A stretch of DNA of 64,000 nt from Mobula hypostoma (Eukaryota), in NCBI RefSeq assembly GCF_963921235.1, contig NC_086097.1, forward strand, positions 13,454,001-13,518,000, given 5' to 3'. Every line of letters starts with the position of its first letter. The first letter of the stretch is position 1. The position numbers and the translations under genes were made by a program. The notes beneath the pieces were generated by a model. The model was not told the origin of the DNA and searched no databases. It saw only the letters and a list, made by a program, of their open reading frames with translations. This document shows, in pieces, positions 1 through 64,000 of the stretch.

Positions 1-59
1 GCTCTGAATAGGTAGAGCTTATACTATCCTGCTTTCGAGAAGTTTATATATTAATTGGG

Positions 60-185
60 GAGGGGTCTTGGCCTGAGCAATCGACTGTTTATTCATTTCC
101 ATAGATGCTGCCTGACCTGCTGAGTTCCTCTAGCACTTTGTGTGCGTTGCTCTGGATTTCCAGATTCTGCAGATTTTCTAATGTT
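60..185 (+). mobile_element. Penelope-like element (PLE)-derived short repeat, decayed terminal-repeat fragment
   Basis: CCATAGATGCTGCCTGACCTGCTGAGTTCCTC..TTTGTGTG..TTTCCAG..CTGCAGA matches the terminal repeat of the PLE at 61189-61290 and many other copies in the window. Confidence 0.7.
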
Positions 186-349
186 TATTGCATATTAATT
201 TTACTGAATCATTACCCATGAAAACAGGGAACAATTTAAGTGGTTCTGCCTGTTCAGTTGTTCAGTTCATCATTGAAACACTGAATGGATTAAATTGATT
301 GTAAATGATATAGGTCACTTCATAAAGGAGGTGGCAAGGTGGCAAGGTG

Positions 350-660
350 GCATAGACCACCAGGTTCAAAGACAGTTACCTTCCCCAAGCAGTGAGGCTG
401 ATCAACACCTCCACCCACTAACTCCATCTCGCTGACACTACTTTATCATTCCCTGTCAGTCACCCGATGGACAGACATTCCTGTATCTGGTATCACTTCA
501 TGGACAATCCGTTGATGTATATAAGCTATTTTCTGTATTTATTGCATTTTTAAAATTATTATTATTGTGTTCTTTTTCTGATTGTGATATTGTGTTCCAT
601 CAGACCATTATTTTGTTCTCCTTTCCCCTTGAGCGCTGGAAATGGCATTAAAAAATCTTG
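350..660 (+). mobile_element. Rex1/Babar-type LINE 3' fragment
   Basis: Encodes a TTRFKDSY.FPQAVRLINTSTH*-like C-terminus, also seen at 32611-32814, followed by 3' UTR. Confidence 0.6.
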
Positions 661-889
661 GAAGCTTAAAATCTTTTTAAAGACAATACCAAAGACAATA
701 CTTCTACCAATATCTTACAGTGGTCACACTGCAAAATGGACATAGGTGTACTGTGATGTTAATGCTGGTCTATAATGTAACTTGTTGAGATTTTTCTGTG
801 TTATTTATAATAGTTGTAAAGGTTGGTTTGTAGCATTGTTCTGTACATGTTATGATGTTTGTCCCAAGCAGTTTACAATGATTGTGTTA

Positions 890-1153
890 TCTATTTATTC
901 ATTATTTACTGAGATACAACATGGAACAAGTCCTTCTGGCCTTTGAGCTGCACCACCCAACAACGCCCCACCCCCTGCCTAATCACAGGAATGACCAACT
1001 AACCTACCAATTAACTGTGGGAGGAAACTAGAACACCAGGAGGAAATCCATGCGGTCACAGAGAGAATGTACCATATCCTTACGGACAGCGTTGGGGATT
1101 GAACCCAAGTCACAGGTGCTGTAAAGCACTGTGCTGACCACACCGACTATGGC
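890..1153 (-). mobile_element. tRNA-derived V-SINE (HE1-like), decayed
   Basis: Reverse complement shows a tRNA-like head with GGGTTCAATCC and the V-domain-like block GGATTTCCTCCTGGTGTTCTAGTTTCCTCCCACAG. Confidence 0.65.
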
Positions 1154-1310
1154 GTGTCATTTATTATGCCTGTATCATGCCACCATTGAAGACTTTAGAT
1201 AAGTAGGTAAAAGCCTTAGATAATTTGACAGTATTGATGAGGAGAGGTTGTTCTCCCTGGCTGGAAAGTATAGAACAAGCAGTGGAAGAGTTAGGATGTG
1301 GGCAGAATCT

Positions 1311-1790
1311 CAAAGTTCAAAAGTTCGAAGTAAATTTATTATCCAAGTGCATACAGTATATGTCACTATATGCAACCCTGTAATTCATTTTCTTGTGGGT
1401 ATTCACAGTAAATACAAAAGACACAGCAGTCAATGAAGGACCACATCCATCAGAACAAACAACCAATTTGCAAAAGACAAAAAACTATGCAAATACAAAA
1501 AATAGAAACTTTAATTATGAAGAACATGAGACGCAGAATCCTTGACAGTGAGTCCATAGCGTCTGGGAACTGTTCTTGGGCTGAGTGAGGTTATCCTCAC
1601 TGGCTGAAGAACCTGATGGTTGAGGGGTAATGACTGTTCCGAACCTATTGGTGTGCGTTCAAAGGCTCTTCTACCTCCTTCCTGATGGCAGCAGCAAGAA
1701 GAGAGCATGGCCTGGACGATGGAGGTTCTTGAGAAAGCACGTTGCTTTCCTGCGAAAGCGCTCCGTGTAGATATGTGCAATGGTGGGGAG
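1311..1790 (-). mobile_element. Rex1/Babar-type LINE 3' fragment
   Basis: (AAAGTTC)n tail on the + strand; minus strand carries the HALFLLLPSGRR-type C-terminal motif in a shifted frame. Confidence 0.65.
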
Positions 1791-2059
1791 GGAATCTCAG
1801 GATAAGAATTCACCTATTTAGGATGGAGAGGCAAAGAAAATCTTTCAGTAGAGACTGCGTGTACCTTTGATATTCCCTAGTAGTGGACTGCTTCAGTATA
1901 AAATTAAAAGCTATTTCAAATCAATTTGACTGGAGCAAATGTAAACCCCACCTGGATTTGAGGGATTATACACTATCTTTTTCAACACTTAGTCAGAGCC
2001 AACCATGACATAAACAGAATAATGAGAAACATGCTGTGGATGATGTGTGTGAATACTCT

Positions 2060-2485
2060 AACAAACCCCTACAGATGTACAGATGAAAGTTATCCTGACC
2101 TGTTGCATCATAGAATGGTACCACAATATGAATATGCTGTGCATATGAAGCTGCAGAGAGCGGTGGACTCTGGCCATTTCGGACACATTCTTCCCAAACG
2201 TCGGTATGATCCAGAGGAGGTGCTGTCTCAGGAGGGTGGCATCCATCATCAAATGCACCACCATGTAGGCCATGACACCTTCTCACAGCTACCGTTAGGC
2301 TGGAGGTTCAGAAGCTGAAGTCCCCACACCACCAGCTTCAAGAACAACTACTTCACTTCAACCATTTGCTTCTTCAACACAAATCACTAAAGTTTAGCAA
2401 CACTATGACCACATTGGCTGCTTTGCACTGAATTGGAATTTTTAAAATTCTAGTTGTGTTTTTTGTGTGTTTTATTTATGTTTAA
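2060..2485 (+). mobile_element. Rex1/Babar-type LINE 3' fragment
   Basis: YRCTDES (YRCTVES motif) followed by frameshifted downstream Rex1 motifs. Confidence 0.65.
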
Positions 2486-3045
2486 TAAGACCATAAGATA
2501 TAGATGCAGAATAAGACCATTTGGCCCATCGAGTCTTCTCTGCCATTTCATCATGGCTGATCCATTTTCCCTCCTGCCTGCTCCCTGCATCCCTTCATGC
2601 CCTGACTAATCAAGAATCTATCAACCTCTGCATAAAACATGCACAATGACTTGGCCCCACAGCTGCCTGTGGTAACAAATTCCACAGATTCACCACTCTC
2701 TGGCTAAAGAAATTCCTCCTCATTTCCATTCTAAAAGATGCCCCTTTATTCTGAGGCTGTGTCCTCTGGTCTTAGACTCCCCCACCAGAGGAAGCATCCT
2801 CTCCGCATCCACTTTTTCCAGGTCTTTCAACTTTGATAGGTTTCAATAAGGTCACCCCTCATTCTTCTAAATTGCAGTAAATACAGGCCCAGAGCCATAG
2901 ATGCTTTTCATATGCCAAGCCATTTAATCCTAGAATCATTTTAGTGAACCTCCTTTGACCCCCTTGCAATGTCAGCACATCCTTTCTTAGATAAGGGGCC
3001 CAAAACTGCTCACAGTGCTCCAGTGAGACATCAGCAGTGCTTTAT
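2485..3045 (-). mobile_element. CR1 LINE 3' fragment
   Basis: ATAAGACC tail repeat and the reverse complement of the CR1 ORF2 C-terminus (FWAPYLRKD...LWN). Confidence 0.8.
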
Positions 3046-3047
3046 CT

Positions 3048-4010
3048 TTATAGACAATAGACAATAGGTGCAGGAGTATGCCATTTGGCCCTTTGAACCA
3101 GCACCACCATTCACTGTGATCATGGCTGATCATCCACAATCAGTATCCAGTTCCTACCTTATCCCCATAACCTTTGATTCCACTATCTTTAAGAGCTCTA
3201 TCCATCTCTTTCTTGAAAACATTCAGAGACTTGGCCTCCACTGCCTTCTGGGGCAGAGCATTCCATATATCCACCATTCTCTGGGTGAAAAAGTTTTTCC
3301 TCAACTCCGTTCTATATGGCCTACCCCGAATTCTTAAACTGCGGCCTCTGGTTCTGGACTCAACCATCAGCGGGAACATACTTCCTGCCTCCAGCATGTC
3401 CAATCCCTTAACAATCTTATATGTTTCAATAAGATCCCCTCTCAGCCTTCTAAATTCCAGTGTATACAAGCCCAGTCGCTCCAATTTTTCAACATATGAC
3501 AGTCCCGCCATCCCGGGAATTAACCTCGTGAACCTGCGCTGCACTCCCTCAAAAGCAAGAATGTCCTTCCTCAAAGTACTCCAGGTGTGGTCTCACCAGG
3601 GTCCTGTACAGCTGCAGAAGGACCTCTTTGCTCTTATACTTAATTCCCCTTGTTATGAAGGCCAGCATGCCATTAGCTTTCTTCACTGCCTGCTGTACCT
3701 GCATGCTTACTTTCAGTGACTGATGTACAAGAACACCTAGATCTCGTTGTACTTCACCTTTTCCCAACTTGACTCCATTTAGATAATAATCTGCCTTCCT
3801 GTTCTTACCACCAAAGTGGATAACCTCACATTTATCCACACTAAACTGCATCTGCCATGCATCCGCCCACTCACCCAGCCTGTCCAAGTCACCCTGCATT
3901 CTCATAACATCCTCCTCACATTTCACACTGCCACCCAGCTTTGTGTCATCTGCAAATTTGCTAATGTTACTTTTAATCCCTTCATCTAAATCATTAATGT
4001 ATATTATAAA
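3048..4010 (-). mobile_element. CR1 LINE, 3' part of ORF2 (RT C-terminus); interrupted at 4010 by a younger CR1
   Basis: ORFs 3549-3926 and 3140-3574 give QGDLDRLGEWADAWQMQF...LVRPHLEY...VQRRFTRLIPG...RLRGDLIETYKI; (TAGACAA)n tail. Confidence 0.92.
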
Positions 4011-5966
4011 TTAGTGGGGAAAATGAGGACTGGAAGACCTTTAAAAACTTACAGAAAGAAACTAAGAAAGTCATTAGGAAAGAAAAGATGAATTATGAAA
4101 GGAAGTTGACGATTAACATAAAAAAGGATACTAAGAGTTTTTTTAAATATATGAAGAGTAAAAGAGTGACAAGGGTAGATATGTGACCGATTGAAAATGA
4201 CGCTGGAGTAATTATAATGGATAACAAAGAGATGGCGGAGGAACTGAATGAGTATTTTGCATCAGTCTTCACAGTGGAAGACATGAGCAATGTACCTGAT
4301 AGCTAGAGGTATCAGGGAATAGAATTAGGTACAGTCAAGATAACTAGAGAGAAAGTGCTTGGGAAGCTAAGTGGACTAAGAATAGATAAGTCTCCCGGCC
4401 CGGATGAGGTGCACCCAAGGGTTCTGAAGGAGGTGGCTTTGGAGATTGTGGAAGCATCGGAAATGACCTTCCAGGAATCAATAGACTCTGGCATGGTTCC
4501 GGAGGACTGGAAGGTCGCAAATGTAGTTCCGCTATTTAAGAAAGGAAGGAGGCAGCAAAAAGAAAATTACAGACCTATTAGTCTAACATCGGTGGTTGGA
4601 AAGATATTGGAGTCAATCTTCAAGGACGAGGTTATAAAATACCTCGAGGAGCATGACAAGATAGGCCGAAGCCAGCATGGTTTCATGAAGGCAAGATCCT
4701 GCCTTACCAACTTATTAGAATTTTTTGAGGTAATCTCGAATAAGATTGACAAGGGAGAGGCTGTGGATGTTGTGTATTTGGATTTTCAAAAGGCCTTTGA
4801 TAAGGTGCCGCATATGAGGCTGCTTAATAAGATGAGAGCCCATGGAATTATAGGAAAAGTATTGAAATGGGTGGAGCATTGACTGATAGGCAGAAAGCAA
4901 AGGGTGGGAATAATGGGATCCTATTCTGATTGGTTGCTGGTTACTAGTGGTGTTCCGCAGGGGTCGGCGTTGGGGCCGCTTCTTTTTACGATGTATATCG
5001 ATGATTTGGATTATGAATTAAATGGTTTTGTGGCCAAGTTTGCGGATGACACCAAGATAGGTGGAGGAGCAGGAAATGTTGAAGAAACGGAAAGGTTGCA
5101 GAGAGACTTAGTCAGTTTAGGAGAGTGGGCAAAGAAATGGCAGATGAGATACAACATTGACAAATGTACGGTTGTACATTTCGGAAGAAGAAATAATCGG
5201 GCAGATTATTATTTAGGTGGGCAGAAAATTCAAAAATTGGAAGTGCAAAGGGACTTGGGGGTCCTCGTGCAGGATACCCTAAAGGTTAACCACCAAGTTG
5301 GATTGGCGGTAAGGAAAGCGAATGCTATGTTGGCATTCATTTCAAGAGGAATAGTGTACAAGAGTAAGGAGGTGTTGATGAGGCTCTATGGGGCATCAGT
5401 GAGACCTCATTTGGAATACTGTGTGCAGTTTTGGGCCCCCTATCTTAGAAAGGATATACTGATGTTGGAGAGAGTTCAGAGAAGATTTACGAGGATGATT
5501 CCTGGAATGCAGGGGCTAACATATGAGGAGCGTCTGTCGGCTCTTGGATTGTATCCATTAGAGTATAGAAGAATGAGAGGGGATCTCATAGAAACATTTC
5601 GAATGTTGAAAGGGTTGGACAGAGTAGATGTGGAAAGGTTGTTTCCCTTGGTGGGTGAGTCCAGGACAAAAGGCCATAGTCTTAGAATTAGAGGGTACCC
5701 AGTTAAAACAGAGATGAGGAGAAATTTATTTAGCCAGAGGTTCGTGGATTTGTGGAATTCATTGCCACATATGGCTGTGGAGGCCTGATCATTGAGGGTG
5801 TTTAAGGAGGAGATTGACAGGTATCTAATTAGTCAGGGTATCAAGGGATATGGGGAAAAAGCTGGAAATTGGAACTAGATGGGTGAATAGTTTAGCTCAT
5901 GGGGGAGCTGTGGAGCAGACTCGATGGGCCGAATGGCCTACTTCTGCTCCTTTCTCTTGTCTTGTG
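4011..5966 (+). mobile_element. 5'-truncated CR1 LINE with nearly intact ORF2 reverse transcriptase (few stops)
   Basis: ORFs 4355-4882 and 4904-5788 give KSPGPD, NYRPISLTSVVGK, YLDFQKAFDKVPH, GVPQGS, KFADDT. TCTTG tail; flanked by ATAAA direct repeat (4006-4010, 5967-5971). Confidence 0.95.
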
Positions 5967-7047
5967 ATAAACAGCTGCGGTCCCAGCACTGAACCCTGCG
6001 GTACCCCACTGGTCACTGCCTGCCATTCTGAAAGAGACCCGTTAATCGCTACTCTTTGTTTTCTGTCAGCCAGCCAATTTTCAATCCATGTCAGTACTCT
6101 GCCAGCAATACCATGTGCCCTAATTTTGCCCACTAATCTCCTATGTGGGACTTTATCAAAGGCTTTCTGAAAGTCCAAGTACATTACATCCACTGGCTCT
6201 CCCTTGTCCATTTTCATAGTTACATCCTCAAAAAATTCCAGAAGATTAGTCAAGCACGATTTCCCCTTCATAAATCCATGCTGACTCGGACCGATCCTGT
6301 TACTGCCATCCAAATGTGTCGTTATTTCAAATTGACTCCAGCATTTTTCCCATCACTAATGTCAGGCTAACCAGTCTATAATTCCCTGTTTTCTCTCTCC
6401 CTCCTTTCTTGAAAAGTGGGACCACATTAGCCACCCTCCAATCCACAGGAACTAATCCTGAATCTATAGAACATTGGAAAATGATTACCAGTGCATCCAC
6501 AATTTCTAAAGCCACCTCCTTAAGTACTCTGGGAAGCAGACCAGCAGGTCCCGGGGACTTATCAGTCTTCAGACCCAACAGTCTATCCAACACCATTTCC
6601 TGCCTAATATAAATTTCCTTCAGTTCATCCATTACCCTAGGTCCTTTGGCCACTATTATATCTGGGATATTGTTTGTGTCTTCTCTAGTGAAGACAGATC
6701 CAAAGTACCTGTTCAATTCATCTGCCATTTCCTTGTTCCCCATAATAAATTCACCCTTTTCTGTCTTCAAGGGCCCAATTTTGGTCTTAACTATTTTTTT
6801 TTCGTTTTCACATACCTAAAGAAGCTATCCTCTTTTGTATTCTTGGCTAGTTTACCTTCATACCTCATTTTTTCTCAGTATATTACCTTTTTAGTTATCT
6901 TCTGTTGCTCTTTAAATGTTTTCCAATCCTTCGGCTTCCCACTTATCTTTGCTACGTTATACTTCTTCTCTTTTATCTTTATACTGTCCTTTACTTCCCT
7001 TGTCATTCATGACCTCCCCTTACTCCCCTTAGGATCTTTCTTCCTCT
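5967..7047 (-). mobile_element. CR1 LINE, upstream part of the element at 3048-4010 (RT N-terminal half)
   Basis: ORFs 6327-6770 and 5897-6313 (KSPGP, YLDFQKAFDKVPH, GVPQGSVLGPQLF) continue directly into IYINDLDEG at 4010. Confidence 0.92.
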
Positions 7048-7440
7048 TTATAAACATTACATCCTTGCATTTATATTCTTAATTAATTTTATTAATAAAT
7101 GCTTTTTTTCTTGTCAATACTGCTTATATGATGCTATATGTCTGTGATACTGATACAAGTAATTTTTCATTGCACCTGTGCAGATGTGTACTTATGCAAA
7201 TGAAAATTAACTCAATTGATGAATTCGATGAAACACAAATTGTTGATCCAGAACAGAGAACACTCAGCCAATCACTTTCACATAGACAAAGTACTGAAAA
7301 CCCTAAATTTGCCCAGTATTTACACTGAATAGCTTATTGTAGCCCCATTATGCAACTTCTGGCGTGGAGTTCAAAATGGTTAAATCGTGAACTTCATCAC
7401 AGTGTTTGATCATTGTTCTGTGCTGTATTATATCAGGTAC

Positions 7441-7558
7441 TTTATTGTGGTCATGTCGAGTAGCTTTGCAGTAATTGCGCAATATATATACTCAAACTCG
7501 GCACACAAGGCTGGGTCCCATCGTGTTTGGGTCAGGTATCTCCAGATGTCTGTACATG
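7441..7558 (-). other. Weak candidate terminal exon (..MYRHLEIPDPNTMGPSLVCRV*)
   Basis: Minus strand shows a CTAAT branch-like motif, a CTCAG acceptor, a stop at 7492-7494 and AATAAA at 7441-7446. Sequence is unique, but no homolog is recognised. Confidence 0.15.
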
Positions 7559-7659
7559 CTGAGTTGATAAGTGCAATCAAAGCAGAGAACATTAGTCATT
7601 TCGCTACTGAGTGAATCAAGAGATCTGGTAACTATGCTACATTCAGCAAAATAGCTTTT

Positions 7660-8020
7660 ATTGCAACAAATAAGATGCTGGAGAAACTCAGTGGGTGAAG
7701 GAGCCTCTGTGGAGGAAAAAGGACAATTCACAGCTCAGGTCGAGACTCTTAACCGAGACCCTGACCCAAAACATTGACTGCCCATTCCCTCCGTATTTGC
7801 TGTCTGACTTGCTAAGTTCCAGCTTCTTAAGCAACAACCAAGCTGCTGGAAGAACTCAGCAGGTTGAGCATCATCTGTAGGAGGAAATGAATTGTTAGCG
7901 TTTTGGGTGGAACACCTGCAGTCTAATCTTTCCACCCACAGCTGCTGCCTGATTTGCTCAGTTCTTCCAGCAGTTTGGTTGTTGACCCAGATTCCAGCAC
8001 ATGGAGTCTCTTGTGCATTC
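7660..8020. mobile_element. Cluster of decayed PLE-derived repeats in inverted orientations
   Basis: Alternating GCTGGA(A/G)GAACTCAG and CTGA..TGCT.AGTTC..CCAGC motifs. Confidence 0.6.
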
Positions 8021-8149
8021 AATCTCTAGCTTTTATTGTAATTTATTATTGTTGCTTAGCACAAAAATACTGCAATTTGTATGTTGTACTCTGCTTCCAA
8101 TATTTGATTCAATTGACTTATATAAAGCCAAAGATTCGGCATTACACCT

Positions 8150-8465
8150 GAAACTTTGACAAACTTCTATAGATGTGTAGTGGAGAGTATATTGACTGGT
8201 TGCATCATGGCCTGATATGGAATCACCAATACCCTCGAACAAAATCCCCTACCAAAAGTAGTGGACACAGTCAGTCCATCATGGGTAAAGCCCTCTACAC
8301 ATTAACCACATCTACATAGAGCACTATCACAGGGAAGCAGCGTCCATCATCAAGACCCCCCCCCCCCACCCAGCCTATGCTCTCTTCTCACTGCTGCCAT
8401 TAAGAAGAAGGTGCAGGAGCCTCAGGAATCACACCGCCAGGTTCAGAAACAGTTATCACACTTCA
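8150..8465 (+). mobile_element. Rex1/Babar-type LINE fragment
   Basis: NFYRCVVESILTGCIMA-type motif and downstream ALFSLLP..RR motif. Confidence 0.7.
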
Positions 8466-9380
8466 GCTCTAAGGGGAGATGAAAGTCAGGGGTAGATTAA
8501 GCAGTAGAGGAAAGTACGGACAATGGAAGTTTTGTGGTTTTTTTCCCCCTTTAATGAAAATGTTCTCTTACTCTAACCTTGGATTTGTTTTCAATTTGCA
8601 AAAATAACCACACATTATGCCTGGCCCCATGAGCACCCTGTAAACTCAGTGGTTTCAAAGACTGATTGAGAAAGATAATTAGAACTGCACAGGGGTTCTC
8701 AGCAGGCAGAGAGAGAAGTGTGGCACTGGGTTCCTGCAGCACACTCCGGGCCTGGCCTGGCTAACTCATTCTACATGTTACATCACTGCGTCTGTTGCTT
8801 GTGAAAGAAAAATTGATTTGGCTAAAACCCTATGTGTTTAACATGGATTAACACTTGGAATGACGTAGATGATTACTTCCTGCAGATTTTCTAAAGAAAA
8901 ACAATCCAATTTCCCTCGAATGTTCTCTTTGCTGGGCAGCAGTGATAAAAATTAATCAAATATATGTGACCGAAGCCAATTCGGGGAAAAAAAGTAAATG
9001 ATTGAGTTTTATTAGTTACATAATGTACGACAATTGTGATTTTATTTTTTTGAAAAGGGAAAAGTTATAACAAATATGCACATTGAAAATTAATGTTAGA
9101 TTTACATAATTACTCAATGATTAATATGAGATATGAATTGTTTTGGCTTGTTATTTTTAGTTAACCAATGCTATGCAGGTTCAAGTAATTATTTCAATGT
9201 TGACTTTAGTATTTATCTGTCATTTACTTAAATGAGCAATCGCAGGCAATTTGATAGATAGATTCTGTGTTAAAGGTGGAATGATTGAGAAAGTAGGGAC
9301 CTGTATGGGACAGAAATCCTTTTCCCTCTGAAATCTGGTATCCAGTCTGAACTATGCTAATTGATCAAAACACCTCCAAG

Positions 9381-9776
9381 AGGACCACAACCTTGTTGTA
9401 GGATTTGGAGGCTGCGAGCCTCAATGACCCAAAGAGTTACGTTGGTTGTAGTCAGGGCTTTATGCTTTGGCTCTTGGGTGGGTCACCCATGCCAAGCAGG
9501 TCAAAGTGTAGAGGTCAGACTAAGAGTGGTGCACCAGTCTTCCAGGTTCGGGGCTAACAACCCTGACTGGTAAAAAAAATTGTTACAGGAATAGCAATGA
9601 AGAATCCTTCTATGTTTGTGTGTAATGGTATTCTTGAGTCTCCACCCAGGAATTGCATGACTGACAGCATGAAAACCAAGAAAGAGCTACAGACATGATG
9701 ATTGAAACCCTGAACACTACCAGAGATGTAGGACCTTCATAGCTGCCCTAAACACCAGTGGCATAGCAGGCAGTAA
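9381..9776 (+). mobile_element. Non-autonomous bipartite RTE-derived element
   Basis: RTE-like 5' end (GACCACAACCTTG...GGGTCACCCATGCC..CAGGTC) joined to an RTE-like 3' end (GCTGCCCTA..CACCAGTGGC...GGCAGTAA) with no ORF between. Confidence 0.5.
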
Positions 9777-10399
9777 CACACCAATCAATCTGGAAGAGGG
9801 ACCAGTGTTGGACCCCACCCCTCTGTGCTAGCCAAGATCACAGCCCTGAGCTCATCTCGTCTGCCTGCGTTTGACCCGACTCGCTACTACCATCAGACAG
9901 GAGGTGTAGTAGTCTTGGGTCCATTGCCACCAATATCAGGAACAATTGTTGCCCCAGAACCATCAGGCTCCTGGACTAGCATGGATGGTTTCACTCACCT
10001 CAGCGCTGAACTGACTCCACAGCCTGTAGAAATCCTGTGCTGTACTCTTCAATGTTCTGTGTCCTAATAAACAGTCAATATTTCAGGCTTCATCATCGAC
10101 TGTTTGTTCCTTTCCATAGACACTGCCTGTCTTTTGTGCTCCTCCAGCACTTCATTGTGTGTATTACTCTGGATTTCCAGCATCTGCAGAATCTCCTTAT
10201 GATTCACTGTATGTTTTCATGTACATTAGACAAATAAATCTGAATCTGAACTTTCCTGTGTTTTTTTTATGATCAATGAAATAGTTTTTACGTATACATA
10301 GATCATGATGAAGAGAAGTTTCCTTTGAAATCTAGATGAAGGTTCTCCACCTGAAATGGTGGCTGTCCATTTCTCTCAGCAGATGCTGCATGGCCTGTT

Positions 10400-10970
10400 A
10401 TATAACTATATAACAATTACAGCATGGAAACAGGCCATCTCGGCCCTTCTAGTCCGTGCCGAACTCTTACTCTCACCTAGTCCCACCGACCTGCACTCAG
10501 CCCATAACCCTCCATTCCTTTCCTGTCCATATAACTATCTAATTTAACTTTAAAAGACAATATCAAACCTACATCAACCACTTCTGCTGGAAGCTCGTTC
10601 CACACAGCTACCACTCTCTAAGTAAAGAAGTTCCCCCTCATGTTACCCCTAAACTTTTGCCCTTTAACTGTCAACTCATGTCCTCTTGTTTGAATCACCC
10701 CCACTCTCAATGGAAAAAACTATCCACATCAACTCTATCTATCCCTCTCATAATTTTAAATACCTCTATCAAGTCCCCCCTCAACCTTCTACTTTCCAAA
10801 GAATAAAGACCCAACTTGTTCAACCTTTCTCTGTAACTTAGGTGATGAAACCCAGGTAACATTCTAGTAAACCTTCTCTGTACTCTCTCTATTTTGTTGA
10901 CATCTTTCCTATAATTTGGTGACCAAAACTGTACACAATACTCCACATTTGGCCTTGCACAATTTCAACA
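10400..10970 (-). mobile_element. CR1 LINE 3' fragment inserted in a PLE-derived repeat
   Basis: ORF 10707-10946 EYCVQFWSPNYRKD...VQRRFTRMLPG...RLRGDLIEVFKI; PLE repeat halves on either side. Confidence 0.85.
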
Positions 10971-11814
10971 AATTAGCTGGGTTGACAAATTCTGCTGAGT
11001 TCCTCATGCACTTTGTGTGTCTTTTTTGCTTCCAATATCTGCAGTCCCTTGTGACTCTGTCTTAATTTTGCATTGTAGTAATTATCATATGGAAACGGAA
11101 AGTAGGAGAAGTCTTGATGAAGTGTCTCCCCCTGAAATGTTTCAGGACACATGCCGATGATAATAAACATGATGCTGATTCTGACTATTTCTCTCCATAG
11201 ATGCTGCTTGACCTGTTGAGTTCCTCTAGCACTGTGTGTGAATTTCCCTAAACAGCAGGAAGATTTGGCTGAACAACCTCTCCAGCCTATTTTGCCAAGC
11301 AATACTATCATGGCATATCACCTGCCTCAGGGCCACGTTCTTGCTGTTTTTCCATACCCTTGAAAGAAACTCAAGAGCTAAATTATGGATAAGAAGATCA
11401 CCTGATATTGTCCTTGCTATTTATTTTTATTTTTGCTGGAGAAGTTGCTGAGAACACTGGGGAGAATTCTCTTGCTCTTCTTTTCTAAGCTATGCCAGAA
11501 GATAGTGCAGTGTGCCTTCACTATATATGAGATGATATTTACACATCTCTGGAATGTAATAAAACTATGACCTTCAGATAGGGAGGCAAGTGCACTCTTT
11601 GTCAATTCTTGGCTAGAGCTGTTGAAAAAACTATGTCTTAAGCCAAAGACTTGCGTGAAGTAAGCAACATCACTGGTATGTGTTTGTGCATGTCTCCACG
11701 AAAGAAAGGAATAAACAAAGATCTACCTCTGCAATGAAAACAAGATCATGGCTAAAGATCCAAGACTTAATCCTGTCCGATAAATTACTGTTGACCTTAC
11801 ATCAGCTTTGCTCT

Positions 11815-12205
11815 TCATCATCTTCATCATCACGTGCTGTGTTGTAGGATGTAGGTGATCATGGTCTTTCCATGACCATCATTGTTCTTGACAATTTTTT
11901 TCTACAGAAGTGCTTTGCAATTGCCTTCTTCTGGGCAATGTTGTTACGAGACAACAAGAGTTATTAATTACTCTTCAGAGTAGGTCTGTCTGGTGTTAGT
12001 AGTTGCATAATCAGGGCTTGTGATTACACCAACTGATCATATGACCATCCACCACCTGCTCCCATGGCTTCACGTGACTCTGATCTGGTTATGGGGGGGG
12101 GGGCGGGTGTAGGGAGGGTGCTAAGCAGGTGCTACACCTTGCCCAAGGGTGACCAGCAGGTTAATAGAGGGAAGGAGCTCCTGACACTTCCTTTGGTAGA
12201 GATGA
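11815..12205 (-). mobile_element. Non-autonomous RTE-derived element with (GAT)n tail
   Basis: Minus strand has GAAGGCAATTGCAAAGCACTTC (BovB/RTE 5'UTR-like GAAGGCAATGGCAAACCAC) and a GATGATGAAGATGATG tail. Confidence 0.5.
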
Positions 12206-13638
12206 TTCTTCACCCCACCACCCTTCACCATGTGGAATGAGGGAGGCTGAGGAGATAAAGACAAATTACCTGTGTTATGCTGTAACCTGGATTTCTGGAG
12301 TATTCCCAGACACTTGAATTGGGTGGATATCTGAAATTCTTCCCGCCCCCCCCCCATTAACTTCTCACTGAAATTATCGCTATAATTGATAATAATATAA
12401 TAATAGCCAGGTGAGTGTATTACCGGAATTAAAATCCATCTCCTGATGAACTTCAACTGTAATACCAAAGAATTGGGTATCACTGCCAGCTGCTCCCAAA
12501 GCCCTCTGCAGGCTATTGCTACTAAAGGCTTTATTTTGCCACAAGGATGTTTCTCCCTGATACCAATGTCACAAAAATCAGGGTAGGTTGTCAGTTCTTC
12601 CTTTGTTAATTACATTAAAAAACCAGTGCAATAACTTGTACATATTGTACCCCATTTCAGACATATGCTTCCATTGAACTCAATGGCACCAAATTTCAGA
12701 AGGAGAGTTCACCTACGGTTGTTCATTTGTACGCTCCGCATATTCACCAGGGCTAATTTCCAATTTAACTGCGTTTGTCTTAGAACTTGCCTCTTACTTA
12801 TTGGTAAAGAGGTGGAAGAGCTCGCTAACAGTGTCATGAAAGACCCACCTTAATCACTGTTCAAGTTCCAGTAGGATCACTGACCTCCAGATATCAACAC
12901 AGTCTGATCCCCACTCAGAAACACGGGCACTGAAGAAAAGTTTCTGGCACCAACATAACATGCCCACAACTTCCCATCCCATACATCTTTGGAATGGGGG
13001 AGAAAACTGGAGGAAACCCTTGTGGTCATGGAAAGAACGGAATGATAGTGGTGGGAATTAGACCCCTGTCACTGATACTGTAAAGTGTCCTGCTAATCAC
13101 TATGTTACTGTACCACCCATGATATGATCTGTACTTTTTTGACGTCAAGTGTAGAACAGGTACAGGACAGAAACAGGTCCTTCAGCCCATGTGTCTTTGC
13201 TAGGCATGATGCCAAATTAAAGCACACACATGTTCCACATCCCACCTGCTCCATGTAGAACTATTGCTCTACAAATCCATATACTTTTCTAGTTGCCTCT
13301 GAAAAGACATTATCTTATCTGTTCTCAATACCAAACCCTGGCAGGATGTTCCAGACACCTGCAATTCTCTGTGTAAAAAAAAGCTTGCCTTGCATATTTC
13401 GTTGAGTCGTAGAGTAATCACTGGAAAATTTTGTCTGGAAATCATACTTGCATCTAACATTAATTTGAAAGCTTTCAACCTGATGAAGGGATCAATGAAG
13501 TGAAGGTGCAGTTAAAGGGCTGGTCTTTAATCACTTAGATCATTGGGATCGCATCTGGAGCAGGTGGATTATATACAACAACGACAGGTTGCACCTCAAC
13601 AGCAAAGAGACCAATATTCTTGCAGGGAGGATTTAAAC

Positions 13639-13714
13639 CAGGGTTCCCAACCTTTTTATGCCATGGATCAATACAAAATCAAGGGGTCCATGGACCCCAG
13701 GTTGGCAACCTCTG
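13639..13714. mobile_element. 76-bp hAT (Charlie-like) MITE
   Basis: Imperfect TIRs CAGGGTTCCCAACC / GGTTGGCAACCTCTG; perfect 8-bp TSD ATTTAAAC (13631-13638, 13715-13722). Confidence 0.85.
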
Positions 13715-14112
13715 ATTTAAACTAATTCGGCAGGATGGAGTGGATAGTGTGCAGTGTGTTGGCAGTGCAGAAGGCAGAGAGAAAAAATGCTTAGGACAAA
13801 TCAAGGAAATTCTTTGGACAAAGCGGACGGAGGCAGGTTGGAGGGCTGGCAAACTCAAGTGTATTTATTTCAATGCAAGGAGTCTCACAGATAAGTTAGA
13901 TGAGTGAACATGGATCAGCATTTGGAATAATGATGTTATTGCAAAGACAGAAACATGGTTGATAGAAGGGCAGGACTGGCAGCTTAATATTCCGGGATAT
14001 GGAAGTTTGAGGCATGACACATGAAATGCAAAAGAGGAGGGAAAATCTCACCATTGATAAGGAGAACATAAGAACAATACTTAGAGGTGGTATCCTGGAT
14101 GGGTCATGTAAT

Positions 14113-14403
14113 GGTGCCATGGTAGCGTAGCGCTTAATATGACACCATTACAACGTGGTGCTTCTAGAGTTCAGAGTTCAAATCCGCCAGTGTGTGTAAG
14201 GAGTTTGTATGTTCTCGTAACTGTGTGGGTTTCCTCCGGGTGTTCCTGTTTCCTCCCAAAGTCCAAAGACCAAGCAGCTAGTAGAGTAATTGGTCATTGT
14301 AAATTGCCCCGAGATTAGACTAGGGTTAAGTAACTCGGTTGCTGGGCGATGCAATTCACTGGGCCGGAAGGGCCTGTTCCGTGCTGTGTGTCTAAATAAA
14401 TAA
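14113..14403 (+). mobile_element. tRNA-derived V-SINE (HE1-like)
   Basis: A-box-like GGTAGCGTAGCG, B-box-like GAGTTCAAATCC, V-domain GTGGGTTTCCTCCGGGTG..TTTCCTCCCA, (TAAA)n tail. Confidence 0.8.
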
Positions 14404-15754
14404 TGAGGCCATATGGATGGAATTTAGGAAAGACAGGAAGGTGATCACTCTGCTGGTGTTACACTCTAGTCCTCGTAATAGTGATGTTAACAAACAGAGA
14501 GTGCGGAGTTCCAGTCTATAGTTCCCTAAAAGTACTGAAAGTGTCATCACAGCGAGATTTATTTCTCATAGCAGTGTTAACAAAAACAACAGGGCAGGGG
14601 TGAAAGGAAGGAATTTGGAAGAGGATTAAAAGATTTTTTTTACATGGAAAGTCATTGATATCAGTAACTTGCTGCCAGTGGAGGTGGTGATGTAAGATGC
14701 ATTCACTATGCTTGTGTCATCAAGGTCTGCTTTCAGAGGACTCAATCCAAGTGTAGAGGAGCAGAGGTTTTCTCTGTCTCGGGAGTGGAGTTGTCGGCAC
14801 TGACTCAGCCCAGTTTCTGTGGATAGCAGGCTTATGAATCGACCCAGCGAGGAATGAGAGAATCCATGAAGAGACAGACATAGGAACATCAAAAGAGCCT
14901 CGGAGGAGCGACAGAGCAACACCATGAGACGAATCGTTCTCTCCAACACAATGACTCCACTAAGGCACCAAACTAGAGTCTTCTTTAAATAATCATAGAA
15001 TGAGGGAAACCTGTGACAGTCACAATTAACTTGACAAGATTAAACCAAAAGCACAAGGGCTTAATGGCTCTAGTTAGAACATAGAAATTTACAGCACGTT
15101 ACAGGCCCTTTGGCCCACAAAGTTGTGCCGACCATGTAACCTACTCTAGAAACCGCCTAGAATTTCCCTACTGCTTAGCCCCCTATTTTTCTAAGCTCCA
15201 TGTACCAATCTAAGAGTCACTTAAAAGACTCTATTGTATTCACCTCTTCAACCATTGCTGCCAGTACATTCACCTACCCACCACTCTCTGTGTAAAAAAC
15301 TTACCTCTGTCATCCCCCTTGTACCTAAGTTAACAATTAGTAAATACACGTGCTTGAGAACCCTAGAAGCTCGATGCTGTATTACAAGCCACAGAGGCCA
15401 GAGGGCTCATAACAGCTTAAATAGAAGATGTAGAAAAATGGGATTAGTGTAGTTAGACAGCTTTGTCATGGACACAATGGGGCAAAAGCACATCTCTGTA
15501 AGTTTACGAGAGATAAGTGTGAAGACAAGTTTGGGGGAGCCTGAAACTAGCGACAATAAATATTATGCACCTGTAAATTCAGTAAGAAGCACAGGATGAA
15601 CTTTTTTGCTCATGGTATTGTTAGATTATGGAACTCACCATGACAGGGAGTGATTGAAACCATTAGAAGAGATACAGTTAAAGGTAAGTCAGGTAAGTAT
15701 AAAAGGGGAAAAGCATTGTCAGTATGCGGTAATAAATAGAATGGAGTAAGGGAC

Positions 15755-16360
15755 ATAGAATCATAGAAAAATGCAGCACAGAAACAGGTCCTTTGGCCCG
15801 TCTGGTATGTGCTGAACTATTACTCTGCCTTGACCTATCGACCTGCTTCTGGATTATAGCCCTCCATAACTCTCCCATCCGCGTCCATATCCAATTTCAC
15901 TTAAAAGTTGAAATTGAACCCATATCCACCACTTGCGCTGGCAGCTCATTCCACACTCTCACCACCCTCTGAGTGAAGAACTTCCCTTTCATGTACCCCT
16001 TAAACATTTCACCTTTCACCCCTAACCCATGACCTCGAGGTCTAGTCTCATTCAGCCTCATGGAAAAAGCCTGTTTGCATTTATCCTGCCTAAGTCCCTC
16101 ATAATTTTGTATATCTCTTACCAAATCTCCCCTCAATCTTCTACATTCTAGGGAGTAAAGTCCTAATCTATTCAATCTTTCCCTATAACTCATGTCCTCA
16201 AGTTCTGGCAACATCCTTGTAAACTTTCTTTGCACTCTTTCAATTTCATTTACATCTTTCCAGTGGATAGGTCACCAAAACTGCACACAATACTCCAAGT
16301 TAGCCCTTGCCAATTTCTCATACAATTTCAACATTACATCCCATCTCCTGTACTCAGTAC
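15755..16360 (-). mobile_element. CR1 LINE 3' fragment
   Basis: ORF 15897-16235 QRKFTRMLP...RLRGDL...FFTQRVVRVWNELP; CATAGAA tail. Confidence 0.85.
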
Positions 16361-16734
16361 ATTTATTTGTTTGTTTGTTATTATTCAGAAATCAGCATGG
16401 AGTAGGCCCTCTGGCCCATCAATCTGCACTGCCAGCAACCCTCCGTTTTAACCCTAGCCTAATCACAGTACAGTTTAGTTCAGTTTATCACTCTGTCATT
16501 TGATGACTGCAAGCTGCCGAGCCAGTTTGTGCTGAAGCACCCTGATCAAATCGCGCAACAATTCAAAAAAGAGTAACCAGAAACCAGAGACACATGACAC
16601 ATGAACCACCAAGGTCCCCATAAACGAGTCCACAGACATGAGCTGATCAAACCTAACAATGTGAGGAAGATTCCTGCCCTTCATACACTTGGCTTCATCC
16701 CACACTAGTCTTCCTAGAGGTATCCAAATGGGAA

Positions 16735-17690
16735 AAAGTCACCAATTTCAAGTTCATGGGGGTCAATATCTTTAAAGATCTGTCCTGGGCCCAACATATT
16801 GATGCAGCTACAAAGAAGGCATGACAACAGCTATACTTCATTTGGAGTTTGAGGAGCTTTGGTACGTCACCAAAGACGCTCGCAAATTTCTACAGATGTA
16901 CAATGAAGAGCATTCTAAATGGCTGCATCACCATCTTGCCCAGGATCAAAATAAGCTGCAAAGAGTTGTGAACTTAGTCAACTGCATAATGGATGGGCAC
17001 TACCCTCCATAGTACCCAGGATATCTTCAACGAGTGATGCCTCAAAAAGGTGGCATCCATTATTAAGCATCCCCATCACCCAAGATATGTCCTGCTGTCG
17101 TTGCCACTGTCATGGAGAAGGTACAGAAGCCTGGAGGCACACACAGAAAAATTCAGGAACCGGTTCTTCCCGTCTGCCATCCGATTTCTGAATGGACATT
17201 GAACCTGTGAACACTAACTCACTACTTTTTTTGCACTAATTTAATTGAAAAGGCATCCGTTAGTCTTGCGAGACCATGGATCTGCGCCAGGAAAGTCTTC
17301 ACTCTCCAGGGCGCAGGTCTGGGCGAGGTTGTATGGAAGACCAGCAGTTTCCCATGCTGCAAGTCTCCCCTCTCCACGACACCAATGTTGTCCAGGGGAA
17401 GGCATTAGGACCCATACAGCTTGGCACCAGTGTCGTCGCAGAGCAATGTGTGTGATTAAGTGCCTTGCTCAAGGACACAACACATGTTGCCTCGGTTGGG
17501 GCTCGAACTTACAACCTTTAGGTCGCTAGTCCAATGCCTTAATCACTTGGCCACTATATTTAATATATACGTATATAGTTACCATAGTCCCCCTTTTTTC
17601 TATTATTGTGCATTGCACTGTACTGCTGCCATAAAGACAACAGACTTTAATGACATATGCCGGTGATATTAAGCCTAATTCTGTTTCTGA
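16735..17690 (+). mobile_element. Rex1/Babar LINE 3' fragment, interrupted by a SINE
   Basis: NFKFMGVNI..DLSW motif, FYRCT, LQRVV, and FPSAIRFLN C-terminus followed by 3' UTR. Confidence 0.75.
17249..17554 (-). mobile_element. tRNA-derived SINE with CORE-like segment and RTE-like tail
   Basis: Minus strand has GTGGCCAAGTGATT (A box), AGTTCGAGCC (B box), GTCCTTGAGCAAGGCACTTAA; the tail is homologous to 57180-57350. Confidence 0.75.
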
Positions 17691-19209
17691 TTCATTTTAC
17701 GTTTTAAGTTTGTGTTTCTTTCCGGTGATACACTATTGTGGGAAATATTTGTCCTCAGTGGAAGTTGGAGTTGAGTTACAGAACTGAGCTCTGTTGAAAC
17801 ATAAATTTTGGAGTTGGATGTGGAACACTGCTCTGCTGCACATTTATCAGAAGCAATTGAGCACAAGTTATGTAAGCAAAGAGCAAAGCAGGAGGGTATT
17901 GATGTGGTGAATATCTCAGTTCTCATTAAAACATTAATAATACAATCAACACAGACAATATGAATAGAATTGCTCATACTCAAATCTAGAAGTATTAAAA
18001 AAAACATACCTTATCATTGTTTGGATTAATGATTTCTCTAATTGTATAATTACATTGTTTAACATTATGCATCTTTAGAAAATGTATCACTCAATTCCTT
18101 TGGACTATGGACTTGAATAATTCATAAATATTTTACAGTAATCCCTTTGATATATTTTCATTAAAAAAACTGCAGCTGTTAGATTTTTTCTCTTAAATTA
18201 TTTTTTAATTAAATGATTAAATTATTTATAATTAATTGCAAGCAACAGTTATTATTTTTCAAATAAACCCATGCAGCTGAAGTCATTGCCGAGGTAGCCC
18301 TAAGTTGATTAACAACACACAACCCTGCAGCGATCTTGGAGTGATTTTAATCCCTGACTAATTTAATGATACAGCAAAACGGTGCTAAAAATTTCACTGC
18401 TCTTATTTCCACCGCATGATGGAAATGTACTGCCACTGGAGACTAAAGTCTAAAACACTGGACTGGCAGCAATCTTCATCTCCTTCATCTTGCAACGCCT
18501 GGGGTGAATCACTGATAATCACTTTGAGGTGTTTGCGAACCCTACTGCACAATTTTTCTTTATCACATCATCACCTTGTCACAGCGTTGTCTTACCTCTT
18601 CTTTAACTCATCCTTCTAGCTTTCTGGTATGAGGTTAAAATGTTGCTAAAGTCTTTGTTATCATCACCATCATCTTGATCAATATTCATCTTGTTCCATG
18701 TAGATATGGGATTTTTTTTAAAAATAAGCTATACCATACACATTGCAGGTAACTGTTCTGCATGGACTTGCAATCTTGTCTTGAGCAATGACAATAAAGT
18801 TCTATCCTATTCTATTCTATTCTCTTAATCCATTTTCCTAAAGATTTTTAACTGGTAATTCATGGGAGCTTGTCATGTTCCATCATTCCAACAGAAGCTC
18901 AATTTGGAAATCACATCACATATGTATAGAGAAGTAAATCTGTGGAATTCGTTGCCACAGGCAAGTGTGGAAGCCAAGTCTTTACATATACTTAAGGCAG
19001 AGGTTGATAGATTCTTGATTAGTCAGGGCATGAAGGGATATGGGAGGAAGTAGGAAATTGGAAAATGAAACAGCCATGATGAAATGGTGGTGCAGACTCA
19101 AAGGGTCAAATGGTTTAATTCTGCACTATATCTAATGGTCTTATGGTCTGATATCTTTCTATAGGATCTTAGAAATCACCATATAAACAATTTGTAGAAT
19201 ATCCTGCTT

Positions 19210-20520
19210 TCCCATAGAGATCTTGCCAATGTAACTTGACTCAGCACCTGACCTCATTATCCAAGCCTTTTCCAGCATCTGTAAACCTCAAGTCTGAATC
19301 CTGATGGAGTACTCTTAACTTGTCTGTATAAGAATTGCATCAACTCTTATGAGGTTCAACACCATTAAGGACAATTGAGGCCTTCTTGATTGACAGTTAG
19401 CATCCATCCCAAGCATTCATTCTCTCTACCACTGCACAGAGAGGCAGCAACATGTCCTCTCTGTGATGCAGTTATATCCTGGGATTTCCCTTCTGTACCT
19501 CTTGTTATAAGGATCTATTGCTTGGTAACAATGATTAGAGGCTCAAAGAGAGAATCTCTATTTACCGACAAGTAATTTATTGTCTCAATTAAAAAACACT
19601 TGGGTTCACAAAGTACCCACCTGTGGGCAGGCCCACCAGAATTCCCTGACCCTACATGAATAGTCAATGAAGAGAAGAGGTATCACCCGGGAACGGAGTC
19701 CAAATTGGCTAGGCATACCTCATGGTCCCGATCTCCATGTGTCTGTGGGGTCCTCCTCATCTACGATGGTTGTTCTCTGGTTGTTGAAGAATCATCACCA
19801 TTACATATTTGGAGCTCCTGACTTTTACAGTGTTCCTCATCACTTGAACTGATGACCCTCCATCCCATTGCCTCAAGATCACCTGACCAACCTGAGTCAC
19901 CTTCTTACTGGCTTCCAGGGCTACAGGCAACATCGTTCTATGTTTTCTATCCTCAACCTCTCCCCTAGCCTTGTTCCTTTCAGCACTGACTGGTTCAAAC
20001 CAGTCAAAACTAGGTGTTCCAGACACTGAGTCTAACGAGATTACAGATCCCTTCTCTAGTTAGTCTGCCACTTTACATAATAAATAGTTACTCATCTGAG
20101 AATGGTCTCAGATTTAGCAGGACATTAGCTGAAGATCTTTGTATCCTCATTCAATTGCTCTGATTAGATTATCTCAGAGCAAGAATTGGATTAGAGTACA
20201 TCATATGGGAGGAAACAAAGACAATTGGTTTCTCCGCTCTAAGACTTTGATTCATTCAAATCCCCTGATTTGTAGACTGTAGTCCCTTCTGGCCAACACT
20301 CTTAAACTGGTGAACTCCACCAACATGAAGGATAAAGGAAACAATTACACAATCATGCAATATGGGTTCCTCTCAAACTCACATACTCTCCTAACTTAGA
20401 AATCTCCTGCCAGTGGACTACAGCTTCTAAATTCTAGAATTTCCTACCCAACAACAGTATAGGAGCACTGTCATCAGAAAGACTGTGGTCTTCTCAAGTT
20501 TAAGAATAAGCTTTGCTAGT
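19210..20520 (+). mobile_element. Ancient CR1-type LINE 3' fragment split by a solo LTR
   Basis: Decayed ORF2 C-terminus (MEYS...FNTI.D..LI) and 3' end continue on both sides of 19503-20298. Confidence 0.5.
19503..20298 (-). mobile_element. Solo LTR (Gypsy- or ERV1-like), 796 bp
   Basis: TGTT...AACA termini, 4-bp TSD CTCT (19499-19502, 20299-20302), minus-strand AATAAA at 19576-19581; interrupts an older LINE. Confidence 0.65.
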
Positions 20521-20712
20521 TGTTGAAAAGGAGTTTTTAAGACGGATATGTGCCTCTGCTACATTATGAATGACACCATAATACATAAGAGCCTGCGGTA
20601 GCCTTACTACCTTACTATTTCCTATATTACTAATTTCAATTTTAGGTGCAAATTGTTACACTTTAATTCAGATTTATGCAGACAATGAATATTGAATCTT
20701 CCATCTTGGCAG

Positions 20713-20920
20713 ATGCGCATTCAAGGAAATACAGTTTGAGCTGCTACGGTGATAACCAGCTGAAAGAAGATGGAATGAGATTGATTGTGGTTTTATGGAC
20801 TACTGTGCTAAAAGTCTTATTTGCTTATGCCATCACAGTAATTTCCTTCCAACTCACAAATGTCTGCCTCTCAAAATCCAACCCAACGTCCCCACCATAC
20901 ACCATGAAAGGTGGAAATGG
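20713..20920 (+). other. Candidate phase-1 coding exon with Cys stalk and Lys-containing transmembrane segment
   Basis: Acceptor TTCCATCTTGGCAG and donor GG|GTAAGG. Only one frame is open: DAHSRKYSLSCYGDNQLKEDGMRLIVVLWTTVLKVLFAYAITVISFQL... Confidence 0.22.
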
Positions 20921-21438
20921 GTAAGGCTGGCCAACAGGGTTCTGGTGAAGCTCTATAAGCCAACAACCCCCACCCCCATACAGTGGATGCAATGGATTGC
21001 ATAAGTGTTGATGATCTCCAACCAAACCATTGACACCAGAGGATGATGGAGATGGAAGTTAATCAATGGCCTCTGGTCCACTTGGAGCTAAGGGTGCAGT
21101 CAAAGCACAAATCAAAATTCAAAGTTCAACGTTCAAGGTAAAATTTATTATCGGAGTACATACACTGAGATTCTTTTTCCTGCAGGCATACTCACAAAAT
21201 CTATAGAACAGTAACTGTAAACAGGATCAATGAACAACAAACTGCGCAAATGCAAATATAAATAAATAGCAATAAATAATGACAGCATTAAATAACAAGA
21301 TAACGAGTACTTAAAGAGGAACACCAGAAATAGAATGAATGTAGTTATCCTCTTTTGTTCAAAAGCCTGATGGTTGTGGGGTAGTAACTGTTCTTGAACC
21401 TATCCAAAGATATCCAACGTCTAAGTGTCATGAAATGT

Positions 21439-23002
21439 CCCTTTTGGAAGTTTTCATGTTTTATTCTTTTATAACTTTGAATCACAGTGAATTTAATTTG
21501 GCTTTTTTGACACTGATCAACAGAAAAAGATTATTTCATGTTAAAATGAAAACATCTCTACAAAGTGATCTAAGTGAATTACAAATATAAAACACAAAAT
21601 AATTAATTGCATAATTACTCATCTCCTTCAAGTCAGCATTTAGTAGATGCACCTTTGGCTGTAATTATAGCCTTGAGTCTGTGTGGATAGGTCTCAATCA
21701 GCTTTGCATATCTGGACACTGCAATTTCTCCCCATTCTTCTTTACAAAACTGCTCAAGCTCTGTCAGATTGCATGGGGATAGTGAGTGAACAGCCCTTTT
21801 CAAGTCCAGCCACAAATTCTCAATTGGATTGAGTTCTGGACTCTATCTTAGCTACACTGGGACATTAACTTTGTTGTTTTTAAGCCATTCCTGTGTAGCT
21901 TTGGCTTTATGGTTGGGTTAATTGACAAATCTTCTCCCAAGTCGCAGTTCCCTTGCAAACTACATCAGGTTTTCCTTCAAGATTTCCCCGTATTTTGCTG
22001 CATTCATTTTACCCTCTACCTTCACAAGCCTTCCAGGACCTGCTGCAATGATTCACCCTCACAGCATGATGCAGCCGCCACCATGCATCATGGTAGGGAT
22101 TGTGTATTTTTGATGATGTGTGGTGTTTTGCTTAATTTTGGCATTTAGTCTGTTGGCCTAAAAGCTCAATTTTGGTTTCATCAGACCATGGAACCTTCTT
22201 CCAACTGACTTCAGAGTCTCCCACATGCCTTCTGACAAACTCTAGCTGAGATTTCATGTGAGTTCTTTTCAACAATGGTTTTCCCCTTGTCCCTCTCCCA
22301 TAAAGTTGCAACTGGTGAAGCATCCGGGCAACAGTTGTTGTATGCACAGTCTCTCCCATCTCAGCCACTGAAGCTTGTAACTCCTCCAGAGTTTTTATAG
22401 GTCTCTTGGTGGCCTCCCTCAATAGCCTCCCTCTTCCACGGTCAATTAGTTTTTGAGGATTTACAGTTATGCCATACTCTTTCCATTTCTTGATAATTGA
22501 CTTATCTGTACCCCAAGGGATTTGGAGATATTCTTGTATCTACCTCCTGACTTGTATTTTTCAATAGCCTTTTGCAGAGTTGCTTGGAGTGTTCTTTTGT
22601 CTTCAGGGTGTAGTTTTTTCCAGGATACTGATTTGCCAGTATTTTGATCTTCCAGATACAGGTGTATCTTTAACATAATCAATTGGAACACCTTGACTGC
22701 ACTCAGGTCTCCAGAAACAGATCTTCATTTAACTAAGTAAGTGACCTCTAAAACCAATTGGCTGCATCAGTGATGATTCGGTGTGTTATATTAAAGGGGG
22801 TGAATACTTATGCAATCAATTATTTGTGTTTTATATTTGTAATTAATTTAGATAATTTTGTCGAGACCTGTTTTCACTGTGCCACGCAGGAGACTTTCTC
22901 TGTTTATCAGTGACAAAAAAGCCAAATTAAATCCACTGTTATCCAGTGTTGTAAAACAATAAAACATGAAAGCTTCCAAAGGGTGAATATTTTTTAGAGG
23001 CA
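21439..23002 (-). mobile_element. Decayed Tc1-family DNA transposon with ~200-bp TIRs; transposase pseudogene
   Basis: Inverted repeats at about 21439-21631 and 22791-23002. Fragments KAIEKYKSG.RYKNISKSL, WKKVPWSDETKIEL and WLDLKRAVH...LIETYPHRLKAIITAKGASTKC. Confidence 0.9.
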
Positions 23003-23019
23003 AAAAGAAAGCAAAAAAA

Positions 23020-23590
23020 TAGTGAGGTAAAATACATCGGTCATTGTCTATTCAGTAATCTGATGGCAGAGAGCAAACAGCTGTTCCTAAGGTGTTGAAG
23101 TGTGGCTGCTGTACCCCCTCCTTGATGGTAGCATTGAGAAGAGGAGATGTCTTGGGTATAGGGGTACTTAATGATGGATGCTGTCTTTTTGAGGTTTGTT
23201 TTTGAAAGATGTTGCAGTGCTCAGGAGGCTAGTGTCCATGATGGAGATGGCTGAGTTTGCAACTTTCTGCAGCTTTTTCCAATCCTGTGCAGTGGCCCCT
23301 CCATAACAGATGGTGAGGCAACCAGTCAGAATTCTCTCCACCGTACATCTGTAGAAATTTGCGAGGTGATGCACCAAATCTGCTCAGACTCCCAATGAAA
23401 TATAGCTGCATTTGTGCCTTTTTTGTAATTGCATCAATACGTTTGTCCCAGGATAGCTCCTCGGAAATGTTGACACCCAGGAATTTGAAACTTCTCACAC
23501 TTTCCACTGCCGATCCTCGGTGAGGACTGGTGGGTGTTCCGTCAACTTCCCCTTTCTGAAGTCCACAATCAATTCCTTGGTCCTTCATAT
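23020..23590 (-). mobile_element. Rex1/Babar LINE fragment
   Basis: VESVRSFKFLGVNISEELSW and NFYRCTVERILTGCLTICYG motifs (ORFs 23229-23588, 23168-23377). Confidence 0.85.
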
Positions 23591-24461
23591 TGTGGATTTT
23601 TAATCATCTTCAAATTTATTCACTGTACCATTGGCAGCTGAGTCTTCAATTTCCTCGGCCAAACCTCTGTCTCTCCAAATCGCTTGTATCTGTAAAATCT
23701 CCCTGGTTAACCAAGCTTTTGGGATCTCTTTCAGGGAGTTGATGTCAAATTTGGTTACATGATGTATCTGTGGAGCACCTTGGAACATTTTTCTGTCTTT
23801 AAGTGTGCAAAAAGGTTCTACTGTTAATGCATATTGCTGTGATTTTAAATTCAAACGCTTACATGTGTACATATGCTGCAATCAAGGTTCAGTTCAGTTC
23901 TAACACAATTCACATGTAACTGGTAGTTACCCTGAAGCCATGGACATTTTGTCATTAAAGTACTGCAGAATGGTAAAACCTTGTACAGAAAGCGATTGAT
24001 TATTTAAAATGTTCTACATCCATAATTGATGAAGACTACAAAATTTTAATAATCCTTTTTTAACCTTCCTCAGTGAATAATGGAAAGTTACATTTATTTT
24101 CACTCCAATCTTTCCCTGTGGAATATAGATTGATTCAGTGTCCCTCTCAGATCTACCACCTGAGATGAAAGTGTGCAGGTAGAGGGAGGAAAGAGGGAGT
24201 GTGAAGAGTGTTGCAGACTCAGCAGCTCCATCATAGGCACTATCCTAAAGGCAGTGCTTCAAGAAGGTGGCATCCATCAAGAAGGACCTTGCACCATTCG
24301 AAATATGCCATCATCATTACTACCATCAGGCAGGAGGTAAAGTAGCTTGAAGACCTACACTCAACATTTTAGAAACAGCATCTTCCCCTCCACCATCAGA
24401 TTTCTGAATGGTGTGTGAACCCATGAATTTATGTTTTTACTGTATATTTCTGATTGCAACT

Positions 24462-25006
24462 TACACTCAAAATACGCTTTTCTAGGTACACCCGCACACC
24501 TTGTTCATGCAAATATCTAATCAGCCAATCATGTGGCAACAACACAATGCATAAAATGATACGGTCCTGATGAAGATGTTCAGGTGGTTTTCAGACCAAA
24601 TGTCAGGATGGGGAAGAAATGCAATCTCAGTGACTTTGATTATTGGTGCCAGACAGGGCGGTTTGAGTATCTCAAAAAACTGCTGATCTCCTGGGATTTG
24701 CACGCACAACACAGAGAATGGTGCGAAAAACAAAATAAAAAACATCCAGTGAGTGGCAGTTCTGTGGGTGAAAACACCTCATTAATGAGAGAGGTCAGAG
24801 AAGAATGGCCAGACTGATTCAAGCTGACAGGAAGGTGACAGTAACTGAAATAACCACACATTACAACAGTGGTGTGCAGAAGAGCACCTCTGAATGCACA
24901 ACACATTGAACCTTGAAGTGGATGGGCTACAGCAGCAGAAGACCACAAGCATACACGCAGTGACCACATTATTAGTCACAGGAGGTACCTAATAAAGTGG
25001 CCACTG
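24462..25006 (+). mobile_element. Internally deleted Tc1-like element (transposase N-terminus only)
   Basis: MGKKCNLSDFD and RGQRRMARLIQADRKVTVTEIT..MGYSSRRP fragments; right TIR GGTACCTAATAAAGTGGCCACTG; left TIR degenerate. Confidence 0.75.
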
Positions 25007-25188
25007 TCTAGCAATTTTGTTATGTATTACACTCCACTGTTGTTGCCAAACAACAAATTTCAGAACATATGTCAGTGAAAGTAAACCATACTGTGTTTCT
25101 GACTCTGATTCTAAGTGGAAAGGAGAGGGACCAAACACCAGTGTTGGGTTATCTCCTTATGAGTGAGTTTCCTCTCTGTAACTTTCAG

Positions 25189-25231
25189 TGTTACTGTAAC
25201 AAATCCTGTGTCAGTCAACCAAAGAGAGACG
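25189..25231 (+). other. Candidate 43-nt internal exon
   Basis: Pyrimidine-rich acceptor TTTCCTCTCTGTAACTTTCAG and consensus donor G|GTAAGT in unique sequence. Confidence 0.25.
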
Positions 25232-26559
25232 GTAAGTGCAGAATAAAATCCAGAAATGCTTCGGAGCGCAAAGCAAAACCTCGTCAGTTCAAGTTCTGTG
25301 TGACAGGAGAAAGAGCTCCGAGTCACCAAGATGAAAATTTTCAAAAAGCAGATCATCTCACTCTGTTTCCAGGCAACCAGACATACTCTGTGTGCAGTGT
25401 TTCCATCTACCATGCACATCTGCCCATAGGAAGAGTGGGGTGTGTATTTTACTGTGGTAGGGCACTGGTGATATATTGCTCTTTAAATCCTCATGAAGAG
25501 TCCTGGTCAACCCAAAATGTTGACAATTTATTTTCCTCCATGAATGCTGCTTGACTTGTTGTGTTCCTCAGGTGATTTGCAACATATCCCCCTTCACTGA
25601 AAAGGGTTATCATATTTACTACGGGACTGACCTAATTTGTTCTTGTTCAAGATTACTGCATCTTGCACCCTTTTTTTTTTGCTTTTCTTCTACAAAAGTT
25701 TAGATATTTAAAAAACTAATTCTTGTAGCCAAATATTAGCAGTCCTGATGAAGGGTATTTGCAAAAATGTTGACTGCTTATTCATTCCCATAGATGCTGC
25801 CTAAACTGCTGAGTTCCTCCAGCATTTTGTGTGTGTGCTACTCTGAATTTCCAGTATCTGAAAAATCTCCTGTGTATACACCCAAATATTTTTTGTTCCT
25901 GATAGTAAAAGTAAGAAATAATTTTGTTAAATTCTGCATTATGTCTTTAGTTAATTGCAATAAAGGAAGTGATCCAAGAGGATATCCTGCGAATATTTCT
26001 GAAGAAGAATCCTCACACGAGCCTCTGTCAGTTACTGAGAAATTGCTTCGGATTTGATGAGATTGGTTTCTGTTGATTCAATCTTTTCTGTTCATTTTGG
26101 CTAGTTATCTTTCAGCAAGTGTGACAATACTCTCTGATGGCAAACAGTAGGTCATTGCCCTTATAATGCAACATTAGCTACAGATTGCTCAGCTAGGGCT
26201 GATGAAGAATGCTGAGCAACAGACACAACTGGAGGAACTCAGCTAGTCTGGTAGCATCTATAGCGAGGGGTAAGCAGTTGACGTTTTGAACGAAGACCCT
26301 ACATCAAGACTGGAAAGAAAGGAAGCTGAAACCAGAATAAGAAGGTGAAGGGAGAACAAGTGGGCAGGCGATAGGTGGAACCAGGTGAGAAGGAAGGTGT
26401 GTGGATGAGGGAGGTTGTACGAAATACGAAGCTGGGAGGTGGTGGGTGAAAGCAGTAAAGAGCTGAGGAAGAAGGGATCTGATGGGCCTGGAGAGTGGAA
26501 CCTGGTGAAGAATGCAATCAGCTCAAAGGAAGGTTCTGAAAATCAGCGTTTCACCATAT

Positions 26560-26918
26560 TCTTGAAATATTGAAAGGCCTAAGTAGACTGGATGTGGAGA
26601 GGATGTTTCCTGTAGTAGGGGAGTCTAAGAACAAAGGACACAGCCTCAGAATAGAGGGTTGTCCATTTAAAACAGAAATGAGAAGGAATTTGTTTAGCCA
26701 GTGGGAATGAATCTGTGGAATTCATTGCCACAGAATGCTGTGGAGGCTAAGTCACTGGGTATATTTAAAACAGAATCTTTATTCATCAGGACGTCAAAGA
26801 TTATGGGGAGAAGGCAAAAGAATGGGGTGGAGAAAGCTAATAAATCAGTCCTGAAGGAAAGGCAGAGCAGACTCGATGGGCCGAATGGCCTAATTCTGCT
26901 CCTATGTCTTATGGCCTT
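26560..26918 (+). mobile_element. CR1 LINE 3' fragment
   Basis: LDVERMFPVVGES..GHSLRIEG, NLWNSLPQ motifs and the CR1 tail GATGGGCCGAATGGCCT...TCTTATGG. Confidence 0.85.
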
Positions 26919-27569
26919 ACATTGCTCCTGTCCTCCTTGGAGCTACACATGGCGAACACATGAGACTTCGTTCTGCTCCTGTTACTACCAGCTCCAGCTT
27001 AACGTGAACTATCACTCCATCTAGTAGTATTATTTAAATGCAAATGAAATATAGTTGATAACTTCAGTGTCTGGCTATGACAAAAGCTAGGATAGTGCTG
27101 TATACAATTCCTGAATGCCCTAGTAATGATAAACACTTTTATGGACATTTGTCATACTCTGTTCCTGAACGTCACCATGATTGCACCATCACTGATTGTT
27201 TATGCAGTGGTAGCCACAATGTAAATAGGATGATAAAAATAGAGAATTTTCTTCTAAGTCAAAGTAATTTAATTAATTTTAAAGTCAAGGTAATTTATTA
27301 CCAAAGTACTTATATACTTAAGATCAAGTTCAAGTTCATGCTTATTTTCATTCAAACATACACATGTATACGGCTAAACAAAGCAACGTTCCTCCAGACC
27401 AAGGTTGTCTCGAATCCTCTGTCTGTCCTTCACAAGCCAAGCATTGGTAGAATGCGGACTCCTCACCCATGACTCTTCCTGCCAGGAGACTCCAGAGCAC
27501 CCAAGTAGCTGAGGAACTCAGAAGTTCAATGAATAGAAATGTATTGATCTTCAACAGCAATAACAACAA

Positions 27570-28760
27570 TTCAAGTTCAAGTTTATTTTCATTCAACTGT
27601 ACATACGTATAGCTGCAAATGAAACAATGCTCCTCCAGACCAAGATGTACAACACAGTACATATAACTCACACACAACATATAAGGTAATATTACCTCAA
27701 ATAAATTAGCAAATAATGAGGTACATTGAAGACACAAGTCAAAAAGTAAACAGTATAATGCTACTGGTGCTTCTTAAGTGATGACACCTGGGTGGTGGCA
27801 GGGAATTCAGTTGTCTTACAACCTGGGGAAAGAAGCTGTTTCTCATCCTAACAGTCCTTGTCCTAATGCTACGGAACCTCTTTCCTGATGGGAGAGGGAC
27901 AAAGAGATTGCTGGACAGATGGGAGGGATTATTGTTAATGCTAAGGGCCCTGCGTACGTAGTGCTCCTGGTAATTATATCACCATATACTGCCATAGATT
28001 CATATTCTTGCAGGTATTTATAGGAAAATAAAGAAATACAAAAGAATTAATGAAAATCTATAGATAATCAAAGACTGGCAAACAACCAATGTGCAAAAGA
28101 ATGCAAATCATGCAAATAAAAAAATGTAAATAAATAGTATTGAGAACATGAGTTGTAGAATCATTGAAAGTTAGCCCATAGGTTGTGGAGTTGGTTCGGC
28201 TCTGAGGTGAGTGAACTTATCTACACTGGTTCAGAAATCCAATGGATGTAGGGTAATAATTGTTCCTGAATCTGGTGGTGGGGGTTCTGAGGTTCCTGTA
28301 CCTCCTGCCCAATGGTTGTAGCAAGAAGAGAGCATGGCTTGGATGAATTGAATTGAACTGACTTGAATTGAATTAATGGACATGCTTGATGAAGGACATT
28401 ATTTTCTTGTGGCACCACTCCTTGTAAATATGCTCAGTGATGGGGAGGGCTTTGCCTGTGATGGATTGGGTTATATCCATCTCGTCTTGTAGACCTTTCC
28501 ATTCCTCAACATTAGTTTTTCCATACCAGACCATGATGCGACCAGTTAGGATACTCTTCACTGTGCATCTATAGAAGTCTGCCAAAGTTTTAGATGACAT
28601 GTCAAATCTACACAAACTTCTAAAAAAGCTGTGCTATTAAACTTTTTTTGTGATGGCACTTGTGTGCTGGTCCCAGGACAGATACTCTGATATAATAGCA
28701 CCAAGGAATTTTAGGTTGCTGACATCTCTCCCTCTGATCCCTTAATGAGGACTGGCTCAT
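27570..28760 (-). mobile_element. Adjacent Rex1/Babar LINE 3' fragments
   Basis: ORF 28373-28615 DFYRCTVKSILTG..VWYG and (CAAGTT)n tails. Confidence 0.7.
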
Positions 28761-29189
28761 GGACCTCCAGCTCCTTCCTCTGTTTTCGGTTTTTGTTTCA
28801 AAGACCATCTGTCCTATGAAGGACATGAGAGAATTAAATAGGTTTTCAGGACAATCTGGAATACATATAAGAGCAATAGTGACGTTAGCCTTTTTTAAAA
28901 TTTCATTTTTAAGTAAATATCTGAATGTAACATTGCTTGCTACTATGTTGAGGTTTGAACTCACATGCTAGTCCAGGTGGTTGGACTACTAGTCTAGGAT
29001 GTCCTGCTGTGTCACTCTAAAAGTGTATGTGAAACCACAGTTTGCTGCAATGGAATGGAACCATTTTCCTCCTGGGGACTATCTATAGACATACAATTTA
29101 GAGATATCTACTGTGGGTCAAAGGGCAGATAGTTTGTGTCTGTCTTTACATTGCCCTCTTGTGAGAGAAAAAGGGAACTCATGCAAAAT

Positions 29190-29775
29190 CTGAGAATAGA
29201 ATACAACTTGATTGTCATTGCTCAAGACACCAAGATTATGGTGGTACTCCAGTCCATGCAATACAGACATTTACAATACATGCAGTACAGCTTAATTATT
29301 TAAAAATCCCATATTTACATGCAACAAGTGACTTTGATAGTCCATAACACTGAAAAGACCATTGCCAAGCCGGGCTGTTGCATTATTCAGCTGCACAAGC
29401 GCCCTTGGGAAGAAGCTGTTTTTCAGTCTTACTGTCTTGCCTAAGATGTTTCTGTACCTCCTACTGGATGGCAGGAGATTAAACCGACAATATCCAGGAT
29501 GGGATAGATCTTTAATGACGTTACAAGCGAACCATAGGTATCGAGAGTTGTCGATTGTCTCCAGGTCCGGTAATTGAGTACCAGTGATGTGTTGAGCTGT
29601 CCTAATCACCCACTGGAGACTTTGTGATCTGTCTTGTTGCAGCTGGAGTACCACACCCTCATTCCCGAGATCAGCATGCTCTCTATCGCACATCAATAAA
29701 AGTTGGCCAGCAATTTTTGAAGCAGATTAGCTCTCCTTAAGCACTTCAGGTAGTATAGTCACTGTTGTGCCTCCC
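29190..29775 (-). mobile_element. Rex1/Babar LINE fragment
   Basis: ORF 29292-29696 LQWVIRTAQHITGTQLP...HPGYCRFNLLPSSRRYR...LKNSFFPRA. Confidence 0.8.
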
Positions 29776-30984
29776 TACAACAACAATAATAATTAGTTTC
29801 AGGTTTTTAGTTCATAATTGTCACATGAACTAAGATACACTGAAAAAACTTATCTTGCATACTGATCATAGATCAAATCATTATACGGTGCACTGAAGTA
29901 GTTCAAGGTAAAAAGGTGCTAAATGCAGAGTAAAGTGCATAAAGCTACAGAAAGTGAACATAAACAATAGAGTTCAGGATCACAACAAGGTAGATTATGC
30001 CGTCATACGCGAGGTCTGTTCAAGTATCTGATAACAACAGGATAGAAACCATCCTTGAGCCTGGTGGAACGTGCTTTCAGGCTTTTGCATCTTCCGCCCG
30101 ATGGCAGGGGGGAGAAGAAAAAATATGTGGGGAGGATAGAACATAAATAAATCAGTACAGCATAGGAGCAGGCATTCAGCCCACAATGTTGTGCCGAACT
30201 AATTAAATTAGTAATCAAATGGGCAGCTAAACAAATCCCTTCTGCATACACAATGTCCATATCCTTCCATTTTCCTCACATTCATGGATCTACTAAACCT
30301 ATGCGGATGGGGTCTTTGATTATCCTGGCTGCTTTAGTGAGGCAGTGAGAAGTAAAGACAGGGTCCGTAGAGGAGAGACCTTAATACAATTTACCACAAT
30401 GAACTCAGTCAACAACAGCAATAGATAGTTCTTACTACCGGTGCAGAGAAACAAAAGATAAAACTGCATTAAAAACTTGTGTTACCAAGACAATGTTTCT
30501 TCAGAGACAGTGGTCCAGATTCTGAGGTCAGTAGAATGTTTTTCTTGCTCATTAGACATGGATTTCATTATCCATCCATAATTATCCATTAAATTAGACC
30601 ACTTCATAAGGACAGCCATGCTTCAACTGTCCTGGTGGTCTCAGAGTCATATATAGCAGATCTCCCCCTCTGAAGGGCATTATTCAACCACATGAGTTTT
30701 TTATGACAATCTGGTTGTTTCACAGAAATCACTCCTGATACTCATTTGTTTTAAGCTCTGGATTCAATTACTTGAATTTAACTTCCACAGCTGGTGTTGT
30801 AGGATTCAGACTCACAGAAACATTAGAGTGAGGATGGTATTCAACATCCAAATTAGCTCTTTGAAGAACAATCTATTCTGACCACAGTACCACTCTTTCC
30901 TTGAAGCCCTGACATTTTGTTTTCCATCAAGAGCTCGTCCATTTCCCTTTGAAAACACTGAGTGACTCTGCCACCATTGGTAGA

Positions 30985-31430
30985 GAGTTCAAGTCAAGTG
31001 GAGTTTATTGTCAATTGACTATATATATGTATACCATGAAGTGAGACAACATTTCACGATCAGGGTGTAAAACACAATAGTATACATAACACACAATAAG
31101 TTAGGAAAGTAAGAATTAAATATATAGATAAACAAAGTAAAGTGCTGTTTCCCATCCTGACTGTTCATGTCTTTATGCATCGGAGTCTCCTGTATGATGG
31201 TAAAATATCAAAGAGTATGCTGGATGGACGGGTGGGATCCTTAATAATACTACGGCCCTTGTATATGCAACTTTCCTGATAAATGTCCCTGATGGATGGT
31301 AGGAAGACCCCTATGATCCTCTCGGCTGTTCTCACAGTCCTTTCTCGGGACTTCTGATCCAATGCTCTGCTGCTCCCATGCCAGATGAAGATGCAGCTCA
31401 TCAGCATGCTCTCAATAGCAACAGAGCTGC
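30985..31430 (-). mobile_element. Rex1/Babar LINE fragment
   Basis: ORF 31165-31461 AIESMLMSCIFIWHG...RTAERIIG..LPSIRDIY...IIKDPT. Confidence 0.8.
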
Positions 31431-31459
31431 TCTCTGTGTAAAGGTCTTCCCTCTCACGC

Positions 31460-31700
31460 ACAGTTCAGAATTCAATTCCAGGACCATCTGTAAAGAGTTT
31501 GCACATTCTTCTGGTTAGCGTGTGGGTTTCCTTCGGGAGCTCTGGTTTCCTCCCACAGTCCAAAAGCATGCCAGTTAATAGGTTAATTGATCATTGTAAA
31601 TTGTCCTGCGATTAGGCTAGTGTGAAGTAGGTGGGTTACTGGGTGACGCAGCTCGTTGGGTCAGAAGGGCTTGTTTCGTGCTGGATCTCTAAATAAATGT
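31460..31700 (+). mobile_element. V-SINE (HE1-like), 5'-truncated
   Basis: GTGGGTTTCCTTCGGGAGCTCTGGTTTCCTCCCACAGTCCAAA and (TAAA)n tail. Confidence 0.75.
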
Positions 31701-31923
31701 ATAGGTAGATAAATGAATGAATGTCTTTTGCCCATCAAGAGGTCCATTCAAGAATCTGATAACTGCAGGATGGAAGCTATCCTTGAGCCTGATGATAGCA
31801 ATGTTTTCTGGTCCACTAGTGAAAAGAGATCTTTCCTGTTTACCCTCTTCAATCCCATCATGCTGTTCAATCAAGATTCAAGATTGTTTATTGTCATTCT
31901 TCAGTACTCAAGTGTAAAGTGGA

Positions 31924-32418
31924 ATAAGACCGTAAGACTTGGGAACAAAGTTAGACCATTCAGCTCTTTAAGTCTGCTCCACCATTTCATCATGGCTTAT
32001 CCATTTCCCTCTCAATCCCATTCTCCTGTCTTCTCCCCATATTCTTTCGTGACCTGATTAATCATAACCTATCAGCCTCTGCCTTAAATGCACCCAGAGA
32101 CCGGACCTGCTCAGCTGCCTGCGGTAACAAATTCTACAGATTCACCACCCACTGGCTAAAGAAATTCCTGCTCACCTCTGTTATAAATGCATGTCCCTCC
32201 ATTTTGAGGGTGTGCCCTCTGGTCCTCGATCCCTCTGTCAAAGGAAACATCCTCTTCACATTCACTCTATCTTGATCTTTCTATATGTTCGATAGGTTTC
32301 AATGAGAACCCCCCCTTATTCTTCTAAATTCCAGTGAGTACAGGCCCAGAACCATCAAATAGTCCTCATACGTTAACCCTTTCATTCTTGTGAACCTCCT
32401 CTGGACCCTCTCCAATGT
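31924..32418 (-). mobile_element. CR1 LINE 3' fragment
   Basis: ATAAGACC tail; same organisation as 2485-3045. Confidence 0.8.
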
Positions 32419-32419
32419 T

Positions 32420-32865
32420 ACTCCAAATTTGATACAATATAAAATAACACTATAAAATAAAGAACACAATAAAAATAAATGCTAAAGATGTCTTATACAT
32501 GTAGACTGAATATACGTACATCAGGTAATGCTAGGTACAGGAGTGTCTGTACATAAGTGACTCTGAAAGAAAATAATAAAATAGTGGTGGTGGGGATATG
32601 GATGGGTGAGTTAGTGGGTGGAGGTGTTGATCAGCCTTACTGTTTGTGGAAAGTAACTGTTTTTGAGTCTAGTGGTCCTGGAGTAGATGCTATGTAGCCT
32701 CCTCCCTGATGGGAGTGGGATCAACAGTCCACAAGTTGGGTGAGTGGGATCGCTCATGGTATCGTTCATTGGGCCCTTTCTGGCACCTTTCTGTACATAT
32801 GTCTTTGAGGGCAAGTGGGCTGGTGCTGATGATGTGTTGGGCAGTTTTATCCACCTGCTGTAGAA
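32420..32865 (-). mobile_element. Rex1/Babar LINE 3' fragment
   Basis: ORF 32611-32814 DPTHP...LPSGRRL...RLKNSYFPQTVRLINTSTH. Confidence 0.8.
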
Positions 32866-33759
32866 CTTCTAACGTTTCTGTTCTCAGTCTAGATCAGTCG
32901 TTCAGGCCACTGAATACTGTTGCAATTATGACCACTGTGCCACGGTACTGCAGATAATAGAGAGCTTAATGTGCTATTATTCACGTGTATATCATGCAAC
33001 CACTTTAAAGTGGGGGAGATATCCTCACCAAATGTGAAGCAACTCATCTCCTTCACTTCAACCATAGCTGGCCCTTAATTTCCTCGTGAGATTTGCATTT
33101 CAGCATCAAGTTAGCTCTGGAACTTAACAACTTAAATACCTTTTCAGAAAAGAGACTTATGTATTGGGTCTGCCCATCAGTCTCTCCAGCCCATAATATT
33201 AAACCAAATTAATATTGCTACAAATTTTCAAAGTTACTTTAGAAAAAGTTCCCTTCCCATCTCTTTAGCTGTTCCATAATCCATCTCTCATTGTTTCTTT
33301 TTTGGTATGTATGACCTGACTCCCCTTACATTCTTTCCTTTTCCGTCACTTCTCTGTTCACCTCAGATCTCCTTGGGAAAGGAGTTGACACTATTGAGTC
33401 CATCATTCACAAGATGATGTCAGCTCATACCTCTGGCTAATGTAGCGGGCAAATCTTTTTGACCTCGTAGTTTGCAGATAATGTCTAATGGTGCATGTTG
33501 GAGGATGCCCTGTGTCAGTAAAATCTAGGCCAACTTAAATAGCTACAGTAGAAAATACGCAAATATTAGTGAAGTCCTATTTACAGTCTAAAATAAAAGT
33601 CCTGTCCTAGAGAGAGTCATAGCAGTGAAATACAGCAATGAACCAGGTTCTTCAGCCGAACACGTCCCTGTCCACCAACAGGTCCGTCAGCCCACATTTG
33701 GCACATAGCCCTCTAAACCTGTCCTAGCCATCTAATTATCCAAATGTCTTCTGAGTGCT

Positions 33760-34290
33760 GTCATTGTACCTTGAAGGGCATTCTAAATGATTGCAACACC
33801 ATCTGGTATGGAGAGGCCACTGCACAGGATTGGAAAGACCTTCAGAAAATTGCCTACTCAGCCAGCTCCACCATGGCCACTAGCACCTCAGCACCAAGGA
33901 CACCTTCAAAAGGCGAGGCCTCAAAAAAGTGGCTTCCGTCATTAAGGGCCCCCATCACCTAGAAACGTGCCCTCTTCTCTTTGCCACCATCAAGGAGGAG
34001 GTAGAGGAGCCTGAAGGCACACACTCAATATTTCAGGAACAGCTTCTTCTCTCCTGCTATCAGATTTCTGATTGAACAATGAAACCATGTACACTACCTC
34101 ACTATCTTTCTTTGCTCACTTTTTTCACTATTAATTAAAAATATATATACAGTACTGTGCCAAAGTCTCAGGCACAGGTGCCTAAGACTGTTCTAGTACT
34201 GTAGTAATTTTATGTATTGCACTGTACTGCTGCCACAAAGCAACACATTTCATGACTCATGCCAGTGATGTTAAACCTGATTCAGATTCT
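33760..34290 (+). mobile_element. Rex1/Babar LINE 3' fragment
   Basis: CTLKGILNDCNTIWYG..DWKDLQK motif and 3' UTR ending AAACCTGATTCAGATTCT. Confidence 0.7.
34150..34201. mobile_element. 52-bp Tc1/mariner-type mini-MITE
   Basis: TA|CAGTACTGTGCCAAAGTCTCAGGCAC..GTGCCTAAGACTGTTCTAGTACTG|TA; imperfect TIRs with TA TSD. Confidence 0.7.
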
Positions 34291-34714
34291 GGTACTGACT
34301 CTGCCTTAACCTCTTCCTTGGAAACTCACACCATATATGCACCACCCTCTGTATGAAGAAGTTGCCCCTCAGGTGTGTTTTAAATCTTTCATCTCTCAAC
34401 TTACACCTACGGTCTCTAGTTTTTAGTTCCTATTCCTCAGTGAAAAGATCTCATCTGTCAATACACTCATGATTTTATAAACCTCTATAAGGTCACCCCT
34501 CAATCTCCTACATTCCAAGGAATAAAGTTCTAGCTTGGCTGTAACTCAAGCTCTTAGGTCCTGACAGCATTTTTATCAATCTCCTTTGCACTCTCTGTAG
34601 TTTAATGATGGCTTTCTATAATAAAATGAGCCATACTCTTTTTTTTTTGCTTTTGTGCTTCCTTACTCTTGTTTGTTGGGGTTGAAAGAGCAAATTTTTT
34701 CAATGTATCGCTAT

Positions 34715-35228
34715 ATTGTACAGATGTACTGTGAAAAGCATTCTAACTGGTGGCATCACTGTCTGGTATGGGGATGGGGGATAGCTACTGCTCAGGATTG
34801 AGGTAAGCTAAAGCTGCAGAGAGTTGTAAACTTACTCAGATCCATCATGGACACTAGCCTCCGTAGTATCCAAGACATCTTCAAAGAGCAATGCCTCAGA
34901 AAGGTGGCATCCAGCATTAAGGACCCCTACAACCCAGGTCTTGCCCTTTTCTCATTGCTACCATCAGGAAAGAGGTACAGGAACCTGAAGACACACATTC
35001 CACAATTCAGGAACAATTTCTTCCCTTCTGCCATCAGATTTCCTGAATGGATATGCGCCCATGAACACAACCTCACTATATTTTTATTTCTGTTTCTGCC
35101 ACGACTTATTTAACTAATTAATATACATATACTTATTGTAATTCACAGTATTTTTTCTATTATTATGTATTTCATTGTACTGCTGCTGCAAAGACAACAA
35201 ATTTCACAACATGTACCAATGATATTAA
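34715..35228 (+). mobile_element. Rex1/Babar LINE 3' fragment
   Basis: ORF 34847-35113 SIQDIFKEQCLRKVASSIKDP..PG.ALFSLLPSGKRYR...FFPSAIR. Confidence 0.8.
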
Positions 35229-36432
35229 GACCATAAGACCATAAGATATAGGTGCAGAAATAGGTCATTTGTCCCATCAAGTCTGCTCCGCCATTTCATC
35301 ATGGCTGATCGAGTTTTCCTCTCAGCCCCAATCTCCTGCCTTCTCCCCGTATCCATTCATGCGCTGAATCTATTAACCTCTGATTTAACTATACATAAAG
35401 ACTTGGCCTCCACAGCTGTCTATGGCAAAGAATTCCACAGATTGACCACTCACTGGCCAAAGAAATTCCTCCTCATTTCCATTCTAAAGGGATGCTCCTC
35501 TGTTCTGAAGCTGTGTCCTCTGGTCTTAGACTCACCCACCATAGGAAACGTCCTCTCCCCAACCATTCTATTAAGACCTTTCACCATTGGATAGTCTTCA
35601 ATGAGGTCACCCCTCATTCTTCTGAATGCTAATGAGTACAGGCCAGAACCATCAAACGTTCTTCATGTGACAAGCTATTCAATCCCGGAATCACTTTCAT
35701 TTCTTCTACCAAAATCCATGACCATAGACTTCCCAACATTATATTCCATCTGCCACTCCTTTGCCCGTTCTCCTAATCTGTCTAAGTCCTCCTGGAGCCT
35801 CTCTACTTCTTCAGAACTATCTGCACTTCCACCTATCTTCATATTGTCTGCAAACTTTGCAACAAAGCCATCAATTCCGTCATTCAAATCATTGACATCT
35901 AACGTAAAAAGAATCGGTCCCAACGCAGACCTCTGTGGAACACCACTAGTCACCAGAAGCCAGTCAGAAAAGGCTCCCTTTATTCCCACTGTTTGCATCC
36001 TGCCAGACAGCCACAGCTTTATCCATGCTAGAATCTTTCCTGTAATTCCATGGGATCATAGCTTGTTAGGTAGCCTCATGTGTGACATCTTGTCAAAGGC
36101 CTTCTGAAAATCCAAGTGCACAACATCAACGGATTCTCCTTTGTCTATGCTGCTTGCTATTTCTTCAAAAAATTCCAACAGATTTGTCAAGCATGATTTA
36201 CCATTAAGGAAACCAAGCTGACTATAGCCTATTTTATCATGTGCCCCCAAATACCCTGAGACCTCATCCTTAATAATGAACTCCAATATCTTTCCAACCA
36301 CTGAGATCAGACTAACTGGCCCATAGTTTCCTTTCTTCTGCCTCTCTCCCTTCTTGAAGAGTGGAGTGACATTTGCAATTTTTTAGTCTTCTGGAACCAT
36401 TCCAGAATCTAGTGATTCTTGAAAGATCATCA
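35226..36432 (-). mobile_element. CR1 LINE RT and 3' end with internal deletion
   Basis: ORFs 36056-36301 (LDFQKAFDK) and 35675-35998 (GVPQ, KFADN); ATAAGACC tail. Confidence 0.9.
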
Positions 36433-37166
36433 CCTGATTCTGATAATAGTGTCACAAAGTCATTGAACACAGGACTTTGGGAAAACCTGCTTTAGTGAGT
36501 AACTTATATTACCACGGTTAGGCATTCCCTTTGAATTACAATTGGGCTGTGTATGCTCTTGGTTGCTAGTCTCCTGTCACAGTGGCCCAACTGGAAGAGC
36601 TCCGGCCACACAACTCCAGCAGCCCAGGTTCAACCCTTCAGTGCTCTCTGTGTGCCTTCTCTCTTTGTCTGCGTGGGATTCCTCTGGCTGCTCCTGTTTC
36701 ATAGAATCAAAAAGTCAAGTCAAAGGCACAGAAACAAGTCCTGTGTCCTATCATGCTTCCTCCAGGATTCTCAAAGGTGTGTAATTTGGTAGGTTAGTTG
36801 GTCAATCAACATAGTTTGTTTTTTTTTGATTGGTTTATTTATTTGAAGTACAGTACAGTATAGTAACAGGCCCTTCTGGCCCGAAAAGCCCGCACTGCAT
36901 AAAAGACCCACTGACCTGTACATCATTGGAATGTGGGTGGAAACCAGAGTACTCAGAGGAAATCTACGTGGTCATGGGTGGAACGTACAAACTCATTGCA
37001 GACAGTGGAGTAACAGAACGCAGGTCGCTGTCTCGGTAATAGCCTTATGCTACGTGCTACACTGCTGTGCTGGCGTAAGTGGTCTTGAGTGAATGGGTGA
37101 CTAGCAGAGTATTGGGGGAGCTGTTGCTAATGAAAAGAGAATAAAAACAGATTCTACATCAAGTAG

Positions 37167-37469
37167 GTGGCGCGTGGCCAAGTGGTTAGGGCGTTGGGCT
37201 CACGATTTGAAAGTTGTGGGTTCGCGTGTCGGCCAAGGCAGCATGTTTTGTCTTTGAGCAAGGCACTTAACCACACACTGCTCCAGTCCACCCAGCTGAA
37301 AATGGGTACCAGCAAAATGCTGGGGGTTAACCTCGCGATAGACTGGCGTCCTATCCGTGGGGGGGGGGGGGAGTCTCGTACTCTCAGTCGCTTCACGCCA
37401 CAGAAACCAGCGTGAGCACCGGCCTGATGGGCCACAAAGGCTCGGGACAGACTTTGACTTTAAACTTTA
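37167..37469 (+). mobile_element. Full-length tRNA-derived CORE-like SINE with TSD
   Basis: A box TGGCCAAGTGG, B-box-like GGTTCG, CORE-like CTTTGAGCAAGGCACTTAACC...AAAATGGG, (ACTTT)n tail; 11-bp TSD ACATCAAGTAG (37156-37166, 37470-37480). Confidence 0.88.
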
Positions 37470-38649
37470 ACATCAAGTAGAATGGTGCTTGGTGGCTAGC
37501 ATAGCCTCAATGGGTTGAAGTACCTGATTGAGTCTATCAGACAGGAAGAAGGAGTTTAGGCAGAAGGGATAGAGCATAGAACGTGGAAGGGTACAGTACA
37601 GGAACAGGCCCTTCGGCCCACAGTGTTGTGCCAAAATAATCTCTTGCTAATGAAATGTTGAAAAGTTGGGATGGGCTGTAGTTTGTGATGGACTATGGAG
37701 GCTTTGCTACTGCTTGCACGGTGGGGTGGTGGGGGTTCATGCTTTTGCTGGATCAAGTGGGAGGAGGGGGGAGTGTTTATGCTTTTATTGTTGTTTGACA
37801 TGGGAGGGGGAGTGGGGCTTTGGGGTACTACCATTTTCTGTCATTCATTCTTTGGGAGTCTTTTCTGTTTCATGGATGCCTGCAAAGTGTATGGATTTCA
37901 GGTCGTATACTGTATACATTGTCTGACGTTAAATTGAACTTAATTAAACAAATTCCTTCCACCTGCACATAGTCCACAACCATCCTTTCTTTGTGCCTAT
38001 CTAAGGTACGTTTTATTGCTGCAGAGTGCATAGTCACTAAATAAAATAATTGAAAAGATAGCCAGGACTGATGTATGGTGTCCTTCATGAGTTCTGATGA
38101 AAGGTCTCAGCCTGAAACATCGACTGCTTATTCACTTCTATAGATGCTGCTTGACCTGCTGAATTCCTCCAGCATTTTGTGTCTGTTGCCCTGGGTGCAG
38201 CAACTGCAGAATCCCTTGTGTTCAGGACTGATGCATAGTGGTTTCCACAGCTACAGACATCCCACCTCTCCCGGAAGTTCCGGGAGCCTCCCGCATATTA
38301 ATAGTGGCTCCCTGATGCCCGTAAATTATATACAATATCACAGAAATCAATTTTTTTGAGAGTGAGCGAGGGAGAGAAAGCAAGAGAGAGCACGAGCGAG
38401 GGAGAGAGCGAGAGCGCGCCGTGGCAGAGCGTTCCAAAAAAATATAAAACGTACGTCACCCCAGACTACACTAAAGTCTACCCCTGCCTAATAGGGGTCA
38501 AAAATAATGACAGTGTTGCTCGCTGCGCTGTTTGCAACAGTGACTTTTCTATTGCCCATGGTGGGTTAAGACTGTAAAAGACATGTTGAGGTGAGTCTAA
38601 CAGGTGTCATTCGTTCATTAGCATAGCTAACATTATTTAAACTAGCTGG

Positions 38650-38842
38650 AAAAGGAATTCTGCAGATGCTGGAAATTCAAGCAACATACATCAAAGTTGC
38701 TGGTGAACGCAGCAGGCCAAGCAGCATCTATAGGAAGAGGCGCAGTCGACGTTCAGTTAGTCCTGACGAAGGGTCTCGGCCTGAAACGTCGACTGCGCCT
38801 CTTCCTATAGATGCTGCTTGGCCTGCTGCGTTCACCAGCAAC
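38650..38842. mobile_element. Young PLE-derived fold-back element with 17-bp flanking duplication
   Basis: Perfect 58-bp inverted arms (38696-38753, 38785-38842); TTATTTAAACTAGCTGG at 38633-38649 and 38843-38859; near-identical to 61189-61290. Confidence 0.88.
38759..38794 (+). ncRNA. Minimal type-I hammerhead ribozyme motif (PLE-type)
   Basis: AGTC-CTGACGA-AGG gtctcgg CCT-GAAA-C-GTC-GACT: stem I AGTC/GACT, conserved core, stem II AGG/CCT, GUC cleavage triplet. Confidence 0.72.
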
Positions 38843-39740
38843 TTATTTAAACTAGCTGGCCAGCTGCTAAGGAGCTACTCTATTGCAGACATTCCACCTC
38901 TCCCGGAAGTTCCGGGAGTCTCCCGCAAACTGATGGTGCTACCTCCCTGAAATGAGTTTTTGCGGGGTGGGATGTCTGCAGCTATCAACATTTTTATTGC
39001 ATGAGGTGCACAGAAATTTTGGACAAGAATTGTGAAATCACTTTGCACAAAATACAAAGCACAGAAATAAGTTTTTCAGCAAAACAGCTGACCCTGATAC
39101 TTCATGTGAGCCGCGTCACCTCATCATCTTTCACAAGAGAATATGATACTGTGAAATAAGGGGAGGGATATTGTTGATGCACAATATCCATTGCTCCCTT
39201 AAAGCAGCTGCACAGGTTAATGGGCTGGTGATGGAGGCAAATGGCGAGCTTGCTTCGATTCATCAAGACATTGAGTTCAACTGTCAGGAAGTTAACTTGT
39301 ATCTTTATGAAACTCTGGTTAGACTGCATCTGGAGTATTCATTTCGGGTCACACCATTGTAGGAAGGCTGTGGAAGGTTTGGAGATGTTTATCAGGATGC
39401 TGCCTGGATTAGAGAGCCTGTGCTATAGCACAGAGTGGACATTCTTGGGTTCTTTTCCCTGGAGCAGCAAAGGCTAGCAGAAGACCTAACAGAAGTTAAT
39501 AAAGTTTGAAAAGCATAGACAGAGTAGACATCTGAGTCTTCAGGATCAAAATGTCTAATACAGACGGGTGTATATTTAAGATGAGCAGAGGATAAGTTCC
39601 AAAGAGATATGCTGAGCAAGTTCCTTACACATAATGGTGTTTGTCTGGAATGCACTGCCATAGTAGAGGCAAATACAACAGGAACACTTAAAAGGCTCTT
39701 AAGATCATAAGATATTGGAGTTGGCCCTTCAAGTCTTTGA

Positions 39741-39864
39741 GTCAAATGGCCTGCATCAACAACATGAGGAATATGAGAAATAATATTAAAGGCTTTCATA
39801 ACATCATTCCTCAGGATTTTATTTTACATAGAACTTAGAAACCAAGAGGCACATATTTGACCAA
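39741..39864 (+). repeat. 124-bp direct repeat, copy 1 (copy 2 at 40450-40573)
   Basis: Manual alignment gives 5 mismatches in 124 nt. Confidence 0.9.
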
Positions 39865-40091
39865 TCTCCTGCCTTCTCCTCATATACTTCCATGTCCCAA
39901 CTAATCAAGAATCTATCAACTTCTGCCTTAAATGTACCCTATGATTTGGCCTCCACAGCCATCTGTGGCAATGAATTCCATAGATTCACCACTCTCCGGC
40001 TAAAGAAATTCCTCCTCGTCTCAGTTCTAAATGGATGCCTCCCTATTCTATGGCTGTTCCTTTAGGACTTAAACTCCCCCAACATAGGAAG

Positions 40092-40150
40092 CATCCTCTC
40101 CACATCCTCTCCACATCCTCTTCACATCCTCTTCACATGCTCTCCACATC
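40092..40150. repeat. 11-bp minisatellite (CATCCTCTCCA)x~5 within a CR1 3' fragment
   Basis: Directly visible tandem units inside the minus-strand CR1 fragment at about 39865-40235. Confidence 0.85.
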
Positions 40151-40449
40151 TATCCTTTCAACATTCAAAAGCTTTCAATGAGATCTCCCTTCATCCTTCT
40201 GAATTCCAGTGAGTACAGGCCCAGAGCCACCAAATAGACACATGACTGTGCAGAGAGAGACTAGGGGTACATGGACGTTTTCAAGCAGAAGGATTAGTTT
40301 AGTTAGGCACCTAGTTACAAGTTTAATTAATTTAGCATAGCATAGTGGGCCAAAAGGCCTGTCCCTGTGCTGTACTGTTCTAAGTTCTAGGTTCTGAGAT
40401 CTATATGAAATGATGAAATTGCAAAATGGAGCTGTCATGGACTCGCTGG

Positions 40450-40573
40450 GTCAAATGGCCTGCTTCAACAACATAAGGAATATGAGAAATAATATTAAAG
40501 GCCTTCATAACATCATTCCTCAGGATTTTATTTTACATAGAACATAAAAACCAAGAGGCACATATTTGACCAA
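40450..40573 (+). repeat. 124-bp direct repeat, copy 2
   Basis: Matches 39741-39864. Confidence 0.9.
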
Positions 40574-40949
40574 GTAATTGCATACCAGTTAGGGTATTGA
40601 ACTGGTGAGGAAGATGTGGACTTTTATTGAAAGAAAGAAATTTAAATCCACTATAGCAGGTGGAGAATTCAAGCACATGTAATTAAATAAATCTGGAATA
40701 AAAATTTTCCTTCATTGATGTTGACCAAGAAACAACCAGATTGTCATGAAAACCTACCTGATTCATTCAGGCAGGTCAGGGAAGGACCACCTGCTTTTCT
40801 TGCCCATTCTGTTCTCCAGGTGATCTCAGACCTACAGCGTTACAGTTGGCTCTTAACTACTTCTCTACAGAACAACCATGGGCAGTATATGATGGCCTAG
40901 CCAGTAACAGCCACGTCCAGTGACAAAGTAAAACTAGACTCCTGTTTTT

Positions 40950-42360
40950 ACTCATTAACTGGCTGATGTGTTCACTGAGGTCTCTCACCTCTCACTTTGA
41001 CAATCCGAGGTACTCACCTGCTTCAAGCAGGCTTCAATTATACCAGTGACAAATAAGAACATCGTAATGCACTTCAAAGACTGTCTGCCAGCAATGACAG
41101 TGATTAAGTGTTTTGAGAGGTTGATGATGAAACATATCAAGTCCTGTCTGAATCCACTCCAGTTTGCCTACTGGCACAACAGGTCAACAGCAGATGCCAT
41201 TTCATTGGCTCTTCATTCAACACTGGATCATCTGGACAGCAATACTATCATCCCCTCAAAATTAATCAATAAGCTTCAAGACTTTGGCATCAATACTTCC
41301 TTGTTCAATTGGATCCAAGGTTTCCTGCCATGCAGACCCCAGTGTCTGGATTGACAACAACATCTCCTCTGTGATCTCCGTCAGCACAGGCAGACCACAA
41401 GGCTGTGCGCTTAGCCCCCTGCTCTACTCATTTTACACTTCTGACCGTGAGGCTAAGCAGAGCTCCAATACCATATTTAAGTTTGCTGACAACACCACTG
41501 TCACTAGCTGAATTAACATTGGTGGTAAAGAATCGGTATATAGGAGGGGGATTGAAAATCTGGCTGAGTCGTTCCACAACAACAACCTCCCACTCAATAT
41601 CAGCAGGACCAAAGGGCTGTTTATTGACTTCAGGAGGAGAAAACCAGAAGTCCATGAGCCAGTCTTCGTCAGGAGATCAGAGGTGGAGAGGGTCAGCAAC
41701 TTTAAATTCCTCAGCTTTATAACTTTGGAGGACCTGTCTTGGACCCAGCATGTAACTGTGATTATGGAGAGAGCACGGCAACACCTCTATTTCCATCCTG
41801 GGCGCAACATATTGAGCTTGAGGAAACTAGGTATGTTACAAAAGAATCGAGCAAATTTCGACAGATGTTCCATGGAGAGCACTCTAATTGGTTGCATCAC
41901 TGTCCGGTATGTAGCGTACACTGCACAGGATTGGAAAAAGCTGCAGAAAGTTGTAAAATTTCCATCGTGGGCATTAGCCTTCCCATGATTGAGGAAAATC
42001 GTCAAAAGCCAATACTTCAGGCAGGTGGCATCCATCATTAATGACCTGCATCACCCAGCACATGCCCTCTTCTCATTGCTACCATCAAGGAAGAAGTACA
42101 GACACATACTCAACACTTTTAGAACATCTTCCTCCCTTCCGCCATCAGATTTCTCAATGGACGAATTTTTTCTTTTTTTTTTAATTCCTTTTTGCACTAC
42201 TTACTTAATATACAGCATAGTTATTTTATATATATGTATATATATCACTAAGACTTTTGTAAAGTACTGTTGTAATTTTATCTATTGCACTGTACTGCTG
42301 ACACAAAAAAAACAAATTTCATGGCATATGTGAGTGATGATAAACCTGATTCTGATTTGG
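40950..42360 (+). mobile_element. Rex1/Babar LINE, RT domain to 3' end (pseudogene)
   Basis: KCFERL, PLQFAY..NRSTADAI, GRPQGCALSPLLYS, KFADNTT, ERVSNFKFL and ALFSLLPS motifs across frameshifted ORFs 41046-42333. Confidence 0.9.
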
Positions 42361-42696
42361 GTCTATTGTGCACTGAGACTGGGAAGGAGGCAGGGAGAGG
42401 GAGCCATGGTTGGGAAAAGGAGAAGGGGGAAGGGGAGGGAGCTGGAAGCACCAGACAGACATTCTGTAATAATCAATAAACCAATTGATTAAAATCAAAT
42501 GATATTGCCAGGTGTCTCAGAGCTGAGTGTGTCTGCAACTACGTTACACCCGCCACTGGAACTCCTTTTCTGCCAGCTTTCCCACTCCCCTCCCATAGTC
42601 CTCCTCCCTCACCATGCCCAACGGCCTATGCTCCTGCCAGATTTACAAACTCTCTCTCCACTCCACGTTGGCAAATACAGAGCTATGCAAAAGGCA

Positions 42697-42795
42697 GTAC
42701 CTGATGAAGGGTCTCGGCCCGAAACATTGATGGTTTACTCTTTTCCATAGATGCTGCCTGGCCTGCTGAGTTCATCCAGCATTTTGTGTTTGTAG
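42697..42795 (+). mobile_element. PLE-derived short repeat with degenerate hammerhead core
   Basis: CTGATGAAGGGTCTCGGCCCGAAACATTGA followed by CCATAGATGCTGCCTGGCCTGCTGAG. Confidence 0.75.
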
Positions 42796-43170
42796 CTGCA
42801 CATGAGGTTTGGTAAGGACAAATACGCCAACATTCCTTGTTGCCTCTAATTATGATTTCTGTACATGAAAAACATTTACACGATTCACAAAGAAGTACTT
42901 GAGAAGGATCTGTATTGTTCAAACTGAATCTTCTGATGGCTACTTGTGCTGTTAACAGAAGGGGGCAGAACAAATAAAAAGCAGAACAGGGCTGTCACAG
43001 TGTCCTGGATGGTCGAACCAGCCACTGGTTCACCTTCCAGTGAGACTGGTTTGATCCTGATCTCCTGCTGTATTTTGTGTGGCGTTTGTTAGTTCTTCCT
43101 GTGACTGTGTGGGTTTACCATGGGTCCTCTGTCTAGCTCCTACATCCAAAACTAAGTGGGTTAGTAGGTT

Positions 43171-43388
43171 ACAAACAAGAGAAAATCTACAGATGCTGGA
43201 AATCTGAGCAACGCACACAAAATGCTGGAGGAACTCAGCAGACCAGGCAGCATCTATGAAAAAGGGTACAGTTGATATTTCGGGCAGGACTGCTGAAGGG
43301 TTTCGGCCCGAAATGTCGACTGCACTTTTTTCCATAGATACTGCCTGGCCTGCTGAGTTCCTCTAGCATTTTGTGTGTGTTGCTCAGG
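43171..43388. mobile_element. PLE-derived fold-back element inserted in a V-SINE
   Basis: Imperfect ~80-bp inverted arms (43204-43285, 43306-43388) around a CTGCTGAAGGG...CCCGAAA core; imperfect flanking duplication GTTAGTA(G/A)G.TA. Confidence 0.8.
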
Positions 43389-43631
43389 TTAGTAAGCTAA
43401 TTGACCATTGGAAATAACTCCTTGATGTAGGTCAATGGTTAAAAACCTAGGGGGCAGATGATTAGAAGGTCAGATTCGGACTCAGATTTATTTATCACAT
43501 ATACATCAAAACATAACATGAAATGTATCATTTGCATTAACAACCGACCTATCAAAGGATGTGTTGAAGACAGTCTGCAAGTGTTGGCACACATTCCGGC
43601 GCCGACATAAAATGCCCACAAATGTTCAGAA

Positions 43632-46600
43632 CACCATAAGACCATAAGATCATAAGGCATAGGAGCAGAATTAGGCAATTTGGTCATTGAGTCTGCTCTG
43701 TCATTTCATCATGGTCCTAATCAGCCCAAACATCCTGCATTCTCCCTGAATCCCTTCATGCCCTGGCCAATCAAGATTCTATCAACCTCTGCCTTAAATA
43801 TACATAAAGGCTTGGCATCCACAGCAGCCCGTGGCAAAGAATTCCACACATTTACCACTTACTGCCTAAAGAAATTCCTCCTTATCGCCATAATAAAAGG
43901 ATGCCCCTCTATGCTGAGGTTGTGTCTTCTAGTCTTAGACTCTCCCATCATAGGAAATATCCTCTCCACATCCACTCCATCAGGACATTTCACCACTCGA
44001 TAGCGTTTGAGGAGTGTTTGTTGGCTCTTGGACTGTATTCATTAGAGTATAGAAGAATGAGAGGGAATCTCATAGAAACATTTCGAATGTTGAAAGGGTT
44101 GGACAGAGTAGATGTGGAAAGGTTGTTTCCCTTGGTGGGTGAGTCCAGGACAAGAGGCCATAGTCTTAGAATTAGAGGGCACCCAGTTAAAACAGAGATG
44201 AAGAGAAATTTTTTTAGCCAGAGGGTCGTGGATTTGTGGAATCCGTTGCCACATATGGCTGTGGAGGTCCGATCATTGAGGGTGTTTAAGGAAGAGATTG
44301 GCAGGTATCTAATTAGTCAGGGTATCAAGGGATATGGGGAAAAAGCCGGAAATTGGAACTAGATGAGTGAATAGTTTAGCTCATGGGGGAGCTGCGGAGC
44401 AGACTCAATGGGCCGAATGGCCTACTTCTGCTCCTTTGTCTTGTGATAGGTTTCAATGAGGTCACCCCTTATTCTTCTGAATTCTAGTGAATACAGGCCC
44501 AGCACCATCAGATGCTCTTCACATGACAAGCCATTCAATCCTGGAATCATTTTTGTGATCCATCTTTGAAGCCTCTCCAGTTTCAGCACACCTTTTCCGA
44601 GATAACGGACCCAAAATTGCTTACAACTCTCCAAGTGAGGCCTCACCAGTCCTTTATAAAGTTTCAACATTACATCCTTGCTTTTATATTTTGTCATCTT
44701 GAAATGAATGCAAACATCACTTTTACCTTCCTCACCACAGACTAAACCTGCAAATTAACCTTTAGGAAATCATGCCCAAGGACTCCAAAGTCCCTTTGCA
44801 CCTCAGTTTTTTTTTGTATTTTCTCTCCATCTAGAAAATAGTCAACCCTTTCATTTCTTCTACCGAAGAGCATGACCATACACTTCCTAACACTGTATTC
44901 CATCTCATATTTCTTTGTCCATTCTTCTAATCTATTTAAGTCCTTCTGTAGCCTCTCTCAAAACTACCTGCCTTTTCACCTCTCTTCATATCGCCTGTAA
45001 ACTTTGCAACAAAGCCATCAATTCCATCATCCAAATCATTGACATATAACGTAAAAAGAATCGGTCCCAACACAGACCCCTGTGGAAAACCACTAGTCAC
45101 CGGCAGCCAGTCAAAAATGGCTGCCTTTATTCCCACTCTTTGTCTCCTGACAATCTGCTACTGTTCTTTCCATGCTAGAATCATTCCTGTATTACCATGG
45201 GCTCGTAGAATGTTAAGCATCCTCTCGTGTGGTACCTTGTCAAAGGCCTTCTGAAAATCTAAGTACACACCATCAACCAATTCTCCTTTGTCTATCCTAT
45301 GTTACTTTTTCAAAGAATTCCAACAGGTTTCTCAGGCAAGATTTTCCCTTGAGGAAACCAAGCTGTCTACAGCCTATTTTATCATGTGCCTCCAGATACC
45401 TTTGAAATCATCGTATATAATCGACTCCAAGATCTTCCTAACCACTGAAGACAAACTAACTGGGCTATAGTTTCCTTTCTTCTCATTCTCTCCCTTCTTG
45501 AATAGTGCAGTGACATTTGCAATTTTCCATTTATCTGGAACCGTTCCAGAATCTATTGATTCTTAAAAGCTCGTTATTAATGCCTCCACAATCTCTTCAG
45601 CCACCTCTTTCAGAACTCTGCGGTGTGCACCATCTGGTTCAGTGTCTTATCTGCCTTCAATCCTTTCAGCTTCCCAAGAAACTACTCTCTAGTTATGGTA
45701 ACTTCACACTGTTCATGACCTCTGACTCCTGTAACTTCCACCTTACTTCTAGTGTCTTCCACAGTTAAGACTGATGCACAATATTTATTCGGTTCATCCG
45801 CTATTTTGTTGTCCCCCATTACTACCTCTGTAGCATAATTTTCCAGAGGTTTGATATCCACTCTCACCTCTCTTTTTCACTTTATGTATCTGAATAAACC
45901 TCTGGTGTCCTCTTTAATATGATTGACTTGCTTACCTTTGGATTCCACCTTTACCTTCTTAATGACTTTTTTAGTTGCCTTCTGTTGATTTTTAATAGTT
46001 CCCTAACCTTCTAACTTCCCACTAGTTTTTGCTCCATTATATGCCCTCTCTTTGGCTTTTATGTTGGCTTTGACTTTCTTGTTAATCACGGTTGTCTCAT
46101 TTCTTCTTTAGAATACTTCAGCCTCTTTGGGATGTATCTATCCTGTGCCCTTTGAATTGCTTCCAAAAAATCCAGCCATAGCTGCTCTGCCATCATCCCT
46201 GCCAGTGTTCTTTTCCAATCAATTCTGGTCAAATCCCTGCTCATGCCTCAGGAATTCCCTTACTCCACTGTAATTCTGATACATCTGACTTCAGTTTCTC
46301 CTTCTCAAACTTCAGGGTGAATTTGATCATATTATGATCACTTTCCCCTAAGGATTATTTTACTTTAAGCTTTCTAATCAATTCTGTTTCATTGTTAGAC
46401 CCAATCCAGAATAGCTGATCTTTGAGTGTGCTCAACCATGAGATGCTCTAAAAAGCTGTCTCATAGGCACTCTAGAAATTCCCCCTCCTGCAATCCAGCA
46501 GCAACCTGATTTTCCAAATCTATCTGCACATTGAAGTCCTCCATGCCTATAGTAATACTGTCCTTATGTGCGTTTTCCATCTCCCGTTGTAATCTGTAGG

Positions 46601-46663
46601 CCACGTCCTAACTACAATTTGGGAGTCTGTATATAACTCTTATCAGGGTCCTTCTACCCTTGC
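43632..46663 (-). mobile_element. Long decayed CR1 LINE covering most of ORF2 (endonuclease remnant, RT, 3' tail)
   Basis: ORFs 45682-45867, 44936-45136 (GFPQGSVLGP, LYVNDLDDG) and 44422-44697; CATAAGAC tail. Confidence 0.9.
44004..44444 (+). mobile_element. Short CR1 insertion of the same family as 4011-5966
   Basis: Near-identical to about 5525-5966; GATAG TSD (43999-44003, 44445-44449). Confidence 0.9.
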
Positions 46664-47489
46664 TACAAAGTTAACAAATTTCATGACATAAAATTAACCT
46701 AATATTAAACCTGATTCTAATTCTGATTTATTTGAGCTCACATCATTAATTACACAGATTTCATATTGACCTCTTATATTTTCTTACTGTCTTCCTTTGT
46801 GTTACCTCTTTGATATCATCTGCAAATTGTTCTTGATCTGAGAATCTTATTAATTTGTTAAAAGCACAATTTGAGATACTGGTTGATTACAGTGGTCTGT
46901 ACACAGATAAGGAGTGGCACTTAATGTCTGGGTTTGAGACGCATACCTGTAAGCTGGAAAACAAATAAAATGTAGATATTGTGATCTGAAACAAAAACAA
47001 AAAGTGGTGGAAGGACTCCGCCAATCAAGAATCAAGCAGCATCTGTGGAATGAAAATCCTTCATCAAAACTGAGAACCCTCTAAGTTTCATGGTTTGGTA
47101 AATGAACGAGACAGGAAATATTTGTGAAAAGGCCTCCATCTCCAAGCTTGACAAGGCTGGCCTGGACAACTCCTGTCCCTCCTGTGGGCAGAAGCTAATG
47201 ATGTTTCTGGCCACTTAGGAATCAAAAGTTTGGAGATATGATGACACTTAAAGCAGCCTGCCTTCTCTTTTTAATGGAACTGTCGAAGCTGAAAGGTCAA
47301 TTTCTTGTGTGCCATGTCCCTCAGCAGAGGCTACTGTGTGGCTTTTTGAATGGTGACGTATACAACATGGAAACAGGATATTTGATCTATTACATCCACA
47401 CTGACTCGTAGGCACCAATCCATGTTCATCCCATCTTCTAACACTTGACTCCTTGCCTTCTGTGAGTTATAGGGAATCGAGCACTCATT

Positions 47490-48200
47490 TCAGAATCAGA
47501 AACAGGTTTCATATCACTCACATATGTTGTGAAATGTGTTGTTTTGTGGCAGCAGTACAGTGCAATACACAAAAATAAGTAACTATAAATTACAATAAGA
47601 AATATACTCTAAGTAAAATTTAGTAGTGCAAAAAAGAGCAAAAAAGAAAAAAATAGTGAGGTAGTGTACATGGGGTCATTGTTCATTCAGGAATCTGAAG
47701 GTGGAGGGGAAATGTTGAGCCTGTATAAATATAACCTTAAATATATGTAACCTCAACTAAATTGTAACCAGCCAGAGTGTTCTAAGTCAGAGTAACTCAG
47801 AATCAGAAACAGAATCTAATTTACTATCACTAGAATATGTCATGAAATATATTCTTTGGTAGCAGCAGTACATTGCAATACATAATAATAAAAAACTATA
47901 AACTACAATAAGACATTTTTTAAAAATAAAGTAAGTATTGCAAAAAGAGAGGAAAAATGTATTGAGGTAGTGTTCATGGGTTTATTGTCCGTGCACACAT
48001 CTGATGGCAGAGGGAAAGACGCTGTTCCTGAAGCATTGAATGTGTGTCTCCGGCTTCCTGTACCTCTTCCTTGATGGTAACAATGAGAACTGGGCATGTC
48101 CTGGGTGATGGGGGTCCTTAACGATGGATGCCACTTTTTTAGGGCATCACTCCTTGAAGATGTCTTGGATTCTGGGGAGGCTAATGCCCATGATGAAGCT
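47490..48200 (-). mobile_element. Rex1/Babar LINE 3' fragments
   Basis: (CAGAAT)n tails and the reverse complement of the Rex1 C-terminus. Confidence 0.7.
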
Positions 48201-48429
48201 GACTCATTAATCCTGATTAATGAAGACCAATATTCCATGTACCTTTGTCAGTATGTTATTTATCTGAGCTACCACCTTCAAGGATCTTTGGACTTGTTTA
48301 TCAAGATCCCTCAATTTTACCTGTTTGCCTTCCTGAAACTTGAAGTACTGAACTTGAAAGTATTATACTCCCTGTCACAAGAATGAACTCAATACACACC
48401 AGAAAGAAATTGTAGCCTCCCTTTGGCAT

Positions 48430-49040
48430 ATCGATACAGCTATAAATAAGGCAAGACAGCAGCTATATTTCATTAAGAGTTTGGGAAGATTTGATATGTC
48501 ACCAGATACACTTGTAAATATCTACAGATGTACTGTGGAGAGAGTTCTCACCAGCGGCATCACCATGTGGTACGGGTGGGGAGTACGGCTACCACACAGG
48601 GTCGAAGTAAGCTATAGATTTGGAAAATCAGTCAGCTCCATCCTGGGCACGAGTCTCCATCATATCCCGGACATCCTCAAGGAGCAGTGTCTAAGAAAGG
48701 CGGAGTCCATCATTAAGGACCCCAACCACCCAGGGTGCACCCACTTCTCATTGCTGCCATCAGGAAGGAGGTACAGGAGCCTGAATGCACACACTCAGTG
48801 AATCAGGAGCAGCTCTTCCCCTTTGCCATTTGATATTGAATCCATGAAAACTACTTTTTCTTCTTATTTTTTGTACTATATATTTAACTATTTTATATAT
48901 ATATATATATACCTATTGTAATTCAGTTTTCTTTTTTTCTCTGTTATTTTGTGTTATATTGTACTGCTGTTCCAATGGCAAGAAATTTCACAACATATTC
49001 CGGTGATATTAAACCTGATCCTAATTTTGATTCTGATTTT
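48430..49040 (+). mobile_element. Rex1/Babar LINE 3' fragment
   Basis: ORF 48481-48801 IYRCTVERVLTSGITMWYG...IIKDPNHPG..FSLLPSGRRYRSL. Confidence 0.85.
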
Positions 49041-49844
49041 GCCTGCATTGATAGCTCTGGAAGGGAAAGTGCATGGCATAAGTGCGCTACATCTAACTTT
49101 CACATTGGTGTGACAGTCACTGAGTTTTAAAACAGAAACTACTTCTTCCTCGTCTTTATTGACAATAACTCCTGCAGAGATTAAATACTATGAAAGCAGC
49201 ATGTTTTGAATAGAAAGTTCAATGAACCAAAGAGGTGGTTTGATGGTTGAAGAAGCAGTTTAATGTATGCTCTTACTAATAGTTGAAAAGCCCAGTTTCT
49301 GCACTCTGAGGTGGAATCTAGCAAAGGTGGATGGAACACGTAGGTCAAAGAAAATGTATAATGCATAATATTTAGTTTTCATGGCAGATTTTAGCTTGGG
49401 CTGCTTGTTTCTGCAAGTGCTCCATACAGAAGCAAAACCACCTGGTAGATGAAGGGAATAGAGGTCAAATTAAAACAGAGAAAGAAGCCCTATTACAATT
49501 GTCAGGTGGCAAACATGATATAAAATCGCCTATAGGTTTGTGGTGGAGAGTATATTGACTGGCTGCCTTGCAGCCTGGTATGGAAACACAGATGTCATTG
49601 AACAGAAAATCCTAAAAAAAAGTTGAATACGGCCCAGACCATCATGGGTAACGCCCTCCCGAACACTGAGCATATTGAATGCTGTCACAGGAAAACAGCA
49701 TCTGTCCTCAGCAACCCCCAGCACACAGGACATGCTCCCTTCTTGTTGCTGCCATCAGGAAGAAGGTACAGGAGCCTCAGGACGCACACCTATGGAATCA
49801 CTTTCAAGGACTCTTCATCTCATGTTCTTATTGCTTATTTATTT

Positions 49845-50610
49845 AGACAGTAGACAATAGACAATAGGTGCAGGAGTAGGCCATTCAGCCCTTCGAGCCA
49901 GCACCGCCATTCACTGTGATCATGGCTGATCATCCACAATCAGTATCCAGTTCCTGCCTTATCCCTATAACCTTTGATTCCACTATCTTTAAGAGCTCTA
50001 TCCATCTCTTTTTTGAAAGCATCCAGAGACTTTTCCTCCACTGCCTTCTGGGGCAGAGCATTCCATATATCCACCACTCTCTGGGTGAAAAAGTTTTTCC
50101 TCAACTCCGTTCTAAATGGCCTACCCCTTATTCTTAAACTGTGCCCTCTGGTTCTGCACTCACCCATCATTGGGAACATGCATTCTGCCTCCAGCGTGTC
50201 CAATCCCTTAATAATCTTATATGTTTCAATAAGATCTCCTCTCAGCCTTCTAAATTCCAGAGTATACAAGCCCAGTCACTCCAATCTTTCGACATATGAC
50301 AGTCCCGCCATCCCGGGAATTAACCTTGTGAACCTACACTGCATTCCCTCAAAAGCAAGAATGTCCTTCCTCAATTTGGAGACCAAAACTGCACACAGTA
50401 TTCCAGGTGTGGTCTCACCAGGGCCCTGTACAGCTGAAGAAGGACCTCTTTGCTCTTATACTCAATTCCCCTTGTTATGAAGGCCAGCATGCCATTAGCT
50501 TTCTTCATAGCCTGCTGTACCTGCATGCTTGCTTTCAGTGACTGATGAACAAGGACACCTAGATCTCATTGTACTTCCCCTTTTCCTAACTAGACTCCAT
50601 TTAGATAATA
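49845..50610 (-). mobile_element. CR1 LINE 3' fragment, same family as 3048-4010, inserted in a Rex1 3' UTR
   Basis: ORF 49940-50269 is nearly identical to 3140-3574; (TAGACAA)n tail; the Rex1 fragment at 49530-49840 resumes at about 50610. Confidence 0.9.
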
Positions 50611-52391
50611 TTATTATTATTTAGATAATTATTATTGTTATTTCTTTCTTTTTGTACTTGCGCAGTTTGTTGTCTTTTGCACACCAGCTGAACACTTCAG
50701 TTGGGTGGTCCTTCACTGATTCTGTTATCGCTATTATTCTATATATTTGTTAGGTATGCCCATAAAGAAATGAATCTCAGGATTGTATATGGTGACATAT
50801 ATGTACTTTGATAATAAAATTTACTTTGAACTTTGAGGTAAGGAGAATAGCTGGAAATTTTAAAAAGGCAATGGAAAGGATCATAGTAGAGCAAGAAACA
50901 TGAAATGAAAATAGTCTAAATATGCCCTTCTATCACTTCCCCAGTGCTCCTCCTTCTTTGTTTCTCCCATGGACCACTCCCCTCTCCTATCCGATTCCTT
51001 CTTCTTCAGTCCTTAATAAGATAGAGGAGCAGAATTAGGCCATTTGGCTCATTGAGTCTGCTCTGACATTTCATGATGGCTGATCTATTTCCTTCTCAGC
51101 CCCAATCTCCTGCCTTCTCCTCATATCCCTTTATGCCCTGACTAATCAAGAATCTATTAATCTCCACCTTAAATATACACAATGACTTGGCCTCCACCAG
51201 CACCTGTGGCAACAAATTTCACAGATTCACCACTCGCTGGCTCAAGAAATACCATCTTACCTCTGTTCTAAATGAACGGCCCTTCATTCTGAGGGTGTAT
51301 CTTGTGGTCGTAGACTGCAGCCACCATAGGAAACATCCTCTCCACACCAATCCTATCAAAGCCTGTCAACATTTGATAGGTTTCAGTGAGATCACCTCTC
51401 ATTCTTTTAAAGTCTAGTGAGTACAACTATCACCTTCTAGCTTGCAAACACGAGGAAATCTGCAGATGCTCGAATTTCAAGCAACACACATAAAAGTCCT
51501 TCTAGCTTGTCCTTCTTCCCCTTCCTCCACTTTCTTATTCTTGCTTCTTCCCTCTTCCTTTCCAGTTTTGATGAAGCATCTCAACCTGAAATGTCAACTT
51601 TTTTTTCATTTCCATAGATGCTGCTTGACCTGCTGAGTTCCACCAAAATTTTGTGTGTGTTGATCATTGTGTGTTAAGAAAATGATGGAGCTAGTTTTTG
51701 ATGAAAAGAGAACTCTCATCATGCTGGAAGAGAATGTGACCTGTTGTGTCTTTCTTCATGAAAAGAGAGAATTAAGTTAATGTAGATGAAGAGGAGTTGG
51801 GAAGGGGTAGAGAGAATTGATCATTGGGTAATGCAAACGTAGGGAGAAAAGGAAATGATAAATATCATTCAAAAGGCAGTGCAGTGGTTAGCACAACATT
51901 TTAGTCTACCAGCAATCCGGCTTCAATTCCCACCGCTGTCTGTAAAGAGTTTGCAAGTTAAACCCATAATGTATTGGTTTCCTCCTACAATCCAAAGACC
52001 GACTGGTTGGTAGATTAATTGCTCATTGTAAATTGTCCCGTGATTTGGCTAGGATTACACTGGGGGGGTTGCTGGGCAGCATGGCTTGAAGGTCCGAAAG
52101 GGCCAATTCTGCAGTGTATCTCAATAAATAAACCTGTCTTTCTGCCATCATCAAACTTGGTACCGTCAGTAGTGGTCCTTAGTTTTTTCATAGAGACTGA
52201 TAGAGTCATACAGCATGGACTTTTGGACAACTCATCCATGCTAACCAAGATGTCTGTCTATGCTAATGTATTTGTCCATGTTTGACCCATATTCCTCTAA
52301 GACTTTCCAAAGAATATTGCCCCTGCTATGTATTTAGTATTTCAGTAATTCTGGCTCAAGGGGCCAGAAGGGTCTACTCTGTGCTGTATCT

Positions 52392-52478
52392 CAATCAATC
52401 AATCAACCAATCAATAAATAGAGAAGTAGATAGATAGATAAGTAAATACATACATACATACATACATACACACATACG
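52392..52478. repeat. Compound tetranucleotide microsatellite (TCAA)n/(TAGA)n/(TACA)n
   Basis: Directly visible; follows a SINE tail. Confidence 0.85.
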
Positions 52479-54859
52479 TAAATAGTGAGTAATAATAAGT
52501 GAGTAAACAGTCATCACCCCCATATGGTTAATGTTTAATTTCTGAAGGACTCTACGGTGTGTGGACTCCAGCTACAAAACTTCAATCCACATTCATAATG
52601 AGAGTAGTGCCAGAGGGACTACAAATGATACACCCCATTCCTCAAAAGAGGGGCCACATAATCCAACATTAAATGTGAAAAAATGATGAGTCCATCCTCA
52701 AGGCAAAGTTAATTTTCACTCAAAGGTGTGTTAATAAGGGCTATCCAGTTTGGATTCATTAAGGGAAAATTGCATTTGACAGTTCATTAATGAGGTAAAA
52801 AAAGAGATTGTTGAAGGTAATGTAAATAATGTATATATAGAATTTCAATATTTGAAAAAGCACTTCATTATAGACATATATTCGGAAAATAGAAGATATG
52901 ATTTACAAGGACAGTGGTAACATTACTATTAACCCTGCTTTTGGAAAGGTGCCACAGAGTAGAAGTGAATTAAAATACAGGTAGGAATAGCTATCAGTCT
53001 TAGAACAATTGTTTTGTGATAAAGACTCATACCTGGTATAGTGAGCACAATTTGTGGATAATGCACAGCTAGATGTTGAGCATGATGAGCAAGGTAGGAC
53101 ATAGATAAAATAGTGGGAAAAGCAACCAACAGTTTAATGTGGGAAGTGTGAAGTGATGAAATTTGGAACAGCCAACAAGTGTATTCAGTGCAATATAAAT
53201 TGCGGTCATTTAGTGGATTGGGTGATACATATCACAACTTTTTAAATGACTTAAATAAGTTGTTAACAGAGAGAAACAAAAGTAGGTTCTTTCACTCTTT
53301 ACACCTGCACCACTATTCAATAAGATCACATTAGTGATATGAGTATGCATTGACCCCATAGTCACCATAGCATCCAACAATTCAACCATTTCTACCTTGA
53401 AAATATTTATGGACTGAGTTTCCACAGCCCATTGGGGTAAAGGACTCAAAAGACTTGCAACATGAGATGAAAGTTTGCAGCCATCAGGAGGGAGATATAT
53501 GATGAGGTTCAGAAACCCTTCCACCATCGTGGATAAATTCAGTCATTTCAAAACTGAACTGGTTCCACAACCAATCGACTCACTTTCAAGGACTCTACAA
53601 CTCAAGTTCTCATCATCATCATTATGTGCCATATGACATGGGCGATCATGGTCTTCAATCTTTCTTTAAGCTAGGAAGTTCTAATAAGCTCTTCAAATTG
53701 GCCATTTCTTGATGTAACTCATGCATGTCTTGCGCTGTCGACTGCAACTTTTTCTTCCATCAATTTTTCTTGTCACTGCAAGATTCTTTTGTATTTCTTT
53801 GTTCTACTGTGTAGGTCAGCAAAGGAAATGAATCTCATGGTAGCATATGGTGATATATACTGTACGTACATTGGTAATAAATTTACTTTGAACTTTGCGG
53901 AAGGAAAAGGTGATGGAGTTGTAGTTATCATTAAAATTCTTGCTAAGTTTGATACTGGGCTATTCTACAAGGTCGCTCAACAAACAGTTGAAATGGAAGC
54001 AATCACTACAGAGAATAATAACAATAGAACAGGGTGGACAACACAAGACATAAAAACTACACACACAAACCTAAATGATCATTCAGTACAGTTGTTCAAC
54101 ATCTGGCTACACTCCTGGTCATGGATTTTATGCACCGAATATGCACGTTCTCTGAGGGTCTTGATTCAGGATTTCTACTCAAAAACATTAACAATTCCTA
54201 TTGTACCACCAAAGGCCACTCAGCACATTGAGTTCCTCTGTCAGATTGTTTGTTGTTCCAGATTCCAGCATCTTCAGTCTCTTGAGTCTCCACATTCTCT
54301 GTGTTGAATATACTTAATGGGCGAGCCTTTACAGATTCTTGCCTATAGAATTTCAAAGATTCACTATTCTCTGGGCGAAGAAACTTACTGTCCCAGACAG
54401 TCATGAATAGCTGACTCCTCATTTTTAGACACTGTCTCCATGGCTCTTGATGGGTTGAGGAAACCCACATAATATTTCTGTTTATAAATGGGTATTAAAA
54501 GAAAGAGGCCACACTAAATCTTCAGAAACCTCTGGTTAGATCTCAAATAAATGTCAAATATAATGCCAGGAATCAGGATTTGGGAGTAATGCAAAGACAT
54601 TGGAACTACTTACCACAAAAACAAATATTAAGAATGAAAGAATATGGAGAGGTTGGATAGCTGGCTTCGTTCTTAGAGTTGAAAAGAAGAATAAGGGGGA
54701 TATTTAGAGTTCACAAACTCACAGGGATATTACACCGTAAAAGGAAACTTCCTCAGTTCTACAGCAGCTTACACCAATCCAGTTGTTATAACTCCCCTAG
54801 CCACTCCCCACACTTCTGCGTTGTTCTGCCCCTTTCATGAAGTTCCATTCTAACCACTT

Positions 54860-55405
54860 TTTACAGGAACACCGTTGGGACTGTCCTGACCAGCTGCATC
54901 ACCATCTGGTATGGGAATTGCAAGGCATCTGACCACAAGTCCCTACAAAGGATTGCAAGGACTGCTGAGAGCATGATCGGGGTCTCTGTTCCACCCAACA
55001 GAAATAATTATCAGCAGTACTGTGTACAATCATTGTCAGTGGTTCCCTCCCATGCATCCAACAATCTGTTTCACACTCCTACCATCAGGCAGAAGATACC
55101 GTAGTGTAAAGGCAAGAACTGTTAGGATGGGAAACAGCTTCTTCCTCCAGGCTTTAAAACAACTCCCTGTAACTACCCAGGTCTCATCACATATGAAGCA
55201 CCAGTAGCATTATACTGTTTACTTTTAAACTTGTGTCATAAATGCACCTTATTATTTGTTAATTTATTTGTGGTAATATTACTTTACGTATTTTGACTGT
55301 GTGAGTTATATATACTGTGTTGTACACCTTGGTCTAGAGGTTTTGTTTCATTTGGTTGTATACGTATGTATACTACCATACATGGATAATAAACTGAACT
55401 GGAAT
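54860..55405 (+). mobile_element. Rex1/Babar LINE 3' fragment
   Basis: FYRNTVGTVLTSCITIWYG and LLPSGRRYRSVKART.RMGNSF motifs. Confidence 0.8.
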
Positions 55406-56499
55406 TCATCTAAAGCAGCACACACAAAATGTTGGAGGAACTCAGCAGGTCAGGTGGCTTCAATGGAAATGAATAGATAGTCAATTTTTCGGCCTGAGAA
55501 AGAAGGGTGAAGATGCCAGAATAAAAAGGTGTGCGGAGGGGAAGGAGTCTAGTCAGAAAGTGATAGGTGAAGCCACATGGGTGGGAAAGGTCAAGGACTG
55601 GAGAAGAATTAATCTGATAGGAGTGGAGAGGTGACCATAGGAGAAAAGAAAGCAGGAAGGGACACAAGGGGAAGTAATATGCAGATGAGAAGAGTTAAAA
55701 GTTCAGAGTGGGGGATAGGGAAAGTGGAATGGCGGGGGGAGGGGGGGAACGTTCTTTCTCATGTTTAGAATTTATTCAATCCACTTTTGAATGCCATTTG
55801 TAAATCTGTCAATGTTACTCTCCCCAGGCATTGCAGGCATGCAGATAGAAATATTTTCCTTACTCTTTCCTACTGTGGGCTTCCCCCAGCACATTGGTAG
55901 TCAATGCAAGCGACACAATCACTGTATGTTTTGATGGACATGTGATAAATAAAGCTGAATTTTCATCTTGAATCACTTCATTCATCCTCCCTTAGTTCTT
56001 GACCTTCTACCGATGGGAAGGTTGCCTCTCTATCTGTCGCTTTTGTGATTTTATATATCACTATCTGAACTCCATTCACACTTTTTTGTTTCAAAGAGAA
56101 TAACGACAGTTTCTTAGGTCGTTCCATATGAACAAAGTCCCTCACTCTCAAAAGACATACTTTAGCACTCCAGGGCGTTCAGATCTTACCATAAATGTAC
56201 CACCAAGAACTGGTCACAGTGGACCAGTTGTGGCCAGAGTACTTTTGATAATGGCTCACCATGAGCTTTTTGCTTTATAAAACCCAGGACCTCATATGGC
56301 TTTATAACCTCCTTTTCAAACCACACTGCCACTTTCACTGATTAACAAACAGGATACCCAGATATCTCTCTGTTAATCTATCTTTTTCTGTTGGAATTAT
56401 ATCCCTTAGTTTGTATTGTTTCATCCAGCACATTTCCATCCATTCCCAGGATGGCACAGTCATGTGGTGGTTAACACGAAGCTATAACAACAGTAACTG

Positions 56500-57000
56500 T
56501 TGGGAGGACAAGCCAGGGTAGGTCTTACACAGTGAACAGTAGGGCATTGAAGAGTGTGATAGAGCAAAGAGATCTGGGAATACAGATCCAGAATTCCTTG
56601 AAAACAGCATCACCGGTGGATAGGTTCATAAACAGAGCTTTTGGCACATTGGCTTTCATATTGAGTTTAAGGATTGGAACGTTACACTGAAGTTGTTTGA
56701 GAAGCTGATAAGCCAAATTTGGAATATCATGTGCATTTCTGGTCACCACCTGTAGGAAAGTGTATGGATAAAATTTACAGGGATACTGCTTGGACTTGAG
56801 GGAAAGTTACAGGGAAAGGTAGAAGGGATTAGAGCTTTTTTTTCCTCTGGAGCATAAAAGAATAAAGTGAGATTTGATCGAGGCATACAAAATTACGAGG
56901 GGTATACACGCTGGTATTTTCCACTGAGGTTGGATGAGACTAGAACTATATGGGATGAAGGGCCTGTTTCTTTGCTGAGCTGCCTAATGACTCCATGACT
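56500..57000 (+). mobile_element. Decayed CR1 fragment inserted in a V-SINE
   Basis: YTVNSRALKSVIEQRDLGI motif; SINE head at about 56450 and V-domain at about 57040. Confidence 0.6.
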
Positions 57001-57164
57001 CAATTTGCCACTGCCTGTAAGAGATTTTAGATTCTCCCCATGACTGTGTGGGTTTCCATTGGGTGCTCCGTTTTCCTCCCTCATTTGTAAGGATATCCAG
57101 GTTAATAGGTTAATTGGTCACAGGCTTCCTAGGCCAGAAAGGTCTGTTACCGTGTTGTCTGTCT

Positions 57165-57745
57165 GTCTGAGGTCTCTGTCAGTCAGAGATGACCATGGAT
57201 ATTGTGTTTTCACTGTCTAGATACACAAGCCTGGGCAGTACCGTATGGAGAGCAAGCTGCTGCCCGTGCAGCAAGCTCCCCCTCTCCATGCATCTGATGA
57301 ACCCAAAGGAACGGCAGAAACCGGTACAGTTTGGTACCAGCAAAGACGCAGGAGTTGCCAGTCAGCATTAAACTCAATGAAGGACTGCCAGCTCTGGATT
57401 TTTCCCCGTGGGTTTACTCCCAAAACTTTCCCTGTGAGTGGGTACAGCTGCAAGGCAGTGCAGGTTTGAGATCAGAGTTTTCCTTCTCCTGGATGAACAG
57501 CCAAGCACGGACGATGAGCCTCATCTGCCCGAAGTGACTGGTTTTAAGGTGTCAGTAACCTGCCTTTTCCCCTTCTCCTATCAGTAGAAGCAGTTCTGTC
57601 GGGCTTAGTAGCTAAGCCACACAGGAAGGCCAAGAGCTGGATCTGATTGTCGGAAGCTCTCTGAGGCTCACGCCACTGGGAGTATTTAATAAGTAGTGGG
57701 AGCTTGTGCCCATTACCATCCCCAGATATAACAAGCTGAAAGAAC
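57165..57745 (-). mobile_element. Non-autonomous RTE-related bipartite element
   Basis: Minus strand has RTE-5'UTR-like CAGGAGAAGGAAAACTCTGATCTCAAACC; 3' part is homologous to the SINE tail at 17251-17430. Confidence 0.5.
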
Positions 57746-58655
57746 TATGCTACATCTCTAGATAAATAATAAGTTGCACTAGCTCATCAAACAGATCTTG
57801 AACTGTTACCCTCATCACTGTTCAGTATGTTTCCAAATTTTGTGTCTTCTGCAAATCCAGCTTATATTAATAAAGCCAGTGATGCTATTCAAAGTTAAAA
57901 GTAAATTTATTATCATAGTACATAAATATATATCAAAATATACAACCCTAGATTCATTTTCTTGTGGGCATATTCAATAAATTTATAACAAAATAACTAT
58001 AATACAATCAGTGGAAGACCGCACAACTTGGGCATTCAACCAGTGTGTTGAAGACAACAAACTGTGTAAATTCAAAAAGAAGAAACAACAATAATAAACA
58101 AATAAGTAATAAATATCAAGAACATCATATGAAGAGTTCTTGAAAGTGAGCCCATTGGTTGTGGGAACATTTCAATGATGGGGCAAGTGAAGTTATCTCC
58201 TTTGGTTCAAGAGCCTGTTGGTTGAGGGATTATAACTGTTCCTGAACCTGGAACTGTGAGTCCTAAGGCTCCTGTATTTTCTTCCTTTTTAACAGACTGA
58301 GGGTAACACTGCACACTTACCTTCAGTGTGAAAAACAAATGTACCCGACTCTCTGCCTTGCTGCTTGGTCAATTCTGCACTATAAGCAATGGGCTTCAAA
58401 CTTATTGACGAGCTTGCAATGCATCACGTTATCAACTGCCTATTGAAAGTCAATCCTGAATGGCTTTGATTAAACTAAAAGGGAAAAGTGTGGGTTGGTC
58501 ATCGGAGGTCATTGTTTAAAATAGAACAGAGGAACAGTGAGAAGAAAGTTGTTCAGATGGCAGGCTGCCAAGAAGTGAAACTTAAAGGTGGAAGAAAATT
58601 ATACTAAAACAGAATTTGTAGTTTTGAGCAGTTTTGGGCCCCTTAAAGAAAAGGA

Positions 58656-59303
58656 CAGGAGGAAGGAGAAGATGGCGGCGCGACACAGCGCACGCGGCTG
58701 TTCTGAATGAATATCGATTATGTGTAACTAGGGGCCGTGCACAATCCAGATTTGATAGAGACAGCCGTCAGAAGCGCAGAGGAACATCTAGAGTAACTTC
58801 TGAAATTACTGCTTCACTGCCTCTGCTACTGTGCAAGCGAGAATCTCTGGAGACGAAGGCCCCAAATCCTCAGCTTTGCGTATCTCCTGTTGCCGGGGCC
58901 GGGGTCGAAGCGTTAGGCAGAGATGGTGCTCGGTGCTCGGTGTCGAAGAGGTGGTCGGAGGCTCAGAGTTTTTGGATGGACTTGGAGTCGGACTGTGGTC
59001 GGATGCTTCCAGGATGCTGCATCGGCAAGTTGGCGGCGCTGAAGGTTTACCGTCTGTGTGAGATGATGGGACTTTCGAGAGACCTTGAGACTTTTACTGT
59101 GCCATGGTCTGTTCTTATCAAATTACGGTATTGCTTTGCACTGTTGTTACTATTATGTGATAATTATGTGGTTTTTGTTAGTTTTTAAGTCGATTTGTCA
59201 CGTGTTTTTCGTGATATCATTCTGGAAAAACATTGTATCATTTCTTAATGCATGCATTACTAAATGACAATAAAAGGGGACTGTGTGTCCTCATAATCAT
59301 AAT
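58656..59303 (+). mobile_element. Young CpG-rich non-autonomous retroelement with YY1-type 5' motif and (CATAAT)n tail
   Basis: AAGATGGCGG near the 5' end, AATAAA plus CATAAT repeats at the 3' end, AAAGGA TSD (58650-58655, 59304-59309) splitting a CR1 EQFWAP..KDVL motif. Confidence 0.75.
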
Positions 59304-59315
59304 AAAGGATGTGCT

Positions 59316-59782
59316 GTCATAATCCCACAAAAGGTATTGGATTTGGCCCAGTACATCACAGGTAAAACCCTCCCAACCATTGAGCACATCTATGTGAAAC
59401 ATTGCTGTAGGTAAGTCGCATCCATCATCAGAGATCCTCACCGCCCAGGCCAAGCTACTTTCTCGCTGCTGTCATCGGGTGGAAGGTACAGGGGCCTCAG
59501 GACTCACACCACCAGATTCAAGAAAAATTACCATCTCTCAACCATCAGGCTCTTGAACAAAAGGGGATACCTAGACTTATTTAAGGACTCTTTTATCTTG
59601 TTATTTCAAGCTTGCTAATTATTTCCAATTTCTTATATCTGTTTTTGCACCATTTGTTGTCCATTGATCCTGTTTACTGTTACCATTCTATAGATTTGCT
59701 ATGTATGCCCACAGAAAAAGAATCTCAGGGTTGTATGTGGTGACATGCATGTACTCTGATAATAATTTTTACTTTGAACTTT
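59316..59782 (+). mobile_element. Rex1/Babar LINE 3' fragment
   Basis: AQYITGKTLPTIEHIY..CC..ASII.DPH motif; (TTTGAAC)n tail. Confidence 0.75.
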
Positions 59783-60230
59783 GATGAGGAGCGTTTGATG
59801 ACGCTAGGACTCTACTCAGCGAAATTCAGAAGAATGAGGTGTAACCTCATTGAAGCCTATCGAATGTTGAAAGGGCTCGATAAAATGGATGTGGGGAGGG
59901 TATTTCCTTTGGTGGAGGAGTCTAAGAATACAGCGCACAGCCTCAGGATAGAGGAGCATCCTTTTAGAACGGAGATGAGGTGGAGTGCTTTAGCCAGAGA
60001 GTGATGAATCTGTGGAACTCATTGCCACAGACAGCTGTGAGGCCAAGTTATTGGGTATATTTAAGGCAGGGTTTGAAAGATTCTTGATGAGTCAGGGCAT
60101 GAAGGGATACGGGGAGAAAGCAGGAGATTGGGGCTGAGTGTGAAAACGGATCAGCCATGATGAAATGGTGGAGCAGACTCGATGGGCCAAATGGCCTAAT
60201 TCTGCTCCTATATTTTATGGTCTATGGTCT
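59783..60230 (+). mobile_element. CR1 LINE 3' fragment
   Basis: EERLMTLGLYS..FRRMR..LIEAYRMLKGLD; TATGGTC tail. Confidence 0.85.
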
Positions 60231-60366
60231 AAAATGTTTTCAAATTCAAATCTAAGTTCAAGTTTATTGTTATCTGTCTGTAGATACATACAACTAACCA
60301 AAGTAACATTCCTCTGGACCACAGTGCACCCGCAATACATATAACACACACAACACATAATACACA

Positions 60367-60398
<32 letters not shown>

Positions 60399-61252
60399 CA
60401 CATAAAACAAAATATCAACAAATAAGTTTGTAAACTATAATTCAAAATGCATGTGAAGTGTGCAGCACAAGTAAGCAGTAAACAGCTCATTGTCCCAGTG
60501 ATGCCATCTTGGTTTCGAAGACACATGACTATGAACAGCTGAAGGACTATGGGAAAAAGTCTTGGGTGCGGGATAATAATGGAAAGCTCTTTAAAAGAGC
60601 TCTCAAAGGTGTGTAGAGGTGGCCTTTTTCAATACTGTGAGATTTACTGATGTAGAGAAATGATTGTGGTATAACACCTGCTGGATGATATCTGTGCCAG
60701 GAAATAGGAAATGATATAGATGTGCCCAAATATCTTCATGAGATGTAAAAGGCAGAAAAGGTCGCCTCTGCTGTGAAACAATATCAGAAACACAGACACA
60801 CGAGCAAAATGACACTCAGTTAACCCTTCTCTTTCCACAGTTTCAATCAGTGCACCAAATTTTATTTCATTTATGTGGGCTTAGTGTGGCCACCAGTTTT
60901 ATATTACTGGAGGAGATGCCTCACAGTACCCTGCTGGGTACAGACAAAAAATGATGGAAATTACCCATCGCCTTGCACTGGATTATTGCCAGTTTCACCT
61001 CAGTTTCCCTCCCTCTAAATTTTAAGATCCTTGGTGCCTTCACCTCAGAAGATATATTCTGGGTCCAACATATTAAAACATGAAAACAGAAATCAACAGC
61101 CCTTTGGCCTACAATGTTGGGCCGACCATGTAACCTACTCTAGGAACTGCCGAGAATTTCCCTACTGGAATTAAGGGTTCTGGGGAAGAGCAACATACAT
61201 CAAAGTTGCTGGTGAACGCAGCAGGCCAGGCAGCATCTATAGGAAGAGGCGC

Positions 61253-61288
61253 AGTCGACGTTTCAGGCCGAGACCCTTCGTCAGGACT
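61253..61288 (-). ncRNA. Minimal type-I hammerhead ribozyme motif in PLE terminal repeat
   Basis: Reverse complement AGTCCTGACGAAGGGTCTCGGCCTGAAACGTCGACT is identical to 38759-38794. Confidence 0.72.
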
Positions 61289-61580
61289 AACTGAAGGAAG
61301 AGTGAGTAAGGGATTTGAAAGCTGGAGGGGGAGGGGGAGATGCAAAATGATAGGAGAAGACAGGAGGGGGAGGGATGGAGCCGAGAGCTGGACAGGTGAT
61401 AGGCAAAAGGGGATACGAGAGGATCATAGGACAGGAGGTCCGGGAAGAAAGACGGGGGGGGGTGACCCAGAGGATGGGCAAGAGGTATATTCAGAGGGAC
61501 AGAGGGAGAAAAAGGAGAGTGAGAGAAAGAATGTGTGCATTAAAAAGAGTAACAGATGGGGTACGAGGGGGAGGTGGGGC

Positions 61581-61907
61581 CTAGCGGAAGTTAGAGAAGT
61601 CAATGTTCATGCCATCAGGTTGGAGGCTACCCAGACGGAATATAAGGTGTTGTTCCTCCAACCTGAGTGTGGCTTCATCTTTACAGTAGAGGAGGCCATG
61701 GATAGACATGTCAGAATGGGAATGGGATGTGGAATTAAAATGTGTGGCCACTGGGAGATCCTGCTTTCTCTGGCGGACAGAGCGTAGATGTTCAGCAAAG
61801 CGGTCTCCCAGTCTGCGTCGGGTCTCACCAATATATAAAAGGCCACATCGGGAGCACCGGACGCAGTATATCACCCCAGTCGACTCACAGGTGAAGTGAT
61901 GCCTCAC
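61581..61907 (-). pseudogene. GIY-YIG endonuclease domain of the PLE ORF (intact C-terminal domain of a truncated ORF)
   Basis: VIYCVRCSRCGLLYIGETRRRLGDRFAEH...VATHFN...H...E..LIFRLGSLQPDGMN. Confidence 0.9.
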
Positions 61908-62339
61908 CTGGAAGGACTGTTTGGGGCCCTGAATGGTGGTAAGGGAGGAAGTGTAAGGGCATGTGTAGCACTTGTTCCGCTTACACGGATAAGTGCCAGG
62001 AGGGAGATCAGTGGGGAGGGATGGGGGGGACGAATGGACAAGGGAGTTGTGTAGGGAGCGATCCCTGCGGAATGCAGAGAGAGGCGGGGAGGGAAAGATA
62101 TGCTAGTGGTGGGATCCCGTTGGAGGTGGCGGAAGTTACGGAGAATAATATGTTGGACCCGGAGGCTGGTGGGGTGGTAGGTGAGGACCAGGGGAACCCT
62201 ATTCCTAGTGGGGTGGTGGGAGAGGCAGGTGGGTGGAGATGAGTCCATGGCCAGATCAGCCATAATCTTATTGAAGGATGGAGCAGACTTGATGGGCCAG
62301 ATGGCCTACTCCTGCTCTTATTTTTTATCTTCTTATGTT

Positions 62340-62940
62340 GTTTCAAGAGGACTAGAATATAAAAGCAAGGATGTAACGAAACACTGGCGAGGACTCACTG
62401 GGAGTTTTGTGAGCAGTTTTGGGCCACTTATCTTAGAAAGGATGCACTGAAAGTAGAGTGGGTTAAAAGGAGGATCATGAAAATGATTCCAGGATTGAGT
62501 GGCTTGTCATTTGAAGAGCGTTTGATGGCTCAGGGCCTGTATTCACTAGAATTCAAAAGAATGGGGTGGTGACCTTATTGAAAACTATCAAACCTGATAG
62601 CTTGGACGTGGATGGGATGTTTCCTATGGTGGGAGAGTCTAGGATCAGAAGACAGAGACTCAAAATAGAGGAGCATCCTTTTAGAATGGATATGAGAAGG
62701 TGTTTCTTTAGCCATATAGTGGTGAATTTGTGGAATTCCTTGCCACAAGCAGCTGTGGAGGCCAAGTCTTTATGTATATTTAAGGCAGAGGTTGATAGAT
62801 TCTTGATTGGTCAGGTCATGAAGGGATACGGGGAGAAGGCAGGAGACTGGGGTTGAGAGAGAATTTGGTTCAGCCATGATGAAATTGTGGAGCATCCTCG
62901 GGCCAAATTGTCTAATTCTGCTCCTATATCTTATGGTCTT
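62340..62940 (+). mobile_element. CR1 LINE 3' fragment
   Basis: SRGLEYKSKDV; ORF 62566-62856 MFPMVGESR...VVNLWNSLPQAAVEA; TCTTATGG tail. Confidence 0.85.
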
Positions 62941-62954
62941 ATAGATACATGTTC

Positions 62955-63205
62955 CATAGGCCATTCTGGCACTTTGAGCCGAGCTGCCCAGCAGCCTCTG
63001 GTTTAACTCTAACCTAATTATGGGACAATTGACCAAGACCAATTAACCTCTCAAACAGGTACGTCTTTGGACAGTGGGGGGAAACCAAAGCACCTGGCGG
63101 AAACCCACACAGTCACGGGGAGAACGTATAAACTCCTTACAGATAGACAGAAGTTCAATCTGGGTTGCTGGTACTGTAAAGCGTTGTGTTAACCACTACA
63201 CCCCA
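62955..63205 (-). mobile_element. V-SINE (HE1-like)
   Basis: Reverse complement of the V-domain, GGAAACCAAAGCACCTGGCGGAAACCCACACAGTCACGGGGAGAACGTA. Confidence 0.75.
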
Positions 63206-64000
63206 TCGAAACTAAATGGGTCTTTTGAATCTGATCAGTAAATGTCTTAGTTTTTATCAACAACAAACAATTGTCAGAACCTAGTGTGGTATCAATAGCA
63301 GACTGATCTCCAGAATGAAGGCGAGCAAAGATTTTCCAGGAGAATGCAGTAATTCCAAGTTGAGAGTCTTTCTCAGAATATCAGATCAAAGTTGTGGTCC
63401 TTGCACTTAAAATCCTTCCTCTCGGAGAATTGCTTCAGATCACCTGGTAACATTCCTTCCTGTCAACAATACATTTACGGAAGAATTCATTGTGAAAACT
63501 GTGTCAGTGAGTCAATCGATGACTGAGTTTGAGAATGAAATATTTGCCTTTATTGTTCCTGCTCCAGGACTCTGCGTGGAATTGAATATTTGGACGTATC
63601 TGCAGTTCACATTCCATGAAGCAGAATACAGTTGGCTTGAATCCAAATCCAAACTCTCTGCAAAAGCTCTTTCCACGCATGAAAGAGATTCAGGCATAAA
63701 ACCTTGCTGACCAAGGATCTCAAACTTATGAGGCAACATGACTGTGCCAGCTTCCTGTCCACAGGGAGCATCATATGAATGTGGAGCCACGATATTACGA
63801 TACATGCAGATCAATCATGATCTCATTTCATGGTGTGTGGTGGAACAATCTCAGAAGAGTTGAAAGGATTACTCTTTTCCTCAAATTACTTTGCACACAT
63901 GATTACAATGTGTGCACTTGGATGCATCCGACCCACTTCAACCTCCTCCAGCAATCCTGGAAAATCCCAATGGACTTGAAACAACTAGCTCCCAAATCTC

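Follow-up and report, generated by a model that had tools for sequence, protein, structure and literature searches.

The minus strand of the 64,000-nt stretch of Mobula hypostoma DNA analysed here (the window) carries, at 61189..62222, a 5′-truncated, Neptune-like Penelope-like element (PLE) that comprises the end of the RT thumb, a linker, a GIY-YIG endonuclease (EN) and a 3′ pseudo-LTR with a minimal hammerhead ribozyme (min-HHR). Its boundaries were drawn from contigs of 4 of 24 listed runs, none of the 24 being given as RNA; between 12,527 and 99,232 records mapped in each of the four, with a likeness of at least 80%. As contigs of the family run 5′ past 62222 and approx. 30 nt 3′ past 61189, and as one contig joins 61187 to 62223, we take 61189–62222 to be a 5′-truncated insertion without a tail. 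Its junctions display only a short CT microhomology, and the flanks resemble what we assume to be a CR1-type repeat.

A 173-aa open frame (61581..62102, minus strand) encodes the endonuclease, which Pfam PF01541 recognized at residues 76–151 (23.6 bits against a cut-off of 22.6) and which alignment identifies as a C-terminal GIY-YIG domain with CCHH-type residues, having two Cys residues within the core and conserved His, R, E and N. The same frame contains CKRNKCYTC (61959..61985, minus strand), a CX4CxxC motif by the linker definition of 10.1101/2021.04.23.441226. The 120 nt further upstream (62103..62222, minus strand) are a post-RT remnant that aligns with the protein relatives P0001–P0008 and, in a different frame, codes for the residues that would be expected to adjoin the open frame, indicating a frameshift near 62102–62103; contigs of all four runs compared with the 61-kb copy have an extra base near 62102. 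An earlier note on this DNA had described an intact GIY-YIG domain, which is true of the EN part, but the frame is broken and the RT core is missing. Behind the stop codon lies a pyrimidine-rich 3′ UTR/pseudo-LTR (61289..61580, minus strand), followed by the hammerhead and by the 3′ part of the pseudo-LTR (61189..61252, minus strand) without the optional tail of approx. 30 nt, which is seen in an inverted arm at 38650–38680 and as contig loose ends at 61189. We found no 5′ pseudo-LTR of the Penelope element in the 64-kb window. The 61-kb locus is a dead copy, 5′-truncated and frameshifted, of a Neptune-like Penelope element that is young and present in very many copies in a batoid-type fish.

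The 36-nt hammerhead motif reported in the earlier note is present exactly as written at 61253–61288 on the minus strand, 293 nt behind the EN stop codon, on the sense strand of the element and within its pseudo-LTR, confirming the placement in a terminal repeat. It occurs twice in the window, the second exact match being at 38759–38794 on the plus strand, and in 0 of 100 shuffles. On the minus strand it comprises a 4-bp helix I (AGTC/GACT, 61288–61285 and 61256–61253), the CUGACGA core (61284–61278), an unpaired A (61277), helix II (GGGU/GCCU, 61276–61273 and 61268–61265) closed by a CUCG loop, the GAAA core segment (61264–61261) and a predicted cut after GUC, between 61257 and 61256. Helix III is a palindromic ACGU (15.2–16.2) without a loop. 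The stem I, CUGANGA and GAAA core, ACGU palindrome and GUC triplet of the earlier description are thus all present. The published PLE min-HHR consensus is CUGANGAH-G..C-GAAAN-NUH, with an extra nucleotide between 9 and 10.1 and G10.1–C11.1 among its hallmarks (Cervera and De la Pena 2014, PMC4209133), and the min-HHR core positions C3, U4, G5, A6, N7, G8, A9, G12, A13, A14, A15.1–U16.1 and H17 are all found in the 61-kb motif, which we assign to type I from this core pattern, the comparison of loci and the consensus in Fig S3 of PMC4209133. The term ‘ultra-minimal’ used previously denotes nothing beyond the min-HHR class published in 2014 (PMC4209133).

An Rfam scan of the window up to E 10 gave six matches, none of them a hammerhead; one of these, to mir-3926 (45 bits, gathering score 82), is simply a fold-back hairpin at 38.7 kb. 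The fold energy of the isolated motif displays no extra stability over shuffles (z −0.37). In the folding model, the monomer has a minimum free energy of −10.0 kcal/mol compared with −6.0 for an active-like fold, the ACGU duplex alone contributes −3.1 kcal/mol, and the best predicted dimer is an extended inactive duplex (−28.3). The case for a hammerhead is built on core pattern, position and covariation, not on folding energy, and it makes the 61253–61288 motif almost certainly a PLE min-HHR. Motif scans of a viral-contig and a genome-contig collection gave 0 matches in each.

To follow the motif across related elements, we scanned up to 900 nt behind EN in 80 homologous loci (37–50% protein identity) with a descriptor permitting either register of helix II. 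A sense min-HHR was found behind EN in 25 of the 80 loci, or, counting those where 300 nt or more was available, in 21 of 58, and the same descriptor found none in 4000 shuffled or 80 antisense regions. All 29 descriptor matches have an A after CUGANGA and a C before GAAA. For covariation, 19 of these 29 motifs (10 duplicates or near-duplicates being dropped) were aligned with three window copies to give 22 motifs, in which all eight pairs of helices I and II have changes on both sides, a score reached by none of 500 shuffles; the motifs in this set owe their selection to a pairing descriptor, and they are related, representing approx. five independent families with one invertebrate-type family dominant. 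Helices I and II of this descriptor-picked set have the support of covariation. Sliding the helix registers left at most 50% paired. With helix II as GGGU/GCCU and an unpaired A, 97.6% of cells pair and all four pairs have changed on both sides; the AGG/CCU register given originally is off by one, pairing only 57.1% of cells, and its first pair, which engages the A that is unpaired and invariant in 22/22 aligned rows, does not form in 19 of the 21 distinct rows. U4, G5, A6, G8, A9, G12, A13, A14, A15 and U16.1, all demanded by the descriptor, are invariant in the 22 aligned motifs. Independent support comes from contigs of other subfamilies, which lose their match at the edges of helix I: at 61288, 309 contigs do so in one run and 323 in another, and at 61252, 287 do so in one run. 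A Stegostoma gene model (P0008) that reads through the region encodes the same core, with a C at 11.1 as inferred from its codons. Three invertebrate-type relatives (L009, L014 and L030) also carry an opposite-strand min-HHR 770–1170 nt upstream of the EN end, these being inverted partner copies.

Among the proteins, the 173-aa frame has 21 longer relatives, headed by gene models of Mobula (94%), Hypanus (83%), Rhincodon and Stegostoma and several of them with RT upstream, which points to a batoid host; partial PLE-type RT precedes EN in the close relatives P0001, P0004 and P0005. The earlier note had suggested looking for full-length elements with an intact RT–GIY-YIG ORF, and a search for long relatives (>740 aa) returned 85 matches, including full-length RT–EN relatives of 749–1148 aa; none of the 85 was a full-length chondrichthyan PLE ORF, which is weak evidence. 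The CX2-5CxxC linker is common to Neptune and Nematis and absent from Penelope/Poseidon (10.1101/2021.04.23.441226). In a quick tree built from 52 rows (43 proteins of the 106 fetched, eight locus frames and the focal frame, with no Nematis reference), the 61-kb family falls with the PLE proteins that have the linker and away from those that lack it. It belongs to a group of 32 rows (SH-aLRT 96) together with metagenome loci whose hammerhead is that of the Acropora digitifera Neptune row of PMC4209133. Linker and GIY-YIG domain together bear out the original identification of a Neptune-like Penelope element, and Neptune membership is likely, though shown by an indirect route, as the linker also occurs in Nematis. 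Four ray gene models with host-gene names, P0003, P0004, P0013 and P0087 (mucin-2, divergent kinase domain 1C, chitinase domain and NYAP1-like), contain coding sequence of this PLE, reflecting either exonisation or mis-annotation.

The second copy of the motif lies in a fold-back insertion, likewise young and of the 61-kb subfamily (193 nt, 38650..38842), in which an inverted arm with the tail and a direct arm with the identical hammerhead, at 38759–38794 on the plus strand, are 100% complementary over 60 nt. The insertion is flanked by a perfect 17-bp target-site duplication (38633–38649 and 38843–38859, plus strand), turns at a short TTCAG-like microhomology and forms a hairpin of −137.9 kcal/mol. 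The earlier note was thus correct that an identical motif exists here, but its host insertion has an inverted arm that pairs with the ribozyme's 3′ half, and in a transcript this arm would, as modelled, sequester the cut site. Between the two young insertions there is a single difference in 92 nt, and neither has lost any of the six CpGs; with the perfect duplication, this near-identity shows that the 61-kb subfamily is recently active, as the earlier note had proposed. An older fold-back of the pseudo-LTR at 43172–43386 (85-nt arms, 87% complementary) has a degenerate 13-nt duplication and turns inside the hammerhead, and short single-arm pseudo-LTR insertions at 38063–38236 and 25727–25890 have duplications of 14 and 11 nt (one mismatch each) and start 7–17 nt before C3.

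We also aligned 14 other pseudo-LTR fragments from the window, of which 13 span the scissile bond. The aligned 5′ edges of 11, including a fragment near 55490 that continues upstream after a deletion, fall within a span from 14 nt ahead of C3 to 18 nt beyond it. None of the 14 has its edge at the cut site (+28), with the proviso that edges of decayed copies are imprecise and, for the fragment at 10098, the start may be only a few bases away from the cut. Nearly all of these fragments span the cut, and PLE reverse transcription begins in the tail, on the 3′ side of the hammerhead (PMC11167929); their template was therefore uncut or religated RNA.

The young subfamily departs from the published PLE consensus in one respect, having U and not C at 11.1 (PMC4209133). 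Both young insertions, at 61 and 38.7 kb, form a G–U wobble at 10.1–11.1, a pair that is G–C in 19 of the 21 distinct aligned rows, and all 29 motifs of related loci have C at 11.1. Among older fragments in the window, 11.1 is clearly T in four and C in five, and some carry the mirror G-to-A change, a pattern as CpG decay would give. For the young insertions, the shared U, the single difference in 92 nt and the six retained CpGs mean that U11.1 was inherited from the source element. In the model, G–U costs 1.9 kcal/mol relative to G–C. Natural hammerheads, however, tolerate changes at 10.1–11.1, even a U–U mismatch, and mismatched ones can be active (PMC3088659); as some of the published min-HHR rows also have G–U there (PMC4209133), we regard the variant as minor. 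The 40 of 283 variant rows covered for the family all lie outside the motif, and so bear on other positions than 11.1.

The explanation that best accommodates these data, to which we assign a probability of about 0.65, is that the PLE min-HHR cleaves at the level of the family and under certain conditions. A full-length or tandem source element would give a single transcript with two pseudo-LTR hammerheads, whose ACGU palindromes could pair to form helix III. The cut after GUC would be slow and conditional on dimerisation or on binding of the PLE protein, and a monomer would favour an inactive rod-like fold, with GACG of the core paired to CGUC. Cleavage by the family is, on this analysis, probably weak and in need of a dimer or protein, and the lone 61-kb copy, which has no partner hammerhead, is probably inert. 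Lunse and colleagues reportedly described dimeric cleavage of PLE hammerheads in 2016. Cleavage would trim or process some of the transcripts and would not be required for integration, because reverse transcription sets out from the tail, 3′ of the hammerhead, and passed the scissile bond in nearly all copies. Two published systems are of this kind: monomers of the Schistosoma min-HHR are inactive and its dimers and trimers cleave weakly, with low rates in vitro (PMC4209133), and the Anolis Poseidon hammerhead cleaves only with the PLE protein and shows C3G/G8C rescue (PMC11167929). Anolis hammerhead mutants are unimpaired for insertion in vitro, no RNA-seq ends were found in Anolis at the cut site, and in vitro the main substrate is RNA that has not been processed (PMC11167929).

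The positions of the insertion ends also invite a different view, plausible though doubtful, that this lineage keeps the motif as a structure (a protein-binding site or a point of RT pausing or template switching) whose catalysis has been lost, the G–U at 10.1–11.1 reflecting relaxed catalytic constraint. The spanning of the scissile bond by 13 of 14 fragments, the clustering of 11 of 14 edges around C3 and the turning of both clear fold-back insertions within the motif are all in keeping with such a role, as are the normal insertion by Anolis mutants and the proliferation of Naiads without a hammerhead (10.1101/2021.04.23.441226). However, the catalytic nucleotides are invariant in 22/22 motifs, albeit demanded by the descriptor, while the helices covary; the Anolis hammerhead does cleave, and hammerheads mismatched at 10.1–11.1 can be active. 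A more specific and somewhat improbable version is that the youngest mobile subfamily has drifted to a weakened ribozyme (G10.1–U11.1 and a GACG/CGUC rod) and is still spreading, its short and fold-back insertions stopping or turning at the hammerhead and not at the cut, so that the motif would act mainly as a protein-gated landmark at which RT stops or switches template. If this were true, the C11.1 and U11.1 subfamilies would make the purpose of the PLE hammerhead testable from genome sequence alone.

Copies spanning the cut would equally arise if efficient dimeric cleavage and religation made circular or unit-length RNA the normal template, the copies then crossing a religated site. This model was proposed in PMC4209133 and would also explain tandem PLE arrays, but we consider it very unlikely given the low in vitro rates in the same paper, the dominance of uncut RNA as substrate in vitro (PMC11167929) and the lack of any tandem or circular junction in the window. 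That the motif is a chance look-alike within a pyrimidine-rich UTR might be suggested by the Rfam result and the unremarkable fold z-score; its fixed place behind EN across proteins 37–50% identical, its covariation and the lack of shuffle matches make this scarcely credible, and we consider it refuted by the locus scan (25/80 against 0/4000) and by the covariation of 8/8 pairs. The function of the hammerhead in EN+ PLEs is called still unclear in 10.1101/2021.04.23.441226.

Motifs of this kind have been published since 2014, and the 61-kb copy alone adds little. With the PLE min-HHRs of PMC4209133 it shares the extra nucleotide between 9 and 10.1, the loop-less palindromic helix III, the 4-bp helix I and the location in the pseudo-LTR of a 5′-truncated PLE. 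One published row, that of Acropora digitifera, is labelled Neptune and has the CUGACGAA core of the 61-kb motif, a 4-bp helix II, a 4-nt loop and CGUC; loop-less CGUC cores are published in coral, fish, frog and snake rows, whereas the Fig S3 rows examined include none from a cartilaginous fish, the host of the 61-kb motif (PMC4209133). The C-terminal GIY-YIG with CCHH-type residues, CX2-5CxxC linker, hammerhead and inverted 5′-truncated partners are like those of Neptune EN+ PLEs (Craig et al. 2021, 10.1101/2021.04.23.441226), although that clade is set by RT phylogeny and is paraphyletic there, and the 61-kb copy has no RT core. Similarly, the Poseidon element PAc of Anolis carolinensis (Frangieh et al. 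2024, PMC11167929) has a pseudo-LTR hammerhead, an optional tail of 30–40 nt, variable 3′ ends and insertion from uncut RNA. PAc nevertheless belongs to another clade, Penelope/Poseidon being without the CX2-5CxxC linker; its ORF starts inside the hammerhead, whereas the 61-kb motif contains no AUG, and its activity was measured, whereas the 61-kb motif is known here from sequence alone.

Non-LTR retrozymes (PMC7229834; Li et al. 2026, 10.64898/2026.07.22.740005) are likewise PLE-related, carry type I hammerheads and are reported from one chondrichthyan genome. They are, however, non-coding tandem repeats with mostly canonical hammerheads, whereas the 61-kb copy is dispersed and has coding sequence. 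We rejected a retrozyme reading, as there are no tandem units and dispersed copies carry coding sequence. Among the papers listed by our search of the literature, which lay outside subscription journals and Repbase/Dfam, there was none on chondrichthyan PLE min-HHRs, with the exception of the 2026 preprint on hammerhead retrozymes in one chondrichthyan genome (10.64898/2026.07.22.740005). A young, abundant vertebrate PLE family with natural variants at 11.1 amounts to a large natural experiment, in which insertion ends around the scissile bond, and conservation of core compared with flank, can be followed by subfamily age.

Several further features were observed in and around these copies. A splice-acceptor-like pyrimidine tract ending in CAG, found at 61289–61310 on the minus strand and in older copies near 26315 (minus strand) and 51565 (plus strand), lies at the 5′ strand of helix I or just ahead of it and, judged by its sequence, is a possible intron end; the intron of a Drosophila virilis PLE ends at helix I (PMC4209133). 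A GTAA donor-like word is present at the stop codon in contigs of other subfamilies, as loose ends, and is missing from the 61-kb copy. The 38.7-kb fold-back sits inside an element at 38249–38983 that is bounded by terminal inverted repeats of 18 nt (94%), has palindromic repeats inside and is probably a non-autonomous DNA transposon. Two frames with RVT_1 matches at 4307–5788 on the plus strand are probably a broken LINE-type element, and 63290–64000 is a decayed-coding-like stretch in several short frames.
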